From the IMG/VR virus record IMGVR_UViG_3300042889_001503, positions 62,001 through 126,000 of that record: DNA of 64,000 nucleotides. One strand, given 5' to 3'. The position numbers and the translations under genes are program-made. Shown here in pieces: positions 1 to 64,000 of this stretch (the stretch's first letter is position 1; each line of letters starts with the position of its first letter). The notes under the pieces were generated by a model that had not been told where the DNA came from, did not search any database, and saw nothing but the letters and a program-made list of their open reading frames with translations.

Positions 1-1
1 A

Positions 2-3000
2 AGATGTTTTACCGGTTACACTAGAGTTACCTCAGAGGTCACAGGTTTAACAACTTGTGCTTGTTGTAATAATTCTGTTGTTAATAGTAGATGTATCTAT
101 GTTTATCCACCTAGACCAACTAAAGCGGATTGTGATGGTTGTATTAGTTGTGGTTGGGAATATAAAATACACGATTGTCCATTACCTACACCAACACCAA
201 CTCCAACACCAACTCCGATACCGGTCCCTTCAAATTGCGAACCAATCACGGCTTGTACTGCGGGATGTACTTGTGTACAATGTATATCTTGTAACGATTG
301 TCAAACTTGTGATAATTGTAATGTAACTCCGGGTTCAGTTGAGAATACTTGTGAGAGTGACCCATTGTTTGATTCAATGTCAAACGCATTATCATTTAAA
401 TTATGTGGTGACCCACATAACCCTCAAATTGGTGTTAGATTACTAAGATTTACCGGAGGATGTGAGACTAGTGGAAGTTGTTCAACAACAGGAATTACTT
501 ACACAACAGGATACACTATAGACAATTATTGTACACCACCAATTTATCCTTATTGTTTAGAAGTTAATCCAAGTTATTTAGATATGGAACATTGGTTTCA
601 TATTACAGCCGTTTGGGAGAGATATACTTGGTTAGACACTTGTGACTTATGGTATAGAGGGGGTATTGGAGATATCACGGAGAAAAAATATTTAGATGGA
701 TTAGCAAATAACTCAAAAGAGTTAATCACTGTTCCATATACACAAACTTGTGGGACTGACCCACAACAAATTGATTTGGTTAATCTAAATGAGAAATGGT
801 TGATTGATAAGGATTTTAGAAAAGGAAGATTAAAAATATACATTAATGGAAGAATATTCCACACATTTCAAGATATTGAGGAAATTATCCCAAGAGCATT
901 ATCCACAGATAAGGAAAAACAAGTCGGTGTTCCTTATAATATTTCGTGGGGTGGTGGAACCCAAGGTTTAAGAGAAAATTTAACTTTCTCGGCAATTACC
1001 GGAACAACTTATATCCAAGACCCGGAATGTTTACCAACTAACGATTTGTTAGGAACAACGTTTAGTGGATTAACGACTGATATATTATTAGAACAAAATT
1101 TTGGTGGAACATTTGATGGGGGTATATCTCAATTCAGAATGTATGTGGAGCCATTATCATCAGACGAAGTTAAACATAATTTTAAATTATTAAAAGATAC
1201 GTTTGATATGTTTAATCCTGATTGCCCTGATTGTGGTGAAAATTTCTGTCCGGTTGATGATTTTACATATGTGATTAATGGTCCTACTCCAACACCTACC
1301 AATACTCAAACACCAACACCCACATCAGAACCATTAAATTTAACCCTTTTCGTGGAATATACACCGGGTTCTATAATTGCGTATTATAGATTAGTATTGA
1401 ACCGTTCATATAGTGAAGAAATAAATGTTACTTTTGAAAATGTTCTAAATGTCTATAGTGGGACTCCGATTACAATATTTACTGGTGTTACGGTTAGTTT
1501 AGGGGATTTATCAGGACAAACTATTGTTACAATAAATGAAGATTATAACAACTATAATGGGGAACCATTTTTTAGTCAATTATCGGGAACTCCGAATGGA
1601 AGTACGTGGGAAATAATTTTAATCCAACCAACACCAACCCCAACACCAACTAATACCGTAACTCCAACTAATACCATAACACCAACTAATACCGTAACTC
1701 CAACTAATACCATAACACCAACACAAACCTTAACTCCGACTAATACCATAACACCAACACAAACCTTAACTCCGACTAATACTCCAACTGAAACACCAAC
1801 TCAAACCTTAACTGAAACTCCGACAAACACTCCAACTCCGACTATTACAGAAACTCCAACTAATACTCCAACAAATACCTTAACACCAACTCCGACCCCT
1901 ACACCAATTATACCATTAGTTTTAATACAAGGTTTATTTTCTTATGAAGGTTGCATACCTTGTGAGACTTCTTGTTTATTAGGTTTAATTACTTTATATA
2001 CAGAACAATCGTGTGTTGATTTTATTACTGTTGGATGTCACTTGTATCTTGATTCAGAAGGAACAGAAAATGCTGAGAAAGGATATTACAATAGATGGGA
2101 TGGAACACCAGGACTATTGTATATCGATAAGGAAGGGTTAGTATTAAATATAGATGTATGCCCACAACCTACACCAACACCTACTTTGACATCAACCTCA
2201 ACACCTACTCCAACACCACCATCTTTAGTTACAATTAATCTATCTTCGTGGGGGCTTGGTACTCCTTGTACACCATCTGTTCTTCCTACACCTATTACTT
2301 CCTACACCTCTGCAGCATGTTTAGCTGCAATAACAGTAGGATGTATAATATATACAAATAATAGAGGAGCACTCCTTTCTCAAGGATATTATAACTTTTA
2401 TGATGGTTATTTTTATGTAAACAATATAGGAGAAGTGGTAAATATTAATGTTTGCCCACAACCAAACCCAACACCAACAATGACTCAAACACCAACTGAA
2501 ACTCCAACAAATACACCTACTCAAACACCAACTAACACAGAAACACCTACGCAAACTCCGACACAAACCCCAACACCAACTAATACAGAAACACCAACAA
2601 ATACACCAACTGAAACCCCAACAAATACACCAACACCAACAACAACATTAACTGAAACACCGACTCAAACACCTACACCAACACAAACAGTAACCCCATC
2701 ATCAACACCACCACCACCATTTGTTTCTGTTTGGAGAACAACATCCGCTTCAGAATCAATAATATTACCTTATTCATCTTTAGGAACATATTCAGGAACT
2801 ATAGATTGGGGGGACGGAAGTACCTCAGCAAACACAAATGCAAATAAAACTCACACATATACAACACCGGGATACTATACTGTGACTATATATGGTTTAA
2901 TTAATAAATTTAGTTTCGGTAATTACTTTGGAAGTTATGGTAATATTTACGAAATATTACAGTGGGGACCTTATTTTAATTTAGGTGTTGGAACCACTAG

Positions 3001-5134
3001 TCAATTTAGTAATTGTAGTAATTTGTCATTAACAAATGTTAGTGATACATTAAATTTAAGTGGTATAACAAGTTTACAAGGAATGTTTACTAGTTGTAAC
3101 AATTTATCAACAATAAATAATGTAAATAATTGGAATGTTTCTGGTATTACAAGTATGTATGGTATGTTTTTTAACACTCAATTTAATAGTGATATTAGTG
3201 GTTGGAACGTTTCAAATGTAACAACTATGGAGCGAATGTTTTCAAGTTCTAATGGACCATTTAATCAACCAATCGCTAATTGGGATATTTCAAAAGTTCA
3301 AAGTATGCGTTCAATGTTTCAAAATAGTCAGTTTAACCAACCTATTGGAAATTGGAACGTTTCAGGTGTAACCGATATGCAAAATATGTTTGATGGTAGT
3401 CAATTTAACCAACCATTATCCGGATGGAATATTTCAAATGTTAATTTACAACAAATATTTAAAGGGTCACAATTTAATCAGCCAATAGGAAATTGGGACA
3501 TTTCAAAAGTTATTAGTGTACAGGGTATGTTTGATAGTGGTACATTTAACCAACCAATTGAGAATTGGAATATGTCCGGTATAACTAGTATTAGTGCGAT
3601 GTTTAATGGTAACACCTCATTTAATCAATCATTATCGGGATGGAATGTTTCAAATGTAACAAGTATGTTTTTTACGTTTGGTAATTCAATATTTAACCAA
3701 CCTATTGGAAATTGGAATGTATCAAAGGTTACTAATATGGTAGCAGCGTTTCAAGATTCACAATTTAATCAACCATTGTCAGGATGGAATGTTTCAAAAG
3801 TTGTTTCCACTCAACAAATGTTTTATGGGTCACAATTTAATCAACCTATAAATAATTGGAATGTTTCGGGTGTTACTAATATGAGAGCTATGTTTCAAAA
3901 TTCACAATTTAACCAAGATATCTCGAGTTGGAATGTTTCAAAAGTTGATAATATGTACCAAATGTTTAGTGATTCACAATTTAACCAAGATATTGGAAAT
4001 TGGAATATTTCAGGTGTAACCGATTTTACTAATTTTATGTTAGGAAAAACACCAGCAACATTCTCGACAACAAATTTAGATTCTATTTATAATGGATGGT
4101 CCACAAAAAACCCAAAAACAGGAGTAACAATTAATTTTGGTTCAGCCAATTATACATCAACAGGTTCCTCAGGAAAAGCTATCCTTACAGGTTCAACCGG
4201 AAGTGGAGGTTATGCTTGGACAATAACAGATGGTGGTATATTTATTGTTCCAACACCAACACCAACTAATACGGAAACCCCTACACCAACACCAACTAAT
4301 ACGGAAACCCCTACACCAACACCAACATTAACTGAAACACCGACTCAAACACCAACAACAACATTAACCAACACACCTACACCAACACAAACACCTACAC
4401 CAACATCGGCTTCAACACCGACTGTTTTTTCAGCATTTACTGATGATTATAATAGAGCCACATTATCTCCGGGTGGAACACCATCTTTAGTTTATACAAA
4501 CACAAATACTGGTACGGGTAATGCAACAATATCGGCATCAACTTATGTAAATATTGCAAACGGTGGTACTGCGGGACAGTCATATACCACAGTACCTCTT
4601 TCAGGATTTGGTTCACCATTTAACCCAACATTGTCGAGTAATAGTGGAACACTTGAATGGTCGTTTAATTTAAGAACAAATAGAAACTCCATATTCTCAG
4701 GATTTCTTGCGTCGTCATACGGAGGAGCAGTTGTATTAGCAAGTACAACAACTAACCTTCAAAATGCCGGTAACGGATACGCATTAGTTTATGGTAGTGG
4801 GGGAACAAGAAACTGGAGATTTGTTAGATATACCGGTGGTTTAGCGGGAACACAAACCACCATAATTACGGGAGGTGTTTTCGCGGCAAACACTAATTAT
4901 GTTAGTGCGAGAATTGTATACGCTCCGGCAACAAATACTTGGACATATTATTTTAGAGATGATGGTGCTGTTGCTTGGGGTGACCCAACAACTGTAAGTA
5001 CGTTAATTGGTAGTGTGGTTGATAGTACGTATACCTCATCATTAATGAGTTCATTTGGTGTGTTCTTTAACTATTCAACAGGGGCAAATCAAAATTTACA
5101 ATTTGATAATTTAAGGGTATTAATAACAGGTTAA
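2..5134 (+). CDS. Very large modular surface/virion protein, 5'-truncated: Cys-rich region, LamG/concanavalin-like domain, Pro/Thr linkers, PKD + BspA(DUF285) repeats, C-terminal lectin-like domain
   Basis: Frame is open from base 2 (RCFTGYTRVTSEVTGLTTCACC...) into the tracked ORF 365..5134, so the true start lies upstream. LamG-like motifs HWFHITAVW, LKIYING, FDGGISQFRMY..PLS..EV. Repeats FNQPIGNWNVS.VT.M..MF. PKD motif TIDWGDG..THTY.TPG.Y. Confidence 0.8.
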   Translation, partial: RCFTGYTRVTSEVTGLTTCACCNNSVVNSRCIYVYPPRPTKADCDGCISCGWEYKIHDCPLPTPTPTPTPTPIPVPSNCEPITACTAGCTCVQCISCNDCQTCDNCNVTPGSVENTCESDPLFDSMSNALSFKLCGDPHNPQIGVRLLRFTGGCETSGSCSTTGITYTTGYTIDNYCTPPIYPYCLEVNPSYLDMEHWFHITAVWERYTWLDTCDLWYRGGIGDITEKKYLDGLANNSKELITVPYTQTCGTDPQQIDLVNLNEKWLIDKDFRKGRLKIYINGRIFHTFQDIEEIIPRALSTDKEKQVGVPYNISWGGGTQGLRENLTFSAITGTTYIQDPECLPTNDLLGTTFSGLTTDILLEQNFGGTFDGGISQFRMYVEPLSSDEVKHNFKLLKDTFDMFNPDCPDCGENFCPVDDFTYVINGPTPTPTNTQTPTPTSEPLNLTLFVEYTPGSIIAYYRLVLNRSYSEEINVTFENVLNVYSGTPITIFTGVTVSLGDLSGQTIVTINEDYNNYNGEPFFSQLSGTPNGSTWEIILIQPTPTPTPTNTVTPTNTITPTNTVTPTNTITPTQTLTPTNTITPTQTLTPTNTPTETPTQTLTETPTNTPTPTITETPTNTPTNTLTPTPTPTPIIPLVLIQGLFSYEGCIPCETSCLLGLITLYTEQSCVDFITVGCHLYLDSEGTENAEKGYYNRWDGTPGLLYIDKEGLVLNIDVCPQPTPTPTLTSTSTPTPTPPSLVTINLSSWGLGTPCTPSVLPTPITSYTSAACLAAITVGCIIYTNNRGALLSQGYYNFYDGYFYVNNIGEVVNINVCPQPNPTPTMTQTPTETPTNTPTQTPTNTETPTQTPTQTPTPTNTETPTNTPTETPTNTPTPTTTLTETPTQTPTPTQTVTPSSTPPPPFVSVWRTTSASESIILPYSSLGTYSGTIDWGDGSTSANTNANKTHTYTTPGYYTVTIYGLINKFSFGNYFGSYGNIYEILQWGPYFNLGVGTTSQFSNCSNLSLTNVSDTLNLSGITSLQGMFTSCNNLSTINNVNNWNVSGITSMYGMFFNTQFNSDISGWNVSNVTTMERMFSSSNGPFNQPIANWDISKVQSMRSMFQNSQFNQPIGNWNVSGVTDMQNMFDGSQFNQPLSGWNISNVNLQQIFKGSQFNQPIGNWDISKVISVQGMFDSGTFNQPIENWNMSGITSISAMFNGNTSFNQSLSGWNVSNVTSMFFTFGNSIFNQPIGNWNVSKVTNMVAAFQDSQFNQPLSGWNVSKVVSTQQMFYGSQFNQPINNWNVSGVTNMRAMFQNSQFNQDISSWNVSKVDNMYQMFSDSQFNQDIGNWNISGVTDFTNFMLGKTPATFSTTNLDSIYNGWSTKNPKTGVTINFGSANYTSTGSSGKAILTGSTGSGGYAWTITDGGIFIVPTPTPTNTETPTPTPTNTETPTPTPTLTETPTQTPTTTLTNTPTPTQTPTPTSASTPTVFSAFTDDYNRATLSPGGTPSLVYTNTNTGTGNATISASTYVNIANGGTAGQSYTTVPLSGFGSPFNPTLSSNSGTLEWSFNLRTNRNSIFSGFLASSYGGAVVLASTTTNLQNAGNGYALVYGSGGTRNWRFVRYTGGLAGTQTTIITGGVFAANTNYVSARIVYAPATNTWTYYFRDDGAVAWGDPTTVSTLIGSVVDSTYTSSLMSSFGVFFNYSTGANQNLQFDNLRVLITG
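1625..1905 (+). repeat. Pro/Thr low-complexity tandem repeats (TPTNT/TPTQT/TPTET units)
   Basis: Near-tandem acaccaactaatacc-type units. Similar tracts at about 185-215, 1283-1322, 2460-2720 and 4250-4420. Confidence 0.9.
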
Positions 5135-5148
5135 CAAAAAAATAAAAT

Positions 5149-6216
5149 ATGTCAAATACAATAACGATACAAAGTATAAATTATAGTGGGGAGGTTGCAA
5201 ATATTTTGTTTAAACCTAACGGTGTTAATGTGGTTATAAATTTAGGTAATCAAATATTACCTTATGTGTTTAATCCGTCATTATTAACACCACCTCGTAA
5301 TGTATATGGTGTTTACACTATATTAGTTGAGGGGGCGGATTGTCCTGTTATTATGAATGTTCCGGTTCCTACTCCTACACCAACACCAACACCGACTGTT
5401 ACAAACACTCAAACACCGACAGCTACACCAACACTAACCCCAACTCCTTCTTTCAACCCTTGTAAAGTTCCTACACAAACACCAACAACCACCACTACAC
5501 CAACTACCACACCGACCCCAACAATAACACCTACGGAGACTTGTACGAACCCATGTGGATGTTACGCCCCAATACCACCAACACCAACACAAACACCAAC
5601 CAATACACACACTCCGACAAATACACCAACACCAACATTAACACCAACTCCGGTATATTATGCTAAGTTATTTATTGAACCTGTAAGTGGGTCTGAAAGT
5701 ATTGGTCAATGGATGTATGATAGTGGTTCTAATTTCTTTGGTTTTACAAACAATACACAACCAACACAAGACCAAACACAATTTAATATTGATATGAACA
5801 AATATGTTGATTTCAGTGGTTGGACTAGTGGTGAGTTCCCACCAATAATTAGTCAAACGGTTCCTCAAATTTCAGGAGGGCTCGATAGTTTTGGTAACCC
5901 AATAGTTGCCTATAATTTCTTAACAACCGAAGTGTTGCAAGGTTATGTTGGTGGTTTAGGGTGGTATATTTGGATTATCCCAATTTCATTAACTAATAAT
6001 GGAAGACAAACAATTATTGATTTTAATGAAAGTAATGATTCTAATTTATTAACAAATATATATACTGAAGATGCAATTAACACATATACATTTACCTACA
6101 CCGGAACAACAATTCCACAAACAACATACCGAGTTTATACAACATATCCTAACATAATATTTAACATTACCGATAACAATAATATTTATTTTAGAGGTAA
6201 TACCATAACACAATAA
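5149..6216 (+). CDS. Putative virion protein: ~70-aa N-terminal module, Pro/Thr linker, C-terminal beta-rich domain
   Basis: 355-aa ORF with long PT tracts, in the same operon as the adhesin-like genes. Confidence 0.6.
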   Translation: MSNTITIQSINYSGEVANILFKPNGVNVVINLGNQILPYVFNPSLLTPPRNVYGVYTILVEGADCPVIMNVPVPTPTPTPTPTVTNTQTPTATPTLTPTPSFNPCKVPTQTPTTTTTPTTTPTPTITPTETCTNPCGCYAPIPPTPTQTPTNTHTPTNTPTPTLTPTPVYYAKLFIEPVSGSESIGQWMYDSGSNFFGFTNNTQPTQDQTQFNIDMNKYVDFSGWTSGEFPPIISQTVPQISGGLDSFGNPIVAYNFLTTEVLQGYVGGLGWYIWIIPISLTNNGRQTIIDFNESNDSNLLTNIYTEDAINTYTFTYTGTTIPQTTYRVYTTYPNIIFNITDNNNIYFRGNTITQ

Positions 6217-6217
6217 T

Positions 6218-9200
6218 ATGAGTAATTTTTTAAATAACATACCAGTTTCACCTATAAAATCATTAGGTAATCCTTCTGTTCGTAATAACGCAACATTTGG
6301 AACAAATTTCAGTATCCTTCAAACAGGGGGGTATATGGAAGTTTACAATTTAACCGATTTAGATTACATAATCCCTAACGGTTATCAAGGTTTAGTTGAA
6401 TATTCCGGTAATACGATTCCGGTTCAGTTACAAATTGGGACGGGTCAAATTTTTTCACCTAATGTGTTAACATTAAATTCTGACAACATTTCTTCAGGTA
6501 GAAGAAAATTAGGGATGTTAGTTTATGTTTATGAAACCAAAAAAATATATCAATACAATATTGATAATTATGATACGTTATGGAACAACGCTACCGGAGC
6601 AACAGGTCCGGGGGGTTCTACAGTAGTTATATCAAATTTTGGAACAACGGTTAAAAATAACTCACCTGAAGGTATTGTGTTAATTAATGCTTGGACGGCA
6701 TCAACAATATCAGGTATTAATGGTTATGACGATACAAACGCTTCTTGGAGAGTTCTTCAAACATTTACCGGAGGAACAGTAACGGGAGCAACAATATTTA
6801 CAGATGGTTTAACTGCAAACACAATATCGGCAACAACATATCAAAATTTGCCTGCAACACCTTTCTTACCATTATCAGGAGGAACAGTGACCGGAGCAAC
6901 AATATTTACAGATGGTTTAACTGCAAACACAATTTCCGCAACAACATATCAAAATTTGCCTGCAACACCTTTCTTACCATTATCAGGAGGAACAGTAACG
7001 GGAGCAACAATATTTACAGATGGTTTAACTGCAAACACAATTTCCGCAACAACATATCAAAATTTGCCTGCAACACCTTTCTTACCATTATCAGGAGGAA
7101 CAGTAACGGGAGCAACAATATTTACAGATGGTTTAACCGCAAACACAATTTCGGCAACAACATATTATAATTTACCAAAAGACGTTTTTATTACCGGAGG
7201 AACATATTTCCAAGGCAACACTATTTTTACAAATAGTACAGGTGGTACTTTTAATATTTTTGGACCATCTAATTATGACCCGGGAGTTATTAGTGGTAAC
7301 ACAGGTTGGTCAAGTAATAATGACGGGTCAATTAATTTACCGCAGATAACGGTTGCATTATACGACAACCCTAATTTTTTTGAGCCTCTTAAATTTTATT
7401 CAATTTCAAGCGGAACCACAGGTGTCGGGTCACTTCCGGCATTAATAAATAACGACACAAATTATATTATAATTGAATATAATAATGGGGTTCCTAGATA
7501 TAATGTTTTAGATAATGAGGGGACTGTTGATTTTAGTAGTATTCTATTATATATGATTGTCTATCGAACAAATAATTTTATTCACGTTTTAGAGTTTGGT
7601 GATGAGGGTGCGGGTTTACCAAGTAAATTAAATGAACGTATTGTATATACAGATAGATTCGCGAGAGAAAGTGGTTGTTCGTTAGGTTTAAGTGGAAGTA
7701 CAGGTATTGTAACCTTATCTTCAGGTGTTGTTTGGAACGCCACTAATCGTCAAATAGTTAATGACACAACTTCATTAGGACTTTTTTTTAGAAATTTCCA
7801 TTCAGGCGGTACGTGGGTTTATACCACAACAGCAAATACAATTAATAATCTTTACTATGATAATGGTACTGATTTAGTATCAGCAACCGCAGGAAAATAT
7901 TTAGTTAATTGGTATTTTAGAGGACAAGAATTAAATGACCACTTATATGAGGTGGTTAGTGATGGACAATTCGATAATATATTATTAGCGGACGCTTCAA
8001 GTGAACCAAATTTACCTGAACTAATTACATCACACACATTTTTGGTTGGTAGGATTATTATTGAGGTAAGTGCGACAACAGGTATTACACAGTCGGCATT
8101 TTCATCAGTATTTCAACCAAGTGGTGCTCCCGGAGTTCACAATGATTTAACGAACATACAAGGAGGTCTTCCTAACCAATATTATCATTTAGATTCAAAC
8201 AAATATAATAATTTAGCATTAACAAATATTGATAATAATTTTAGTGCGGGACAAACATTTGCATCAGGGTTAACTGCAACTACAATATCCGCAACAACAT
8301 ACCAAAATTTACCACCAACACCTTTCTTACCTTTATCAGGTGGAACGGTAACAGGTCAAGTAATACTAAAAAATAACTCGAGCCCATTAATAATCACAAC
8401 CGATAATTATAGTCCGGGGATATCAGGTAATATACTATTTTACGGGGATATCACGGGGTCAACTAATGGGAAGTCAATTAGTTCTAGGTCAAACGGGGGT
8501 GGAAATCCAGGGAATTTAATCCTTCAAGAATTAGGGAATGGTAATGTTGGTGTTAATACAAATGTTGTCAATCCAATATTAAATTTTAATTTAGATGTAA
8601 ACGGTACTTTTGGTGCGACATCAGTATCAGCAACAACTTATTTTAATTTACCGGCAACACCTTTCTTACCATTATCAGGAGGAACAGTGACAGGTGCAAC
8701 AAACTTTACAGGAGGTTTAACCGCCACTACTATTTCAGCAACAACATACCAAAATTTACCACCAACACCTTTCTTACCATTATCAGGAGGAACAGTAACG
8801 GGAGCAACAATATTTACAGGAGGTTTAACGGCAAATACAATATCCGCAACAACAATAAGTGGGGGAACTGTAGTTCTTAACTCAACCAATCTACCGTCAA
8901 CACCGATTGCTGTTTCAGCATTTACTGATGATTATAATAGAGTTACTCTATCACCCGGAGGTTCACCATCGTTAACCTACACAAATACAAATACAGGTGC
9001 TGGTAATGCAACAATAACGGCATCAACTTATTTAAATATTGCAAACGGAAATCCTGCGGGTCAGTCATACACTACGGTACCATTATCCGGTTTTAACTCA
9101 CCATTTAATCCAACATTATCATTAAATACTGTAAATGTTGAATGGTCATTTAATCTAAGAACAAATAGAAACACCATATTTCCAGGATTCTCAGCCGGTA

Positions 9201-10240
9201 CCTATGGAGCTGCAGTTGTTTTAGCGGGTACTAGTGGAACACTTCTGAATACCGGTAACGGATACGCATTAGTTTATGGTGGAACAGGAACAAGAAATTG
9301 GAGGTTAGTTAGATATACCAGTGGATTATTTGGTACTAGAACAGATATAATTTCAGGAGGTGTTTTCGCGGCAGGTACTAATTATGTTAGTGCAAGAATT
9401 GTATATACGCCATCAACAAATACTTGGACATACTATTTCAGAGACGATGGTGCAGTTGCGTGGGGTGACCCTACAACCGTAACAACATTAATTGGTAGTG
9501 CAGTTGATAGTACATACACGTCTAGTTTAATGAGTTCTCTTGGAGTATTCTTTAATTATTCAACCGCAGCAAATCAAAATTTACAATTTGATAATTTAGT
9601 TGTTAAACTAAACTCACCTTCTGTATTTACTCCTCAAAGTTATTTAACGTTGAAAAATTACGCAAATACTGAAGTATTTGATGTTAAAGATGATGGTTCA
9701 GTAACATCGACCGGACTTATATCATCAACCGGGGGTATCTCAGGAACAACAATTAGTGGTGGAACATATTTTGGTAATGGTAGTGCACTTACGTTGGGTC
9801 AATTTGGTACGATGATAACAGGTTCTACCTCATTACTCGTTACCAATACAACTACATTACTAACATTAATACCGGGATTGACCACTACAATAACTGTACC
9901 TACACAAACTATGGTTTGTATACAAACAAATGGTGGGGTTAATACCGTTGGAACCACAACAACTAGTGGTTCGGCAATTGATGTGGCATTAGTGGTGGAT
10001 GGTATTATATTACCCAACGGTGGATATCAAAGAATGTATGCCGACAACCCAACGGGAAATGCTACGGTAGGAAACTGGGTCGCAAATTGGAATATGTCGG
10101 TTATTATAACATTATCAGCAGGAATTCATACTGTTGAGGTTGATACAGCAACTGTTCAGGGTCAAAACGCCACGGTAAGTGGTGGTTTTGGAGCAATAAA
10201 CCAAGGCACATTAACAATAATGATATTAAAAAATACATAA
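6218..10240 (+). CDS. Tail-fibre-like protein with 36-aa repeats and a lectin-like domain shared with the first ORF
   Basis: 1340 aa, Gly/Thr/Ser-rich. Repeated FLPLSGGTVTG motif typical of phage fibre shafts. AFTDDYNR...NLQFDNL domain also present in the first ORF. Confidence 0.7.
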   Translation: MSNFLNNIPVSPIKSLGNPSVRNNATFGTNFSILQTGGYMEVYNLTDLDYIIPNGYQGLVEYSGNTIPVQLQIGTGQIFSPNVLTLNSDNISSGRRKLGMLVYVYETKKIYQYNIDNYDTLWNNATGATGPGGSTVVISNFGTTVKNNSPEGIVLINAWTASTISGINGYDDTNASWRVLQTFTGGTVTGATIFTDGLTANTISATTYQNLPATPFLPLSGGTVTGATIFTDGLTANTISATTYQNLPATPFLPLSGGTVTGATIFTDGLTANTISATTYQNLPATPFLPLSGGTVTGATIFTDGLTANTISATTYYNLPKDVFITGGTYFQGNTIFTNSTGGTFNIFGPSNYDPGVISGNTGWSSNNDGSINLPQITVALYDNPNFFEPLKFYSISSGTTGVGSLPALINNDTNYIIIEYNNGVPRYNVLDNEGTVDFSSILLYMIVYRTNNFIHVLEFGDEGAGLPSKLNERIVYTDRFARESGCSLGLSGSTGIVTLSSGVVWNATNRQIVNDTTSLGLFFRNFHSGGTWVYTTTANTINNLYYDNGTDLVSATAGKYLVNWYFRGQELNDHLYEVVSDGQFDNILLADASSEPNLPELITSHTFLVGRIIIEVSATTGITQSAFSSVFQPSGAPGVHNDLTNIQGGLPNQYYHLDSNKYNNLALTNIDNNFSAGQTFASGLTATTISATTYQNLPPTPFLPLSGGTVTGQVILKNNSSPLIITTDNYSPGISGNILFYGDITGSTNGKSISSRSNGGGNPGNLILQELGNGNVGVNTNVVNPILNFNLDVNGTFGATSVSATTYFNLPATPFLPLSGGTVTGATNFTGGLTATTISATTYQNLPPTPFLPLSGGTVTGATIFTGGLTANTISATTISGGTVVLNSTNLPSTPIAVSAFTDDYNRVTLSPGGSPSLTYTNTNTGAGNATITASTYLNIANGNPAGQSYTTVPLSGFNSPFNPTLSLNTVNVEWSFNLRTNRNTIFPGFSAGTYGAAVVLAGTSGTLLNTGNGYALVYGGTGTRNWRLVRYTSGLFGTRTDIISGGVFAAGTNYVSARIVYTPSTNTWTYYFRDDGAVAWGDPTTVTTLIGSAVDSTYTSSLMSSLGVFFNYSTAANQNLQFDNLVVKLNSPSVFTPQSYLTLKNYANTEVFDVKDDGSVTSTGLISSTGGISGTTISGGTYFGNGSALTLGQFGTMITGSTSLLVTNTTTLLTLIPGLTTTITVPTQTMVCIQTNGGVNTVGTTTTSGSAIDVALVVDGIILPNGGYQRMYADNPTGNATVGNWVANWNMSVIITLSAGIHTVEVDTATVQGQNATVSGGFGAINQGTLTIMILKNT
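6770..7170 (+). repeat. 108-bp near-perfect tandem repeat (~3.7 copies) encoding GGTVTGATIFTDGLTANTISATTYQNLPATPFLPLS
   Basis: Units start at 6770, 6878, 6986 and 7094. Further copies at about 8270-8355 and 8625-8855. Confidence 0.95.
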
Positions 10241-10241
10241 T

Positions 10242-10742
10242 ATGGAATATACAAATTGGAATTTTTTGACGATTGTTTTATATCAAAATATTTTAGAAAT
10301 AAATAGTCTTTTAATAATGAGAAGGGATATTAATACAATGGATAGTATTTCAGTTAAAAATCTATTGAATGACGTTTCTAATTCTATTGTGTTAGACGCA
10401 ATAAAAACACAAAATGGGATTTCCGATTGTAAGAATTGGGATGCAATCGAAATACGTTTATCGTTAAATGATGAAGTATATAAAAATTTTAAATCAACAA
10501 GAAGTGAATTTGACAACAATCAATTTGATTTAGGTTATTTTTTATATGACGCATTTGTTGCTTTATCATTAGACGATATTGATAATCAACAAATTTATAT
10601 ACCATCAGACACTCTTTATTCGGAAGAGTTAATTATTAACCAAAATGAAGAACCTATTTTTTCCGGTATAACAACTACATTTAAAACCGTTGATGGATTA
10701 ACTGTTGTAATTAAAAATGGGTTAGTAATTTCAATTGGTTAA
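10242..10742 (+). CDS. Hypothetical protein, possibly fibre-associated
   Basis: 166-aa ORF directly after the fibre gene, ending in the beta-rich segment FKTVDGLTVVIKNGLVISI. Confidence 0.45.
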   Translation: MEYTNWNFLTIVLYQNILEINSLLIMRRDINTMDSISVKNLLNDVSNSIVLDAIKTQNGISDCKNWDAIEIRLSLNDEVYKNFKSTRSEFDNNQFDLGYFLYDAFVALSLDDIDNQQIYIPSDTLYSEELIINQNEEPIFSGITTTFKTVDGLTVVIKNGLVISIG

Positions 10743-10773
10743 TTAGGACTATTTATTAAATAATGAATAGTTT

Positions 10774-13416
10774 ATGCAAGTAATTGAAATCACAAGTTTA
10801 TCCGGACATTCCCCATATAACATATCAATATGTGATATAACAAGAACGTATTGTTATGTTGTTGCGACAGCTGTCTCATCAGTCCCGTTAATTCTAAACA
10901 TACCAACAGAATTATCAGGTTCTCAAGAAGTCTTAGTGATAGTCACAGATAACATTGGTTGTGAAGAAATTCAATATCATTTTTGTGGTGAACCTGCTCC
11001 TAGTCAAACACCAACGACAACACCCACTCCCACACCAACAAATTCCGTTTGTAATTGTATCTCAATTGATAACCCTTTAGGGGTAACATTAAATTTTGGG
11101 TATACTCAATGTGACGGGACATTAATCTATGGTGAGATTTACTCGGCAACCACATTATATGTTTGTGGTCAATTTCCGTATGGTGATAGTGGATTAATAA
11201 TTCAGGTTTCATCTAATATTTGTGTTGGGGATGTTTGCCCCGGACCAACACCTACACCAACCACCACTCCGACACCCACTCCAACATTACCACCGATAGT
11301 TGGTTATTTTGAGGATAGTTGTGATTCATCAAACCAATTTACCTTATCAAACATACCAATATCATTTAGTCCTCTGTCAGGAGCGTATTATATTGAAAGT
11401 AGTGGTTTCATTGGATGTGCCACTTATGTTGTTAGTTCATCTACAAACAATTTCTATTCATTTATTGCGATGGGTTCTCAACCGAGTATTTACCATTGTC
11501 AGAAAGCCAATTTTATCTATCCGTGTCCAACATCAACACCCACACCAACACCTACACCATCAATAACACCATCGGTAACTCCGACTCATACACCTACACC
11601 AACTCCGACTCACACTCCCACACCAACAACACCTGTTAAGTATGTGTTGTTCCAAGTTCAATCTTGTTGTGCTAAAAAGATTATAAAATATATTATGTTA
11701 CCGTCTAACTTTTTACCGGGAACTGCGGTTGTCAATTCATTTGGTGAGTGTTTAGAAATTATTAGTGTATCTAAAATTGTGACTTGGGTAACCGATTTTT
11801 GGGACCACGGAACAACATACATTTTTTGTGAGGTATGTGTTAAATATCAAACTTGTAATCCTGTTATACCACCATCCTTTATCTCTGTTTGGAGAACAAC
11901 AACTATAAACGAATCAATTACATTACCATATGAAACTTCGGGGTTTTATTATGGAACAATTGATTGGGGTGATGGGGAAACCTCTAATAATATTTACGAT
12001 AATAGAACACACACATATGTAACTCCGGGTGATTATATAATAACAATAACAGGGACATTAATTGGGTGGTCGTTTGGTGTTAACCCTATTAGTAGAAATA
12101 AAATTAGAGAAGTTCTACAGTGGGGTTGTTTACGTTTGGGTAATAGTGGTTCGTATTTTTCTAATTGTAATAATTTATCATTATCAAATGTTACCGATGT
12201 TTTAGATTTAACGGGAACAAATAATTTATCTTATACGTTTGAGAATTGTACTAATTTAACAACAGTCCCTTTTATAAATTCTTGGAACACATCAAACGTA
12301 ACAAATATGCAAGGTATGTTTTTTGAGTGTCATAATTTTAATGACGACATATCAGGTTGGGATGTTAGTAATGTTACTGATATGGGAGCAATGTTTGATA
12401 ACACTTATTTATTTAATCAGCCAATTGGTGTTTGGGATGTATCAAATGTTCAATCTATAAGTTATATGTTCTTACAAAATACCGTTTTTAACCAAAATTT
12501 AAGTTCTTGGAATGTTGGTAGTGTTACTAATATGAAAGGAACTTTTAATGGTTGCACATCATTTAATAACGGTGGTTCACCAATGATTAGTGGTTGGACA
12601 ACATATAATGTTACTGATATGGGTGATATGTTCCCTTTAACACCATTTAACCAACCAATTAATTCTTGGGATGTTAGTAGTGTTACTAAAATGGATTATA
12701 TGTTTTATCAATCAACATCATTTAACCAACCATTATCGGGATGGAATGTAAGTAATGTTACAGATATGAATTATATGTTTAGTTTATCCCCATTTAATCA
12801 ATATATTAATTCTTGGGATGTATCAAATGTTACAACTATGGAAGGTATGTTCTTTTTTAACACAATATTCAACCAAAACCTTAATTCTTGGGATGTAAGT
12901 TCAGTAACTAATATGGATTATATGTTTTGGTTTGATTACGCATTTGATGGTAATATAACTAGTTGGGACACTTCTAATGTTACAACAATGAGATTAATGT
13001 TTGCTACGTGTAGTATTTTTAATCAAAATATTAGTGGTTGGAACGTTGGTAATGTAACAAATATGCAACAGATGTTTAACGGAGCAACACAATTCAATCA
13101 ACCTATTGGTTCTTGGAACGTTAGTAATGTGACTAATATGTCAAATATGTTTGGTTCAGTAGGATTTAATCAAAATATTGGTTCTTGGAACGTTACCGGC
13201 GTAACAAACTTTAATGGATTTATGAATGGTAAAACATTTAGTGATTACTCAACAACAAATCTTGACGCAATTTATAATGGATGGAGTTCTTTACCAACAT
13301 TAACCTCTGGAATTAACATTAATTTTGGAACAATTAAATATACTGCCGGTAGTTCAGCCGGTAGAGCAATTCTAACCGGAACGTATGGTTGGACAATTAT
13401 TGATGGTGGAATATAA
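10774..13416 (+). CDS. BspA/DUF285-repeat surface protein with Cys-rich modules, Pro/Thr linkers and a PKD-like domain
   Basis: 880 aa. More than 10 repeats of FNQ.I..W(D/N)VS.VT.M..MF, plus GTIDWGDG and PT tracts. Confidence 0.8.
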   Translation: MQVIEITSLSGHSPYNISICDITRTYCYVVATAVSSVPLILNIPTELSGSQEVLVIVTDNIGCEEIQYHFCGEPAPSQTPTTTPTPTPTNSVCNCISIDNPLGVTLNFGYTQCDGTLIYGEIYSATTLYVCGQFPYGDSGLIIQVSSNICVGDVCPGPTPTPTTTPTPTPTLPPIVGYFEDSCDSSNQFTLSNIPISFSPLSGAYYIESSGFIGCATYVVSSSTNNFYSFIAMGSQPSIYHCQKANFIYPCPTSTPTPTPTPSITPSVTPTHTPTPTPTHTPTPTTPVKYVLFQVQSCCAKKIIKYIMLPSNFLPGTAVVNSFGECLEIISVSKIVTWVTDFWDHGTTYIFCEVCVKYQTCNPVIPPSFISVWRTTTINESITLPYETSGFYYGTIDWGDGETSNNIYDNRTHTYVTPGDYIITITGTLIGWSFGVNPISRNKIREVLQWGCLRLGNSGSYFSNCNNLSLSNVTDVLDLTGTNNLSYTFENCTNLTTVPFINSWNTSNVTNMQGMFFECHNFNDDISGWDVSNVTDMGAMFDNTYLFNQPIGVWDVSNVQSISYMFLQNTVFNQNLSSWNVGSVTNMKGTFNGCTSFNNGGSPMISGWTTYNVTDMGDMFPLTPFNQPINSWDVSSVTKMDYMFYQSTSFNQPLSGWNVSNVTDMNYMFSLSPFNQYINSWDVSNVTTMEGMFFFNTIFNQNLNSWDVSSVTNMDYMFWFDYAFDGNITSWDTSNVTTMRLMFATCSIFNQNISGWNVGNVTNMQQMFNGATQFNQPIGSWNVSNVTNMSNMFGSVGFNQNIGSWNVTGVTNFNGFMNGKTFSDYSTTNLDAIYNGWSSLPTLTSGININFGTIKYTAGSSAGRAILTGTYGWTIIDGGI

Positions 13417-13469
13417 TTTCTATTTATCTTTTTATAAAAAATATTATTTTTACAATAAAAAGATATTAA

Positions 13470-14717
13470 ATGAAGATATTTGTCCAAATTGCGTCCTATC
13501 GTGACCCCCAACTTATCCCAACAATTAAATCAATGTTGGAGAATGCAAAGAAACCTAAAAATTTAGTAATCGGTATTTGTCGTCAATATCATCCGGAAGA
13601 TGGTTTTGATAATTTATCAGAATTCAAAGGTGATAAACGTTTTAGAGTTATTGATGTTCTATACACCGAATCCAAAGGGGTTTGTTGGGCAAGAAACCAA
13701 GTTCAACAACTATATAAAGGTGAAGAATATACCTTACAAATCGATTCTCATATGAGATTTGAAAAAGATTGGGACGACACCCTAATCAAAATGGTTAAAC
13801 AACTTCAAAAGAAAGGATTTAAGAAACCTTTACTAACAGGTTATGTTTCTTCATTCGACCCGGACAATGACCCGGCAAGTAGAGTTAAAGAACCTTGGAG
13901 AATGGCTTTTGATAGATTTATACCGGAAGGTGCCGTCTTCTTTTTACCTGAAACAATTCCGGGGTGGGAAAATCTTAAAGAACCCGTTACCTCAAGATTT
14001 TACTCCGCCCATATGGCATTTACATTGGGACAATTTAGTGTCGAGGTTCAACACGACCCTGAATTCTATTTCCACGGAGAAGAAATCTCAATCGCTGTTA
14101 GAGCATTTACACACGGATACGATTTATTTCACCCACACAAAACTGTTATTTGGCACGAATATACTCGTAAGGGTAGAACCAAACAATGGGATGATGATAA
14201 AGAGTGGGGTAAGAAAAATGAATTATCTCATAAAAAGAATCGTCAACTATTTGGTATGGACGGTGAAGACGTTACAATGGACTTTAGTTTTTACGGGTTC
14301 GGAACTGAAAGAACTTTAAAAGATTATGAAATTTATTCAGGTCTTAAATTTTCAAATAGAGCTGTTCAACAATATACTTTAGATAAAAATTACGCACCTA
14401 ATCCTCAAATATTTGAAACTGAGGAAGAATGGTTGGCAAGTTACGCTAGTATCTTTAAACATTGTATCGACATTGGATTTTCTCAAGTTCCTGAAAAAGA
14501 TTACGAATTTTGGGTTGTTGCTTTCCACGATGAAAAAGATGAAACACTTTTTAGAAAAGATGCTGATATCAATGAGATTAATAATATGATGAGAGACCCT
14601 GATGGGTATTGTAAAGTTTGGAGAGATTTCCAAACTGTTCATAAACCAAAATACTGGGTTGTTTGGCCGTTTAGTAAGTCAAAAGGTTGGTGTGAAAGAA
14701 TAACAGGTAATTTGTAA
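13470..14717 (+). CDS. GT60-like (Pfam GlcNAc family) polypeptide N-acetylglucosaminyltransferase with an extra C-terminal domain
   Basis: IFVQIASYRDPQL, ESKGVCWAR..VQQLYKGEEY.LQIDSHMRF..DWD, FHGEEI..AVRAFTHGYDLFHP and WHEY match the Gnt1/Skp1-GlcNAc-transferase family signature. Confidence 0.85.
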   Translation: MKIFVQIASYRDPQLIPTIKSMLENAKKPKNLVIGICRQYHPEDGFDNLSEFKGDKRFRVIDVLYTESKGVCWARNQVQQLYKGEEYTLQIDSHMRFEKDWDDTLIKMVKQLQKKGFKKPLLTGYVSSFDPDNDPASRVKEPWRMAFDRFIPEGAVFFLPETIPGWENLKEPVTSRFYSAHMAFTLGQFSVEVQHDPEFYFHGEEISIAVRAFTHGYDLFHPHKTVIWHEYTRKGRTKQWDDDKEWGKKNELSHKKNRQLFGMDGEDVTMDFSFYGFGTERTLKDYEIYSGLKFSNRAVQQYTLDKNYAPNPQIFETEEEWLASYASIFKHCIDIGFSQVPEKDYEFWVVAFHDEKDETLFRKDADINEINNMMRDPDGYCKVWRDFQTVHKPKYWVVWPFSKSKGWCERITGNL

Positions 14718-14721
14718 AAAT

Positions 14722-15429
14722 ATGGAATATGCGATAGCAACATTTTGTTATGGTGATAGATATTATGCCCAAACAAATAGAATGATAGAATCATTTAAAG
14801 AATTTGAAGATAAACCAAATATTTTCATAGTTACAGATAATCCGGAATCAATTACTAAAGAAGATTATGTATTTGTTTCACATATTAAGGAATATAATGA
14901 AAAATATGTGACATATAATACGAATTATTATGATTTTGATTTTTCAGTTAAAAGATTCTCAGTAAAATTTGCGTTAGATAGTGGATTTACTAAAGTAATT
15001 TTAACAGATACGGATGTTATACCAAACAAATCATTATTCACAAAAAAAAATGTGTTAGAGTGTTTTATACCTAATAGTGTTGCCGGTCAAGTAACCTATC
15101 TTTTTGAAAAAGAGGTTGAGACAAATAGTATGTTAGGAAGACGATACTTACATTATGAAAATAAATTTGACGTTCAATATAATAAAGTGGATATGTGGAT
15201 GCCGGAAGACTGCATTCAATTTTTAGATATTGATAAAGATAAATTTTATTCATTTTTAAAAACTTGGGATGAATGTATTGAGATTAAATATGTTGACAAT
15301 TTATATAATATACCTGCGGGTAATATAGATGAAATGTGTTTCTCAGCATTACATAACGGTGTTGACTTAAAAAACAATTCTAGCAAACACATAAACTTAT
15401 TAATCCCCAATCACGACAAATGGTATTAA
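14722..15429 (+). CDS. Putative GT-A fold glycosyltransferase
   Basis: IATFCYG..Y, IFIVTD, VKRF, VILTDTD (DxD) and late GNIDE motif. Lies within the GT operon. Confidence 0.6.
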   Translation: MEYAIATFCYGDRYYAQTNRMIESFKEFEDKPNIFIVTDNPESITKEDYVFVSHIKEYNEKYVTYNTNYYDFDFSVKRFSVKFALDSGFTKVILTDTDVIPNKSLFTKKNVLECFIPNSVAGQVTYLFEKEVETNSMLGRRYLHYENKFDVQYNKVDMWMPEDCIQFLDIDKDKFYSFLKTWDECIEIKYVDNLYNIPAGNIDEMCFSALHNGVDLKNNSSKHINLLIPNHDKWY

Positions 15430-16265
15430 AAATTATTACATCAGTTTATGAATTAAACTATGAAGATTCCAGAGGTGGTATGGTATATAAATCATATCCA
15501 TTATTAACCCAAACATTACGTAGTATAATTTTTGAAGGTTTTGAATATGTTATTTACACTAATCAATACACTTACGACAAATATCATTTAGGTGAACAAT
15601 TTAACCAACCAAATGTAACCATAAAGTTTCACGAATTAAATTCTGAAAATTACCTAAACAACATAAACCCAATTAGATTAGTTAAATTTGCCGAAGGGGA
15701 AATTTACGATAGAATTTATTGTGTTAAAAATTATGTAGAAGTTATTTTTAATAAGTTACAATTTTTACTCGATGAGTGTGAAGATAATAAAAATGTTGTG
15801 TGGATTGATTCCGGACTTTTTGGAACTAGTTGTCACGATAGATGGAGAGATTACATTAATGTTTTTGCCCATTCAGAATTATTTTTAAATAAAATAAATG
15901 AAAAAATATCTGAGAATGGTTTTATTTGTTTAAGAGGAGAATCAATTCAGGTTAATTACGAATTAAAAGCAGTTCTTGTTAATATGTTTAACACAGACTT
16001 TAAGTTAGTTCCCGGAGGTATGTTTGGAGGGACAAGTGAGTCTATTCAAAAAGTTTTATCTAATTACTTATCGATTTTTGAAACATATTACACAACAACA
16101 GGTAAATTAATTAGTGAACAAGAGGTTTTATCTATATTAACTCACACAAATGACGTTAAATTTTTTAATTTTGGTGATTGGTTAGATTTACAAAGAGGGA
16201 TATTGGACCTTATGGATTTATTGGATGTCGACAAATATAAAATTGATGAGAAATATGATGTCTAA
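15420..16265 (+). CDS. Divergent HtrL/YibB (WlaTC)-like glycosyltransferase
   Basis: VVWIDSG, GGMFGG and SEQEVL motifs parallel FWIDAG, AGFFGG and TEESLF in the 16821 ORF. Confidence 0.6.
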   Translation: MVLKIITSVYELNYEDSRGGMVYKSYPLLTQTLRSIIFEGFEYVIYTNQYTYDKYHLGEQFNQPNVTIKFHELNSENYLNNINPIRLVKFAEGEIYDRIYCVKNYVEVIFNKLQFLLDECEDNKNVVWIDSGLFGTSCHDRWRDYINVFAHSELFLNKINEKISENGFICLRGESIQVNYELKAVLVNMFNTDFKLVPGGMFGGTSESIQKVLSNYLSIFETYYTTTGKLISEQEVLSILTHTNDVKFFNFGDWLDLQRGILDLMDLLDVDKYKIDEKYDV

Positions 16266-16824
16266 CTATTCTTTTAACATTGTTTGCACAACTATTGGAA
16301 GAGAATCATTACCAAGATTGATTGATAGTTTTAAAAATCAGTTAACCCAAAACGATTCTTTTACCATAATATCCGATACAAATCACGAGTTTGTTCAAAA
16401 TGTTTTATCTAATTATGATGTTAATTTTAAATTAAATCACATTATAAATGATGGGGATAGATTAGGTAAGTTTGGACACCCTTTATTAAACAAACACATT
16501 AATAACCTTGACGGTGATTTTATTATGTTTGCGGACGACGATGATTATTATGTTGATGATGCCTTTGAGTATATAAGGGAAGTCGTTACAGAAAAAAAAC
16601 TATACATTTTTAAACATAAATGGGGAGGAACAATTAATTGGACGACAAAAGAAGTAACACTAGGGAATATTGGTAAATGTATGGGTGTCATTCCTAATAC
16701 TAAAAATTTACCAATGTTTCAAGAAGACGTATTCGGGGATGGGTTATTTTACGAAGACTTATCCAAAATTATGGAATATGAATTTGTTGATAAAATAATA
16801 TATAAAATTAGAGATACAATATGA
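16255..16824 (+). CDS. GT2-like glycosyltransferase
   Basis: IVCTTIGRESLPRLIDS, IISD and FIMFADDDDYY. ATG at 16255/16258 overlaps the upstream stop and is a likelier start than 16225. Confidence 0.7.
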   Translation: MMSNYSFNIVCTTIGRESLPRLIDSFKNQLTQNDSFTIISDTNHEFVQNVLSNYDVNFKLNHIINDGDRLGKFGHPLLNKHINNLDGDFIMFADDDDYYVDDAFEYIREVVTEKKLYIFKHKWGGTINWTTKEVTLGNIGKCMGVIPNTKNLPMFQEDVFGDGLFYEDLSKIMEYEFVDKIIYKIRDTI

Positions 16825-18494
16825 GTAAAGTAACATTAGTGACAGGATTATGGGATATAGGTAGAGGAGACCTTCAAGAGGGTTGGTCTCGTTCATTCCA
16901 ACATTATTTAGATAAATTTCAACAACTATTACAAGTTGATGTGAATATGATTATTTTTGGTGACGAAGAGTTAGAGAAATTTGTGTCAAACAATAGACGA
17001 AGTGAAAACACACAATTTGTTCGTAGAAGTTTGTCTTGGTTTAAAGACAACGATTTTTTTGATAAAATACAAAATATAAGAACAAATCCGGATTGGTATA
17101 ATCAAGTCGGATGGTTAACCGATTCAACTCAAGCTAAATTAGAGATGTATAACCCGTTGGTTATGTCAAAAATTTATCTCCTACACGATGCTAAAATTTT
17201 AGATAGGTTTAATTCAGAATATATGTTTTGGATTGACGCTGGGTTAACAAATACAATTCACCCGGGATATTTTACACACGATAAGGTTTTAGATAAATTA
17301 CCTCAATTAGTTAAAAATTTTCATTTTGTTTGTTTCCCTTATGAAACTAATTCTGAAATCCACGGATTTAAATATCCTGAATTATGTGAATTAGCCGGAG
17401 AACCAGTTAAAATGGTTGCTCGAGCAGGTTTCTTCGGAGGAAGAAAAGATGTTATATCAGATATTAACGGTATCTATTACGGGTTAATGAATGATACATT
17501 ATCACAAGGGTTAATGGGAACTGAAGAATCGTTATTTACAATTATGACATACAAATACCCTGAGTTGATTAGTTATTCAGAAATAGAAGATAATGGATTA
17601 ATGGGTAAATTTTTTGAGGACTTAAAAAATAACACGACTCAAGTTAAAGAAAGTGTTTTACCAATTAAACCGAATAGTTTAGACACATCCAAAGTTGGAT
17701 TGTATGTTATAGCATTTAACTCACCTAAACAATTTGAGGTATTAATCCAATCTATGTTAGATTATGATTCTGACTTTATTGATAAACCAAAAAAATTCTT
17801 ATTAGATAACTCAACCGATTTATCAACAACACCAAGATATCTTGAACTATGTGAACAATATGGTTTTGAACATATTAAAAAAGACAACATTGGTATTGTC
17901 GGGGGGAGAGTGTTTGTTGCTGAACATTTTGATGAAACTGATTTAGATTGTTATTGGTGGTTTGAAGACGATATGGCTTTTTATCCAAAAAAAGGTGAGG
18001 TATGTAGAAATGGGTTCCCTCGTTTTGTTGATAAATTATATCAAAAATCAGTAGAGATTGTTAAAAAAGAAAATTTTGATTTTCTTAAATTAAATTTTAG
18101 TGAATTTTTTGGTGATAATAGTGTTCAATGGAGTTGGTATAATGTCCCTCAAGATTTTAGACAATCTCATTGGCCGAATAACCCTAAATTACCGGTTCAA
18201 GGACTAGACCCTAATTCACCTAAAACACAATTTAAGGAGATAAGGACATATAAAGGGTTATCATATGCGACAGGGGAAGTTTATTTATGTAATTGGCCGA
18301 TAATATTAACAAGAGAAGGTAACTATAAGTGTTATTTAGAAACAAAATGGGCTCACCCATTTGAACAGACGTTAATGTCTTATTGTTATCAAGAAACTGT
18401 TAAAGGAAAAATTAATCCGGGATTATTGTTATTAACACCAACGGAACACGATAGATTTGAACATTATGACGGTTCATTAAGAAAAGAAAGTTAA
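16821..18494 (+). CDS. Two-domain glycosyltransferase: HtrL/YibB-like N-terminal domain plus GT-A C-terminal domain
   Basis: TLVTGLWDIGR, RSFQHYL..F..LL, MSK..LL and FWIDAG in the first domain. LYVIAFNSP, LLDNS and WWFEDD in the second. Confidence 0.75.
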   Translation: MSKVTLVTGLWDIGRGDLQEGWSRSFQHYLDKFQQLLQVDVNMIIFGDEELEKFVSNNRRSENTQFVRRSLSWFKDNDFFDKIQNIRTNPDWYNQVGWLTDSTQAKLEMYNPLVMSKIYLLHDAKILDRFNSEYMFWIDAGLTNTIHPGYFTHDKVLDKLPQLVKNFHFVCFPYETNSEIHGFKYPELCELAGEPVKMVARAGFFGGRKDVISDINGIYYGLMNDTLSQGLMGTEESLFTIMTYKYPELISYSEIEDNGLMGKFFEDLKNNTTQVKESVLPIKPNSLDTSKVGLYVIAFNSPKQFEVLIQSMLDYDSDFIDKPKKFLLDNSTDLSTTPRYLELCEQYGFEHIKKDNIGIVGGRVFVAEHFDETDLDCYWWFEDDMAFYPKKGEVCRNGFPRFVDKLYQKSVEIVKKENFDFLKLNFSEFFGDNSVQWSWYNVPQDFRQSHWPNNPKLPVQGLDPNSPKTQFKEIRTYKGLSYATGEVYLCNWPIILTREGNYKCYLETKWAHPFEQTLMSYCYQETVKGKINPGLLLLTPTEHDRFEHYDGSLRKES

Positions 18495-18530
18495 TTCTAT
18501 ATTTTGAAGTATTTATAAATAAAAACTTTA

Positions 18531-19217
18531 ATGGAATTTTTTATAAAGAAAAACGCAACCTTACCTCTTCTTAAACTTCAAGTAGTAAAAGATGGTAGAA
18601 GTGATTACAATAATTTTATGGAATTATTGGAATCCTCAACCATATTCTTTTCTATGGTTAATTCTGAGACAGGTATTCCAAAAATAACTTCAAGACCAGC
18701 GGGGTTTGTTGAAAAAATATTTGACGACCCCAATGCAGAACCTGAATATTATATTTACTATCAATTTACCAAACAAGACACGAGTGTTGAGGGTAGAAAT
18801 GAAGGACAATTTTTAATAAAGACATCTGACGGTAATATAATATTACCAATTAGGGAAAAACTAAACATATATATTCAAGAGTCATTTATTGCTGACGATT
18901 TAGAATATGATACTTGCTACACATCAGTTTATCCTTGTTGTGTATCACATTCTGTTATACCACAACCACCATCACTTGTATATTTTAATTATGAATTAAT
19001 TAAAGACAAAGATTTTATTTATAAAACAATCCCTAATAATAATTTAGATGACGATGTTATACCAAATAACGATATTATAACGAGTAATATTCCTGACAAT
19101 AATTTAGGTGATGACATCATACCAAATAACAATATTATAACAAATAGTATTCCTGATAATAATTTAGGTGATGATATAATCCCAAATAATGATATTATAT
19201 CAAACATTTTACTTTAA
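18531..19217 (+). CDS. Putative structural protein (BppU-like N-terminal beta domain) with an Asn/Asp/Ile repeat tail
   Basis: FFIKKNATLPLLKLQV...YYQF...DT..EG..EGQF.I...G.IILP pattern followed by three 20-aa repeats. Confidence 0.5.
   Translation: MEFFIKKNATLPLLKLQVVKDGRSDYNNFMELLESSTIFFSMVNSETGIPKITSRPAGFVEKIFDDPNAEPEYYIYYQFTKQDTSVEGRNEGQFLIKTSDGNIILPIREKLNIYIQESFIADDLEYDTCYTSVYPCCVSHSVIPQPPSLVYFNYELIKDKDFIYKTIPNNNLDDDVIPNNDIITSNIPDNNLGDDIIPNNNIITNSIPDNNLGDDIIPNNDIISNILL
19029..19208 (+). repeat. 60-bp tandem repeat x3 (IPDNNLGDDIIPNNNIITSN-like)
   Basis: Units start at 19029, 19089 and 19149, each with an internal 30-bp periodicity (IPxNN). Confidence 0.9.
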
Positions 19218-19273
19218 CTTTTTTAAAGTGTTTGATATTTATAAATAAATAAAAAAAAACAAAAAAAATAATT

Positions 19274-20347
19274 ATGTCAATAGGTTTAAGAATTATCAGT
19301 AATAATTTAATAGGTAAAACCGCGTCTGTTACCTTTACTCCAGCATCCGGAGGGACACCACAAAATTTAGGTATTCAGACAATACCATTTAATAATATTA
19401 CACCATATCCATATGGTAATTATGATATTAATGTTTTAGAATATAACTATAGTTACAATTTTAATGTGCCGGCGCCGGCTCCATTACAATCAGGTTATAC
19501 AACTACCCTTAGAGGTATTGTTAATCCGGAAGGTGGTTTAGCATATTCTTCGTCAACGTTATCGGAATCTTGGGGTGAGTATACAAAAGGATTTATTACT
19601 AGTAAAGGTTATTCCCCTGATGATATTATTTACGCCGAAGGTATATGTTCTGATGATGTTGATGGTCCCGTATTTACAGGTGTTGATAATATTGGACAAT
19701 TTCCAACTTCTATGAACACATTTCTTGGTCCGTTTATGTCAGGTGGTTTAGCAGGGTTCCCATTTGTTGGAACTGTTGGGTTAGGTGCTTGGGCTAGCCA
19801 CATTACAAGTGGCGGAACTTTATTTATAACAAGTACACCTCATATTGGTGTAACAATAGATGGTCGTGCGGGAAGAATGTTAAGAAAAGGTAAACCAGAT
19901 AGTATCACAGATAATACTTGTGGAGCTGTGGCGGGAGCCATAGGTGAGGTATTAACAACTTGGAGTGCTACCACACCAACATTTAGTACTTATTCAGGTT
20001 CAGGAGATTATGAATTTTATAAGTTAGTTGATATCTTATGGCCGTTTCGTGGTACATTATCAGGATTTACGGGAACATCGGAAGAAATATATAATAAACA
20101 AATGATTTTTTCAACAAATAAAATTAAAGAAAACGCATTTACTTATTTATTTGCTAATTTATCGGGAGCAACAAATAGTGTGTTATTATCAAGACCTTCT
20201 ACTGAGATATTTTTCACTAGTGGTGTTTTTATTAATACAGATTATGGATATGAATCATACGTTAATATCGACCAATTTTGGAAATATAGTATTAACGGTG
20301 GTTGGGTTGACCTAACATCAGAATATGTTTCAGGATTACCATTATAA
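19274..20347 (+). CDS. LCIB/LCIC-family beta-type carbonic anhydrase fused to an N-terminal virion-protein-like module
   Basis: GICSDD (C125, D127), GPF.SGGLAGFPFVG.VGLGAWASH, PHIG (H190), G..G...R.G (R204) and TCGA (C216) give the Cys/His/Cys zinc-ligand pattern of the LCIB family. Confidence 0.8.
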   Translation: MSIGLRIISNNLIGKTASVTFTPASGGTPQNLGIQTIPFNNITPYPYGNYDINVLEYNYSYNFNVPAPAPLQSGYTTTLRGIVNPEGGLAYSSSTLSESWGEYTKGFITSKGYSPDDIIYAEGICSDDVDGPVFTGVDNIGQFPTSMNTFLGPFMSGGLAGFPFVGTVGLGAWASHITSGGTLFITSTPHIGVTIDGRAGRMLRKGKPDSITDNTCGAVAGAIGEVLTTWSATTPTFSTYSGSGDYEFYKLVDILWPFRGTLSGFTGTSEEIYNKQMIFSTNKIKENAFTYLFANLSGATNSVLLSRPSTEIFFTSGVFINTDYGYESYVNIDQFWKYSINGGWVDLTSEYVSGLPL

Positions 20348-20350
20348 AAC

Positions 20351-20377
20351 AAAAAGACCTTCGGGTCTTTTTTTTTT
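20351..20377 (+). terminator. Rho-independent terminator
   Basis: aaaagacc-TTCG-ggtctttt followed by a T run. Confidence 0.9.
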
Positions 20378-20381
20378 GTAT

Positions 20382-20413
20382 TTGACTAAATGAGATTATT
20401 ACAATATATTTAT
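20382..20413 (+). promoter_or_regulatory. Putative early promoter of the DNA polymerase gene
   Basis: TTGACT-17 nt-TATATT. Can also be read as Bacteroidota-type TTTG...TAnnTTT(A). Confidence 0.6.
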
Positions 20414-20472
20414 AGAAACAAGACAAACCCGATTTATATCGGAGCCAATATGTCAATCTAAAAAATATAATT

Positions 20473-23262
20473 ATGATAACACAAGAAGAAATTAAGGCAT
20501 TCCTTGAAGGGAATGACCCCGAAGAGCACATAGTTGCGATTGAATATGATTACGTATCAGATTCAGTCTACAAAATTAAAGAAATCCCGAGTCAGGGAAA
20601 AATAATCAAAAAAGATACATTTACGGCATTTGCTTGGGTTGGAGACTTGAGAGATTTGAACTTTTATTCAAAATCTAAAGACTTACAAAAAGATGCGATG
20701 AAAAAACACGGAATCATCATTGATAAGTTAGAAACCAAAGGTAATGAGAGATTAGAAAAGGGTCTCAAATATATGGTTAAATCAATGAAGGGTTATCGTT
20801 CACTCATCCAATTCTTTAAAGAGGGTGGTGTAGACCCGTGGGGTGAAAAGACAAAAGGAAAATTAACAGTTCTCCCACCGGTAGAACAATATTTAATTTC
20901 AAGAGAGAAAAGACTATTCAAAGGGTATGAAGAATACAATGACATCACCCGACTCGGATTTGACTTGGAGACGACTGCTCTTGAACCTAAAGACGGTCGT
21001 ATATTTATGATTGGAATCAAAACCAATAAAGGATACCAAAAAGTTATTGAATGTGCGGATGAGGACCAAGAACGAAGAGGATTAGTTGAGTTCTTCAACA
21101 TTATCGATGAACTTAAACCATCAATCATTGGTGGATACAATTCAGCAAACTTTGACTGGTTTTGGATATTTGAGAGATGCAAAGCACTTAACTTGGACAT
21201 CAAAAAAATCGCTAAATCACTAAACCCGGCAAGACCCATATCTCAAAAAGACGGTATGTTAAAACTTGCCAACGAGGTAGAGAGATTCTCACAAACTCAA
21301 TTGTGGGGTTATAATATTATTGATATTATCCACTCAGTTCGTAGAGCACAAGCAATCAATTCAAGTATTAAATCCGCAGGACTTAAATACATTACTCAAT
21401 ACATTAAAGCTGAAGCCCCCGACCGAGTTTATATTGACCACTTAGAAATTGGACCGATGTATGCCAAAAAGGAGGAATATTGGTTAAATGTTGAGAATGG
21501 GAAATATAAAAGAGCCGATAATCCGGACTTTAATAATTTAGATACAAGATTCCCGGGGAAATACTTAAAGGTTACCGGAGATAATATTGTGGAGAGATAT
21601 CTTGACGATGACTTAGAGGAAACGTTGACAGTGGATGATGAATTCAACCAAGGAACGTTTCTATTAGCATCAATGGTACCAACAACATACGAGAGAGTTT
21701 CCACAATGGGAACCGCAACTCTATGGAGAATGATTATGTTGGCTTGGTCTTACAAGAACAAATTAGCTATTCCAGCAAAAGAAGAGAAGACAGACTTCGT
21801 AGGAGGACTTTCAAGACTACTTAAGGTGGGTTACTCTACCAACGTATTAAAACTCGATTACTCTTCCCTATATCCGTCTATTCAATTGGTTCACGACGTG
21901 TTCCCTGAGTGTGATGTTATGGGTGGGATGAAAGGGATGTTAACTTATTTCCGTAATGCTCGTATTATGTATAAAAACTTGGCGTCGGAGTATAAATCAA
22001 TTGATTCTAAAAAATCACTTTCATACGATAGAAAACAATTACCATTAAAAATCTTTATTAACTCGATGTTTGGTGGATTATCAGCACCACACGTTTATGA
22101 GTGGGGGGAAATGAATAGTGGTGAAAGAATTACCTGCACCGGAAGACAATATCTTCGTCAAATGGTAAAATACTTTGTTAAACGAGGATACACACCTTTG
22201 GTACTTGATACGGATGGTGTTAACTTTAGTTTACCGGATGAGGGTGTTGATGATAGAGTTTATATTGGTAAAGGACTAAATTGGTTAGTTAAAGAGGGTA
22301 AAGAATACAGAGGATATTACGCCGACACCGCAGAATACAATGATTTGTTTATGAAAGGTGAGATGGGGTTAGATTGTGATGGAACTTGGGATTCTTGTAT
22401 TAACTTGAGTAGAAAGAACTACGCAACAATGGAATCTAATGGTAAAATTAAATTAACCGGGAACTCAATTAAATCTAAGAAATTACCACTATACATTGAG
22501 GTGTTTTTAGATAAAGGTGTGAAATTGTTATTAGAAGGAAAAGGACAAGAATTCGTTGAGTGGTATTTTGAGTATCACCAAAGAATATACAACCAACAAA
22601 TCCCATTAAAACAAATCGCTCAAAGAGCGAGAGTTAAACTATCTGTTGAAGATTATAAAAAGAGATGTGGTCAGAAAACAAAGGCGGGTTCATTGATGAG
22701 TAGAATGGCTCATATGGAATTGGCTATCAAACACGACTTAAAAGTTTCATTGGGAGATGTTATTAGCTATGTCAATAATGGTTTAAAAGCGTCACACGGA
22801 GATGTTCAAAAAATCACAAAAAACAATTACACTAAAAAAGAATTGGATTTATTTACATCAGTTAATGGTATGGAACCTGAAGATAAGTCTACCTCAACAA
22901 TACAACTTAATTGTTATATGTTGGACCAAACCGAAATTGAGAATAACCCTGACTTAACCGGAGATTATAATGTTGCAAGAGCAATCTCAACATTTAATAA
23001 AAAAGTGGAACCATTATTAATTGTTTTTAATAAGGAGTTAAGAGAAAGTTTATTAATTGCTAACCCTGAAGATAGAGGGTTTTTTACTAAGACTCAATGT
23101 GAGTTGGTTGGAGGTATACCAAATAAAGAAGGGGACCAAGATACGATTGAGGATTTATTAACAATAACTGATTTGGAATTAAAGTTTTGGGATAGAGTTG
23201 GTGTTAGTTCTGAATACATTTATGAATTGGCAGAACCAGGTTGGGAAGAACATATTAATTAA
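20473..23262 (+). CDS. polB: Family B DNA polymerase with 3'-5' exonuclease
   Basis: FDLETT (ExoI), GYNSANFD (ExoII), YLDDD (ExoIII), DYSSLYPSI (motif A), KIFINSMFG (B), LDTDG (C), RKNYA. Confidence 0.95.
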   Translation: MITQEEIKAFLEGNDPEEHIVAIEYDYVSDSVYKIKEIPSQGKIIKKDTFTAFAWVGDLRDLNFYSKSKDLQKDAMKKHGIIIDKLETKGNERLEKGLKYMVKSMKGYRSLIQFFKEGGVDPWGEKTKGKLTVLPPVEQYLISREKRLFKGYEEYNDITRLGFDLETTALEPKDGRIFMIGIKTNKGYQKVIECADEDQERRGLVEFFNIIDELKPSIIGGYNSANFDWFWIFERCKALNLDIKKIAKSLNPARPISQKDGMLKLANEVERFSQTQLWGYNIIDIIHSVRRAQAINSSIKSAGLKYITQYIKAEAPDRVYIDHLEIGPMYAKKEEYWLNVENGKYKRADNPDFNNLDTRFPGKYLKVTGDNIVERYLDDDLEETLTVDDEFNQGTFLLASMVPTTYERVSTMGTATLWRMIMLAWSYKNKLAIPAKEEKTDFVGGLSRLLKVGYSTNVLKLDYSSLYPSIQLVHDVFPECDVMGGMKGMLTYFRNARIMYKNLASEYKSIDSKKSLSYDRKQLPLKIFINSMFGGLSAPHVYEWGEMNSGERITCTGRQYLRQMVKYFVKRGYTPLVLDTDGVNFSLPDEGVDDRVYIGKGLNWLVKEGKEYRGYYADTAEYNDLFMKGEMGLDCDGTWDSCINLSRKNYATMESNGKIKLTGNSIKSKKLPLYIEVFLDKGVKLLLEGKGQEFVEWYFEYHQRIYNQQIPLKQIAQRARVKLSVEDYKKRCGQKTKAGSLMSRMAHMELAIKHDLKVSLGDVISYVNNGLKASHGDVQKITKNNYTKKELDLFTSVNGMEPEDKSTSTIQLNCYMLDQTEIENNPDLTGDYNVARAISTFNKKVEPLLIVFNKELRESLLIANPEDRGFFTKTQCELVGGIPNKEGDQDTIEDLLTITDLELKFWDRVGVSSEYIYELAEPGWEEHIN

Positions 23263-23267
23263 AACAG

Positions 23268-23295
23268 AAAAGGTGTCGAATACGACACCTTTTTT
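23268..23295. terminator. Bidirectional terminator between convergent genes
   Basis: aaaaggtgtcg-aata-cgacacctttt(tt). Confidence 0.9.
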
Positions 23296-23638
23296 ATTGT
23301 AGTTTTACCCCATCACTTGAAAGAATATACCAATTACCGTCAACCCGGAATAATTCAACGGCAGCACCTCTTTCAATTAATATTTCATCATATTGTTCAT
23401 CAATAAGACCCATAAATGGAACTATTAAAACATTAGTTAATGACTTTATTACAATGTGTTCAGTACTACTTTGGTCTAATATTATTTTACAATTAGGGAC
23501 ATCTTTAACTAAGATGAATTCTTCGCCATTAGTTCTATGTTCCGGAACCGTAACTGTTTGAATAGGGTTAGTTGTGTTTAAATTGGACATTGAGCCAAAT
23601 AATTTGTTCCCAATTTTTGTTCTTGTTATAAATGTCAT
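23294..23638 (-). CDS. Hypothetical beta-rich protein, probably neck-associated
   Basis: 114-aa ORF following the neck gene, ending in AVELFRVDGNWYIL. Confidence 0.55.
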   Translation of the reverse strand: MTFITRTKIGNKLFGSMSNLNTTNPIQTVTVPEHRTNGEEFILVKDVPNCKIILDQSSTEHIVIKSLTNVLIVPFMGLIDEQYDEILIERGAAVELFRVDGNWYILSSDGVKLQ

Positions 23639-23643
23639 ATAAA

Positions 23644-24765
23644 TTAAATTACGTATATTTGTCTTGGCATTGCTCTGAACTTTAACTGTTTGTTTAAGTT
23701 CTCTGCGATTAATGCCTCTCGTTCCATTACTTTTTCAGGTTTTAATCTTGTTAACCTACCTTCAGCACCAATCAATTCTTCAATTAATTTAGTCTTTTCA
23801 TCTTTAGCTTCTGTCGCTAATGATTGATAGTCCATTGTTAACTCGCTATCAGGTGTTTTAACATTACCACTAAATTTACCACGAACTCTCGCTAAAGTTT
23901 CTTTAACATAAGCGGTAAACCAACGACGAATCCAAACTTGAGCGGGGTTATTTAAATCTACCCAATCAATTCCTTCTAACGGAACATCTGAAGGTAATTT
24001 AATAATGTCCGGATTTGATTTTAAACATTTGTCTCTATCTGCAGGACCTACGTCATAATACCAATACCAAACTTTACCTCTTTTCATTGTTGCACTACCA
24101 AAGTCAAATTTACCACCGGGAACTTGCATTAAATGTAACGCCTTTTTACCTTCAGGTAAAGCTGTAATTCTATAAGTTAAATCACCGGCAATAATTCTTC
24201 GTTGAATATTATTCTCTTGCATTCTCAATAACATATCAAACGCTGGCATCATAAACATTGAACCTGACATACCCATCTGAGCAAACCCACCCGGTCCACC
24301 AATACCACCGGCACCCAATGAACCAAAAGTCCAAGGGTCTAATAACATACTATTAAGTTCTGCGGGTGTATACCACATAACTTCATTGATTTCTCTATTA
24401 GCAGGGATTTCATAAATTTGTTGATGAGCAACTAAATCAATATAATCTTTTTTAAGTTCCCAATCACCACCGGCTTGTAATCCAACAATTTTTGAATAAG
24501 CGTAAGTGTATCGAGTTTCATAGTCTAAACTTTTAGTTATGAATGCTCTTGATAATGATTGAGTATCTAAGTTAAGATTATATAGGGATGTCCATTGGGA
24601 TTCAATTAACCAATCTTGAACATATTGGGAATAATCACTAATTGACAATTCCATTAAACTATCCATCATTTCGTCTTCGATTTCAATCGAACGAAGTGGT
24701 GCACCCAATAAGTGTTTGATTCGTGTGTAAAGTTGGGTTCTTTCCGGTTCTGCAATTCCAGCCAT
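23644..24765 (-). CDS. Neck/head-tail adaptor protein (T4 gp13-like)
   Basis: RIKHLLGAPLRSIEIEDE N-terminus and WIRRWFTAYVKETLARVRGKFSG...L.MDY..L..EA..E...L..EL C-terminus. Confidence 0.75.
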   Translation of the reverse strand: MAGIAEPERTQLYTRIKHLLGAPLRSIEIEDEMMDSLMELSISDYSQYVQDWLIESQWTSLYNLNLDTQSLSRAFITKSLDYETRYTYAYSKIVGLQAGGDWELKKDYIDLVAHQQIYEIPANREINEVMWYTPAELNSMLLDPWTFGSLGAGGIGGPGGFAQMGMSGSMFMMPAFDMLLRMQENNIQRRIIAGDLTYRITALPEGKKALHLMQVPGGKFDFGSATMKRGKVWYWYYDVGPADRDKCLKSNPDIIKLPSDVPLEGIDWVDLNNPAQVWIRRWFTAYVKETLARVRGKFSGNVKTPDSELTMDYQSLATEAKDEKTKLIEELIGAEGRLTRLKPEKVMEREALIAENLNKQLKFRAMPRQIYVI

Positions 24766-24790
24766 ATAGATTTGTGTTTCTATATAAATA

Positions 24791-25675
24791 TCAGCTAAGA
24801 GTATAAATTAAATTTTCTTCAGGGAAAACAAAATTACCACCCCATATTTTACCGTTTTTATTGTTAAATATCAGGATTTCTTTGTTGTTTTTGGCAAATA
24901 TCAACCAATCGGTATTATATCTTTTAACATTTCCTGAACCCATAACAATAGTGTTACCGTCTTCAGTTTTGGTATTTGTGAATGGTTTAATTTGTGCGGT
25001 TTTTCTCTCACCATCAATAATTATTTCACAATCAATTCCACCAATCATATCTTCACTACTACCAAGTTTACCAACAGCATTTACATTATCTTTACCAAAT
25101 TGTTTTTTAAGGATTTCGACCGTAGTGTCTTCTCGTTTTTGACCCCAAGCGTGGGTTTGTCCTAAAACCATCATAAGAGATTGGAATGTTGATGACTCGG
25201 GATTAAAAATTCTGTCTTTATAATCATCAATAACGTTAACAAAACGTTTAACTTGGTTTAATTGTTCAAATGAGTCTGAGTTTTGAAACGATATTGGTTG
25301 TTGTTTTTGAGATAATAAAACTTTATTAACATCTCTAAGTAACACACAAAAACAACTATAGTTTGTGTTTAATTTGTTTATTACTGAACGACCCTCTTGT
25401 TCTAAATCGTATATTCCGGACATCTCCCCTTCACCATATTTACCTTTTGCGTAATAATTGTTAGGGAACACTTCTCTTAATATATGGTTGATTGAGTTTT
25501 TAAACGACTCTTTCACTCTTGGGTTTGTGTTGAATACTTGTCTAATTTCTTCAACTTTAGATGGTGAGCATTTTTCTGCTTTTGATTCTGATAAAACTAA
25601 TGATATTTTTCTGTCCGTTTCGTTTTTGTTAATCTCTTGAATTAATAGATTAACCTTGTTTTCTGTATTTTTCAT
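24791..25675 (-). CDS. Putative PD-(D/E)XK-fold nuclease
   Basis: GQKRE...EDMIGGIDC...KTAQIKPF arrangement (E...D...QxK). Confidence 0.5.
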   Translation of the reverse strand: MKNTENKVNLLIQEINKNETDRKISLVLSESKAEKCSPSKVEEIRQVFNTNPRVKESFKNSINHILREVFPNNYYAKGKYGEGEMSGIYDLEQEGRSVINKLNTNYSCFCVLLRDVNKVLLSQKQQPISFQNSDSFEQLNQVKRFVNVIDDYKDRIFNPESSTFQSLMMVLGQTHAWGQKREDTTVEILKKQFGKDNVNAVGKLGSSEDMIGGIDCEIIIDGERKTAQIKPFTNTKTEDGNTIVMGSGNVKRYNTDWLIFAKNNKEILIFNNKNGKIWGGNFVFPEENLIYTLS

Positions 25676-25714
25676 ATAGGCTTGTTTATTACGATAAATA
25701 TCTAAACAACCGAA

Positions 25715-27520
25715 TTAACCCCGGTTGTTTATTTTATTCATAAGTTCTCCGATAAAATCTCCACTTTCAGAGATATTGTCCCCCATCACGGTTCCAATGT
25801 TTTGTTTCTTTTGATTTACCATATCGTAAATAATTCCTTCAATTGAGTTATCAAATATTGGGTAGTAAACTGATACCGAATTTTTTTGTCCGTATCTGTA
25901 TGCTCTGTCTTCTGCTTGAGCTAAGTCACCCGGAACAAATGATAAGTCATTAATGATTACTGCTTCAGCGGCGGTTAATGTGATACCTACACCGGCAGCT
26001 TTTACGTTACCAACAAAGACTTTAATCTTTTCATTATCTTGGAATTGGTCAACAGCATATTGTCGTTGAGGTTTTGATGTTGAACCATCTAATCTAACCG
26101 CTTGTTTTCCAAAATGGTCGGCAATTCTGTTTAATGTTTCAGTAAAGTTGGTAAAGATAATAACTTTTTTGTCTTGTTCCAAAATATTTTCAGCTAATTC
26201 TATAGTATCTTTTATTTTTTCTTCAGCAATTACCTGACGAACTTTCATTAACTTACTGAATTGAACCGTCAAAGATGTTGACTCATCGGGATTCTTATTA
26301 TACCAATCATAGTATTCCCCCATCAACCCTTCATAAAGTTTTGACTTTAATCTTAGATAAACCGGTGTAATAATTTTCTCAGGTAAATCTAACACTTCCG
26401 TTTTCAACCTACGTAAAACTTGTCTTGAGGTTCTGTCTCTTAATTCTTCCAAATTGGATGCTCCGGTTACATTCCATATTTTACGAGTTCCTGCGGTGAA
26501 TTGGTAACCTTGACAATATCTAATAGCGTAAGCCATCCAATTCTGAGCCACCGGACTCTCAATAAGAGCCAATAAGTTAAAATAATTCATTGGACGGTTA
26601 GTCATCGGTGTCCCGGTTAATAACCACACTCTTTCACAACTTTTAGAAAAACTATTAACAAGTTTGGTTCTTGCGGCTTGTCCATTACTCACATAATGAG
26701 CCTCATCCAAAATAATTAAATCAAAATTTCCTTGTGTTATTAAAGATTCTGATTTACCTTTCAAATCGTAGAAGTTTTTAAGAATATCGTAATTTACAAT
26801 AACAAAATCGTGTTCTATTGAAAAATTCTTACCTTCAGAGATATAAACACTTCTATCGGTATAGTTCTCAATTTCTCTTTGCCAGTTAATTTTAAGAGAT
26901 GCCGGACAAACAATTAATATTTTCTTTGCACCCGTCTCTAAAGCGGCGATAATGGTTGCGGTGGTTTTACCTAATCCCATATCATCGGCAAGAATAAACC
27001 TTTTAGAACCGGCAAGTTTTTCGATAGCTTCTTTTTGATGTTCTAATGGTGGACGATTAGAGTATTTTGAATAATCTACCACAATATTCTTAATTGTGTG
27101 TGTTTTAATCAAAGCACCTTTAGGTAACCAAAAATCGTGGATTGTTTCAGATTCTAAAACTTTTCCCCAAACGTGGTAGGATTTTTCTTTCTCAACTAAT
27201 AGCTTTTCCACCCATACCTGTTCGGGGATTTTAAGTAATAATTTTTCATCAGCAATTTTTTTGGCAAAGTAGGGGTCTAAATCAACCCATCTTTTGGCTA
27301 CCTTTGGTGTTACTTCGTTAAAATTTATTATGTAGTCAGATTGTGCCCGAGTCGGGAAGAATCTTTTGTTAGTTTCCTTTTGGAATTTTAATTTTAGGAT
27401 ATAGTTATTTGCCCCCTGATAAGTTTCAAGGATAGATATCGCTCGTTGTTCTATTGTTAAATTAGAATTTTCAGATGTATTGTTTTCCAAATTTAATCTT
27501 TTAGTAGAAATATAACACAT
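25715..27520 (-). CDS. SNF2-family helicase/ATPase (SMARCAL1/ZRANB3-like)
   Basis: LADDMGLGKT, VCPASLKINW, ILDEAH, LTGTPM.NRP, GVGITLT, QAEDRAYRYGQ. The true start may be the in-frame TTG at 27490. Confidence 0.92.
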   Translation of the reverse strand: MCYISTKRLNLENNTSENSNLTIEQRAISILETYQGANNYILKLKFQKETNKRFFPTRAQSDYIINFNEVTPKVAKRWVDLDPYFAKKIADEKLLLKIPEQVWVEKLLVEKEKSYHVWGKVLESETIHDFWLPKGALIKTHTIKNIVVDYSKYSNRPPLEHQKEAIEKLAGSKRFILADDMGLGKTTATIIAALETGAKKILIVCPASLKINWQREIENYTDRSVYISEGKNFSIEHDFVIVNYDILKNFYDLKGKSESLITQGNFDLIILDEAHYVSNGQAARTKLVNSFSKSCERVWLLTGTPMTNRPMNYFNLLALIESPVAQNWMAYAIRYCQGYQFTAGTRKIWNVTGASNLEELRDRTSRQVLRRLKTEVLDLPEKIITPVYLRLKSKLYEGLMGEYYDWYNKNPDESTSLTVQFSKLMKVRQVIAEEKIKDTIELAENILEQDKKVIIFTNFTETLNRIADHFGKQAVRLDGSTSKPQRQYAVDQFQDNEKIKVFVGNVKAAGVGITLTAAEAVIINDLSFVPGDLAQAEDRAYRYGQKNSVSVYYPIFDNSIEGIIYDMVNQKKQNIGTVMGDNISESGDFIGELMNKINNRG

Positions 27521-27538
27521 TTTATAATATTTATCAAT

Positions 27539-27856
27539 ATGAACAACAAACCAATAAATCTTGACCGGGATACAAAGTTAATTAGACGATATCTAAATAT
27601 ATCAAAACCTGAAGGGGTCTCAAAGATTGCGTTTGAAATAACTCCCGTAGGAGATGAGAGCGAATATTATATGAAAATAACTTATGTTGTTCCTGATGAT
27701 AGTAAATATTTGAAAGCTAACGACAAAAATTTAATTCCTGTTCGTTACAGAGACGAATGGAATCATCATATAACAAAAGATTTAAAAGATTATTTTGGAT
27801 TAAAAGTGTATATCAACCAATCCGGAACAAGAAACGAAAATTTTTATAATAGATAA
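27539..27856 (+). CDS. Hypothetical protein
   Basis: 105-aa ORF preceded by a TATTTAT motif. Confidence 0.55.
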   Translation: MNNKPINLDRDTKLIRRYLNISKPEGVSKIAFEITPVGDESEYYMKITYVVPDDSKYLKANDKNLIPVRYRDEWNHHITKDLKDYFGLKVYINQSGTRNENFYNR

Positions 27857-27863
27857 AAACAAT

Positions 27864-28376
27864 ATGGATAATAAAGTACCAATTACAAGGATAGGTAAGT
27901 TCTTTGGAGCGGAGGATTTCAAGTTAGAACAAGACTTTGGGACCGAATGGTTACACGGGGATATGAACTTTACATTAGTTCTATATCGTGTTGATAGATA
28001 TAAGACCAAAACGGACGATGTTTATGGTGAGACGGTATCTGACGGTATCAAATTTTTACCACCGGTGGAGTTCAAAGGATATGTTCAAATTATGGCCCCT
28101 GAGAACAAATATTTAGGTAATTCTAAAATTGACCAAATGGAGCCGGGTAATATGAAAGTATCTGTTTATCAAAGAGATTTGGATGAGTTAGAGGTGGAGA
28201 TTAGTTATGGTGATTATATCGGATACTACGAAACAGAAGACAAAGTAAGATATTACACGGTTAATAATGATGGAAGGGTTACTTCTGACAACAAACATAC
28301 TTTGGGTGGATACAAACCATTCTATAGAACAATTATGGCGTCACCGGTTACAAATAACGAATTTAGAGGGTTATAA
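27864..28376 (+). CDS. Head-closure/neck protein (T4 gp14-like)
   Basis: LYRVDRYKTKTDDVYGE..F.PPVE and L.ELEVEISYGDYI motifs. Lies upstream of the tail terminator and sheath genes. Confidence 0.65.
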   Translation: MDNKVPITRIGKFFGAEDFKLEQDFGTEWLHGDMNFTLVLYRVDRYKTKTDDVYGETVSDGIKFLPPVEFKGYVQIMAPENKYLGNSKIDQMEPGNMKVSVYQRDLDELEVEISYGDYIGYYETEDKVRYYTVNNDGRVTSDNKHTLGGYKPFYRTIMASPVTNNEFRGL

Positions 28377-28777
28377 TGAAAGTATTAATAACAGAAAATA
28401 AATTATTTGATTCAATATATTCATATATCGAAGGAGATTTTAATAAAGACGATATTCATTGGACTTATGGTATGGATGACGGTGAGGATGGTGATTTAGT
28501 TGATTATAATGAAAATGAAAACTTATTAATTTTCTATAATGGAGATTGGGAAGGTGAAGAAGATAGTGATGTTATTTTTTATTATTTAGAAGTAGAATAT
28601 TATAGTGACGAACCATCAGCTAAACCATTTAAAGATGATGCACCAACATTAGATGTAACAGGTGAATATTCCGAACATTTAGACTCTATGTTTGGTAACC
28701 ATTGGAAGGGACCAATGAAAAAATGGTTTCAAGATAATTTTAATTTACCCGTTAAAACGGTAACAACATATTACTAA
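28376..28777 (+). CDS. Acidic hypothetical protein with MKVLITE leader
   Basis: 133 aa, D/E-rich, leader identical to that of the next gene. Confidence 0.6.
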   Translation: MKVLITENKLFDSIYSYIEGDFNKDDIHWTYGMDDGEDGDLVDYNENENLLIFYNGDWEGEEDSDVIFYYLEVEYYSDEPSAKPFKDDAPTLDVTGEYSEHLDSMFGNHWKGPMKKWFQDNFNLPVKTVTTYY

Positions 28778-28779
28778 TA

Positions 28780-29226
28780 ATGAAAGTATTAATAACAGAA
28801 TCACAAGCAAACAGAATCTTTGAAGATGTTTCAAATGATGAAGAAAAGGATTACATCGGTAAAAAAGTTATGATTTATTATAATCTACATAAACACACTT
28901 TTTCAATAATATATAAAGGTTTAGTTGTTAATCATTCTGATTACGTCAAACTAAGTGATGTTGAGTTTAGAGTTAGACCGGGAGGAAGAGAAAAGGTAAT
29001 AAAAGAGAAAAGAAAGAATGTTCATTCATTTGTGATTGGAACATTGATGGATTATTGTAAATATCCTTGTGAAAACCTACCAACCGAACCAAATAGTAAT
29101 ATTGTGACTTACAACCCATACAAATACAACTCTTACGTTATGAAAGACACCGAAGAACCTATATATAGAGCCGGTGAGGTAGAAATGATAAATTCAAGAA
29201 ACAAAATATTTATAACAAAACAATAA
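28780..29226 (+). CDS. Conserved phage hypothetical protein with MKVLITESQ leader
   Basis: YYNLHK..FS, V.L.DVEF.V..GGREKV..EKRKNVHSFV.G and YNPY pattern, recalled from other phage hypothetical proteins (not verified). Confidence 0.65.
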   Translation: MKVLITESQANRIFEDVSNDEEKDYIGKKVMIYYNLHKHTFSIIYKGLVVNHSDYVKLSDVEFRVRPGGREKVIKEKRKNVHSFVIGTLMDYCKYPCENLPTEPNSNIVTYNPYKYNSYVMKDTEEPIYRAGEVEMINSRNKIFITKQ

Positions 29227-29227
29227 A

Positions 29228-30262
29228 ATGGGTTTACCAAGTAAAATAAAGAAAAATATACCACTAACGGAGTCCAAAACTCTTTTACCAAGAAGAGAAG
29301 AACTTTTGGATAAAATCAATAAAGACGGAACTTATCTTCCAAAATCTTTATTGCATGCCGATTTAGATAGAGGTTTTTTAGATTTTGTTAGAGATGATTT
29401 AAAAGTGGTGGTTGAGGGTAAAACAATACCAACCGTTGATATTATTGTTACCACACAAAATTGGGCTCAGTTTACTGAAACTTGGAATTTCCAAAATATT
29501 GATAAAAACACGGAACCTCCTTTTATTACAACAATTAGAATCCCGGAGGTTAAATTTGGGACTAACCCGGCTCTTATGTATAATATTCCAAATAGAAGAC
29601 AATATTTTTACGCTCAAGTACCTACTTGGGATGGACAAAGAAATGGGATGGATGTTTATACAATACCTCAACCCGTTCCGGTTGATATAACATATTCTGT
29701 TAAAATTATTTGTAACAGAATGAGAGAGTTAAATAAACTTAATCAGGTTATTTTAGAAAAATTTGCATCAAGACAAGCCTATGCGGTAATCAAAGGACAT
29801 TACATTCCAATTGTTATGGGTGCGATTACTGATGAATCTGTTGTTGATGTTGAGAAAAGAAAATACTACATACAAAGTTATGAATTTACAATGTTAGGGT
29901 TTTTAATTGATGAAGATGAGTTTGAAGTTTCCCCGGCAATAACAAGAGTTTTACAAGTTGTTGAAATAGAAAAAAAAACAACTAAGCGTGGTCGGAAACA
30001 AAATGACGAAACCGGTCTTGGTAGTCAAGCATTGTTTGTTGTTGGTAATAATACGTTAACACAATTGTTTAGTTACATTGTTGATATTAAAATTGGTGAA
30101 ACAATAAATGTTGAATCATTTGATGTGTATATCAATGATGATTACTATGGTTCTGATTTAGAGTTAATACAAATTAACTCCGGAGACGTATTAAGGTTAA
30201 ATATTGTTAAGAAAGATGACTCATTAGAATCAACAATTCAATTTATTGATAAGATACTTTAG
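29228..30262 (+). CDS. Tail terminator/sheath stabiliser (T4 gp15-like)
   Basis: PQPVPVDITYSVKI...M.ELN.L..ILE.F and Y.QSYEFTMLGFL motifs. Lies just before the sheath gene. Confidence 0.65.
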   Translation: MGLPSKIKKNIPLTESKTLLPRREELLDKINKDGTYLPKSLLHADLDRGFLDFVRDDLKVVVEGKTIPTVDIIVTTQNWAQFTETWNFQNIDKNTEPPFITTIRIPEVKFGTNPALMYNIPNRRQYFYAQVPTWDGQRNGMDVYTIPQPVPVDITYSVKIICNRMRELNKLNQVILEKFASRQAYAVIKGHYIPIVMGAITDESVVDVEKRKYYIQSYEFTMLGFLIDEDEFEVSPAITRVLQVVEIEKKTTKRGRKQNDETGLGSQALFVVGNNTLTQLFSYIVDIKIGETINVESFDVYINDDYYGSDLELIQINSGDVLRLNIVKKDDSLESTIQFIDKIL

Positions 30263-30423
30263 TCTTCCCCATAGATATCTTTAGTCGGTTTACATTTTTC
30301 AATAATAAGTCTTTCTAAGAACCGATACATTTTAATACCTTTCTTTTCACAGTAAGTTTTAAGAATCTCGTGTGTCTCCACCGATATCTTTAAATTTTTA
30401 ATCTTTTTGATGTCTTTATCCAT
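30259..30423 (-). CDS. 54-aa ribbon-helix-helix-like DNA-binding protein (absent from the ORF track)
   Basis: Manual translation MDKDIKKIKNLKISVETHEILKTYCEKKGIKMYRFLERLIIEKCKPTKDIYGED. Has its own TATTTAT motif at 30460-30466 on the minus strand. Confidence 0.7.
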   Translation of the reverse strand: MDKDIKKIKNLKISVETHEILKTYCEKKGIKMYRFLERLIIEKCKPTKDIYGED

Positions 30424-30540
30424 AAGTAGAAAAAAGGTAGAAAATAATCTCCCTAAAATATAAATAGTTGCTACGAAGTAAAGTATTTTGATTTTTTTTT
30501 AATATTTATATATAAATAAAATTATAAACAAAACAAACTA

Positions 30541-33500
30541 ATGGCAACAAACAGCAAAGTATTCGTATCTCCCGGGGTATATACTTCCGAAGTTGATTTA
30601 AGTTTCGTAGCACAAAGTGTGGGGGTAACCACATTAGGTATTGTTGGTGAAACACAAAAAGGACCAGCATTCGAACCTATCTTTATACGAAATTTCGATG
30701 AATTCTCAACTTTTTTTGGAGGAACATCCCCTGAAAAGTTTATTAATACACAAATACCGAAGTATGAAGCTTCGTATATCGCAAAATCTTATTTACAACA
30801 ATCAAATCAATTGTTTGTTACAAGAATTTTGGGATTGTCAGGATATGACGCGGGACCATCTTGGTCTTTTAGAACGATAGCGAATGTTGATAAAACAACA
30901 GTTGATTTTGACTGTTCAGGTAGTACATATGATTTTACATCATGTGAATCTATATGTACAGGATATACGGAATATTCATTCACATTACCGTTTACCGGAT
31001 GTAATAATGATATAAGTTCAGTTGTCTTTGGTGCATTTACAGGTGATGAATCGATAATAACAAATAAATTTAATGAAACTTATGAAAATTTTAACGGAAC
31101 ATCGTCAACAATAATTTCAGATTTCCAACAACAAGTTTTCAATGTTATTGTTTCCTCAACAACTTTATCAACTTCAGCAACCTCATTATACTGTTATGGT
31201 ACAATATTAGGTGATGATTACGATAATTTAGTTTCAATAGGTTATACAAACGTAACAAACGTATTCGACGTAAACAATGTTGATTCACATTTAGCTGATT
31301 ATACTGCTCCAGAGAATGACCCTTGGTATTACGCATTATTTGATAATAATAATGGTAGTTATACAGGTAGTTCTTACTATACGGTAATCGATACTCTTGG
31401 ACAAAGTTCTACATCATCAAATTGTTCATCTTTCTATTCATTTAGTGTTCTTGGTGTTGCAGGAAGTATTAATTACAATAACAGCACAATTAGTGTTGTT
31501 TTACCTTTTGCGACTTTTTCAGGAACAAATTTATCAACTATTGTTCCAACGTTTAGTGCTTGTTGTACAGGTGTAACGGTAAATTTATCAGCACAAACTA
31601 GTAATGTATCGGTTGTTAATTTTTCAACAGGTGCTGTTACATATCTTTTAATACCTAACGATGGTAGTTCAACAGGAACATCTTTTAACGTAACCGTTGA
31701 AATACAAAATCCTTGTAACCCACTAACATCAGGTAATACTGGAAACTATACTTCAGGTTCAATTAAAACTTGTTATACGGGTAGTGTTAGAGGTTCTGTT
31801 TATGTTTATACAGGAACATCTTATACAGACTTTGACGATTTAATTCTTGCAACACTTCGTTCAAGAGGTATTGCGACTTATGGTGCGGGTAGTGATGGAC
31901 CAACTTATCAAGTAAATGATGTGACCGATGTAACAATGAATTGTACAGGTGGATACTCAAGTATTGGTAAAAATCCTTATTCTGAATTTGGTTTAAACAT
32001 AACTGATAAGGATAATAATACATTTTTCTTTGAAACCTCATTTAGTGAGTCAGATTCTAAATATTTACCAAAAGTATTTGGTTCTTCAAACTTTGCAAAA
32101 CCAAGAACTACGGTTCCATTATTTGTAGAAGAGAGATTTCAAACATTATTAAACTATGGTTATAATAAAGGTTATATTAGAGGTATTAATTGTAATTTAG
32201 TTGGATTACCAAGAGCTAATAACAGTAATAACGATATGTCTTCGATAGCGTTTTATTTAGAAAAATACCAAACACCGTCTTCCCCTTGGGTTGTATCTGA
32301 ATTAAGAGGTAGTAAAGTATACAATCTATTCAGATTCACAACAGTTTCTGATGGTGATGACGCTAACACTGAGGTTAAAATTTCAATAGCAAATATGTCA
32401 TTTGGTAATTTAACTTTTGATATTTTAGTTAGAGATTTTTATGACACAGATAATAATCCTGTTGTTATTGAGAAATTCACAAATTGTTCGATGAATCCTC
32501 AGGATAATGCGTTTGTTGGACAAAAAATTGGTACTGCCGATGGAGAATACGCGTTGAACTCAAAATACATTATGGTTGAGATGAATGAGGACGCACCGAT
32601 TGATGCGTTACCTTGTGGTTTCCAAGGATTTAGATTTAGAAATTACGCAACTTCTAGACCACCGTTCCCAATTTATAAAACTAAATATGATTACCCTGGA
32701 GAGGTTGTATTTGACCCACCATTTGGATTAAGTTCAGGTTCTAACTTGGCAATCCAAAGTCCGGGCGATAATGTTCGTAGAACTTACTTAGGTATTTCTA
32801 CAGGATATGGTGCAGGATATGACCCTGATTTCTTCCAATATAAAGGTAAACAATTACCATTAGATTTATGTACAGCTGTGGAAGGGAATGATTGGACATA
32901 TAAAACAAGAGGATTCCATATGGATGTTAACGCATCATCAATTGTTTATCCGGGAACATCTAACCCAGAATTCTTTGTTGGTGACGCACCATTTACATCA
33001 GACCCTGATAGTGAAGTTAGTCCTTATTACAGAATTTATTCACGTAAATTCTCATTATTAGTTCAAGGAGGATTTGATGGTTGGGATATCTATAGAGAAT
33101 CTAGAACAAATACCGACACATTTAAATTAGGTAGAAGAGGTTACTTAAACGGGGCTTGTACAAGTATACAATATCCAACGGCAACAGGATGGGGAGCATT
33201 CAAGAAAATTACTGTTGGAAAAAATAATGTTGATTGGGCAAACACCGATTATTACGCTTACTTATTAGGACAACAAACATTCTCTAATCCTGAGGCGGTG
33301 AATATTAACTTATTTGTTACTCCGGGTATTGATTATGTTAATAATTCTGATTTAGTTGAAGATGCGATTGAGATGATTGAATTTAACAGAGCTGACTCAT
33401 TATACGTTTGTACAACACCGGATATTGATTTGTTTATGCCAACAGTAAACTTGGCAACTGATTTAATTTACCCTCAAGAGGCAATAAATAACTTAGAAAC

Positions 33501-34134
33501 TACAGGAGTCGACTCTAACTATACCGCAACATACTACCCTTGGGTATTAACAAGAGATAGTGTTAACAATACACAAATCTACTTACCACCAACGGCAGAA
33601 GTTGTTAGAAACTTAGCGTTAACCGACAACATCGCTTTCCCTTGGTTCGCGGCGGCAGGTTACACAAGAGGTATCGTAAACGCAATCAAAGCGAGAAAGA
33701 AACTTACTCAAGAAGATAGAGACACCCTTTACCAAGGACGTATCAATCCAATTGCAACTTTCTCTGATGTTGGGACGGTAATTTGGGGTAATAAAACACT
33801 ACAAGTGGCTCAATCGGCACTTGATAGAATAAACGTAAGAAGATTATTACTTCAAGCTCGTAAATTGATTTCAGCGGTATCTGTAAGATTATTGTTTGAA
33901 CAAAACGACCAAAAAGTAAGACAAGACTTCTTAGACGCGGTTAACCCTATCTTGGATGCTATCAGAAGAGACAGAGGTTTATATGATTTCCGAGTTACAG
34001 TATCGTCAGATACGGCTGATTTAGATAGAAATCAAATGACAGGTAAGATTTACATCAAACCAACCAAATCGTTAGAATTTATAGACATTACGTTCTATAT
34101 TACTCCAACAGGAGCTTCTTTCGAGAATATATAA
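30541..34134 (+). CDS. Contractile tail sheath protein with large insertion
   Basis: VSPGVYTSEVDLS, GETQKGPAFEP, YYPW, PWFAAAGYTRG, LYQGRINPI, WGNKTLQ, LDRINVRRLL, IKPTKSLEFIDITF. Confidence 0.95.
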   Translation: MATNSKVFVSPGVYTSEVDLSFVAQSVGVTTLGIVGETQKGPAFEPIFIRNFDEFSTFFGGTSPEKFINTQIPKYEASYIAKSYLQQSNQLFVTRILGLSGYDAGPSWSFRTIANVDKTTVDFDCSGSTYDFTSCESICTGYTEYSFTLPFTGCNNDISSVVFGAFTGDESIITNKFNETYENFNGTSSTIISDFQQQVFNVIVSSTTLSTSATSLYCYGTILGDDYDNLVSIGYTNVTNVFDVNNVDSHLADYTAPENDPWYYALFDNNNGSYTGSSYYTVIDTLGQSSTSSNCSSFYSFSVLGVAGSINYNNSTISVVLPFATFSGTNLSTIVPTFSACCTGVTVNLSAQTSNVSVVNFSTGAVTYLLIPNDGSSTGTSFNVTVEIQNPCNPLTSGNTGNYTSGSIKTCYTGSVRGSVYVYTGTSYTDFDDLILATLRSRGIATYGAGSDGPTYQVNDVTDVTMNCTGGYSSIGKNPYSEFGLNITDKDNNTFFFETSFSESDSKYLPKVFGSSNFAKPRTTVPLFVEERFQTLLNYGYNKGYIRGINCNLVGLPRANNSNNDMSSIAFYLEKYQTPSSPWVVSELRGSKVYNLFRFTTVSDGDDANTEVKISIANMSFGNLTFDILVRDFYDTDNNPVVIEKFTNCSMNPQDNAFVGQKIGTADGEYALNSKYIMVEMNEDAPIDALPCGFQGFRFRNYATSRPPFPIYKTKYDYPGEVVFDPPFGLSSGSNLAIQSPGDNVRRTYLGISTGYGAGYDPDFFQYKGKQLPLDLCTAVEGNDWTYKTRGFHMDVNASSIVYPGTSNPEFFVGDAPFTSDPDSEVSPYYRIYSRKFSLLVQGGFDGWDIYRESRTNTDTFKLGRRGYLNGACTSIQYPTATGWGAFKKITVGKNNVDWANTDYYAYLLGQQTFSNPEAVNINLFVTPGIDYVNNSDLVEDAIEMIEFNRADSLYVCTTPDIDLFMPTVNLATDLIYPQEAINNLETTGVDSNYTATYYPWVLTRDSVNNTQIYLPPTAEVVRNLALTDNIAFPWFAAAGYTRGIVNAIKARKKLTQEDRDTLYQGRINPIATFSDVGTVIWGNKTLQVAQSALDRINVRRLLLQARKLISAVSVRLLFEQNDQKVRQDFLDAVNPILDAIRRDRGLYDFRVTVSSDTADLDRNQMTGKIYIKPTKSLEFIDITFYITPTGASFENI

Positions 34135-34142
34135 TAAATAAA

Positions 34143-34173
34143 ATTATGACCCATTGTAATAGTGGGTCATAAT
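34143..34173 (+). terminator. Stem-loop after the sheath gene (terminator or mRNA processing/stability hairpin)
   Basis: attatgaccca-ttgtaatag-tgggtcataat, a perfect 11-bp stem with no clear U tail. Confidence 0.6.
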
Positions 34174-34191
34174 AAGCCTTAATATAAAGAT

Positions 34192-35010
34192 ATGTTAAAA
34201 AATAGAATAAAAGAAGGTATTGACGAGTTTGGTGCCCCCGATGAAAAGTATTACGCGTTTGATTGGGATGATAACATTGTTTCAATGCCAACAAAGATAA
34301 TCTTGAAAGATGAAGAAGGTGACGAAGTAGGAATGTCTACTGAAGATTTTGCAACTTACAGAGAAGAAGTTGGAAAAGAACCTTTAGAATTTGATGGTCA
34401 CACAATCGTAGGGTTTGCAAACGACCCTTTTAGATGGTTTGGTGTAAAGGGTGATAAACAATTTATTGTTGATGCGATAACCGCAAAACCGGGTCCGGCT
34501 TGGGATGATTTTGTTGAGGCAATTAATAACGGTTCAATTTTTTCAATTGTTACCGCTAGAGGACACACACCTTCAATATTAAAAGAGGCTTGTTACAATT
34601 ATATTGTGTCAAATACAAATGGGATTGATTCAGACGAATTGGTTAAAAATTTAGAAAAATATCGTGATTTAGCGGATGAAGAAAATGTCTCTAAAAGAGA
34701 AATGATTCGAGAATATTTAGACTTGTGTAGATTTTATCCGGTAAGTTACGGTGAGGGTTCTGCAACAAATCCGGAACAAGGTAAAATTAACGCATTAAAA
34801 GAGTTTGTTCAATATGTTAAGGCGATGTCTCAACATATACAAAAGAAAGCTTTCTTAAAAAATAAAATAAATAATTATTTTGTCCCTAAGATAGGTTTTT
34901 CAGATGACGACTTAAAAAATGTGGATGTAGTGAAAAAACATTTTGAGCAAGACCCAGAGAATATAATTAAAACATATTCAACAGCAGGAGGAATTAAAAA
35001 AGAATATTAA
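34192..35010 (+). CDS. HAD-superfamily phosphatase-like protein
   Basis: YYAFDWDDNI (motif I), IVTARGH (II), K..AL (III), IGFSDDD..N (IV). Confidence 0.75.
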   Translation: MLKNRIKEGIDEFGAPDEKYYAFDWDDNIVSMPTKIILKDEEGDEVGMSTEDFATYREEVGKEPLEFDGHTIVGFANDPFRWFGVKGDKQFIVDAITAKPGPAWDDFVEAINNGSIFSIVTARGHTPSILKEACYNYIVSNTNGIDSDELVKNLEKYRDLADEENVSKREMIREYLDLCRFYPVSYGEGSATNPEQGKINALKEFVQYVKAMSQHIQKKAFLKNKINNYFVPKIGFSDDDLKNVDVVKKHFEQDPENIIKTYSTAGGIKKEY

Positions 35011-35173
35011 AATATTTATTATAAAATAATTAATAAATAAAAACTATTAATATAAAAACTAGGATTTCTAGAATGATAGATTTTTTAATTCTAAAAGTCA
35101 AGAGAAAAAAATTAAATAGGTTATATTTATAATAAACAAGATAAAAAAATAAAAATTAAAAAACAAATAGAAA

Positions 35174-35662
35174 ATGGCTGATTTATTAATGAAAATGCCC
35201 ATACCGTATGAACCAAAAAGACAAAATAGGTTTATTGTACGATTCCCTTCTACATTAGGGATTAACGAATGGTTTGTAGAGTCGGCTGCTAGACCACATA
35301 TCACTATTAAAGACGTTGAGATACCCTTTTTAAACACTTCAACTTATGTTGCGGGTAGATTTACTTGGGGAACAATTAATGTCAAATTTAGAGACCCAAT
35401 TGGACCTTCAGCATCACAAGCACTTATGGAATGGGTGCGTTTATGTGCGGAGTCTGTTACAGGACGTATGGGATATGCTGCGGGGTATAAGAAAAACATT
35501 GACCTTGAGATGTTAGACCCAACAGGTGTTGTTGTTGAAAAATGGATATTAGAAGGAACTTTCTTATCTGATGTTAACTTTGATACTTTAGCTTATAGTT
35601 CAGACGCATTGGCAACAATTTCTGCGACACTTCGTATGGATAGATGTGTATTAGTTTACTAA
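35174..35662 (+). CDS. Tail tube protein (T4 gp19-like)
   Basis: EPKRQNRF, YVAGRFTWGTINVKFRDPI, YKKNIDLEMLDPTG.VVEKW.LEG. Follows the sheath gene. Confidence 0.9.
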   Translation: MADLLMKMPIPYEPKRQNRFIVRFPSTLGINEWFVESAARPHITIKDVEIPFLNTSTYVAGRFTWGTINVKFRDPIGPSASQALMEWVRLCAESVTGRMGYAAGYKKNIDLEMLDPTGVVVEKWILEGTFLSDVNFDTLAYSSDALATISATLRMDRCVLVY

Positions 35663-35685
35663 TCAATTAAAATAAAATATATTAC

Positions 35686-35714
35686 ACCCTACATTTAATT
35701 ATGTGGGGTTTTTT
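35686..35714 (+). terminator. Rho-independent terminator
   Basis: accctacat-ttaatt-atgtggggt followed by a T run. Confidence 0.75.
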
Positions 35715-35764
35715 ATTTATATAAAAAAAACATATCCTATTATTTATAATAAAAACAAAATTAT

Positions 35765-36520
35765 ATGGAACAAAATTTAATAGACGCTGCAACTGAAAAT
35801 TTCAGCTTACCACACGATGTGGTTCAATTACCAACCGGAGGGATTTTTTATAAATCAAAAAAGAAAGCTGTTAAGATTGGTTATTTAACGGCAAATGATG
35901 AAAATTATTTAATCGGTTCTGGTCGTAATAGTGAAAATATTATATTAAAACTATTGAGAAATAAAATGTATGAACACGATTTACGTCCTGAAGAACTATT
36001 AGACGGTGATGTTGAGGCGATTTTAATTTTTTTAAGAAACTCTTCTTTTGGTTCGGAATATAGTGTTAATTTAATTGACCCGGGAACTGATAAACCATTT
36101 ATTGGTTCGGTTATTTTAGATGAATTAAACATTAGAAAAACTGAAGTTAAACCTGATGAAGATGGGACGTTTACAACTAAATTACCAAGAACAGGTGTTA
36201 CAGTAAAATTAAGACCAACAACTTTTTATGATACTATTGAATTAGATAAAATGGTGGAACAATATCCCGTTGGTAGACAAGCCCCTAAAATTACTTGGAA
36301 ACTGTTAAAACATATTGTTGAAGTTGATGGTAGTTCAGATAAATCAAAAATTGCGTTATTTGTTGATTCACTACCAATTATGGATTCTAAATACATAAGA
36401 AGTTTTTTAAGAGAAAATGAACCGTCATTGGACTTAAAAAGAAGTGTAATCGCCCCTTCAGGAGAATTGGTATCTTTCGAGATAACCTTTGGGGTGGACT
36501 TTTTTCGACCTTTCTTCTAA
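35765..36520 (+). CDS. Tail assembly chaperone / baseplate hub assembly protein (gp26-like)
   Basis: VQLPTGGIFY, YLTANDENYL, LLDGD..AILIFLR...FG..Y, FGVDFFRP. Lies between the tube and tape measure genes. Confidence 0.75.
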   Translation: MEQNLIDAATENFSLPHDVVQLPTGGIFYKSKKKAVKIGYLTANDENYLIGSGRNSENIILKLLRNKMYEHDLRPEELLDGDVEAILIFLRNSSFGSEYSVNLIDPGTDKPFIGSVILDELNIRKTEVKPDEDGTFTTKLPRTGVTVKLRPTTFYDTIELDKMVEQYPVGRQAPKITWKLLKHIVEVDGSSDKSKIALFVDSLPIMDSKYIRSFLRENEPSLDLKRSVIAPSGELVSFEITFGVDFFRPFF

Positions 36521-36659
36521 TCATAGACAATTATTAATTGAGGAATATTTGTACTTAGCTCAAACAATATACGTATCATATTCGGATTTCCACACAATGC
36601 CGACATATGTTAGAAAATATTTAATAAATCGAGTAATCGAGAATAACACACCAAACTAG
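36504..36659 (+). CDS. +1-frame extension of the tail chaperone (probable programmed frameshift product) or small gp51-like ORF
   Basis: Open frame 36486-36659 encodes FDLSSNHRQLLIEEYLYLAQTIYVSYSDFHTMPTYVRKYLINRVIENNTPN. No ATG occurs in its 5' part. TTT TTT CGA lies at 36500-36508. Confidence 0.65.
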   Translation, partial: FDLSSNHRQLLIEEYLYLAQTIYVSYSDFHTMPTYVRKYLINRVIENNTPN

Positions 36660-36707
36660 TGATTTAAAAACTATGTTTGGTGTATTTATTTAGAAACACA
36701 TTTAATT

Positions 36708-38453
36708 ATGGTAGATAAAGCACCGGAGGGTACTTCAACAGGAGGGATAAAAGGACTAGGGGACGCCCTTGGGTCTAATTTTGACCCAATCGCAATAGCA
36801 AAAGTAGTGTTGACACTTGATAATGCGGCAAGTGAAATGCTTAAGAAATTTGGTCAAGGTCAGGCTATGTCGGATTTATTACGTGGTAGTATGGCGGAGG
36901 CTGTTACTTCAGTAAGAAAATTAGGTGGTGATATTGCAGATGTTCTTGCGACACAAAAAGATGCGTCCGAAACTTTAGGTAGAAACGTTGTTTTATCAGA
37001 AAAAACAACTAAAGATTTATACGCAACAATGAAAGTTACCGGACAATCTGTTAAAGATATTGTTGCAGGTATGGCGGACGCGGGTATTGGTGCGGGAAGG
37101 GCAACAAGTGAAATGTTAAAAGTTGTTAATGTTGCTCGAGAATCAGGGGTTAATGCTCAGGCGGTGTCAGGTGCAGTTATTAAAAATATGGAGGCTCTTA
37201 ATAAATTTAATTTTGCTGGTGGTGTTGAAGGTTTGGCAAAAATGGCAGCACAATCAACAGCGTTAAGAGTTGATATGGGTAAAACATTAGAGTTGGCTGA
37301 CAGATTATTTGACCCTGAAAAAGCGATTGATTTAGCCGCATCAATGCAACGATTAGGTGTTTCACAAAGTTCATTATTAGACCCATTAAAATTAATGGAT
37401 TTAGCTCAAAATGACCCTGCTGAATTACAAAATCAAATTGCACAAATGAGTAAACAATTTGTTCAATTGGGTAAAGATGGACATTTTGAAATTATGCCGG
37501 GAGCGAAACGACAATTGAGAGAGATTTCAAGTGCTATGGGGATATCATATAATGACATTACTAAAATGGCGTTAGGTAGTGCCGACTTAGATAAGAAAAT
37601 GAAGGAAATATCCTTTCCAAGCGCGACTGAGGACCAAAAGAAAATGATTGCCAATATGGCAGAAATGGGTGCCGGTGGAACTTATGAAATTAAAACAGCC
37701 GCGGGAGAAACTAAAGATGTTAGTAAATTAACAGGTCCTGAAATAGAAGCTCTTGAAAAAATGGCAAATACCGCTCCTCCAACAATGGAAGAGTTAGCCA
37801 AACAACAATTAACCGCAACACAATCTATTACGGCAGCGATAAATAGTTTGGCGGATAGAACGGGTTTAGGTGCTGCTCGTAGTGAAACTGCAGGTGGGAT
37901 ATTAAAAGGGACGAGAGCGGTTGCCACCGCGGCGTCAGAAATTCCAGGTGAAGGGTTATCAGCAAAAAACATTGCTCAAGGTATTGATAATACTGTGGAC
38001 TCACTAAAAACTGCGATTGCAAAATATGCGGCGACAGGGGAAAAAACAGATGTTTTAGGAAATATTATGTCTAGTTTTGGAGGGTTTGTAAAAAAAGAAT
38101 TAATGGATTCATTTTCAAATGTACAAGTTCAGGCGGATAAGCTAAGTGCGGAATTTCCTATGGCAACAGGTACAATAAAGGCATTCAACCAAATGATGGC
38201 AGGGACCTTACCTCCATCCTCAACAAATTCATCAATACCTCGAGGAACAGTTGGGACTAGTAGTTCACAAGTGTCAAATCAAAAATCAACAATGGACGTT
38301 AATTTAAATGTTAAAGTGGATTCTAATTCTCCAAATATTGATGCAAAACAAATGGAACAAATTTTTACAAATCCCGCATTAATGGAAAAATTAACAGTTA
38401 GTGTTAGAGATGGTATTAATAAAATGAATCCTGTTAAAAATGAACGACCTTAA
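36708..38453 (+). CDS. Tape measure protein
   Basis: 581 aa, Ala/Gly/Met/Gln-rich and helical-looking, at the canonical position after tube and chaperone. Confidence 0.75.
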   Translation: MVDKAPEGTSTGGIKGLGDALGSNFDPIAIAKVVLTLDNAASEMLKKFGQGQAMSDLLRGSMAEAVTSVRKLGGDIADVLATQKDASETLGRNVVLSEKTTKDLYATMKVTGQSVKDIVAGMADAGIGAGRATSEMLKVVNVARESGVNAQAVSGAVIKNMEALNKFNFAGGVEGLAKMAAQSTALRVDMGKTLELADRLFDPEKAIDLAASMQRLGVSQSSLLDPLKLMDLAQNDPAELQNQIAQMSKQFVQLGKDGHFEIMPGAKRQLREISSAMGISYNDITKMALGSADLDKKMKEISFPSATEDQKKMIANMAEMGAGGTYEIKTAAGETKDVSKLTGPEIEALEKMANTAPPTMEELAKQQLTATQSITAAINSLADRTGLGAARSETAGGILKGTRAVATAASEIPGEGLSAKNIAQGIDNTVDSLKTAIAKYAATGEKTDVLGNIMSSFGGFVKKELMDSFSNVQVQADKLSAEFPMATGTIKAFNQMMAGTLPPSSTNSSIPRGTVGTSSSQVSNQKSTMDVNLNVKVDSNSPNIDAKQMEQIFTNPALMEKLTVSVRDGINKMNPVKNERP

Positions 38454-38492
38454 AATAGATTATTAATCTATTTATTATAAAAGAAAAAAAAT

Positions 38493-41400
38493 ATGTCAAA
38501 TAGTACATTATCATTTGCTTCATCATCTTCATTTAGAGATATTTTATTGGCTAAAAATTTAGCCCCATATAATGTTGTCGGAGTATATTCACCACAAGTT
38601 GGTAATTTAACTTATGAAACAGTTTTAAATGTTAGTAATGTTATTGATTCACCAAATGACTTAATTGCTAATGACCCATTTGCTGCACAATTATATCCAT
38701 TAAATGAATATGGTCCTAATGGAGGTTATAACACAATAATAGATTATAATGGAGCTCCTCTTCCGGTAAATTCAAATCAGGGTGAGTATAGTCCGGATGA
38801 TACTGTGTTAGATTTAGTTAATGAATTTTTTATTGATACAGCGTATATTGTAAACTATTATGGACCTGTTGGTGGATTTAGCAATTTGTTTGGGGTTACC
38901 ACACAAATGTTAGCAGCACCAATACATCAACCATATGGGTCTACGTTTATACCTTCAACCTATTCTCCTTATTCAATATTATTATCAACAAATCCTACGG
39001 GTAGTGATGGTTCATTATCTCAGGATTCGTATTTAGCGAGATTAGGTGCTCTACAATTAAACGAGGCGTTTCAAGATAGGATAGCTAGACAAATTTTTAT
39101 AAACACAGTTGGTCAAGTAAATTTAGAATCACTATCGGACCCATTTGAGGCTAGTTTAATTATTTCAGGACAAGAACCTTTAATTTATAGAAATTGGAAG
39201 ATTACGTCACCTGAGGACCCTATTACGGCAGCCGCTGACTTAATTACAAGATTAGGTGGTGCGTATTGGCCTGTTTCACCAATTCCGGGAGATTATTTTA
39301 CAGATAACACAAGAAATGGTCAAACACAACAAACATCAAACGCGTTAAACGTAGTTAATCAATTAACAGGTGGGTTTTTGGGTCCAATTTTAAATGCTAA
39401 AAGAAACCCTTCTGAAATATTTTTGGCGAACACCGGAAATGGACAAAGGTCTGTTTTATTTAGAAATCTAAATTATAATCGTTATCAACCAAGTTATAAT
39501 AAAACTTTTGGTGGGTTATTAGGTGTTGGGCAAGCTATTGTTAGTTTAATAAACCCTGATAATGGAACCTTAGTTGGTGGTTATTATGTTGGTAGTAGAA
39601 ATGCTGAACCATCTACAATAACTTCACCACCAAATCAAGTTCCTGTTAACGCTTTTGGACAACAAGAAGATGTTCCGGTATATGGACCATCTGAATTAGG
39701 TATTTTATTTGAGGGTAATCAAGACACTCTTAACTTTGGACTTGCGGCTAAATCATTAAGTGATGGTGGTGGTATTGATGGACAATTTGTTTGGACATCA
39801 CCAAAATATAAACCAAATGCGGGATTCAAAGCGACACCCGGAGGTGGGTCAGGTTCAGCGGATTCTGAATTTAATTTAATTAGTAGCAATTACCTTAAAG
39901 ACGAATCAACTAATTTTGTGTTTAAAGCAACATCAATTTTAGATGAAACTCAAAGATTAGTAAATTCTGCTGATAATGTTCAAGGAATTTCAAGACTAAA
40001 ACACGTCGGTAATGCTATTAATCAAGTTAGTAAAGTGTTTCACGATGGATATAAAGAAATGACAAAAGGTTCTCAGGTTGTGTCGTATACTGACCAAACA
40101 ACCGGTGGTGAGGCAGGTATTGAATATTGTAGAGTTTTTACTAAAGACACACCATATTACACATATAATGATTTACAAAAAGTAGATGGTATTACAACAT
40201 CAGGAAGAAAATTTGCTAGTTCAGTATTTGACAACACATTTAATTTAAATATTTCACCAACAAGAAATCCGGGGTCGACAAATATTATTGCCGATGGACC
40301 AAATGGTATTGGTGGGTATGCTAAAAAATATATGTTCTCAATTGAGAATTTGGCTTGGAGAACATCAAGTAAACAAGGTTTTACTTATGATGAACTACCT
40401 GTTTGTGAAAAAGGACCAAACGGGGGTAGAGTTATGTGGTTTCCACCATATGATATTAAATTTAACGATACAAGTAACGCTAATTGGACGGAAACTTCTT
40501 TCTTAGGTAGACCCGAACCAATCTATACATATAAAGACACTAGAAGAAGTGGAACATTAAGTTGGAAAATAATTGTTGACCACCCTTCGGTTATGAATGT
40601 TATTGTTGAGAAACAATTAAAAGGACAGAATAAAGAAAGAATTAATTCTATTATTGATTCATTTTTTGCGGGTTGTGTTAAATATGATATTTACGAATTG
40701 GCTAAAAAATTCAATACTGTCCCAACTAAAGATTTATATACTTATCAACAGATATTAAACGACCCTAATTTAGATAAAAATACCGCAAAAGAGGTTATTA
40801 GTAGTAATGAAGGAAATGCGTCGGTTGGAACGGTAACAACGCCTCGTAATAGTTCGACAAAATCAAACCCTGAGTTATCAATTGCCGATTTAAGTAAGTA
40901 TAATAATTTAGGGTTCTATTTTGATAATGATGTTCCGGGACCAAATAATAAAACTGCGGAAAAACCAAACTCATCATATAAGGCGGATTATGATAATTAC
41001 ACTAGTACTATGAATCAAGACCAATATGTTGCGATATCAACAAATACTTTTAGTCCACCAAGTATTAATTTAAATGTTCAACCATTTTTTACTAATGTTG
41101 TTATTGACAATTTTAATCAGATTAACTCTGGTTTTGTTGAAGATGCTTTTAAAATATTAAGTGAAAAAACAGGGACTATTCAAATATTATTAACTAGTTC
41201 AGCTTCCGCTCCTGCGAGTAAAGATTACAATGTAAAATTATCCATAAGACGAAAAAATTCTGTTGTTGAATATTTACAAACAACTAAATTAAAACCATTT
41301 ATTGATGTGGATAAGACACTAACGTTTCTTGATGTTAATAAAGGTGAGGGAGAAGTTGTTTCATTCCCACAATCATCGACAGGTGTTTTTGGTGCGTCAG

Positions 41401-43406
41401 TTAACTGTACTGACGATATTTTATCAAAAACAAATAAAGTTACTAAAGATTCTCAAAAGTATTCTGTTAGTGCAATGGCTTGTCGAAGAGTTACATTAAA
41501 AGATATAAAAGTAACGGCAACACCTGTTGATAAACCGGTAGAACCTATTATTGAGGATGTTATAATACCTCCGGTAGTGGCACCAAAACCAAAACCAAAA
41601 CCAACATATCGAACAGAAAAAACAATAAAGGATGGGATTAGTAAACTAATTGTAAGAAGATTACTTTCTGAATGTGATTATTTTGATGTTGTTAAAAAAG
41701 AGGTTCCTATGTTATATGATTCTATTCAGGAAAAAATCAAATATTTTAATCCTGCGTTCCACTCTATGACACCGGAAGGATTAAACTCTCGTTTAACCTT
41801 CTTGAATCAATGTGTTCGTCCTGGTGAAACAATTCCGGTTATTGGGGATAATGGACAGATAGTTGCAAATGATGCCTTAAATACCTCCTTTGGTGCTCCA
41901 CCGGTATTAGTTTTAAGGATTGGGGATTTTTATAATTGTAAAATAATACCAAAAAGTGTTGCGTTCTCATACGAACCATTAGTGTTTGATTTAAACCCTG
42001 AAGGAATTGGTATTCAACCTATGATTGCTAATGTTTCAATGAATTTTGATATTATTGGTGGTATGGGTCTTGAAAAACCTGTTGAAGAATTACAAAACGC
42101 ATTATCATTCAATTACTACGCTAATACTGAAATTTATGACGAAAGAGCTAAAGCGACCGATGATAGTTGGAAAAAATTAGACAAACAATATTTCCAAGAT
42201 TTAATTGATGAACAACCTACGCAAACTCAAGTTGATAATCAACAAACAAATTCTGCGGGAGAAACTATTGGACAAATTCAAACAACTGTTAATGGTGCTA
42301 GTGGTCAAACAGGTGATATCACTTATATGAAAATTATGGATAGTTTATTGGATGTTAGTAAAGAATATATTGTAAATCTAGTGAATCAATCAGAATCGAC
42401 AATTAAATCATATAATGGTGGTGTTTGGCAATTAATGACTCAAGAAAGACAATATACAGGTGGTGAATTTAATATGGGAACATCAAGTCAATTAGTTACA
42501 ATCTATGGTAAGTCAGTTTATGAACAAAGAGTGATTGATTTATTTTCGGCATTATTAAATGATATATCAAGTGGCACTAATTTTATTATTGTTGGTTTAA
42601 ATAGTGTGTTTACTGACACAACAGCGGTTAGGAGTGTTACAACTAATTTAACAAATTACATTAAAGCAATGCAGACGGATTTCAGTAACGGGATTGAGGA
42701 AATTAGTAATAAGATTGTTGAACAAGAACAGGGTATGGTACAAGTTTTTAGAAAAATTAATTATGTGACAACATTATCTGATGGTGTGTTGATAGATAGT
42801 AAAGCAAAAATTTATACAATTACCGCAACTGAAGAAGTTGACAGAGGTGATACTCAAGAGAGTGTGGACACATTCCAAGAAATGATATTTGATTATGATT
42901 TGGTTGCGACTAGAATGAATAAATATAATGAAACTTTAAGTAGTGTAGATTTTAATATAATTAGTAATGGATATACTGAACCGGGAGGATTTACTTCGGC
43001 GGTGTTTGATGATTTAACTGATAAAAGATTTTTTATGGTTATGGCTCAAGTATTCAATAATAGAAGTAATTTCAACACATTTAAATCTGCAATTATTACA
43101 AATGAGTTGGATAATACTTATGATGACTTATCTAAAAATTTTAACAAAATTGTTGATAAATTTAGAGATAGTGTAATTGAAGAATTAGATTTTGAAGAAA
43201 AAAATATTAAATCTCTTAAAAAATCGCCTGACTATATTGGGTGGACTAAAGATAACATTTATAATAAGGGAAAAGTACGTAAGTTTACGTATACTACAGA
43301 ACCTTCACCAACAAATGATGAACAAACTAATAATTTAATATTATTGTATAAAGGTGATAATACAGGTGATAAAACAATTTGGACGGATAAAACTCAATTT
43401 AATTAA
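38493..43406 (+). CDS. Large baseplate/tube-initiator protein containing an OmpA-like domain
   Basis: FPPYDIKFND...NW....LGRPEPIYTY..T.RSG.L and PPVLVLRIGDFY.....S....Y are tube-initiator-like segments. OmpA-like FYFDND...SASA...YN..LS.RR..SV..YL...RRV lies between them. Confidence 0.65.
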   Translation: MSNSTLSFASSSSFRDILLAKNLAPYNVVGVYSPQVGNLTYETVLNVSNVIDSPNDLIANDPFAAQLYPLNEYGPNGGYNTIIDYNGAPLPVNSNQGEYSPDDTVLDLVNEFFIDTAYIVNYYGPVGGFSNLFGVTTQMLAAPIHQPYGSTFIPSTYSPYSILLSTNPTGSDGSLSQDSYLARLGALQLNEAFQDRIARQIFINTVGQVNLESLSDPFEASLIISGQEPLIYRNWKITSPEDPITAAADLITRLGGAYWPVSPIPGDYFTDNTRNGQTQQTSNALNVVNQLTGGFLGPILNAKRNPSEIFLANTGNGQRSVLFRNLNYNRYQPSYNKTFGGLLGVGQAIVSLINPDNGTLVGGYYVGSRNAEPSTITSPPNQVPVNAFGQQEDVPVYGPSELGILFEGNQDTLNFGLAAKSLSDGGGIDGQFVWTSPKYKPNAGFKATPGGGSGSADSEFNLISSNYLKDESTNFVFKATSILDETQRLVNSADNVQGISRLKHVGNAINQVSKVFHDGYKEMTKGSQVVSYTDQTTGGEAGIEYCRVFTKDTPYYTYNDLQKVDGITTSGRKFASSVFDNTFNLNISPTRNPGSTNIIADGPNGIGGYAKKYMFSIENLAWRTSSKQGFTYDELPVCEKGPNGGRVMWFPPYDIKFNDTSNANWTETSFLGRPEPIYTYKDTRRSGTLSWKIIVDHPSVMNVIVEKQLKGQNKERINSIIDSFFAGCVKYDIYELAKKFNTVPTKDLYTYQQILNDPNLDKNTAKEVISSNEGNASVGTVTTPRNSSTKSNPELSIADLSKYNNLGFYFDNDVPGPNNKTAEKPNSSYKADYDNYTSTMNQDQYVAISTNTFSPPSINLNVQPFFTNVVIDNFNQINSGFVEDAFKILSEKTGTIQILLTSSASAPASKDYNVKLSIRRKNSVVEYLQTTKLKPFIDVDKTLTFLDVNKGEGEVVSFPQSSTGVFGASVNCTDDILSKTNKVTKDSQKYSVSAMACRRVTLKDIKVTATPVDKPVEPIIEDVIIPPVVAPKPKPKPTYRTEKTIKDGISKLIVRRLLSECDYFDVVKKEVPMLYDSIQEKIKYFNPAFHSMTPEGLNSRLTFLNQCVRPGETIPVIGDNGQIVANDALNTSFGAPPVLVLRIGDFYNCKIIPKSVAFSYEPLVFDLNPEGIGIQPMIANVSMNFDIIGGMGLEKPVEELQNALSFNYYANTEIYDERAKATDDSWKKLDKQYFQDLIDEQPTQTQVDNQQTNSAGETIGQIQTTVNGASGQTGDITYMKIMDSLLDVSKEYIVNLVNQSESTIKSYNGGVWQLMTQERQYTGGEFNMGTSSQLVTIYGKSVYEQRVIDLFSALLNDISSGTNFIIVGLNSVFTDTTAVRSVTTNLTNYIKAMQTDFSNGIEEISNKIVEQEQGMVQVFRKINYVTTLSDGVLIDSKAKIYTITATEEVDRGDTQESVDTFQEMIFDYDLVATRMNKYNETLSSVDFNIISNGYTEPGGFTSAVFDDLTDKRFFMVMAQVFNNRSNFNTFKSAIITNELDNTYDDLSKNFNKIVDKFRDSVIEELDFEEKNIKSLKKSPDYIGWTKDNIYNKGKVRKFTYTTEPSPTNDEQTNNLILLYKGDNTGDKTIWTDKTQFN

Positions 43407-43408
43407 AA

Positions 43409-43735
43409 ATGACTAATAGACAAAATTATAATAGGTATAATGAATTTTTAATAAATGGTGAACAGAGTGTTGTCCCATACATCTCCATTTCAAGTAAATC
43501 ATCAGATAAAAGAGTAATTTATAAGATAGGTCAATCTAGATTGGATAAAATATCTCAACAATATTATGGTACACCAACATTTGGGTGGTTAATTTTAGCC
43601 GCAAACCCAATTTTTGGGGGAAATGAGTGGGCTATCCCGGATGCTGCTATATTGACAATTCCATTTCCTTTAGTATCATCTTTACAAGAATATAAATCTC
43701 AATTAGACAATCATTTCTATTATTATGGTAGGTAA
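43409..43735 (+). CDS. LysM-like baseplate wedge protein (gp53/tail X-like)
   Basis: RLDKISQQYYGTPTFGWLILAANP...IP....LTIP. Confidence 0.8.
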   Translation: MTNRQNYNRYNEFLINGEQSVVPYISISSKSSDKRVIYKIGQSRLDKISQQYYGTPTFGWLILAANPIFGGNEWAIPDAAILTIPFPLVSSLQEYKSQLDNHFYYYGR

Positions 43736-46700
43736 ACCCGAAAATATATTAGTCGAATTCGACTATAACAATATTACAATTATTGACCCAAACAAGGTTG
43801 TTGATAGTGATAATAAAGTAAAAGATAGATTTGTAAAGCAAGAAGATTTAGTAATGTATGCCAATCTTGAGTGTAGTGTTTTACCGAGAACTAAATTAGC
43901 TCTTGGTACCGCAAATAATGATTCTATTAGAACAGTATCAATCGCTAAAATTAATTTTTTAAAACCGGGTGATAAACCATATTTAGATAATTCATATACT
44001 GATGAAATAACAGGTAAAGGTGCGATAAGAGGAGAAGGTGTTAACCAACCAACTTTCCAAAGTATTACAAACCCAAATAACAGTGATGATTTTTATCTTA
44101 AACAAACAATTAGTTCAGGGGGTAAACCCGGAGCGGTAGATAATGGTTTGTTAGGAATCACTTCGATTAATATTAGACAAGGGTTAGATTTCTTACCAAC
44201 AATTGATATTACTTTAGTTGATGTGAAAGGACGTGCTTTGTTTGAAGCTGGTGATAACTCACCATATGCGGCATTTTTTAATTTACCATATCCATTATTT
44301 CATTTAACAATTAAAGGGTATTTTGGTAAAGCGGTTAGATTAGGGTTAATGTTACAAAATTTCACAACAACATATGATTCTAATACGGCTAATTTTACAA
44401 TTGCTTTGAAGTTTTACACATACAAATATACTGTTTTAAGTGATGTTACTATGGGTGCTCTTTTAGCAACACCACATATGTATCAATCAAGATTTAATAT
44501 TACTAGAACTAGTGGTGGTCCATCTACAACAACTAAAACAGATAATGTTGTTGTTGAACGAGGTTATCAGAAAATAGTTGAAATGTATAGTGAGTATAAG
44601 TCAAAAGGGTTAATACCTAATGATTTTCCTGAAATCACATTAATGCAGATGAAGGATAGAATAGAAAACTTCATTAAGAATGTTCTTGATTCATTTACAA
44701 AACAAAACTTAGACCCATTAACTAATTTAGACACTTATGGAACCCAATTGAGGGACTATCAAAAAGAAGTGTTTTATACGGTAAAAACTTCGTGGTTTAA
44801 TGAATTTATGGATACTGAGAATTACTATATTTTAAATAAATTAGACACAAAGGTTTACACCTTCAAGAAAAATTTAGACCCTCAAAAGAAAAGTGACGCG
44901 ATTTCAAAACTAAAAGGGTTAATTGGGAAGTATAATACATTACTTAATGAAAATGTTACTTGTGGTAATGTCAATGGTAAAGGTAGTTATACAATCAACG
45001 GGAAAGTTACGAAATGTTCTATTCCAAATAGTGTTAAATACGAAACAAAGGGTGTTTTTACAATAGATATTAACCCTAATGATATTAATTTAACTGAAAC
45101 ATATAAATTACAGAAAAAAAATAGTCAACCAACACCAGAAGATTTAACAAAATTCCAAGCAGAGTTGGCGACCACAAATCTTTTTAATAATACTGAAATA
45201 ACCCTTAAAAATGGTGCAAAAGAAGTTGTTCAAAACTATTTTGTGTTTGAAGGAAAGGGTTCGTTTATCGATTTAACAGATAAAATGAATACTCTTTTAA
45301 CAACTAACAGAGGATTAGTTGAAGACGAGTTAACAAAAGCTCTTGCTGAGTTATTGGAGAATAAAGACAATGGTATCGGGTTTGTACCAACAATTAGAAA
45401 TGTGTTAGCGGTTGTTTTTGCTAATGGAGAGGCGTTTTTACGTTTAATGGATGATGTTCACACAAAAGCTTGGGAGCAAAGAGATTCTAAAATTAGAAAA
45501 GGTGTTATTTTTGACAAACAAATTGCAAACGCTAGTGCGGATAATAAAAGTTCGGGGGACGATAAAAATCAACCGGTATATCCTTGGCCTCAAGTTATTA
45601 AAGAAACGACAGGGGAAAATGGTCAGGAAAAGTATGAGTTAAGATATCCGGGGGATAGTGATATTGTTGGTGAAACTAAAGGTTACCTATATGATGTTTG
45701 GCCGGAAATAGAATTTGTTGAAGAATTCATTAAGGGTTTGACTCAAAAAACACCACCACCACAACCACCAGCTAAAACTTCTAATGACACAAAAGACACG
45801 AATAGAGTTTCATTAGGTGCGATTGAATTTCCTATCAGTAATGAGGTGTATCAAAATAAAGTTATTAGTAAATTTATTTATGAAATATATGAAAGAGTAT
45901 TGTTGACCTCACATTATTCCAAATTAGATAGAACTAATGTTTCAACATCTGAGGCGGATAAAATTGCTAACGTTATTGGTGAAGGAGAAAATATAAATAT
46001 ATCAAAGAGTGTTTCAGATAATAGTGATGTTGAATTAATTAAAACTTTAAAAGAGTATAATCTTAACTCATCTAATTTTCAAAGTGTGTTAAAACATATA
46101 TCAAATGAGGGTGTTTCGGTTAGTTGGCAAAACTACATACGAGGTATTTTCAACACGGGGTATATAAAAAATACTGTTGAAAACGCGTCTTTTGAGTTTA
46201 AAACATCTGATGAAATAAATGATTCAAAATCACAACCATTAGTTTCGTTAAGTAATGAAAAAGATATTGTTGATTATGTTGCGACTTCTACAACATCAAA
46301 TAAGTATGACTTTACTGACACTTATCCGTTTACAGATAAGACTTGGGTAAAAGGTAATTTGGCGAATGGTGTTTCTACAGATGAAACGTTAGCGTTTAAT
46401 ACAACAAAAACGTTAATTTATAACCCCAATAAAAAAGTTATTTCAAATTTCAGTGATATCCAATCTGAAGATGTTAAAAAACCAATAACAAATTTTGTTT
46501 ATAAAAATGTTGTAATGCCAACAATTGTTGACGATGATTTGAGGAATTTTTATAGTACTAGAACATATACTAATCAATTACCAACTGAAGGGGATGTCAA
46601 ATATTTAAATTATAGTGGACTTGTTAGTAGTTATCAAACTACATCAATTTTTAATACACCATATTTTATAAACTCAATTCAAGAGGGTGTGGTGAATTCT

Positions 46701-49700
46701 ATTAATCAAGATGCAAACCCATATATTAGTTCCGCCTATTTGTTTATTAATAGCTTACCTTTATCGACACTAAGGGAAAAATATAAAACATACACAGGTA
46801 ATGATACAAATTATTCTGATGAGAATTTAGACTATATATTCGCGTCTATGAAAAAATATGCGGCTCTTCATAAAGTCCCATATGCTTGGATATTAAAAAT
46901 AGGTTCAATTTGGCATCGTTATAAAAAATATGTTAATACTAATGTTGATATTTTAGATAATTGTTGGAAAAAGTTTGACGCGGTTAAAAATTATGACCCG
47001 GTTAATAATAGTGCCTCAACAGTTTATAATTTTACTATTCCGGGACAAGTTTCTGCGACGACAATGGTGTTGGAAACAACAAACATAATTCCAACATTCT
47101 CAATTCCAATGGGGGCAACTAACGTTCAAACAATAATTAACACAGGATTTTATCCTAAATTAATTAACGATTTTAATGTTTTTTATCAAGGATATAATGT
47201 TTATACAGGTTATACTAGTTCTGATATTCAAAATGGGTTTAGTGAAGGTATATTGTTAAATTATGTTCCTGAGGCGGTTATAAATAATGTAACAGGGACT
47301 ACAACAGGTAATAGTCAAACTATTTCGGTAATCCCTTGGTCTGTATCTATTGTTGCTGATTATGGACAATATATCTATATTCTACCATCTCATGGGGGAT
47401 TAATTAACCAAACTAAAAATGAGTGTTTTGACACATCAGATAATTTAGTTTATCAAGTTACCGGTAATACTGCGATGTACAATGGTTCTGCTAGATTATT
47501 TTGGGGTTCACCTAATTATGGATATTTTGATAATACTAAAGTAATAAAACCGGAACCTATTCACTACCTAAAACAAATCTTTTCAGGTCAAGAAGCTCAA
47601 GAAAATTTCTCCATAAATGGGTTAAGTCAGGACTATACAAAAATTAGTGAAATTTTTTCAGTTTTTGATAGAGACGCTTTAGATAACTTTGAAACAGAGT
47701 TTTTAAATTTCTCAATATCTATCTACGATTATGAGACAGATATAAACTCAACAGATACTGAAACACAAAAATCTTTTAAAAATTTCCAATCATTAATGAG
47801 GAATATGATGAAAATTCCAAATACGGCAACAAATAATGTGGAATGGGTGGAAAATATTCAAAATAAACAGTTATCAAATATTTCAAATATAATTAATCAA
47901 TTTTTAAACTACGATGTTTATTTTAAATTAGGTAACCCATCTTCGTTTAACAAACAATTGTTTTATACGTTCTCAAGTAACCATAGAATTGAAACTCCGG
48001 TTACGTGGGATTATTATAACTATATGACACCAAATTCGTTACCTACGGGAAGAACATTAAATAATTCAATTACGACTTATCCGTTAGAATGGGCGGCTTT
48101 GGAGACATACGTTGGTTTTTCTGAAATACCTCAATTAACGTATAAAGATGGTGGTTCATATATTACTGATTTCTTTATAGATTGTAATGTCGCCTTTGAT
48201 GTGTATAACATTGAAAAATTGGCACCTATTATTAAAATATATGCTACTCAGAAATTAAAAGATAATACTTTAAATTACGAAAAGTTTGTTAAATTAATGA
48301 ATGATTATTTAGATAATTTAGATTTGTTTAACAATAGAATTATCAATAATCTTATGATTAAATTACAAAAATCATTACCAAACGTTAATTTTACACCACA
48401 AACTAAACCTGAAACGGTGTTAGAAAGTAAACAAACTAAACTTGAATTATGGGAATCATTTAAAGCAACAAACGATAAATGGATTTCCGGGACTGACTTT
48501 AAAGAAAAAACATTATTTGAAGATGTCTTACTATTAGATAGAGCGAGTAGAGATGTTGGTAATTTAGTTTTAGTGGATGTTCAAAAATTAAAAGATGATT
48601 TAAAAGAAATTAATGTTGCTTCAACAATGTTAACGTATATTCAAACTATTTTAGTTAGAAATAATTTTGTAGTTATGAATATACCGTCATATGTTAATTT
48701 TTATAATGTCCAAGATGCGGTTAAGAATCCAAAACCAAAACCTGAAGGGACTTTAGAGTTTGCAAACACTTTATTTGGGACATTTATGAATGTTGATTAT
48801 CGAAATTCATCTGCTAAGATGGTTTGTTTTTACGCCGGAAAACCAAGTGAACAATTAGACTTAAAAGAGAATGTTGATTACCGTTATAGAAATGATGCGT
48901 TTGATTTGAGACGTGTTGATAATCCATTGGTTGAAAATCAAATAGGTAAAAATGATTGGGATAAATCAAATAAGGTTGTTGGGTTTAATGTAGATTTTGG
49001 ACCACAAAATCAATCAATATTTCACGGGTTTAATATTAGTCAAAATCCGGGGTTAGCGACTGCGGAATCATTAGAGGTATTAAATCAAATGGCGAATCAA
49101 TCAAATAATAGAGGAGGGGCAACTCAGAATACTTCATTATATAATTTATATAAAAATAGAAGTTATTCTTGTACTGTTAGTATGATGGGTAATGCTATGA
49201 TACAACCAACGATGTATTTTAATTTAAGACACGTCCCAATGTTTAGTGGTCCATATATGATACAAAAAGTTAATCACTCAATAACACCGGGACATTTTGA
49301 TACAACATTTGAAGGTATTAGACAACCAACAGCATCTTTACCCAAGTTAGATAATTATATTCAATCTCTTAAAACAACATTATTACAATCAATAATTGAT
49401 GAAAATAAAAAAAATAAACAGGAAAAAGAAAAGGCGGCACTCTCGGCAACAACCACTAACAGTATTACTCAGAACGCTGCTGTAGTTAGTGATAGTGTTG
49501 ACCAAGATGGTACAACTCAAAGTAATAGTCAAAAATGTCCACCAAGTAAGGTTAAAAATGATAAGTATGTTAAGTTTATCGCGACAGACACTAAAAATGC
49601 GACTAGTGCAACATATAAAGAAGTGGTTGATATAATATCAACAAAAACAACAGACCAAAAAATACGATATGCTGTTTTTGCTAAAATGTATTTAAGCTCG

Positions 49701-50648
49701 TCTCAAAGTGGGTTGTTGCAATCTCAATCATTCAATTATAGTAATACTGATTTGAAACAAGATTGGGGACCATCCGTGGAGACATTCTTTACAACAAAAA
49801 AATATTATTGTAGTGATTCAAATATTCCTTATATTACATTTAAAAGTTTGAGTCAAAATATTGATTTTTTAATTTCAAGATATAAAGATAGAGTTGGTAA
49901 AATTAATAGTATTAGTGCTAAAGATATTACTAAATTTTTAATATTATATGGTGAAAGCGGTATTTCACCGGAGACAGAATATACAACTCTAAACCCGACT
50001 GACGTGACAACAATTGAAAATAATGTTCAAAACGCTATTAATGTTTATAATCCAACAAGTGGGAATAATACTAATCAAACACCTCCGGCGACAACACCGG
50101 CACCAACAGCAATACCACCAACAACTAGTGGGGATAAAGGTATTCTTGAAGAGTCGTTAGTTTTAAACACTTATTTTTTTAAAAATTTAAAAATAAATAG
50201 TAATGGGTCTTTAAGTGGTGATTTTGTTATTCTTAGTAATGGTAATATTTTAAGTCAATCATATCCTGCTAAATTATATCTTCCGGGTCAAATGGATTTA
50301 GTTGAAATTGCTACTTTTACTATGAACACTAATAAAAATAATACAGGTTCATTCATAACTAATGCTAACGTTATTGAGGCGATAGAACTAGTTCGTAATG
50401 ATAATACTTATCAAAATGCTTTTATTGTTAAAATTAATGCGTTTTCAGATTTAAGATTTGTACGTAATAAGGTCATTATGCCGTTGGATTGTCCTGGTGA
50501 AGGATTTACGTATCGTCAAATAATTGATGTTGGTGATTGGGATGCAATTAAAGATGACATATGTTGTAATTGTTACCCTAATCCGTATACCGGTATGGAA
50601 ATTATTTGGGATGGAAAACCTTGTTCTAAGAATGGAACAAAATGTTAA
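43725..50648 (+). CDS. Giant baseplate hub protein (gp27/late-control-D-like fold with large insertions)
   Basis: 2307 aa. N-terminal LGITSINI...P.I.ITLVDVKG and late SCTVSMMGNAMIQP.MYF.L..VPMFSG.Y.I.KV.HSI.PG.F.T.F.G.R hub motifs. Confidence 0.65.
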   Translation: MVGKPENILVEFDYNNITIIDPNKVVDSDNKVKDRFVKQEDLVMYANLECSVLPRTKLALGTANNDSIRTVSIAKINFLKPGDKPYLDNSYTDEITGKGAIRGEGVNQPTFQSITNPNNSDDFYLKQTISSGGKPGAVDNGLLGITSINIRQGLDFLPTIDITLVDVKGRALFEAGDNSPYAAFFNLPYPLFHLTIKGYFGKAVRLGLMLQNFTTTYDSNTANFTIALKFYTYKYTVLSDVTMGALLATPHMYQSRFNITRTSGGPSTTTKTDNVVVERGYQKIVEMYSEYKSKGLIPNDFPEITLMQMKDRIENFIKNVLDSFTKQNLDPLTNLDTYGTQLRDYQKEVFYTVKTSWFNEFMDTENYYILNKLDTKVYTFKKNLDPQKKSDAISKLKGLIGKYNTLLNENVTCGNVNGKGSYTINGKVTKCSIPNSVKYETKGVFTIDINPNDINLTETYKLQKKNSQPTPEDLTKFQAELATTNLFNNTEITLKNGAKEVVQNYFVFEGKGSFIDLTDKMNTLLTTNRGLVEDELTKALAELLENKDNGIGFVPTIRNVLAVVFANGEAFLRLMDDVHTKAWEQRDSKIRKGVIFDKQIANASADNKSSGDDKNQPVYPWPQVIKETTGENGQEKYELRYPGDSDIVGETKGYLYDVWPEIEFVEEFIKGLTQKTPPPQPPAKTSNDTKDTNRVSLGAIEFPISNEVYQNKVISKFIYEIYERVLLTSHYSKLDRTNVSTSEADKIANVIGEGENINISKSVSDNSDVELIKTLKEYNLNSSNFQSVLKHISNEGVSVSWQNYIRGIFNTGYIKNTVENASFEFKTSDEINDSKSQPLVSLSNEKDIVDYVATSTTSNKYDFTDTYPFTDKTWVKGNLANGVSTDETLAFNTTKTLIYNPNKKVISNFSDIQSEDVKKPITNFVYKNVVMPTIVDDDLRNFYSTRTYTNQLPTEGDVKYLNYSGLVSSYQTTSIFNTPYFINSIQEGVVNSINQDANPYISSAYLFINSLPLSTLREKYKTYTGNDTNYSDENLDYIFASMKKYAALHKVPYAWILKIGSIWHRYKKYVNTNVDILDNCWKKFDAVKNYDPVNNSASTVYNFTIPGQVSATTMVLETTNIIPTFSIPMGATNVQTIINTGFYPKLINDFNVFYQGYNVYTGYTSSDIQNGFSEGILLNYVPEAVINNVTGTTTGNSQTISVIPWSVSIVADYGQYIYILPSHGGLINQTKNECFDTSDNLVYQVTGNTAMYNGSARLFWGSPNYGYFDNTKVIKPEPIHYLKQIFSGQEAQENFSINGLSQDYTKISEIFSVFDRDALDNFETEFLNFSISIYDYETDINSTDTETQKSFKNFQSLMRNMMKIPNTATNNVEWVENIQNKQLSNISNIINQFLNYDVYFKLGNPSSFNKQLFYTFSSNHRIETPVTWDYYNYMTPNSLPTGRTLNNSITTYPLEWAALETYVGFSEIPQLTYKDGGSYITDFFIDCNVAFDVYNIEKLAPIIKIYATQKLKDNTLNYEKFVKLMNDYLDNLDLFNNRIINNLMIKLQKSLPNVNFTPQTKPETVLESKQTKLELWESFKATNDKWISGTDFKEKTLFEDVLLLDRASRDVGNLVLVDVQKLKDDLKEINVASTMLTYIQTILVRNNFVVMNIPSYVNFYNVQDAVKNPKPKPEGTLEFANTLFGTFMNVDYRNSSAKMVCFYAGKPSEQLDLKENVDYRYRNDAFDLRRVDNPLVENQIGKNDWDKSNKVVGFNVDFGPQNQSIFHGFNISQNPGLATAESLEVLNQMANQSNNRGGATQNTSLYNLYKNRSYSCTVSMMGNAMIQPTMYFNLRHVPMFSGPYMIQKVNHSITPGHFDTTFEGIRQPTASLPKLDNYIQSLKTTLLQSIIDENKKNKQEKEKAALSATTTNSITQNAAVVSDSVDQDGTTQSNSQKCPPSKVKNDKYVKFIATDTKNATSATYKEVVDIISTKTTDQKIRYAVFAKMYLSSSQSGLLQSQSFNYSNTDLKQDWGPSVETFFTTKKYYCSDSNIPYITFKSLSQNIDFLISRYKDRVGKINSISAKDITKFLILYGESGISPETEYTTLNPTDVTTIENNVQNAINVYNPTSGNNTNQTPPATTPAPTAIPPTTSGDKGILEESLVLNTYFFKNLKINSNGSLSGDFVILSNGNILSQSYPAKLYLPGQMDLVEIATFTMNTNKNNTGSFITNANVIEAIELVRNDNTYQNAFIVKINAFSDLRFVRNKVIMPLDCPGEGFTYRQIIDVGDWDAIKDDICCNCYPNPYTGMEIIWDGKPCSKNGTKC

Positions 50649-50693
50649 ATTAAATTTTTCTTAACTAACAGATATTTATATATAAAAAAGATT

Positions 50694-50918
50694 ATGGATA
50701 CAAAATCATTATTAGAGAATTACTTAGGTAAAAAAACTCGTACTACTGAAAAAGATATGGGTAACGGTTCAAAACAAATTTGTGATTTAGAGTCAGGAGA
50801 TTGTTATACAATTAGAATGAAAGATGGTCTAATAGAAAGAGTTGACAATACAATGAGTCAAAATAGAAAAATTCAAGTTGAAACAACAACTGGTGTAAAA
50901 CAATTATTAAACGGATAA
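50694..50918 (+). CDS. Small hypothetical protein
   Basis: 74-aa ORF with upstream TATTTAT, containing a C-x6-C pair. Confidence 0.6.
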   Translation: MDTKSLLENYLGKKTRTTEKDMGNGSKQICDLESGDCYTIRMKDGLIERVDNTMSQNRKIQVETTTGVKQLLNG

Positions 50919-50919
50919 A

Positions 50920-51576
50920 ATGAAAAAAATAGACAATAGGATTTTAGAAGAGATTGCTAGATATAATTCAATTAATAATTATATTGTAGAGCAAGACGCT
51001 ACATTACCTCCACCACCGGGTGAAGACCCAAACGCTTTACCACCGGCAGGAGGTGCTCCGGCACCTGTTGACCCAAGTATGGCGGCACCGGCAGCACCTA
51101 CAGGACCTCAACCTGTGGATTTATCCAATGACCCTGATGTTGAAAAAGTTGAGGGTGATGGAGAAACAGGTAAAACTGAAGAAATGGATATTACTGATTT
51201 AGTAAAATCTCAGAAAAAAGTTGAACAAAAACAAGAGGAATATTTTGATAACCTATTCCAACATTTAGATAATTTAGAATCTAAGTTAGGTGAAATGGAC
51301 GGTATTATGACTAAGTTAAATGACTTAGAAATGAAAATTGAAAAATATAGAGAAAAAACTCCTCAAGAAAGATTAGAATTAAGAACATTAGATTCAGGAC
51401 CATTCAATCAAAAATTAAGTCAATTCTTTGATGATAAGGAAGAGGATATGGAAAAATCAGGAAAAAATGAGTATGTTTTAACTCAAGATGAGGTTCAAGA
51501 TTATTCACCAATCGAAATTAAAAAAACATTTAGAAATTTTGATGATTCTTCATCAGGGTTCCAACAAGTAAGATAA
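50920..51576 (+). CDS. Acidic coiled-coil protein (possible prohead core/internal protein)
   Basis: ILEE/IVEQ leader, Pro/Ala/Gly linker, heptad LDNLESKLGEMDGIMTKLNDLEMKIEK. Confidence 0.5.
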   Translation: MKKIDNRILEEIARYNSINNYIVEQDATLPPPPGEDPNALPPAGGAPAPVDPSMAAPAAPTGPQPVDLSNDPDVEKVEGDGETGKTEEMDITDLVKSQKKVEQKQEEYFDNLFQHLDNLESKLGEMDGIMTKLNDLEMKIEKYREKTPQERLELRTLDSGPFNQKLSQFFDDKEEDMEKSGKNEYVLTQDEVQDYSPIEIKKTFRNFDDSSSGFQQVR

Positions 51577-51578
51577 TT

Positions 51579-51606
51579 AAAAGGGTCTTAGTACCCTTTT
51601 TTTTTT
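51579..51606 (+). terminator. Rho-independent terminator
   Basis: aaaagggt-cttagt-accctttt followed by a T run. Confidence 0.85.
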
Positions 51607-51616
51607 ACAAAACAAT

Positions 51617-51645
51617 TTGACAAACACACGGCTGACACTTATACT
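51617..51645 (+). promoter_or_regulatory. Putative early promoter of the replication operon
   Basis: TTGACA (51617-51622), 17-nt spacer, TATACT (51640-51645). Confidence 0.7.
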
Positions 51646-51674
51646 TTTATAAACCTTTAAATATTTTAAACACT

Positions 51675-52529
51675 ATGGCGACAAATTCATTAGACGCAGT
51701 TTTGGCTCAATACGAGAAAGCAAAACAAGGTAGTACTTCTTCTACCTCAAAATTTACACAAGAAGAAAGAATGAAAAAATACTTCGCGGCTATCCTTTCA
51801 GATAAGGAAACTCAAGGTCAACGAAGATTAAGAATCTTACCAACTACAGATGGTTCTTCACCATTTAAAGAAGTTTGGTACCACGAGATTCAAGTTGATG
51901 GAAAATTCCAAAAATTTTATGACCCGGGAAAAAATGACAATGAACGTTCACCTTTAACTGAGGTTTACGAAGAACTTCGTTCGACAGGTAATGAAAATGA
52001 CAAAAAATTGTCATCTACTTATTTATCACGTAAATTCTACATTGTTAAAGTTATCGATAGAGATAACGAAGAAGATGGAGTTAAATTTTGGAGATTTAAA
52101 TCTAACTACAAAAATGAGGGTATCTATGACAAAATCATCCCTATCTACAGAAACAAAGGAGATATTGCTGACCCTGAAAAAGGGAGAGACCTTATCCTTG
52201 AATTAACAAAAGCTAAAACTCCAAAAGGGGCGGTTTACACGGTAATTCAGACAGTTATGTATGATGACGCGGCTCCAATTCACGAAGACACAAAACTTTC
52301 TGAAAGTTGGGTTAACGATGAATTAACTTGGGAAGATGTTTACTCTAAAAAACCGGTTGAATACTTAGAAGCTATTGCAAGAGGCGAATCTCCAAAATGG
52401 AATACTGACAAAGGTGGTTACGATTATGGTAACTCTGATGAAAGTGAAACTTCATTTGGTGGTTCTAAACCATCGGCTCCAATTGACCCACAAGCGGGCG
52501 CTGAAGAGGATGATGATATGCCATTCTAA
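51675..52529 (+). CDS. ssb: Single-stranded DNA-binding protein (T4 gp32-like)
   Basis: RLRILP, YIVKVIDR..E.DGVKFWRF, DIADPEKGRDL and acidic tail ending DDDMPF. First gene of the recA-dnaB operon. Confidence 0.75.
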   Translation: MATNSLDAVLAQYEKAKQGSTSSTSKFTQEERMKKYFAAILSDKETQGQRRLRILPTTDGSSPFKEVWYHEIQVDGKFQKFYDPGKNDNERSPLTEVYEELRSTGNENDKKLSSTYLSRKFYIVKVIDRDNEEDGVKFWRFKSNYKNEGIYDKIIPIYRNKGDIADPEKGRDLILELTKAKTPKGAVYTVIQTVMYDDAAPIHEDTKLSESWVNDELTWEDVYSKKPVEYLEAIARGESPKWNTDKGGYDYGNSDESETSFGGSKPSAPIDPQAGAEEDDDMPF

Positions 52530-52541
52530 TCAAAAAAAAAC

Positions 52542-52624
52542 TTGGACAAATAACTTGGACACTAAGACATAATTAGTGTCCAACTTGTCTAAAAAAACTC
52601 AAAAAATTAATTTAACTTAGACAT
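52542..52624. repeat. Intergenic direct and inverted repeats (TTGGACA-type) forming a long hairpin
   Basis: aacttggaca occurs twice. ttggacactaa (52555-52565) and ttagtgtccaa (52573-52583) form a perfect 11-bp inverted repeat. ttagaca lies directly before the recA start. Confidence 0.8.
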
Positions 52625-53644
52625 ATGGCGATTAAAAAACACGATTTTAAGTCCATTAAGGACAAATTCTCGACATCTGCAAAATACAAACCACAAAGGT
52701 TTTTCGACTTAGGTCCTGACTTTTTGGATGCTGTTGGTATTCCGGGACCGGCTATAGGACACTTAAATATGTTCTTGGGTCACTCAGATACAGGTAAAAC
52801 AACTGCGTTGGTGAAATGTGCTGTTGATGCTCAGAAAAAACAAATATTACCGGTATTCATTATTACCGAACAAAAGTGGTCATTTGAACACGCAAAACTT
52901 ATGGGTTTTGATTGTGAAGAAATGGTTGATGAAGAAACGGGTGAATTAGAATGGGACGGGTTCTACATCTTCAATAATAACTTTAGTTATATAGAACAAA
53001 TTACAGATTACATTAATAGTTTACTTGACGCTCAAGAGAAAGGTGAATTAGATTATAGTTTATTGTTCTTATGGGATTCTGTTGGTTCAGTTCCTTGTAA
53101 AATGACTTTTGAAGGTAAAGGTGGTAAACAACATAACGCGGCGGCGTTGGCTGACAAAATTGGTATGGGTATCAATCAAAGAATATCGGGAAGTCGTAAA
53201 GCGGATTCTAAATATGAGAATACTTTGGTTATTGTTAACCAACCTTGGGTTGAACTTCCGGATAATCCATTTGGACAACCTAAAATTAAGGCTAAAGGTG
53301 GTGAGGCGATTTGGTTGAACTCCTCATTAGTTTTCCGTTTCGGGAATGAAAAAGGTGCGGGAACAACAAAGATTACCGCGACTAAAGATAAAAGAACTAT
53401 CAAATTTGCTGTGAGAACTAAAATCTCAGTAATGAAAAACCACATCAACGGATTGGGTTATGAAGATGGTAAGATTATTGTAACACCTCACGGATTCTTG
53501 GCAGGTAAAGAAACTACCGAAGAAAAAGCGTCTATTGAGAAATACAAAAAAGAATACTCTGAATATTGGAAGAATATCATCGGAACAGATGGTGATTACG
53601 ATTTGAAAGAGGTAGAAGAAAAAGAGGTAGAAGAAAAAGAGTAG
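52625..53644 (+). CDS. uvsX: RecA/UvsX-like recombinase
   Basis: GHSDTGKTT Walker A, FLWDSVG Walker B, VIVNQ, KAKGGEAI, KNH. Confidence 0.88.
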   Translation: MAIKKHDFKSIKDKFSTSAKYKPQRFFDLGPDFLDAVGIPGPAIGHLNMFLGHSDTGKTTALVKCAVDAQKKQILPVFIITEQKWSFEHAKLMGFDCEEMVDEETGELEWDGFYIFNNNFSYIEQITDYINSLLDAQEKGELDYSLLFLWDSVGSVPCKMTFEGKGGKQHNAAALADKIGMGINQRISGSRKADSKYENTLVIVNQPWVELPDNPFGQPKIKAKGGEAIWLNSSLVFRFGNEKGAGTTKITATKDKRTIKFAVRTKISVMKNHINGLGYEDGKIIVTPHGFLAGKETTEEKASIEKYKKEYSEYWKNIIGTDGDYDLKEVEEKEVEEKE

Positions 53645-53666
53645 TAACGAATACAAACAAAAACAA

Positions 53667-54671
53667 GTGACTAAAACACTTTTGGTTGACGGAAACAATT
53701 TAGTAAAGATTGGATTCCACGGGGTTAAAGATTATTATCACAATGGAAAACACATAGGTGCCTTATGGCACTTTGTGAATACCATTAGACGTTTCATAGA
53801 CGAACAAGACTTTGATAAGGTTGTTGTTATGTGGGACGGTGATGATAACTCTTCGACTCGAAAACTTATTTATCCCCAATATAAAGAACAACGTAGAGAC
53901 AGAGACAACGAGTATAAGTTAGATTCTTTCACTGAGCAGAAAGAAAGAATCAAACAATACTTGGAGGACTGTTATATAAGACAAATCAACGTAGATAATA
54001 ACGAAGCAGATGATTTGATTGCTTACTACTGCCAAATCTCGGAGAACGAACAAAAGACCATCTATTCGGGGGATAAAGACCTTACCCAATTAATCTCGGA
54101 TAAGGTATCGGTGTTTTATCCGAGAACCAAACAAACTTATCACGTTGGAAGTAAAATCAAATGTGATTTTTACGAATTTCCGCATCAAAACATTAGAACT
54201 TATAAAATTTTATCGGGAGATAAATCGGATAATATTGATGGTATTTCAGGGTTGGGGGAGAAAACACTTATAAAGTTTTTTCCTGAGCTACTTGAAAAAC
54301 CGGTTTCAATCACCGATATTTTAGAAAAGGCAGAAACTCTACTAAAGGAGAATAAAGATAATAAGACATTACAAAATCTTTTATCCGGTAAAACTAAAAG
54401 TGGTGTTTATGGTGATGAATTTTTTGTGATAAATGAAAAAATCATAAACTTATCAAACCCATTAATTACTGATGATGCTAAAGAACTTGTTGAATTGTAT
54501 TATAAAGAAACTTTAGACCCTGATGGTAGGGGTCATAGAGGACTTATTAAGATGATGATGGAAGACGGGTTTTTTAAGTATCTACCAAAGGGGGATGATG
54601 CTTGGGTGAATTTTGTTAGACCCTTTATGAAATTAACAAGAAAAGAAAAAAGAAATTATAAAAACAATTAA
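53667..54671 (+). CDS. 5'-3' exonuclease / T4 RNase H-like flap nuclease
   Basis: LLVDGNNL, VMWDG, R..IYPQYK..R, EADDLIA, SGDKDLTQL, GDKSDNIDGISGLGEKT. GTG start. Confidence 0.92.
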   Translation: MTKTLLVDGNNLVKIGFHGVKDYYHNGKHIGALWHFVNTIRRFIDEQDFDKVVVMWDGDDNSSTRKLIYPQYKEQRRDRDNEYKLDSFTEQKERIKQYLEDCYIRQINVDNNEADDLIAYYCQISENEQKTIYSGDKDLTQLISDKVSVFYPRTKQTYHVGSKIKCDFYEFPHQNIRTYKILSGDKSDNIDGISGLGEKTLIKFFPELLEKPVSITDILEKAETLLKENKDNKTLQNLLSGKTKSGVYGDEFFVINEKIINLSNPLITDDAKELVELYYKETLDPDGRGHRGLIKMMMEDGFFKYLPKGDDAWVNFVRPFMKLTRKEKRNYKNN

Positions 54672-54679
54672 CTAAAGCT

Positions 54680-55132
54680 ATGAAAGACCAAGAATCGGTA
54701 AAATTAGAATTCTTAATGATGGTAAATGATAACATCATTGTGCAAAGATTTTTTAACGTGAGAGAGTTCAATAATGAGGGTAAAAACTCTTTGGAACTTT
54801 ACGAATTACTTCGTGAATTTAAAGACGACATTCAAAAACAATTGTCGTTGAAAACCGTAACGTATATGACGGATAATCTGTACGAAATTATTAACAATCC
54901 GGCTATTTTGGAAACGTCTAATACGGACGGTCCGGAGTACTTTAACATCTTCATCAAACAAAATGATGTGACAATTTGTCATAGACAGGTGGACGCAAAA
55001 GTATACCCTCCAAAGATAAGATATACTGTGGATGTACGCCCACACCTAAAAAACCTATTGATGAACTTGACTGACATCTTTTCATCTAAAAATTTAACAA
55101 AAAAATATCTAGATGTTACCCTAAGTGTGTAG
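54680..55132 (+). CDS. Hypothetical protein in the replication operon
   Basis: 150-aa ORF between the exonuclease and helicase genes. Confidence 0.6.
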   Translation: MKDQESVKLEFLMMVNDNIIVQRFFNVREFNNEGKNSLELYELLREFKDDIQKQLSLKTVTYMTDNLYEIINNPAILETSNTDGPEYFNIFIKQNDVTICHRQVDAKVYPPKIRYTVDVRPHLKNLLMNLTDIFSSKNLTKKYLDVTLSV

Positions 55133-55162
55133 TATTTATTATTACACTAAAAGAAAAAATAT

Positions 55163-56545
55163 ATGGCGTCAAACAAAAATTTCGAGTATCTAGGTAGCAC
55201 CTTTCAGATACAATTACTAAACCAAATCATTATCGACAAAGACTTTTCACGGTCAATTATAGATGTGATTGAAACAAGTTATTTTGAGAATAAATATTTC
55301 AAATTAATCATCCAAATGATTAAGGAGTATTATACAAAATACGAACACACACCAACCTTTGACACATTAGAACAAATTACAAAATCTGAGATACAACAAC
55401 CTCTAGCAGCAAAAATAATTATTGATACCCTTACAAAAGTTAAGGAGTCTACGCTTGAAGGGGCTGAGTTTGTGCAAGAAAAATCGATGAAGTTCTGTAA
55501 ACAACAGGAGTTACAGAAAGTAATGGTTAAAGCTCAAAAAATCATCGACACTGGTGAATTTGAGAGTTACGACACATTAGAAGAGATGGTGAGTAAAGCT
55601 CTTCAGGTTGGGGAACACGATAAGGGAACGGAAAGTGTTTTCAGCAATTTAGATGATGTTCTAAACGAGGATTATCGTCATCCGATACCAATGGGTATTC
55701 CGGGGATAGATAGACTCTTAAAAGGAGGGTTGGCTAAAGGTGAAATCGGTGTTATTTTAGCACCAACAGGTGTAGGTAAATCTACTTTACTTACAAAAAT
55801 CTCAAATCACGCATTTAATTTGGGATATAATGTGTTACAAATATTCTTTGAGGATAACCCAAAGATTATTCAACGTAAACACATTACATTATGGACAAAA
55901 ATCCATCCGGATGAATTGTCTATTAGAAAAGATGAAGTAATAACTAAAGTTCAAGAAATTAAGGAAAAAATGCCTAATGAATTGATACTTAAAAAACTTC
56001 CATCCGATACTGTAACAATGATGCAGATTAAGAATCAAATCAGAAAAATGATTTCAGAAGGAATCAAAATTGATATGGTATTATTGGACTACATTGACTG
56101 TGTGGTACCGGATAAAAACTTGGGGGATGAATGGAAATCTGAAGGGTCTGTGATGAGAGGTTTTGAATCTATGTGTCACGAACTTGATTTGGTAGGATGG
56201 ACAGCGACTCAGGGTAATAGAAGTTCAATATCGTCTGATGTTGTTACAACCGACCAAATGGGTGGGTCTATTAAAAAAGCACAGGTTGGACACGTAATCA
56301 TTTCCGTGGCTAAATCTTTACAACAAAAAGAAATGAAATTAGCAACAATCGCAATTACTAAATCACGGATTGGTGATGATGGTGTTGTCTTTGAGAATTG
56401 TAAATTTGACAATGGTATGTTGGAGATTGATACTGAAAGTTCAGTAACATTCTTAGGATTAGAAGAACAAACCGAAGAAAGAAATAGACAAAGAATCAAA
56501 GACTTGTTAGACAAGAGAAAAGAAAAAAACCAACAACAAAATTAA
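55163..56545 (+). CDS. dnaB: DnaB-family replicative helicase (T4 gp41-like)
   Basis: GGLAKGEIGVILAPTGVGKST, LLDYID, WTATQGNR, KSRIG. Confidence 0.92.
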   Translation: MASNKNFEYLGSTFQIQLLNQIIIDKDFSRSIIDVIETSYFENKYFKLIIQMIKEYYTKYEHTPTFDTLEQITKSEIQQPLAAKIIIDTLTKVKESTLEGAEFVQEKSMKFCKQQELQKVMVKAQKIIDTGEFESYDTLEEMVSKALQVGEHDKGTESVFSNLDDVLNEDYRHPIPMGIPGIDRLLKGGLAKGEIGVILAPTGVGKSTLLTKISNHAFNLGYNVLQIFFEDNPKIIQRKHITLWTKIHPDELSIRKDEVITKVQEIKEKMPNELILKKLPSDTVTMMQIKNQIRKMISEGIKIDMVLLDYIDCVVPDKNLGDEWKSEGSVMRGFESMCHELDLVGWTATQGNRSSISSDVVTTDQMGGSIKKAQVGHVIISVAKSLQQKEMKLATIAITKSRIGDDGVVFENCKFDNGMLEIDTESSVTFLGLEEQTEERNRQRIKDLLDKRKEKNQQQN

Positions 56546-56551
56546 TTTAAA

Positions 56552-57502
56552 ATGAAAGAAAAAATATTAGAACCGAATAATGACCGATTCGTTATCTTCC
56601 CTATAGAACATAACGATATATGGGAATTTTATAAACAACACCAAGCCGCGTTTTGGACGGCAGAAGAAGTGGATTTATCTAACGATATTAGAGATTGGGA
56701 AAATCTATCTGATAATGAGAGGTTCTTCCTTAAAAATGTATTAGCGTTCTTTGCGGCGTCTGATGGTATTGTTAATGAAAACTTGGCTGAGAATTTCTTA
56801 AAAGAAGTTCAATATGCTGAAGCAAAGTTCTTCTACGGATTCCAAATTATGATGGAGAACATTCACTCATTAATGTATTCATTATTGATTGATACTTACG
56901 TATCTGACGAGAAAGAAAAGGATGAATGTTTTCACGCAATTGACAGATTACCTGCCGTTCAAAAGAAAGCTAAATGGGCTCTTGATTGGATTGAAAACTC
57001 TTCATTTCAAGAAAGATTAGTGGCGTTTGCGGCGGTTGAAGGTATATTCTTCTCCGGTTCATTCTGTTCTATCTTTTGGATGAAATCAAGAGGAATTATG
57101 CAAGGATTGTGTAACGCTAATAGTCTTATTTTTAAAGATGAAAACTTACACTGTGATTTTGCTATCCATTTGATTAACAATCACGTTGAGAACAAACCAA
57201 CAGAGAAAAGAATTAAAGAAATTTTATTATCTGCGTTAGAGATTGAAAAAGAGTTTATTACTGAGTCATTACCTGTATCTTTAATAGGTATGAATTCAAA
57301 TTTGATGAAACAATATCTTGAATTTGTAACTGACGGACTATTAGTTAAGTTTGGATGTAAGAAACATTTTAATGTGGAACAACCATTCAAATTTATGGAA
57401 CAAATAGCTGTCGAGACAAAGGGTAATTTCTTTGAGTCAAGAACTATGGAATACCAAAAGGCGAAATTAGGTGAGTCATTAACATTTACAGAAGATTTTT
57501 AA
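56552..57502 (+). CDS. nrdB: Class Ia ribonucleotide reductase beta subunit
   Basis: [52 protein letters not shown]. Confidence 0.97.
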
Positions 57503-57505
57503 AAT

Positions 57506-59920
57506 ATGATGTCATTAAAGATAAAAAAAAGAGGGGGTGACGAGGTGTCGTTTAACCCCCAAAAAATATACAGTCGAGTAAAAAGAGCTGCTAAAGGGTT
57601 AAACGTTAATGCTGATGAGGTATTCATTAAGGTGATTACTTCTGTTCCGACTGAAGGTGTGATTACCACAAAAGAGTTAGATAAATTGGTTTACGAGATT
57701 GCTGCGGCTTATACCGGTAGTCATCACGATTATTCAAGATTGGCTTCTTCGGTGGCTATTTCTGCGTATCATAAAGAAACTGACGAAAGTTTCTGTAATA
57801 CTATGAAACGTTTACACGAGGATGGAGTTATTAATGACATATTAATTGATACTATTAACGAATATGGTTGGGGGGATATTGATTCTGTAATAAATCACGA
57901 GAATGATTACAATTTTGATTATTTTGCGTGGAAATCATTACAGGAAATGTATTTGTTGAAGACTCCACAAGGTGTTGTTGTTGAAAGACCGCAACATATG
58001 TATATGAGAGTTGCTTTATGGGTTACTAAATCATTTGAAGAGGCGGTTGAATACTACAATTCGTTATCAAATCAACTTATCTCTCCGGCAACCCCAATTA
58101 TGATTAATGCGGGAACTAAAACACCTCAATTAGCGTCCTGTGTGTTGAAATACAATAACGGGGATTCAAGACAAGGTTTATTAGACACCTTTAATGATAT
58201 TTCAACGTATTCATCAGATGCTGCAGGTATTGGATTATGTATGTCTAACATTCGTAGTAAAGAGAGTCGTATTAACTCATCAGGTGGATTTGCCGGTGGT
58301 TTATTGAAATACCTAAAGATTGTTAACGAAGGACTGAGATTCTTTAATCAACAAGGTAGAAGACCGGGTAGCGCCGCCATCTACATAGAACCTTGGCATA
58401 AAGACATTATGGACTTACTTGAAATCAAAAAGAATACAGGTGCTGAGGAGTTGAGAGCAAAAGATTTGTTTACGTCAATTTGGTTACCGGACAACTTTAT
58501 GAACGCGGTTAAGAACAATGATGATTGGTACTTATTCTGCCCTAACGACATTGTTAAAGCGGGTATTAAACCATTACAAGAGGCTTACGGTGATGAGTAT
58601 GAATCAAACTACAACAAAGCGGTTGAACTTGGTTTAGGTAAGAAAGTGAAAGCTCAGACAATTTGGAATAAAATTATTGAATCTCAGGTTGAAACCGGAG
58701 TTCCTTACTTATGTTCTAAAGATAGTGCAAACAGAAAAACAAACCATCAAAACATTGGGGTGATTAAACAATCTAACCTATGTAATGAGATTTACCAATA
58801 TACTGATGAAAACACCACAGCAATCTGTACATTATCATCTATGGTATTGAAAAACTTTATTATTAAAGGTGAGTTTGATTTCAAGTTACTTTACAGTGAG
58901 GTTAGAAAGGTTGTTAGAGCACTTAACAAAGTTGTTGACATTAATAGTTACTCAACTGAACAAGGTAGAAAAGGTGGTTTAGAACAAAGAGCGATTGCGA
59001 TTGGAACTCAAGGTCTTGCTGACGTATTCTTCTTAATGGATTATATCTTCACGACTGAAGAGGCAAAACAATTAAACAAAGAAATTTTTGAAACAATCTA
59101 TTTTGCTGCAATCACCGAAAGTATGAACTTATGTAAAACAGGTGAATACAAACCATATAAATTCTTTAAAGGGTCACCAATGTCAAAAGGGATATTTCAA
59201 TTTGATATGTGGGGATTAGATTACGAAGGATTAGGTAGAATGTGGGATTGGGACTCACTTAAATTAGAGGTGTCCAACCACGGGGTTTGTAACTCATTAT
59301 TTACGGCTCAGATGCCGGTAGCATCTTCGGCTAAAATCACAGGTTCATTTGAAATGACAGAACCGGCTCACTCGGCATTATTTAATCGTCGTGTGGTTGG
59401 GGGAGAAATTTTAATTGTTAATAAATACTTAATTAACGATTTTGAAAAGTTAGGTGTTTGGTGTGAGGATTTAAAAAATGAAATCATAATGAATGAAGGT
59501 TCTGTTCAAAACATTAACTTTAATCATTATTTGGACACGGAAGATAAGAATTACAATAAAAAGGTAAAAAGAATTGAACATTTAATTCCTAAATATAGAA
59601 CAATTTGGGAAATATCTCAAAGAGAACTTATTGATATGGCGGCTGACAGAGCACCATTTATTGACCAATCACAGTCGATGAATATCTATATGTCTGAACC
59701 AACATTATCAAAGATTTCATCATCTCACTTCCATTCTTGGGGTAAAGGATTAAAAACTCTTTGTTACTATGTTAGAACAAAAGCAATATCAACCGGGGCA
59801 AAACATTTGGCAGTTGATATTACAAAAGTACAACAACCAAAGACTATTGAAAAACCAACGGTAGATTTAACACAAAAACCTACTGACACAGAATTTGAGT
59901 GTTTTGGGTGTGGTTCTTAA
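57506..59920 (+). CDS. nrdA: Class Ia ribonucleotide reductase alpha subunit with ATP cone
   Basis: IKKRGG ATP cone, ERPQHM.MRVA, SPATP, QSNLCNEI, MPVASSA, DQSQSMN, KTLCYYVR, C-terminal CFGCGS. Confidence 0.97.
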   Translation: MMSLKIKKRGGDEVSFNPQKIYSRVKRAAKGLNVNADEVFIKVITSVPTEGVITTKELDKLVYEIAAAYTGSHHDYSRLASSVAISAYHKETDESFCNTMKRLHEDGVINDILIDTINEYGWGDIDSVINHENDYNFDYFAWKSLQEMYLLKTPQGVVVERPQHMYMRVALWVTKSFEEAVEYYNSLSNQLISPATPIMINAGTKTPQLASCVLKYNNGDSRQGLLDTFNDISTYSSDAAGIGLCMSNIRSKESRINSSGGFAGGLLKYLKIVNEGLRFFNQQGRRPGSAAIYIEPWHKDIMDLLEIKKNTGAEELRAKDLFTSIWLPDNFMNAVKNNDDWYLFCPNDIVKAGIKPLQEAYGDEYESNYNKAVELGLGKKVKAQTIWNKIIESQVETGVPYLCSKDSANRKTNHQNIGVIKQSNLCNEIYQYTDENTTAICTLSSMVLKNFIIKGEFDFKLLYSEVRKVVRALNKVVDINSYSTEQGRKGGLEQRAIAIGTQGLADVFFLMDYIFTTEEAKQLNKEIFETIYFAAITESMNLCKTGEYKPYKFFKGSPMSKGIFQFDMWGLDYEGLGRMWDWDSLKLEVSNHGVCNSLFTAQMPVASSAKITGSFEMTEPAHSALFNRRVVGGEILIVNKYLINDFEKLGVWCEDLKNEIIMNEGSVQNINFNHYLDTEDKNYNKKVKRIEHLIPKYRTIWEISQRELIDMAADRAPFIDQSQSMNIYMSEPTLSKISSSHFHSWGKGLKTLCYYVRTKAISTGAKHLAVDITKVQQPKTIEKPTVDLTQKPTDTEFECFGCGS

Positions 59921-59944
59921 TTAAATTAAAATAATTATAACAAT

Positions 59945-59970
59945 AATCACGACTTCGGTCGTGATTTTTT
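59945..59970 (+). terminator. Rho-independent terminator
   Basis: aatcacgac-TTCG-gtcgtgatt followed by a T run. Confidence 0.92.
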
Positions 59971-60017
59971 ATTTTACTCTATTTATAAGAAATAATTACG
60001 ACACTATATTTATAGTT

Positions 60018-60476
60018 ATGGCAGATGGAACAACATATGGTTTAACTTTTCCTTTCAGAGAATCTTTTGATGGGAAATACTTAGATTTATCAGATTATAA
60101 TGACCAAGAGATTAGGTCTAACTTAATACACCTTTTATTAACAAGAAAAGGTAGTAGATATTATTTACCGGATTTTGGGACAAGATTATATGAGTTTATT
60201 TTTGAACCATTAGATGGTCCAACATTTTCAGAAATAGAATCTGAAATACGAGAATCCGCGGGAAACTATTTACCGGGGATAACAATAACTAACATTAGTG
60301 TCCAAGCCGCCTCAGAGGGTAGTGAAGATAAAGGTAGTTATATAAATGATAACGATGAGAGAATATTTCGGGTACCAAATATGTCGAATAAAGAACATAC
60401 AGCGAAAGTTAAGATTGATTACACCATCAACAATGATGTGTTTAATAGTAGTGACTTTGTAATTATTAATATATAA
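60018..60476 (+). CDS. Baseplate wedge/sheath initiator (gp25-like)
   Basis: IRSNLIHLLLTRKGSRYYLPDFGTRLYEFIFEP. ATG at 60018 preferred because the tracked start (59961) lies inside the terminator. Confidence 0.9.
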   Translation: MADGTTYGLTFPFRESFDGKYLDLSDYNDQEIRSNLIHLLLTRKGSRYYLPDFGTRLYEFIFEPLDGPTFSEIESEIRESAGNYLPGITITNISVQAASEGSEDKGSYINDNDERIFRVPNMSNKEHTAKVKIDYTINNDVFNSSDFVIINI

Positions 60477-60480
60477 AATT

Positions 60481-62319
60481 ATGGCAAACAAGAAAATTTC
60501 CTACACAACAAGGGATTTCCAATCAATCAGAACTGAGTTAATTAACTTCACTAAAACGTATTATCCGGACACGATTCAAAACTTCAATGACGCGTCTGTT
60601 TTTTCTGTATTATTAGATTTGAACGCTGCGGTAACGGATAACTTACAATTTAACATTGATAGAAGTATTCAAGAGACAGTTCTTCAATATGCTCAACAAA
60701 GGTCGTCAGTTTTTAATATAGCAAAAACTTATGGATTAAAAGTTCCGGGTATGAGACCATCGGTTGCTTTAGTTGATTTTTCAATTACAGTTCCTGCTTT
60801 TGGGGATAAAGAAGATTTACGATATTGTGGTATTCTAAGAAGAGGGTCACAAGTTAATGGTGCCGGACAAGTCTTTGAAACTGTATATGATATTGATTTC
60901 TCATCACCTATTAATGGTGAAGGTTTTCCAAATAGACTAAAAATACCTAATTTTGATTCAAATAATAAATTATTAAACTATACAATTACTAAACGAGAAA
61001 CTGTTGTTAATGGAACAACAAAAGTGTTTAAAAAAGTAATAACACCTAATGATGTTAGACCTTTTTATGAATTATTTTTACCGGACAAGAATGTATTGGG
61101 TATAACTAGTGTTTTGTTGAAAGATAGTACACAGTATACTAATATACCGTCAGTTCAGGAGTTCTTAGGGTTAGATAATAGATGGTATGAAGTGGATGCT
61201 TTGGCGGAAGATAGAGTATTTGTAGAAGACCCAACAAAAGTATCGGATTCTCCGGGGATTAAAGTGGGGAAATACATTCAAACAAGTACTAAGTTTATTA
61301 GTGAATTTACACCTGAAGGATTTTTAAAAATTACTTTTGGGGGTGGTTCACAATCTGCGGACGAACAGTTAAGAGAGTTTGCAAGAGATGGTTATCAATT
61401 AAATCTATATAAGTATTCCAACAACTTAGCGTTAGGTAGTACTTTAAAACCAAATACAACACTATTCATACAATATAGAGTTGGTGGTGGTGTAGGTAGT
61501 AATATTGGTGTAAATTCAATTACTCAAATAGGTACAGTATCATTCTTTGTGAACGGACCATCAGATAGTATTAACACAACTGTAGTAAATTCATTAAGAT
61601 GTACAAACGTAACCGCAGCGATTGGGGGAGCTAATTACCCAACAACTGAAGAAGTTAGAAATTTAGTTTCATATAATTTCTCATCACAAAAAAGAGCGGT
61701 AACCGTAAATGATTACGATTCAATAATCCGAACAATGCCTTCACAATTTGGAGCTCCGGCAAAAGTATCAATAACGGAAAACAATAATAAAATTATTGTC
61801 CAAATGTTGTCGTATGATGAAACAGGTAGACTAACAGAGGTAATTTCAAACACTTTAAAGAATAATGTTGCAAATTATTTATCAAACTATCGTATGATAA
61901 ATGATTATGTGTCAATACAAAGTGCTAACGTTATTGATTTAGGATTTAATATTGATGTTGTTTTAGATAATACACAAAACCAAGGAACAGTTATTTCTCA
62001 AATCATTACGATTGTTTCGGAATATTTTAATCCGGAAAATAGACAAATGGGTGAAAATGTTAATATTTCTGAATTAAGAAGATTAATACAAAGTGAAAAC
62101 GGGGTAATTTCATTATCCGATATTCAAGTCTTTAATAAAGTTGGTGGACAGTATTCATCATCTCAAACATCTCAACGATATATTGACAGTACAACTTATC
62201 AGATAGGGTTAATTGATGATACAATCTTTGCGGAACCAAACCAAACTTACCAAATAAAATATGCAAACAAAGATATAAACATTAGAGTTAAAAATTTAAA
62301 AACGGTTAATTTCTCTTGA
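60481..62319 (+). CDS. Baseplate wedge protein (T4 gp6/baseplate J-like)
   Basis: YTTRDFQSIRTEL, AQQRSSVFNIAKTYG, YRVGGGVGSN, SQKRAVTVNDY. Confidence 0.88.
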   Translation: MANKKISYTTRDFQSIRTELINFTKTYYPDTIQNFNDASVFSVLLDLNAAVTDNLQFNIDRSIQETVLQYAQQRSSVFNIAKTYGLKVPGMRPSVALVDFSITVPAFGDKEDLRYCGILRRGSQVNGAGQVFETVYDIDFSSPINGEGFPNRLKIPNFDSNNKLLNYTITKRETVVNGTTKVFKKVITPNDVRPFYELFLPDKNVLGITSVLLKDSTQYTNIPSVQEFLGLDNRWYEVDALAEDRVFVEDPTKVSDSPGIKVGKYIQTSTKFISEFTPEGFLKITFGGGSQSADEQLREFARDGYQLNLYKYSNNLALGSTLKPNTTLFIQYRVGGGVGSNIGVNSITQIGTVSFFVNGPSDSINTTVVNSLRCTNVTAAIGGANYPTTEEVRNLVSYNFSSQKRAVTVNDYDSIIRTMPSQFGAPAKVSITENNNKIIVQMLSYDETGRLTEVISNTLKNNVANYLSNYRMINDYVSIQSANVIDLGFNIDVVLDNTQNQGTVISQIITIVSEYFNPENRQMGENVNISELRRLIQSENGVISLSDIQVFNKVGGQYSSSQTSQRYIDSTTYQIGLIDDTIFAEPNQTYQIKYANKDINIRVKNLKTVNFS

Positions 62320-62350
62320 TAATTTAATCGGTATTCTCTATTTTTAATAA

Positions 62351-63277
62351 ATGGATTATATTACAGATATTTTAACTTTTATTAAAGGGTATAATGGGAC
62401 TTGGTCTCAATGTTTTGTTGCGGGATTATATCTTAACTTCAGATTGATTTGTTCTTTTATTATTTTTTTGATTTTTTTTAATCAAATTAGGGTAACTAAA
62501 AAAGTAACAAAATTTCAAATTTTTTTATTAATAATTGTTAGTTCTTTTATTACTTCAGATATTACCGATTTTAATGAAAGAAGAAAATTAGAAACAATCC
62601 AACACCCCCAAGATTATTTTAATAAAAATACCAAAAATTTAGTTATAGTTGTTGAAGGTTCGTTAGGACCATTCAAGGATGTGTCAGGGGCTAATGAGGT
62701 TCAAATTGACATTTCTAAGTCGAGGGACTTAGATGGTTTGGGTTTGGTTGAAAGTAAGGTCGAAACTAAAGAGACAAGTGTAATTACATATATTGGAACA
62801 AACAACTATAATTTAACGTCCGAAGAGGTTTTTAAAACAGTAAAGTATTTTAGGCTATTTAACCCAACAGGTAAGGTTGTTCTTATTGGACATAGTATTG
62901 GTGGGTATAATGTTGCTCAGGTGTTGGATAATTTAAATAAAGAAAAAATTGGTGTTGATTTAGTTGTTTTCTTAGATAGTGCTAACCAATTGTATAATAA
63001 CTATGATTATCAAATTAAAGATAATGTTGGTTATGTGATAAACTTTATGTCTGTTAAATGGTCGGACAATATGATTTTCTTCACCAATTCAGGGGGACGA
63101 GTGTCCTTATTTAAGGATAATCGAATAACTAAAGTCCTTAATGTTGATATTCCTAATACAACTCACACATCTATTGATAACACTGTTCACAAATATGTTA
63201 TTAGTATTGTTAATAATTTTTTAGAAAAAAAATCAAACCCTATTGATTTTGTTAAACAATATAAGTTTAAACCATAA
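62351..63277 (+). CDS. Membrane-anchored alpha/beta-hydrolase
   Basis: Two hydrophobic N-terminal segments, VVLIGHSIGG nucleophile elbow, VFLDSA, late THTSID histidine. Confidence 0.75.
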   Translation: MDYITDILTFIKGYNGTWSQCFVAGLYLNFRLICSFIIFLIFFNQIRVTKKVTKFQIFLLIIVSSFITSDITDFNERRKLETIQHPQDYFNKNTKNLVIVVEGSLGPFKDVSGANEVQIDISKSRDLDGLGLVESKVETKETSVITYIGTNNYNLTSEEVFKTVKYFRLFNPTGKVVLIGHSIGGYNVAQVLDNLNKEKIGVDLVVFLDSANQLYNNYDYQIKDNVGYVINFMSVKWSDNMIFFTNSGGRVSLFKDNRITKVLNVDIPNTTHTSIDNTVHKYVISIVNNFLEKKSNPIDFVKQYKFKP

Positions 63278-63345
63278 TTTATTTTCAAAAAAAATGTTTT
63301 ATCTTTTAAAAATGGTATATAAACTATTTATTAAAAAAGATAAAA

Positions 63346-64000
63346 ATGTCAAAATCTTATAGAATAAGAACAAAGGTCGGTGTTGACACTTCAGTTAAAG
63401 TATTAATTGACCAAGAGTTCGAACATTTAGAAATATTATCCTTAAAAATATTACAAACAGACATCTATACTAGACAATGTGCTGATTATGGTGTTATTGT
63501 TGGACGTGTTAGTGTTAATAATGGATTTGGTGTTCCAAATGCCAAAGTATCTATCTTCATACCTTTAGATAGTAAAGACCAAGCTGACCCAATTATTTCT
63601 GAGTTATATCCGTATAAATCATTGTTAGATAATAATGATGATGGTTATAGATATAATTTACTACCCTATAAACCATCATATAGTGCTCACGTTCCTACCG
63701 GGACATTTTTCACTAGAACGGATGTTTTAACTAACCCAACTTTAATTGAAGTTTACGACAAGTATTATAAATATAATGCGGTTACAAACGATAGTGGTGA
63801 TTATATGATTTTTGGGGTTCCTGTTGGTGCTCATCTAATTGTTTTAGATGTTGATTTGTCTGACATTGGAGAATTTTCATTATCACCTCAAGATTTGATT
63901 AGAATGGGTCTTGCAACAGAAGCTCAAGTATCCGGAACAAATTTTAAATCATCAAATAATTTAAGAGAATTACCACAAATTGTATCGGTAAATAGAAGTA
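63346..64000 (+). CDS. 3'-truncated probable structural protein with a carboxypeptidase-regulatory-like (transthyretin-type) fold
   Basis: Manual translation MSKSYRIRTKVG...GVIVGRVSVNNGFGVPNAKVSIF...TNDSGDYMIFGVPVG, open to the window end. TATTTAT at 63325. Confidence 0.65.
   Translation, partial: MSKSYRIRTKVGVDTSVKVLIDQEFEHLEILSLKILQTDIYTRQCADYGVIVGRVSVNNGFGVPNAKVSIFIPLDSKDQADPIISELYPYKSLLDNNDDGYRYNLLPYKPSYSAHVPTGTFFTRTDVLTNPTLIEVYDKYYKYNAVTNDSGDYMIFGVPVGAHLIVLDVDLSDIGEFSLSPQDLIRMGLATEAQVSGTNFKSSNNLRELPQIVSVNRS

What the first reader, a model, noticed from the sequence alone, without database searches (positions are those of the whole stretch)
28373..28800. Identical 24-bp start cassette (MKVLITE) on two unrelated adjacent genes, a putative capsid-targeting leader
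Seen: ataatgaaagtattaataacagaa at 28373-28396 and 28777-28800, with unrelated sequence afterwards. Similar (I/L)-x-E leaders occur at 34192 (RIKE), 50694 (LLE), 50920 (ILEE, IVE) and 24791. Known: T4 internal proteins carry a short N-terminal capsid-targeting sequence cleaved by gp21 after (I/L)-x-E. Inference: a portable leader that loads diverse cargo into the head for injection. The direct repeats could also allow precise gain or loss of the 404-bp unit between them.
Basis: partly seen in the sequence, partly recalled or inferred. Interest (0 to 1): 0.6.

Follow-up and report, generated by a model that had tools for sequence, protein, structure and literature searches.

The report
Shared start tag on phage genes
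Two neighbouring, unrelated genes of an uncultured lake-water giant phage start with the same seven codons, and about 25 to 34 genes of the phage share this start tag; it looks most like the short address label that phage T4 uses to load proteins into its head and then cuts off, but this has not been shown experimentally.

Summary
The 24-base repeat is real: 28373-28396 and 28777-28800, with 0.01 matches expected by chance. It forms the first seven codons (MKVLITE) of two unrelated genes. A (133 aa) has a confident predicted fold with no known relative. B (148 aa) belongs to the L5 gp82 family.

The repeat is part of a genome-wide pattern. The 272-kb T4-like genome has 24 genes that start M-[KR]-h-h-I-[TK]-E, and about 34 under a looser rule. 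With the first 18 residues removed, almost none of these proteins resemble each other. Three complete relatives carry 13-17 such starts each.

The genome encodes a T4 gp21-type prohead protease. T4's injected Alt protein starts MELITE and is cut by gp21 after ITE-6.

In relatives, the slot holding A and B contains one to four tagged cassettes. Some have A only, some B only (the junction lies exactly at the tag), and some carry an untagged B. Neighbouring tags evolve in concert.

Best reading (about 0.45): a protease-cleaved head-targeting tag that also serves as a recombination joint. Packaging and cleavage are untested.

The parts
28373..28396 (+). Copy 1 of the exact 24-base repeat. It spans the stop/start overlap of the upstream gene and codons 1-7 (MKVLITE) of gene A.
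28777..28800 (+). Copy 2 of the exact 24-base repeat. It spans the last base of A's stop codon, 2 spacer bases, and codons 1-7 (MKVLITE) of gene B.
28376..28777 (+). Gene A, 133 aa, very acidic (pI 4.1), with the K-type tag (MKVLITENK…). The AF2 model has pLDDT 87.5: residues 1-6 are extended coil and helix 7-21 is part of a compact alpha/beta fold. It has no Pfam, PHROG or PDB match. Paralogues lie at genome 219016 and 244641.
28780..29226 (+). Gene B, 148 aa. A Q-type tag module (about residues 1-18) is followed by a linker and then an L5 gp82-like beta core (Pfam PF25735, residues 27-139, E 1.7e-30; phrog_586).
28780..28824 (+). Residues 1-15 of B. This is a free-standing tag with two (I/L)-x-E motifs: I-T-E at 5-7 and I-F-E at 13-15. 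The second Glu is kept in 24 of 25 tagged B orthologues.
27864..28376 (+). Conserved left flank of the cassette slot (170 aa; 90-97% identical in close relatives). Function unknown. A language-model lead points to neck or head-tail joining proteins, but HMMs do not confirm it.
29228..30262 (+). Conserved right flank of the slot (344 aa). There is a weak language-model lead to the T4 gp15 sheath stabiliser, not confirmed by HMM. Residues 11-17 carry an internal tag-like stretch (IPLTESK).
27528..27534 (+). TATTTAT box 4 bases before the ATG of the first gene of the operon (105-aa ORF 27539-27856). It looks like a promoter that would give a leaderless start.
29207..29213 (+). TATTTAT box inside the 3' end of B, 14 bases before the ATG of the 344-aa gene.
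30541..34134 (+). Tail sheath gene (1197 aa; phrog_23, E 5e-54, matching the C-terminal 290 residues). It shows that the slot lies just upstream of tail genes.

Best explanation
The shared start is a short, portable N-terminal tag. It consists of M-K, three hydrophobic residues ending in Ile5, a variable residue 6, an invariant Glu7, and then the start of an amphipathic helix. This clade of T4-like jumbo phages places it on many otherwise unrelated small accessory proteins.

The most likely function is that of the T4 capsid-targeting propeptides. The tag would bring the protein into the assembling prohead, and the gp21-family prohead protease would then cut after I-x-E. In the Q-type version a second cut is likely after the (I/L)-x-E at residues 13-16. 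The cargo would stay in the head and enter the host with the DNA.

At the DNA level, the same 21-50 bases at gene starts act as short homology patches. Neighbouring cassettes exchange their 5' ends through them (gene conversion), and whole cassettes are gained, lost or duplicated.

Shown here: the repeat, its genome-wide and clade-wide recurrence, its portability, selection at the protein level, the presence of the protease, and the cassette turnover with concerted evolution. Inferred: packaging, cleavage and injection.
For: 1. Recurrence.
- 21 of 341 crude genes start with the strict tag at their first ATG; adding three whose tagged ATG has an in-frame ATG upstream gives the 24 strict-tag genes. 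The same pattern occurs internally only 4 times in the proteome.
- Three complete relatives have 13-17 strict starts each. The reversed-pattern control gives 0.

2. Portability.
- With 18 residues removed, 34 tag-type proteins collapse into only one family of 3-4 and one pair; 29 are singletons.
- Cargo domains include L5 gp82, DUF5872, a peptidoglycan-binding domain and HExxH proteins.
- gp82 homologues in 895 other phage records align only from about residue 17-29 of B onward in nearly all listed rows, so the homology does not include the seven-codon tag.
- B orthologues occur untagged, and also with a 30-aa Cys-rich insert after the tag.
- In AF2 models the first 6 residues are coil in both proteins. 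In B the tag helix is separated from the core by a low-confidence linker.

3. Protein-level selection.
- Ile5 and Glu7 are 22/22 in the aligned set, while their codons vary roughly as in the rest of the genome.
- Ser8 uses both AGY and TCN codon boxes.
- Residue 6 varies (T/K/N/S/L/P) across orthologues, while position 5 stays I/V and Glu7 is kept.

4. Protease context.
- The genome has a PF03420 protease (E 5e-25) and a gp23-type MCP (E 2e-65).
- The MCP N-terminal arm holds LLE, IKE, LYE and INE sites.

5. Precedent in T4.
- T4 Alt and its duplicate alt.-1 start MELITELFD.
- Alt is packaged and injected, and it loses 6 residues at ITE-6 (PMC5694885).
- T4 internal proteins share only a CTS (PMC3012670).

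6. Control. The same N-terminal recurrence screen run on T4 recovers ipI, ipII and ipIII.

7. Second motif. Eight of 11 Q-type tags have a further [ILVM]xE at residues 13-16, against a 12.5% background (p = 7e-6).

8. Turnover.
- 56 distinct versions of the slot hold 1-4 cassettes.
- L125 lacks A, with the junction in the tag.
- Cassettes are 50-75% identical where the flanks are 90-97%.
- The 5' 54 bases match the neighbouring copy (53/54 and 51/54), but differ between orthologues that are 95% identical elsewhere (46/54).
Against: - There are no virion, cleavage or expression-timing data.
- The phage is uncultured, and no cultured phage has an A homologue.
- The tag has no sequence similarity to the T4 internal-protein CTS. 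It resembles only Alt's hexapeptide, and whether that hexapeptide is itself the targeting signal is an open question in the literature.
- In A-type proteins the helix that follows Glu7 is an integral part of the fold (pLDDT 96). I-T-E-S-Q-h also reads as an ordinary helix N-cap with a hydrophobic staple, so local conservation could be structural.
- A bare [IL]xE is common: 17.5% of the other genes have one near the start.
- An HNH endonuclease next to the MCP gene also starts MKKILLE.
- Tagging roughly 10% of all genes would be a very large cargo set.
- The complex prediction with the protease could not be run.
Confidence: 0.45

Rival explanations
1. The tag is a shared recognition or assembly module unrelated to the head. 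For example, it could dock onto a common phage or host partner (chaperone, protease as a degradation timer, polymerase), or act as a strand-plus-helix oligomerisation element. It would not be cleaved.
For: - In A the helix after Glu7 is part of the fold, and residues 14 and 17 are conserved core positions.
- The conserved stretch continues about 9 residues past the proposed cut: hydrophobic at 10, 13 and 14.
- Looser relatives of the motif (…LTESDL…, …ITEEEK…) sit 3-6 residues further from the N-terminus.
- Nothing shows cleavage.
Against: - No candidate partner is known.
- It does not explain why the invariant positions are exactly the P3 and P1 positions of the T4 protease motif with a free P2, nor the second (I/L)xE in Q-type tags.
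- It does not explain why the tag is always at the extreme N-terminus.
- The untagged B variants show that the core does not need the tag to fold.
Confidence: 0.25
2. The repeat is mainly a DNA-level recombination joint. It would be a gene-start analogue of the PeSL cassettes of T4-type phages, and the encoded peptide would merely be tolerated.
For: - Gene conversion of the 5' ends between neighbouring cassettes.
- The indel junction lies in the tag.
- Several tagged genes in the 180-246 kb region sit directly behind a G-rich hairpin, a T run and a TATTTAT box, forming a composite like a PeSL (PMC2839356).
- De Bruijn contigs from lake metagenomes break at the tag and join to paralogues there.
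Against: - The amino acids are conserved while the codons vary. The Ser8 codon-box switch and the retention of I-x-E in orthologues only 50-60% identical both point to selection on the peptide.
- Exact DNA identity is limited to some sublineages; elsewhere it is 14-16 of 21 bases.
- A and B have no intergenic space and no promoter or terminator between them.
- This reading is compatible with the best explanation as a secondary role.
Confidence: 0.12
3. The conserved first codons are a translation-start device: an A/U-rich, unstructured downstream region for leaderless or Shine-Dalgarno-less mRNAs.
For: - About 28 genes have a TATTTAT box only 3-6 bases (mostly 4) before the ATG, which would give leaderless mRNAs. 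About a third of these carry the tag.
- Few genes show a Shine-Dalgarno sequence.
- AAA as codon 2 and A/T-rich codons are typical of strong starts.
Against: - More than half of the tagged genes, including A and B, are internal to operons with stop/start overlap and have no adjacent box.
- Most box-adjacent genes lack the tag.
- An RNA-level constraint would not hold Ile5, Thr6 and Glu7 constant through synonymous changes.
Confidence: 0.08

Closest known systems
N-terminal propeptide of phage T4 Alt (ADP-ribosyltransferase packaged in the head and injected)
   Same: Both are extreme N-terminal short peptides ending L-I-T-E followed by L-F-D-like residues: T4 has MELITE|LFDE, gene A has MKVLITE|NKLFD. 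In T4 it is removed by the gp21 protease at ITE-6. T4 also has a duplicated copy next door (alt.-1) with the same start.
   Different: The tag here is 7 residues rather than 6, with Lys2 and more hydrophobic residues. It is used by about 25-34 genes rather than one gene plus a fragment. Its processing and packaging are not shown. Alt is 682 aa, whereas the cargo here is mostly 64-190 aa.
Capsid targeting sequence (CTS) of T4 internal proteins IPI, IPII and IPIII, and the polymorphic internal-protein loci of T-even phages
   Same: One conserved short N-terminal leader sits on otherwise diverse small proteins. It ends in (L/I)-x-E and is cut by gp21. The cargo is thought to be fast-evolving host-interaction proteins. 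The leader is detectable by the same recurrence screen.
   Different: There is no sequence similarity to MKTYQEFIAE beyond M-K and the Glu. The T4 CTS is 10-19 residues and lies wholly upstream of the cut. Here conservation runs past Glu7, unless the second site at residues 13-16 is the final cut.
PeSL mobile regulatory cassettes of T4-type phages (RB49/phi1; PMC2839356, PMC4122927)
   Same: Short conserved elements at gene boundaries in variable regions act as homology patches for insertion, deletion and replacement of small accessory genes. Hairpin-plus-promoter composites are seen in front of several tagged genes.
   Different: PeSLs are intergenic, with sigma-70-type -35/-10 promoters. Here the shared element is coding and under protein-level selection, the A/B pair has no intergenic space, and no -35 consensus is visible.
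Propeptides of ejection proteins in giant phages SPN3US and phiKZ
   Same: Many head-internal proteins are processed by a gp21-related protease at x-x-E motifs. The diverged paralogues gp53 and gp54 keep identical first 15 residues, which contain cleavage motifs.
   Different: Their motif is A-x-E or S/A/G-x-E, and most propeptides are over 100 residues. They belong to a different phage lineage. The phage studied here has a T4-type gp23 capsid protein.
Mycobacteriophage L5 gp82 family (Pfam PF25735)
   Same: The core of gene B (residues 27-139) matches with E 1.7e-30.
   Different: In nearly all listed homologues in mycobacteriophages, Bacillus phages and others the match does not reach the seven-codon tag, starting at about residue 17-29 of B. 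The family's function is unknown.

Membership tests
T4-type capsid-targeting / gp21-cleaved N-terminal propeptide | The phage encodes a gp21-family (Peptidase S77) prohead protease together with T4-type head genes | tested here: met
   PF03420 hit at genome 28476-29201 (E 5.4e-25). PF07068 gp23 hit (E 2.1e-65). The portal, scaffold-like and protease genes lie in T4 order.
T4-type capsid-targeting / gp21-cleaved N-terminal propeptide | A short peptide at the extreme N-terminus ending in (L/I)-x-E | tested here: met
   I-T-E at residues 5-7 in A and B. Ile5 and Glu7 are 22/22 in the genome set. Residue 6 varies among orthologues.
T4-type capsid-targeting / gp21-cleaved N-terminal propeptide | The same leader on proteins that are otherwise unrelated | tested here: met
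   BLASTP of A against B finds nothing beyond residue 17. 29 of 34 proteins are singletons after trimming. The Pfam and PHROG domains differ.
T4-type capsid-targeting / gp21-cleaved N-terminal propeptide | Sequence similarity to a leader known to be processed in T4 | tested here: inconclusive
   The tag resembles Alt's MELITE|LFD but not the internal-protein CTS. Six or seven residues are too few for a statistical test.
T4-type capsid-targeting / gp21-cleaved N-terminal propeptide | The leader is removed by the prohead protease | not testable with these tools
   This needs N-terminal proteomics or an in vitro cleavage assay.
T4-type capsid-targeting / gp21-cleaved N-terminal propeptide | The protein is present inside the prohead or virion, and the leader is sufficient to target a foreign protein | not testable with these tools
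   The phage is uncultured and known only from lake-water metagenomes.
PeSL-type mobile regulatory cassette | An intergenic composite of a stem-loop terminator and a sigma-70-like -35/-10 promoter | tested here: not met
   The A/B pair has no intergenic space. The TATTTAT boxes elsewhere have no conserved -35. Hairpin-plus-box composites do precede some tagged genes.
PeSL-type mobile regulatory cassette | Indels and replacements between relatives are bounded by the repeated element | tested here: met
   The L125 junction lies in the tag. There are 1-4 cassettes per slot. The 5' ends show gene conversion.
Pfam PF25735 Phage_L5_gp82 (gene B only) | Profile match above the curated cut-off | tested here: met
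   105.8 bits against a cut-off of 27, covering residues 27-139.

The most novel reading that the evidence does not exclude
An abundant clade of freshwater jumbo phages runs an integron-like system for injected proteins. One 7-15-residue tag would serve both as the head-loading and cleavage signal for roughly a tenth of the phage's genes, and as the DNA joint through which these cargo genes are converted, duplicated and moved between a slot next to the tail genes and the variable regions of the genome.
Probability: 0.3. Interest if true: 0.75.

Novelty: new variant of a known kind. Interest (0 to 1): 0.6.

Why it matters
If the tag is a head-loading signal, a simple sequence rule would identify the whole set of proteins that this widespread, uncultured lake phage clade injects with its DNA. 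These are probably anti-defence and host-takeover factors, most of them with no known fold. The finding would extend the T4 CTS principle to a distant lineage in a far larger form. It would link protein targeting and gene shuffling through one short element. It would also offer a very short natural tag for loading foreign proteins into large capsids. And it makes the cargo question testable by searching lake viral metaproteomes for peptides that begin at residue 8 or about 16.

Tried and rejected
- Foldseek against PDB and VIA wide (best Z 3.7) gave no fold relative for A.
- Pfam and PHROGs gave nothing for A, the 170-aa and 344-aa flanks, or most head-module neighbours.
- The language-model leads for the flanks (neck protein; gp15 sheath stabiliser) were not confirmed by PF11649 or PF16724 searches of the genome. 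The controls for those searches also found nothing, so this is uninformative.
- The 409-aa protein after the head module is not a gp24-type paralogue of the MCP. It shares only a 14-residue stretch with it.
- tblastn of A against 50,697 phage records found no match. Flavobacterium phage immuto, a cultured relative by MCP, has no tag starts.
- Lake metagenome contigs laid on 27500-30500 (3001 letters, within the operators' limit) showed no clean joint removing the 404-base unit. They showed only contig breaks and cross-joins to paralogues at the tag. No usable RNA run was found.
- Charge and pI of the tagged proteins do not differ from the rest of the genome.
- TATTTAT is not over-represented in the window as a whole (56 observed against 52 expected). 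Only its position before start codons is striking.
- Signal peptide reading: rejected by inspection only. There are three to four hydrophobic residues followed by charged ones.

Full report
**Observation.** The 24-base string occurs exactly twice in the window, at 28373-28396 and 28777-28800. Allowing three mismatches finds no further copy. Shuffles give 0.01 expected matches. Each copy supplies the ATG and six codons (MKVLITE) of an ORF: A (28376-28777, 133 aa) and B (28780-29226, 148 aa). A overlaps the stop codon of the upstream 170-aa gene by one base. B starts two bases after A's stop codon. The three genes are therefore read as one tightly coupled unit.

**The two genes are unrelated.**
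- BLASTP aligns only residues 1-17 (E 0.013).
- A has no Pfam or PHROG hit. B has an L5 gp82 core (PF25735, residues 27-139, E 1.7e-30).
- The AF2 model of A (38-sequence alignment) has pLDDT 87.5. Residues 1-6 are coil, and helix 7-21 is part of a compact alpha/beta domain. It has no PDB relative.
- The model of B is weaker (pLDDT 61). It shows coil 1-6, a low-confidence helix 7-15, a linker, and then a beta core.
- gp82 homologues in 895 other phage records align to B only from about residue 17-29 onward in nearly all listed rows, so the tag is an add-on.

**Genome context.** The window is bases 62001-126000 of a 272-kb virus record with 32% G+C, estimated 91% complete. The genome encodes:
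- a T4 gp21-family prohead protease (PF03420, E 5e-25) and a gp23-type capsid protein (E 2e-65);
- a tail sheath 1.3 kb downstream of B.

The closest cultured relatives by capsid protein are only about 40% identical: Microcystis phage Mel-JY01 and Flavobacterium phage immuto. Near-identical DNA occurs in at least 18 lake-water metagenome runs.

**The tag is genome-wide.**
- 21 of 341 crude genes start M-[KR]-h-h-I-[TK]-E at their first ATG, against 4 internal occurrences of the pattern.
- Including genes whose tagged ATG has an in-frame ATG upstream, there are 24 strict starts. Including looser forms (…LTESDL…, …ITEEEK…) gives about 34.
- Nearly all lie at 180-268 kb among small genes.
- Three complete relatives of 308-322 kb have 13-17 strict starts each, with 0 for the reversed control pattern. 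Phage immuto has none.
A bare [IL]xE near the start is found in 17.5% of the other genes.

**Portability.** With the first 18 residues removed, the 34 proteins form only the A family (3-4 members) and one pair. The other 29 are singletons. Cargo includes gp82-like, DUF5872, peptidoglycan-binding and HExxH proteins.

Two subtypes appear:
- K-type (…ITE[NS]K…, 13 genes): found on small A-like proteins, where the following helix is part of the fold.
- Q-type (…ITExQ…, 11 genes, including B): found on unrelated cargo. Eight of the 11 have a second [ILVM]xE at residues 13-16, against a 12.5% background (p = 7e-6). In B orthologues this second Glu is kept in 24 of 25 tagged sequences.

**Selection acts on the peptide.** Ile5 and Glu7 are invariant in the 22-gene set, yet their codons vary roughly as in the rest of the genome. 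Ser8 uses both AGY and TCN codons. Among B orthologues residue 6 is T, K, N or L, while position 5 stays I or V and Glu7 is kept. This is the pattern expected for a P3-x-P1 protease motif. It is also compatible with a helix N-cap.

**The slot in relatives.** More than 100 IMG/VR loci carry the flanking 170-aa and 344-aa genes. There are 56 distinct versions of the slot, holding one to four cassettes:
- A only (L017);
- B only (L125);
- A plus B;
- a 101-aa K-type gene plus B;
- two or three A-type copies plus B;
- A plus a 200-aa gene;
- B without any tag (130 aa; L025, L031, L043);
- B with a 30-residue Cys-rich insert behind the tag.

Nearly every cassette starts with the tag. In close relatives the flanks are 90-97% identical and the cassettes 50-75%.

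**Concerted evolution.** In this genome, and in a second sublineage, all tags in the slot are identical over 21 bases. The two sublineages differ from each other at codon 3 (GTA versus ATA). Other lineages show 14-16 of 21 identical bases. In L053 and L058 the first 54 bases of the two A-type copies match within each genome (53/54 and 51/54). Yet orthologous copies that are 95% identical elsewhere differ at 8 of these 54 bases. This indicates gene conversion of the 5' ends.

**Comparison with T4.**
- The literature states that T4 internal proteins share only a CTS that loads them into the scaffolding core (PMC3012670).
- gp21 removes 10-20-residue propeptides from the internal proteins, and six residues from Alt at ITE-6 (PMC5694885).
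- In the T4 record, Alt and the adjacent duplicate alt.-1 both start MELITELFD. This is close to MKVLITENKLFD of gene A.
- As a control, the same N-terminal recurrence screen on T4 returns two groups: ipI, ipII, ipIII plus gp61.1, and one family with an intrinsic N-terminal domain motif (the latter identified by eye as GIY-YIG-like, not tested). Recurrent starts can therefore mean either a CTS or a paralogous family. The trimmed-sequence test places the present case with the CTS type.
- The MCP N-terminal arm has four (L/I)-x-E sites. Alignment to mature gp23 places the expected cut near LYE-51 or INE-60.
- A 409-aa HExxH protein starts with an 11-residue peptide ending IKE. It then repeats the MCP sequence that follows INE.

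**Expression context (inference).** TATTTAT is the most enriched 7-mer in the 45 bases before gene starts (14-fold). Its spacing from the ATG peaks sharply at 4 bases and at 14-18 bases. No -35 consensus accompanies it. It precedes head and tail genes as well as many tagged genes, and it is rare in the 40-60 kb and 130-160 kb blocks. This fits a late-type promoter lacking a -35 element. However, the motif is not over-represented in the window as a whole, and no timing data exist.

**Verdict.** The head-targeting and cleavage reading is the best-supported mechanism (0.45) but remains an inference. The role of the tag as a recombination joint is directly supported by comparative data. Rivals are a non-capsid recognition module (0.25), a purely DNA-level joint (0.12) and a translation-start device (0.08).

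Noticed in passing
Genome-wide; in the window for example at 27528-27534, 29207-29213, 30503-30509, 38469-38475 and 50673-50679: A TATTTAT box lies before about 80 gene starts, in two sharp spacing classes: 4 bases before the ATG (which would give leaderless mRNAs) and 14-18 bases with an A-rich spacer. No -35 consensus is visible. Several boxes follow a G-rich hairpin plus a T run, which resembles PeSL cassettes.
   Followed up: partly
window 30541-34134: The tail sheath protein is 1197 aa. Only the last ~290 residues match sheath profiles. The middle ~800 residues are a Ser/Thr/Asn-rich insertion of unknown role.
   Followed up: no
genome 35526-36755 (outside the window; L232:11526-12752): A 409-aa protein with an HExxH motif starts with an 11-residue peptide ending IKE. 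It then repeats 10 of 14 residues of the capsid protein sequence that follows INE-60. It may be a second substrate of the prohead protease.
   Followed up: partly
genome 33104-33784 (L232:9104-9781): An HNH/endonuclease VII-like gene sits directly after the major capsid gene. It is probably a homing endonuclease. It starts MKKILLE, a look-alike of the tag on a protein unlikely to be cargo.
   Followed up: partly
L021:4407-4937, L036:4395-4928, L104:3860-4390 and others: Some B orthologues carry a 30-residue insert with two Cys pairs (zinc-ribbon-like) exactly between the tag helix and the gp82-like core. Others lack the tag altogether.
   Followed up: partly
genome 194278, 214109, 218423; 224070, 224618; 2402, 220853, 222571: Other recurrent N-terminal helix motifs exist on small genes: MKELIRQILRE-type, MNLNENIHRIHQ (twice, identical), and …EEKNRILNLH or …RIKQIM types. 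The tag may be one of several start modules in this genome.
   Followed up: no
genome 186580-186933 and 255872-256636 (L233:16580-16933, L004:872-1636): Two proteins with looser tag forms look cell-wall directed. One has a PG_binding_1 domain (E 3.7e-9). The other resembles a lysozyme by eye but has no Pfam hit.
   Followed up: partly
window 29258-29278 (residues 11-17 of the 344-aa flank gene): An internal tag-like stretch (IPLTESK) sits near the N-terminus of the conserved gene just downstream of the slot.
   Followed up: no
T4 record NC_000866, 18966-19130 (L246): The T4 hypothetical protein gp61.1 (54 aa) starts MKTFKEFIKE, close to the CTS of ipI, ipII and ipIII. I do not know whether it is a known head protein.
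   Followed up: no
window 20473-23262 and 25715-27520 (minus strand): A DNA polymerase gene and an SNF2-type helicase gene lie between blocks of large structural genes and directly beside the operon holding the slot. Replication and virion genes are therefore interleaved here, unlike in T4.
   Followed up: no
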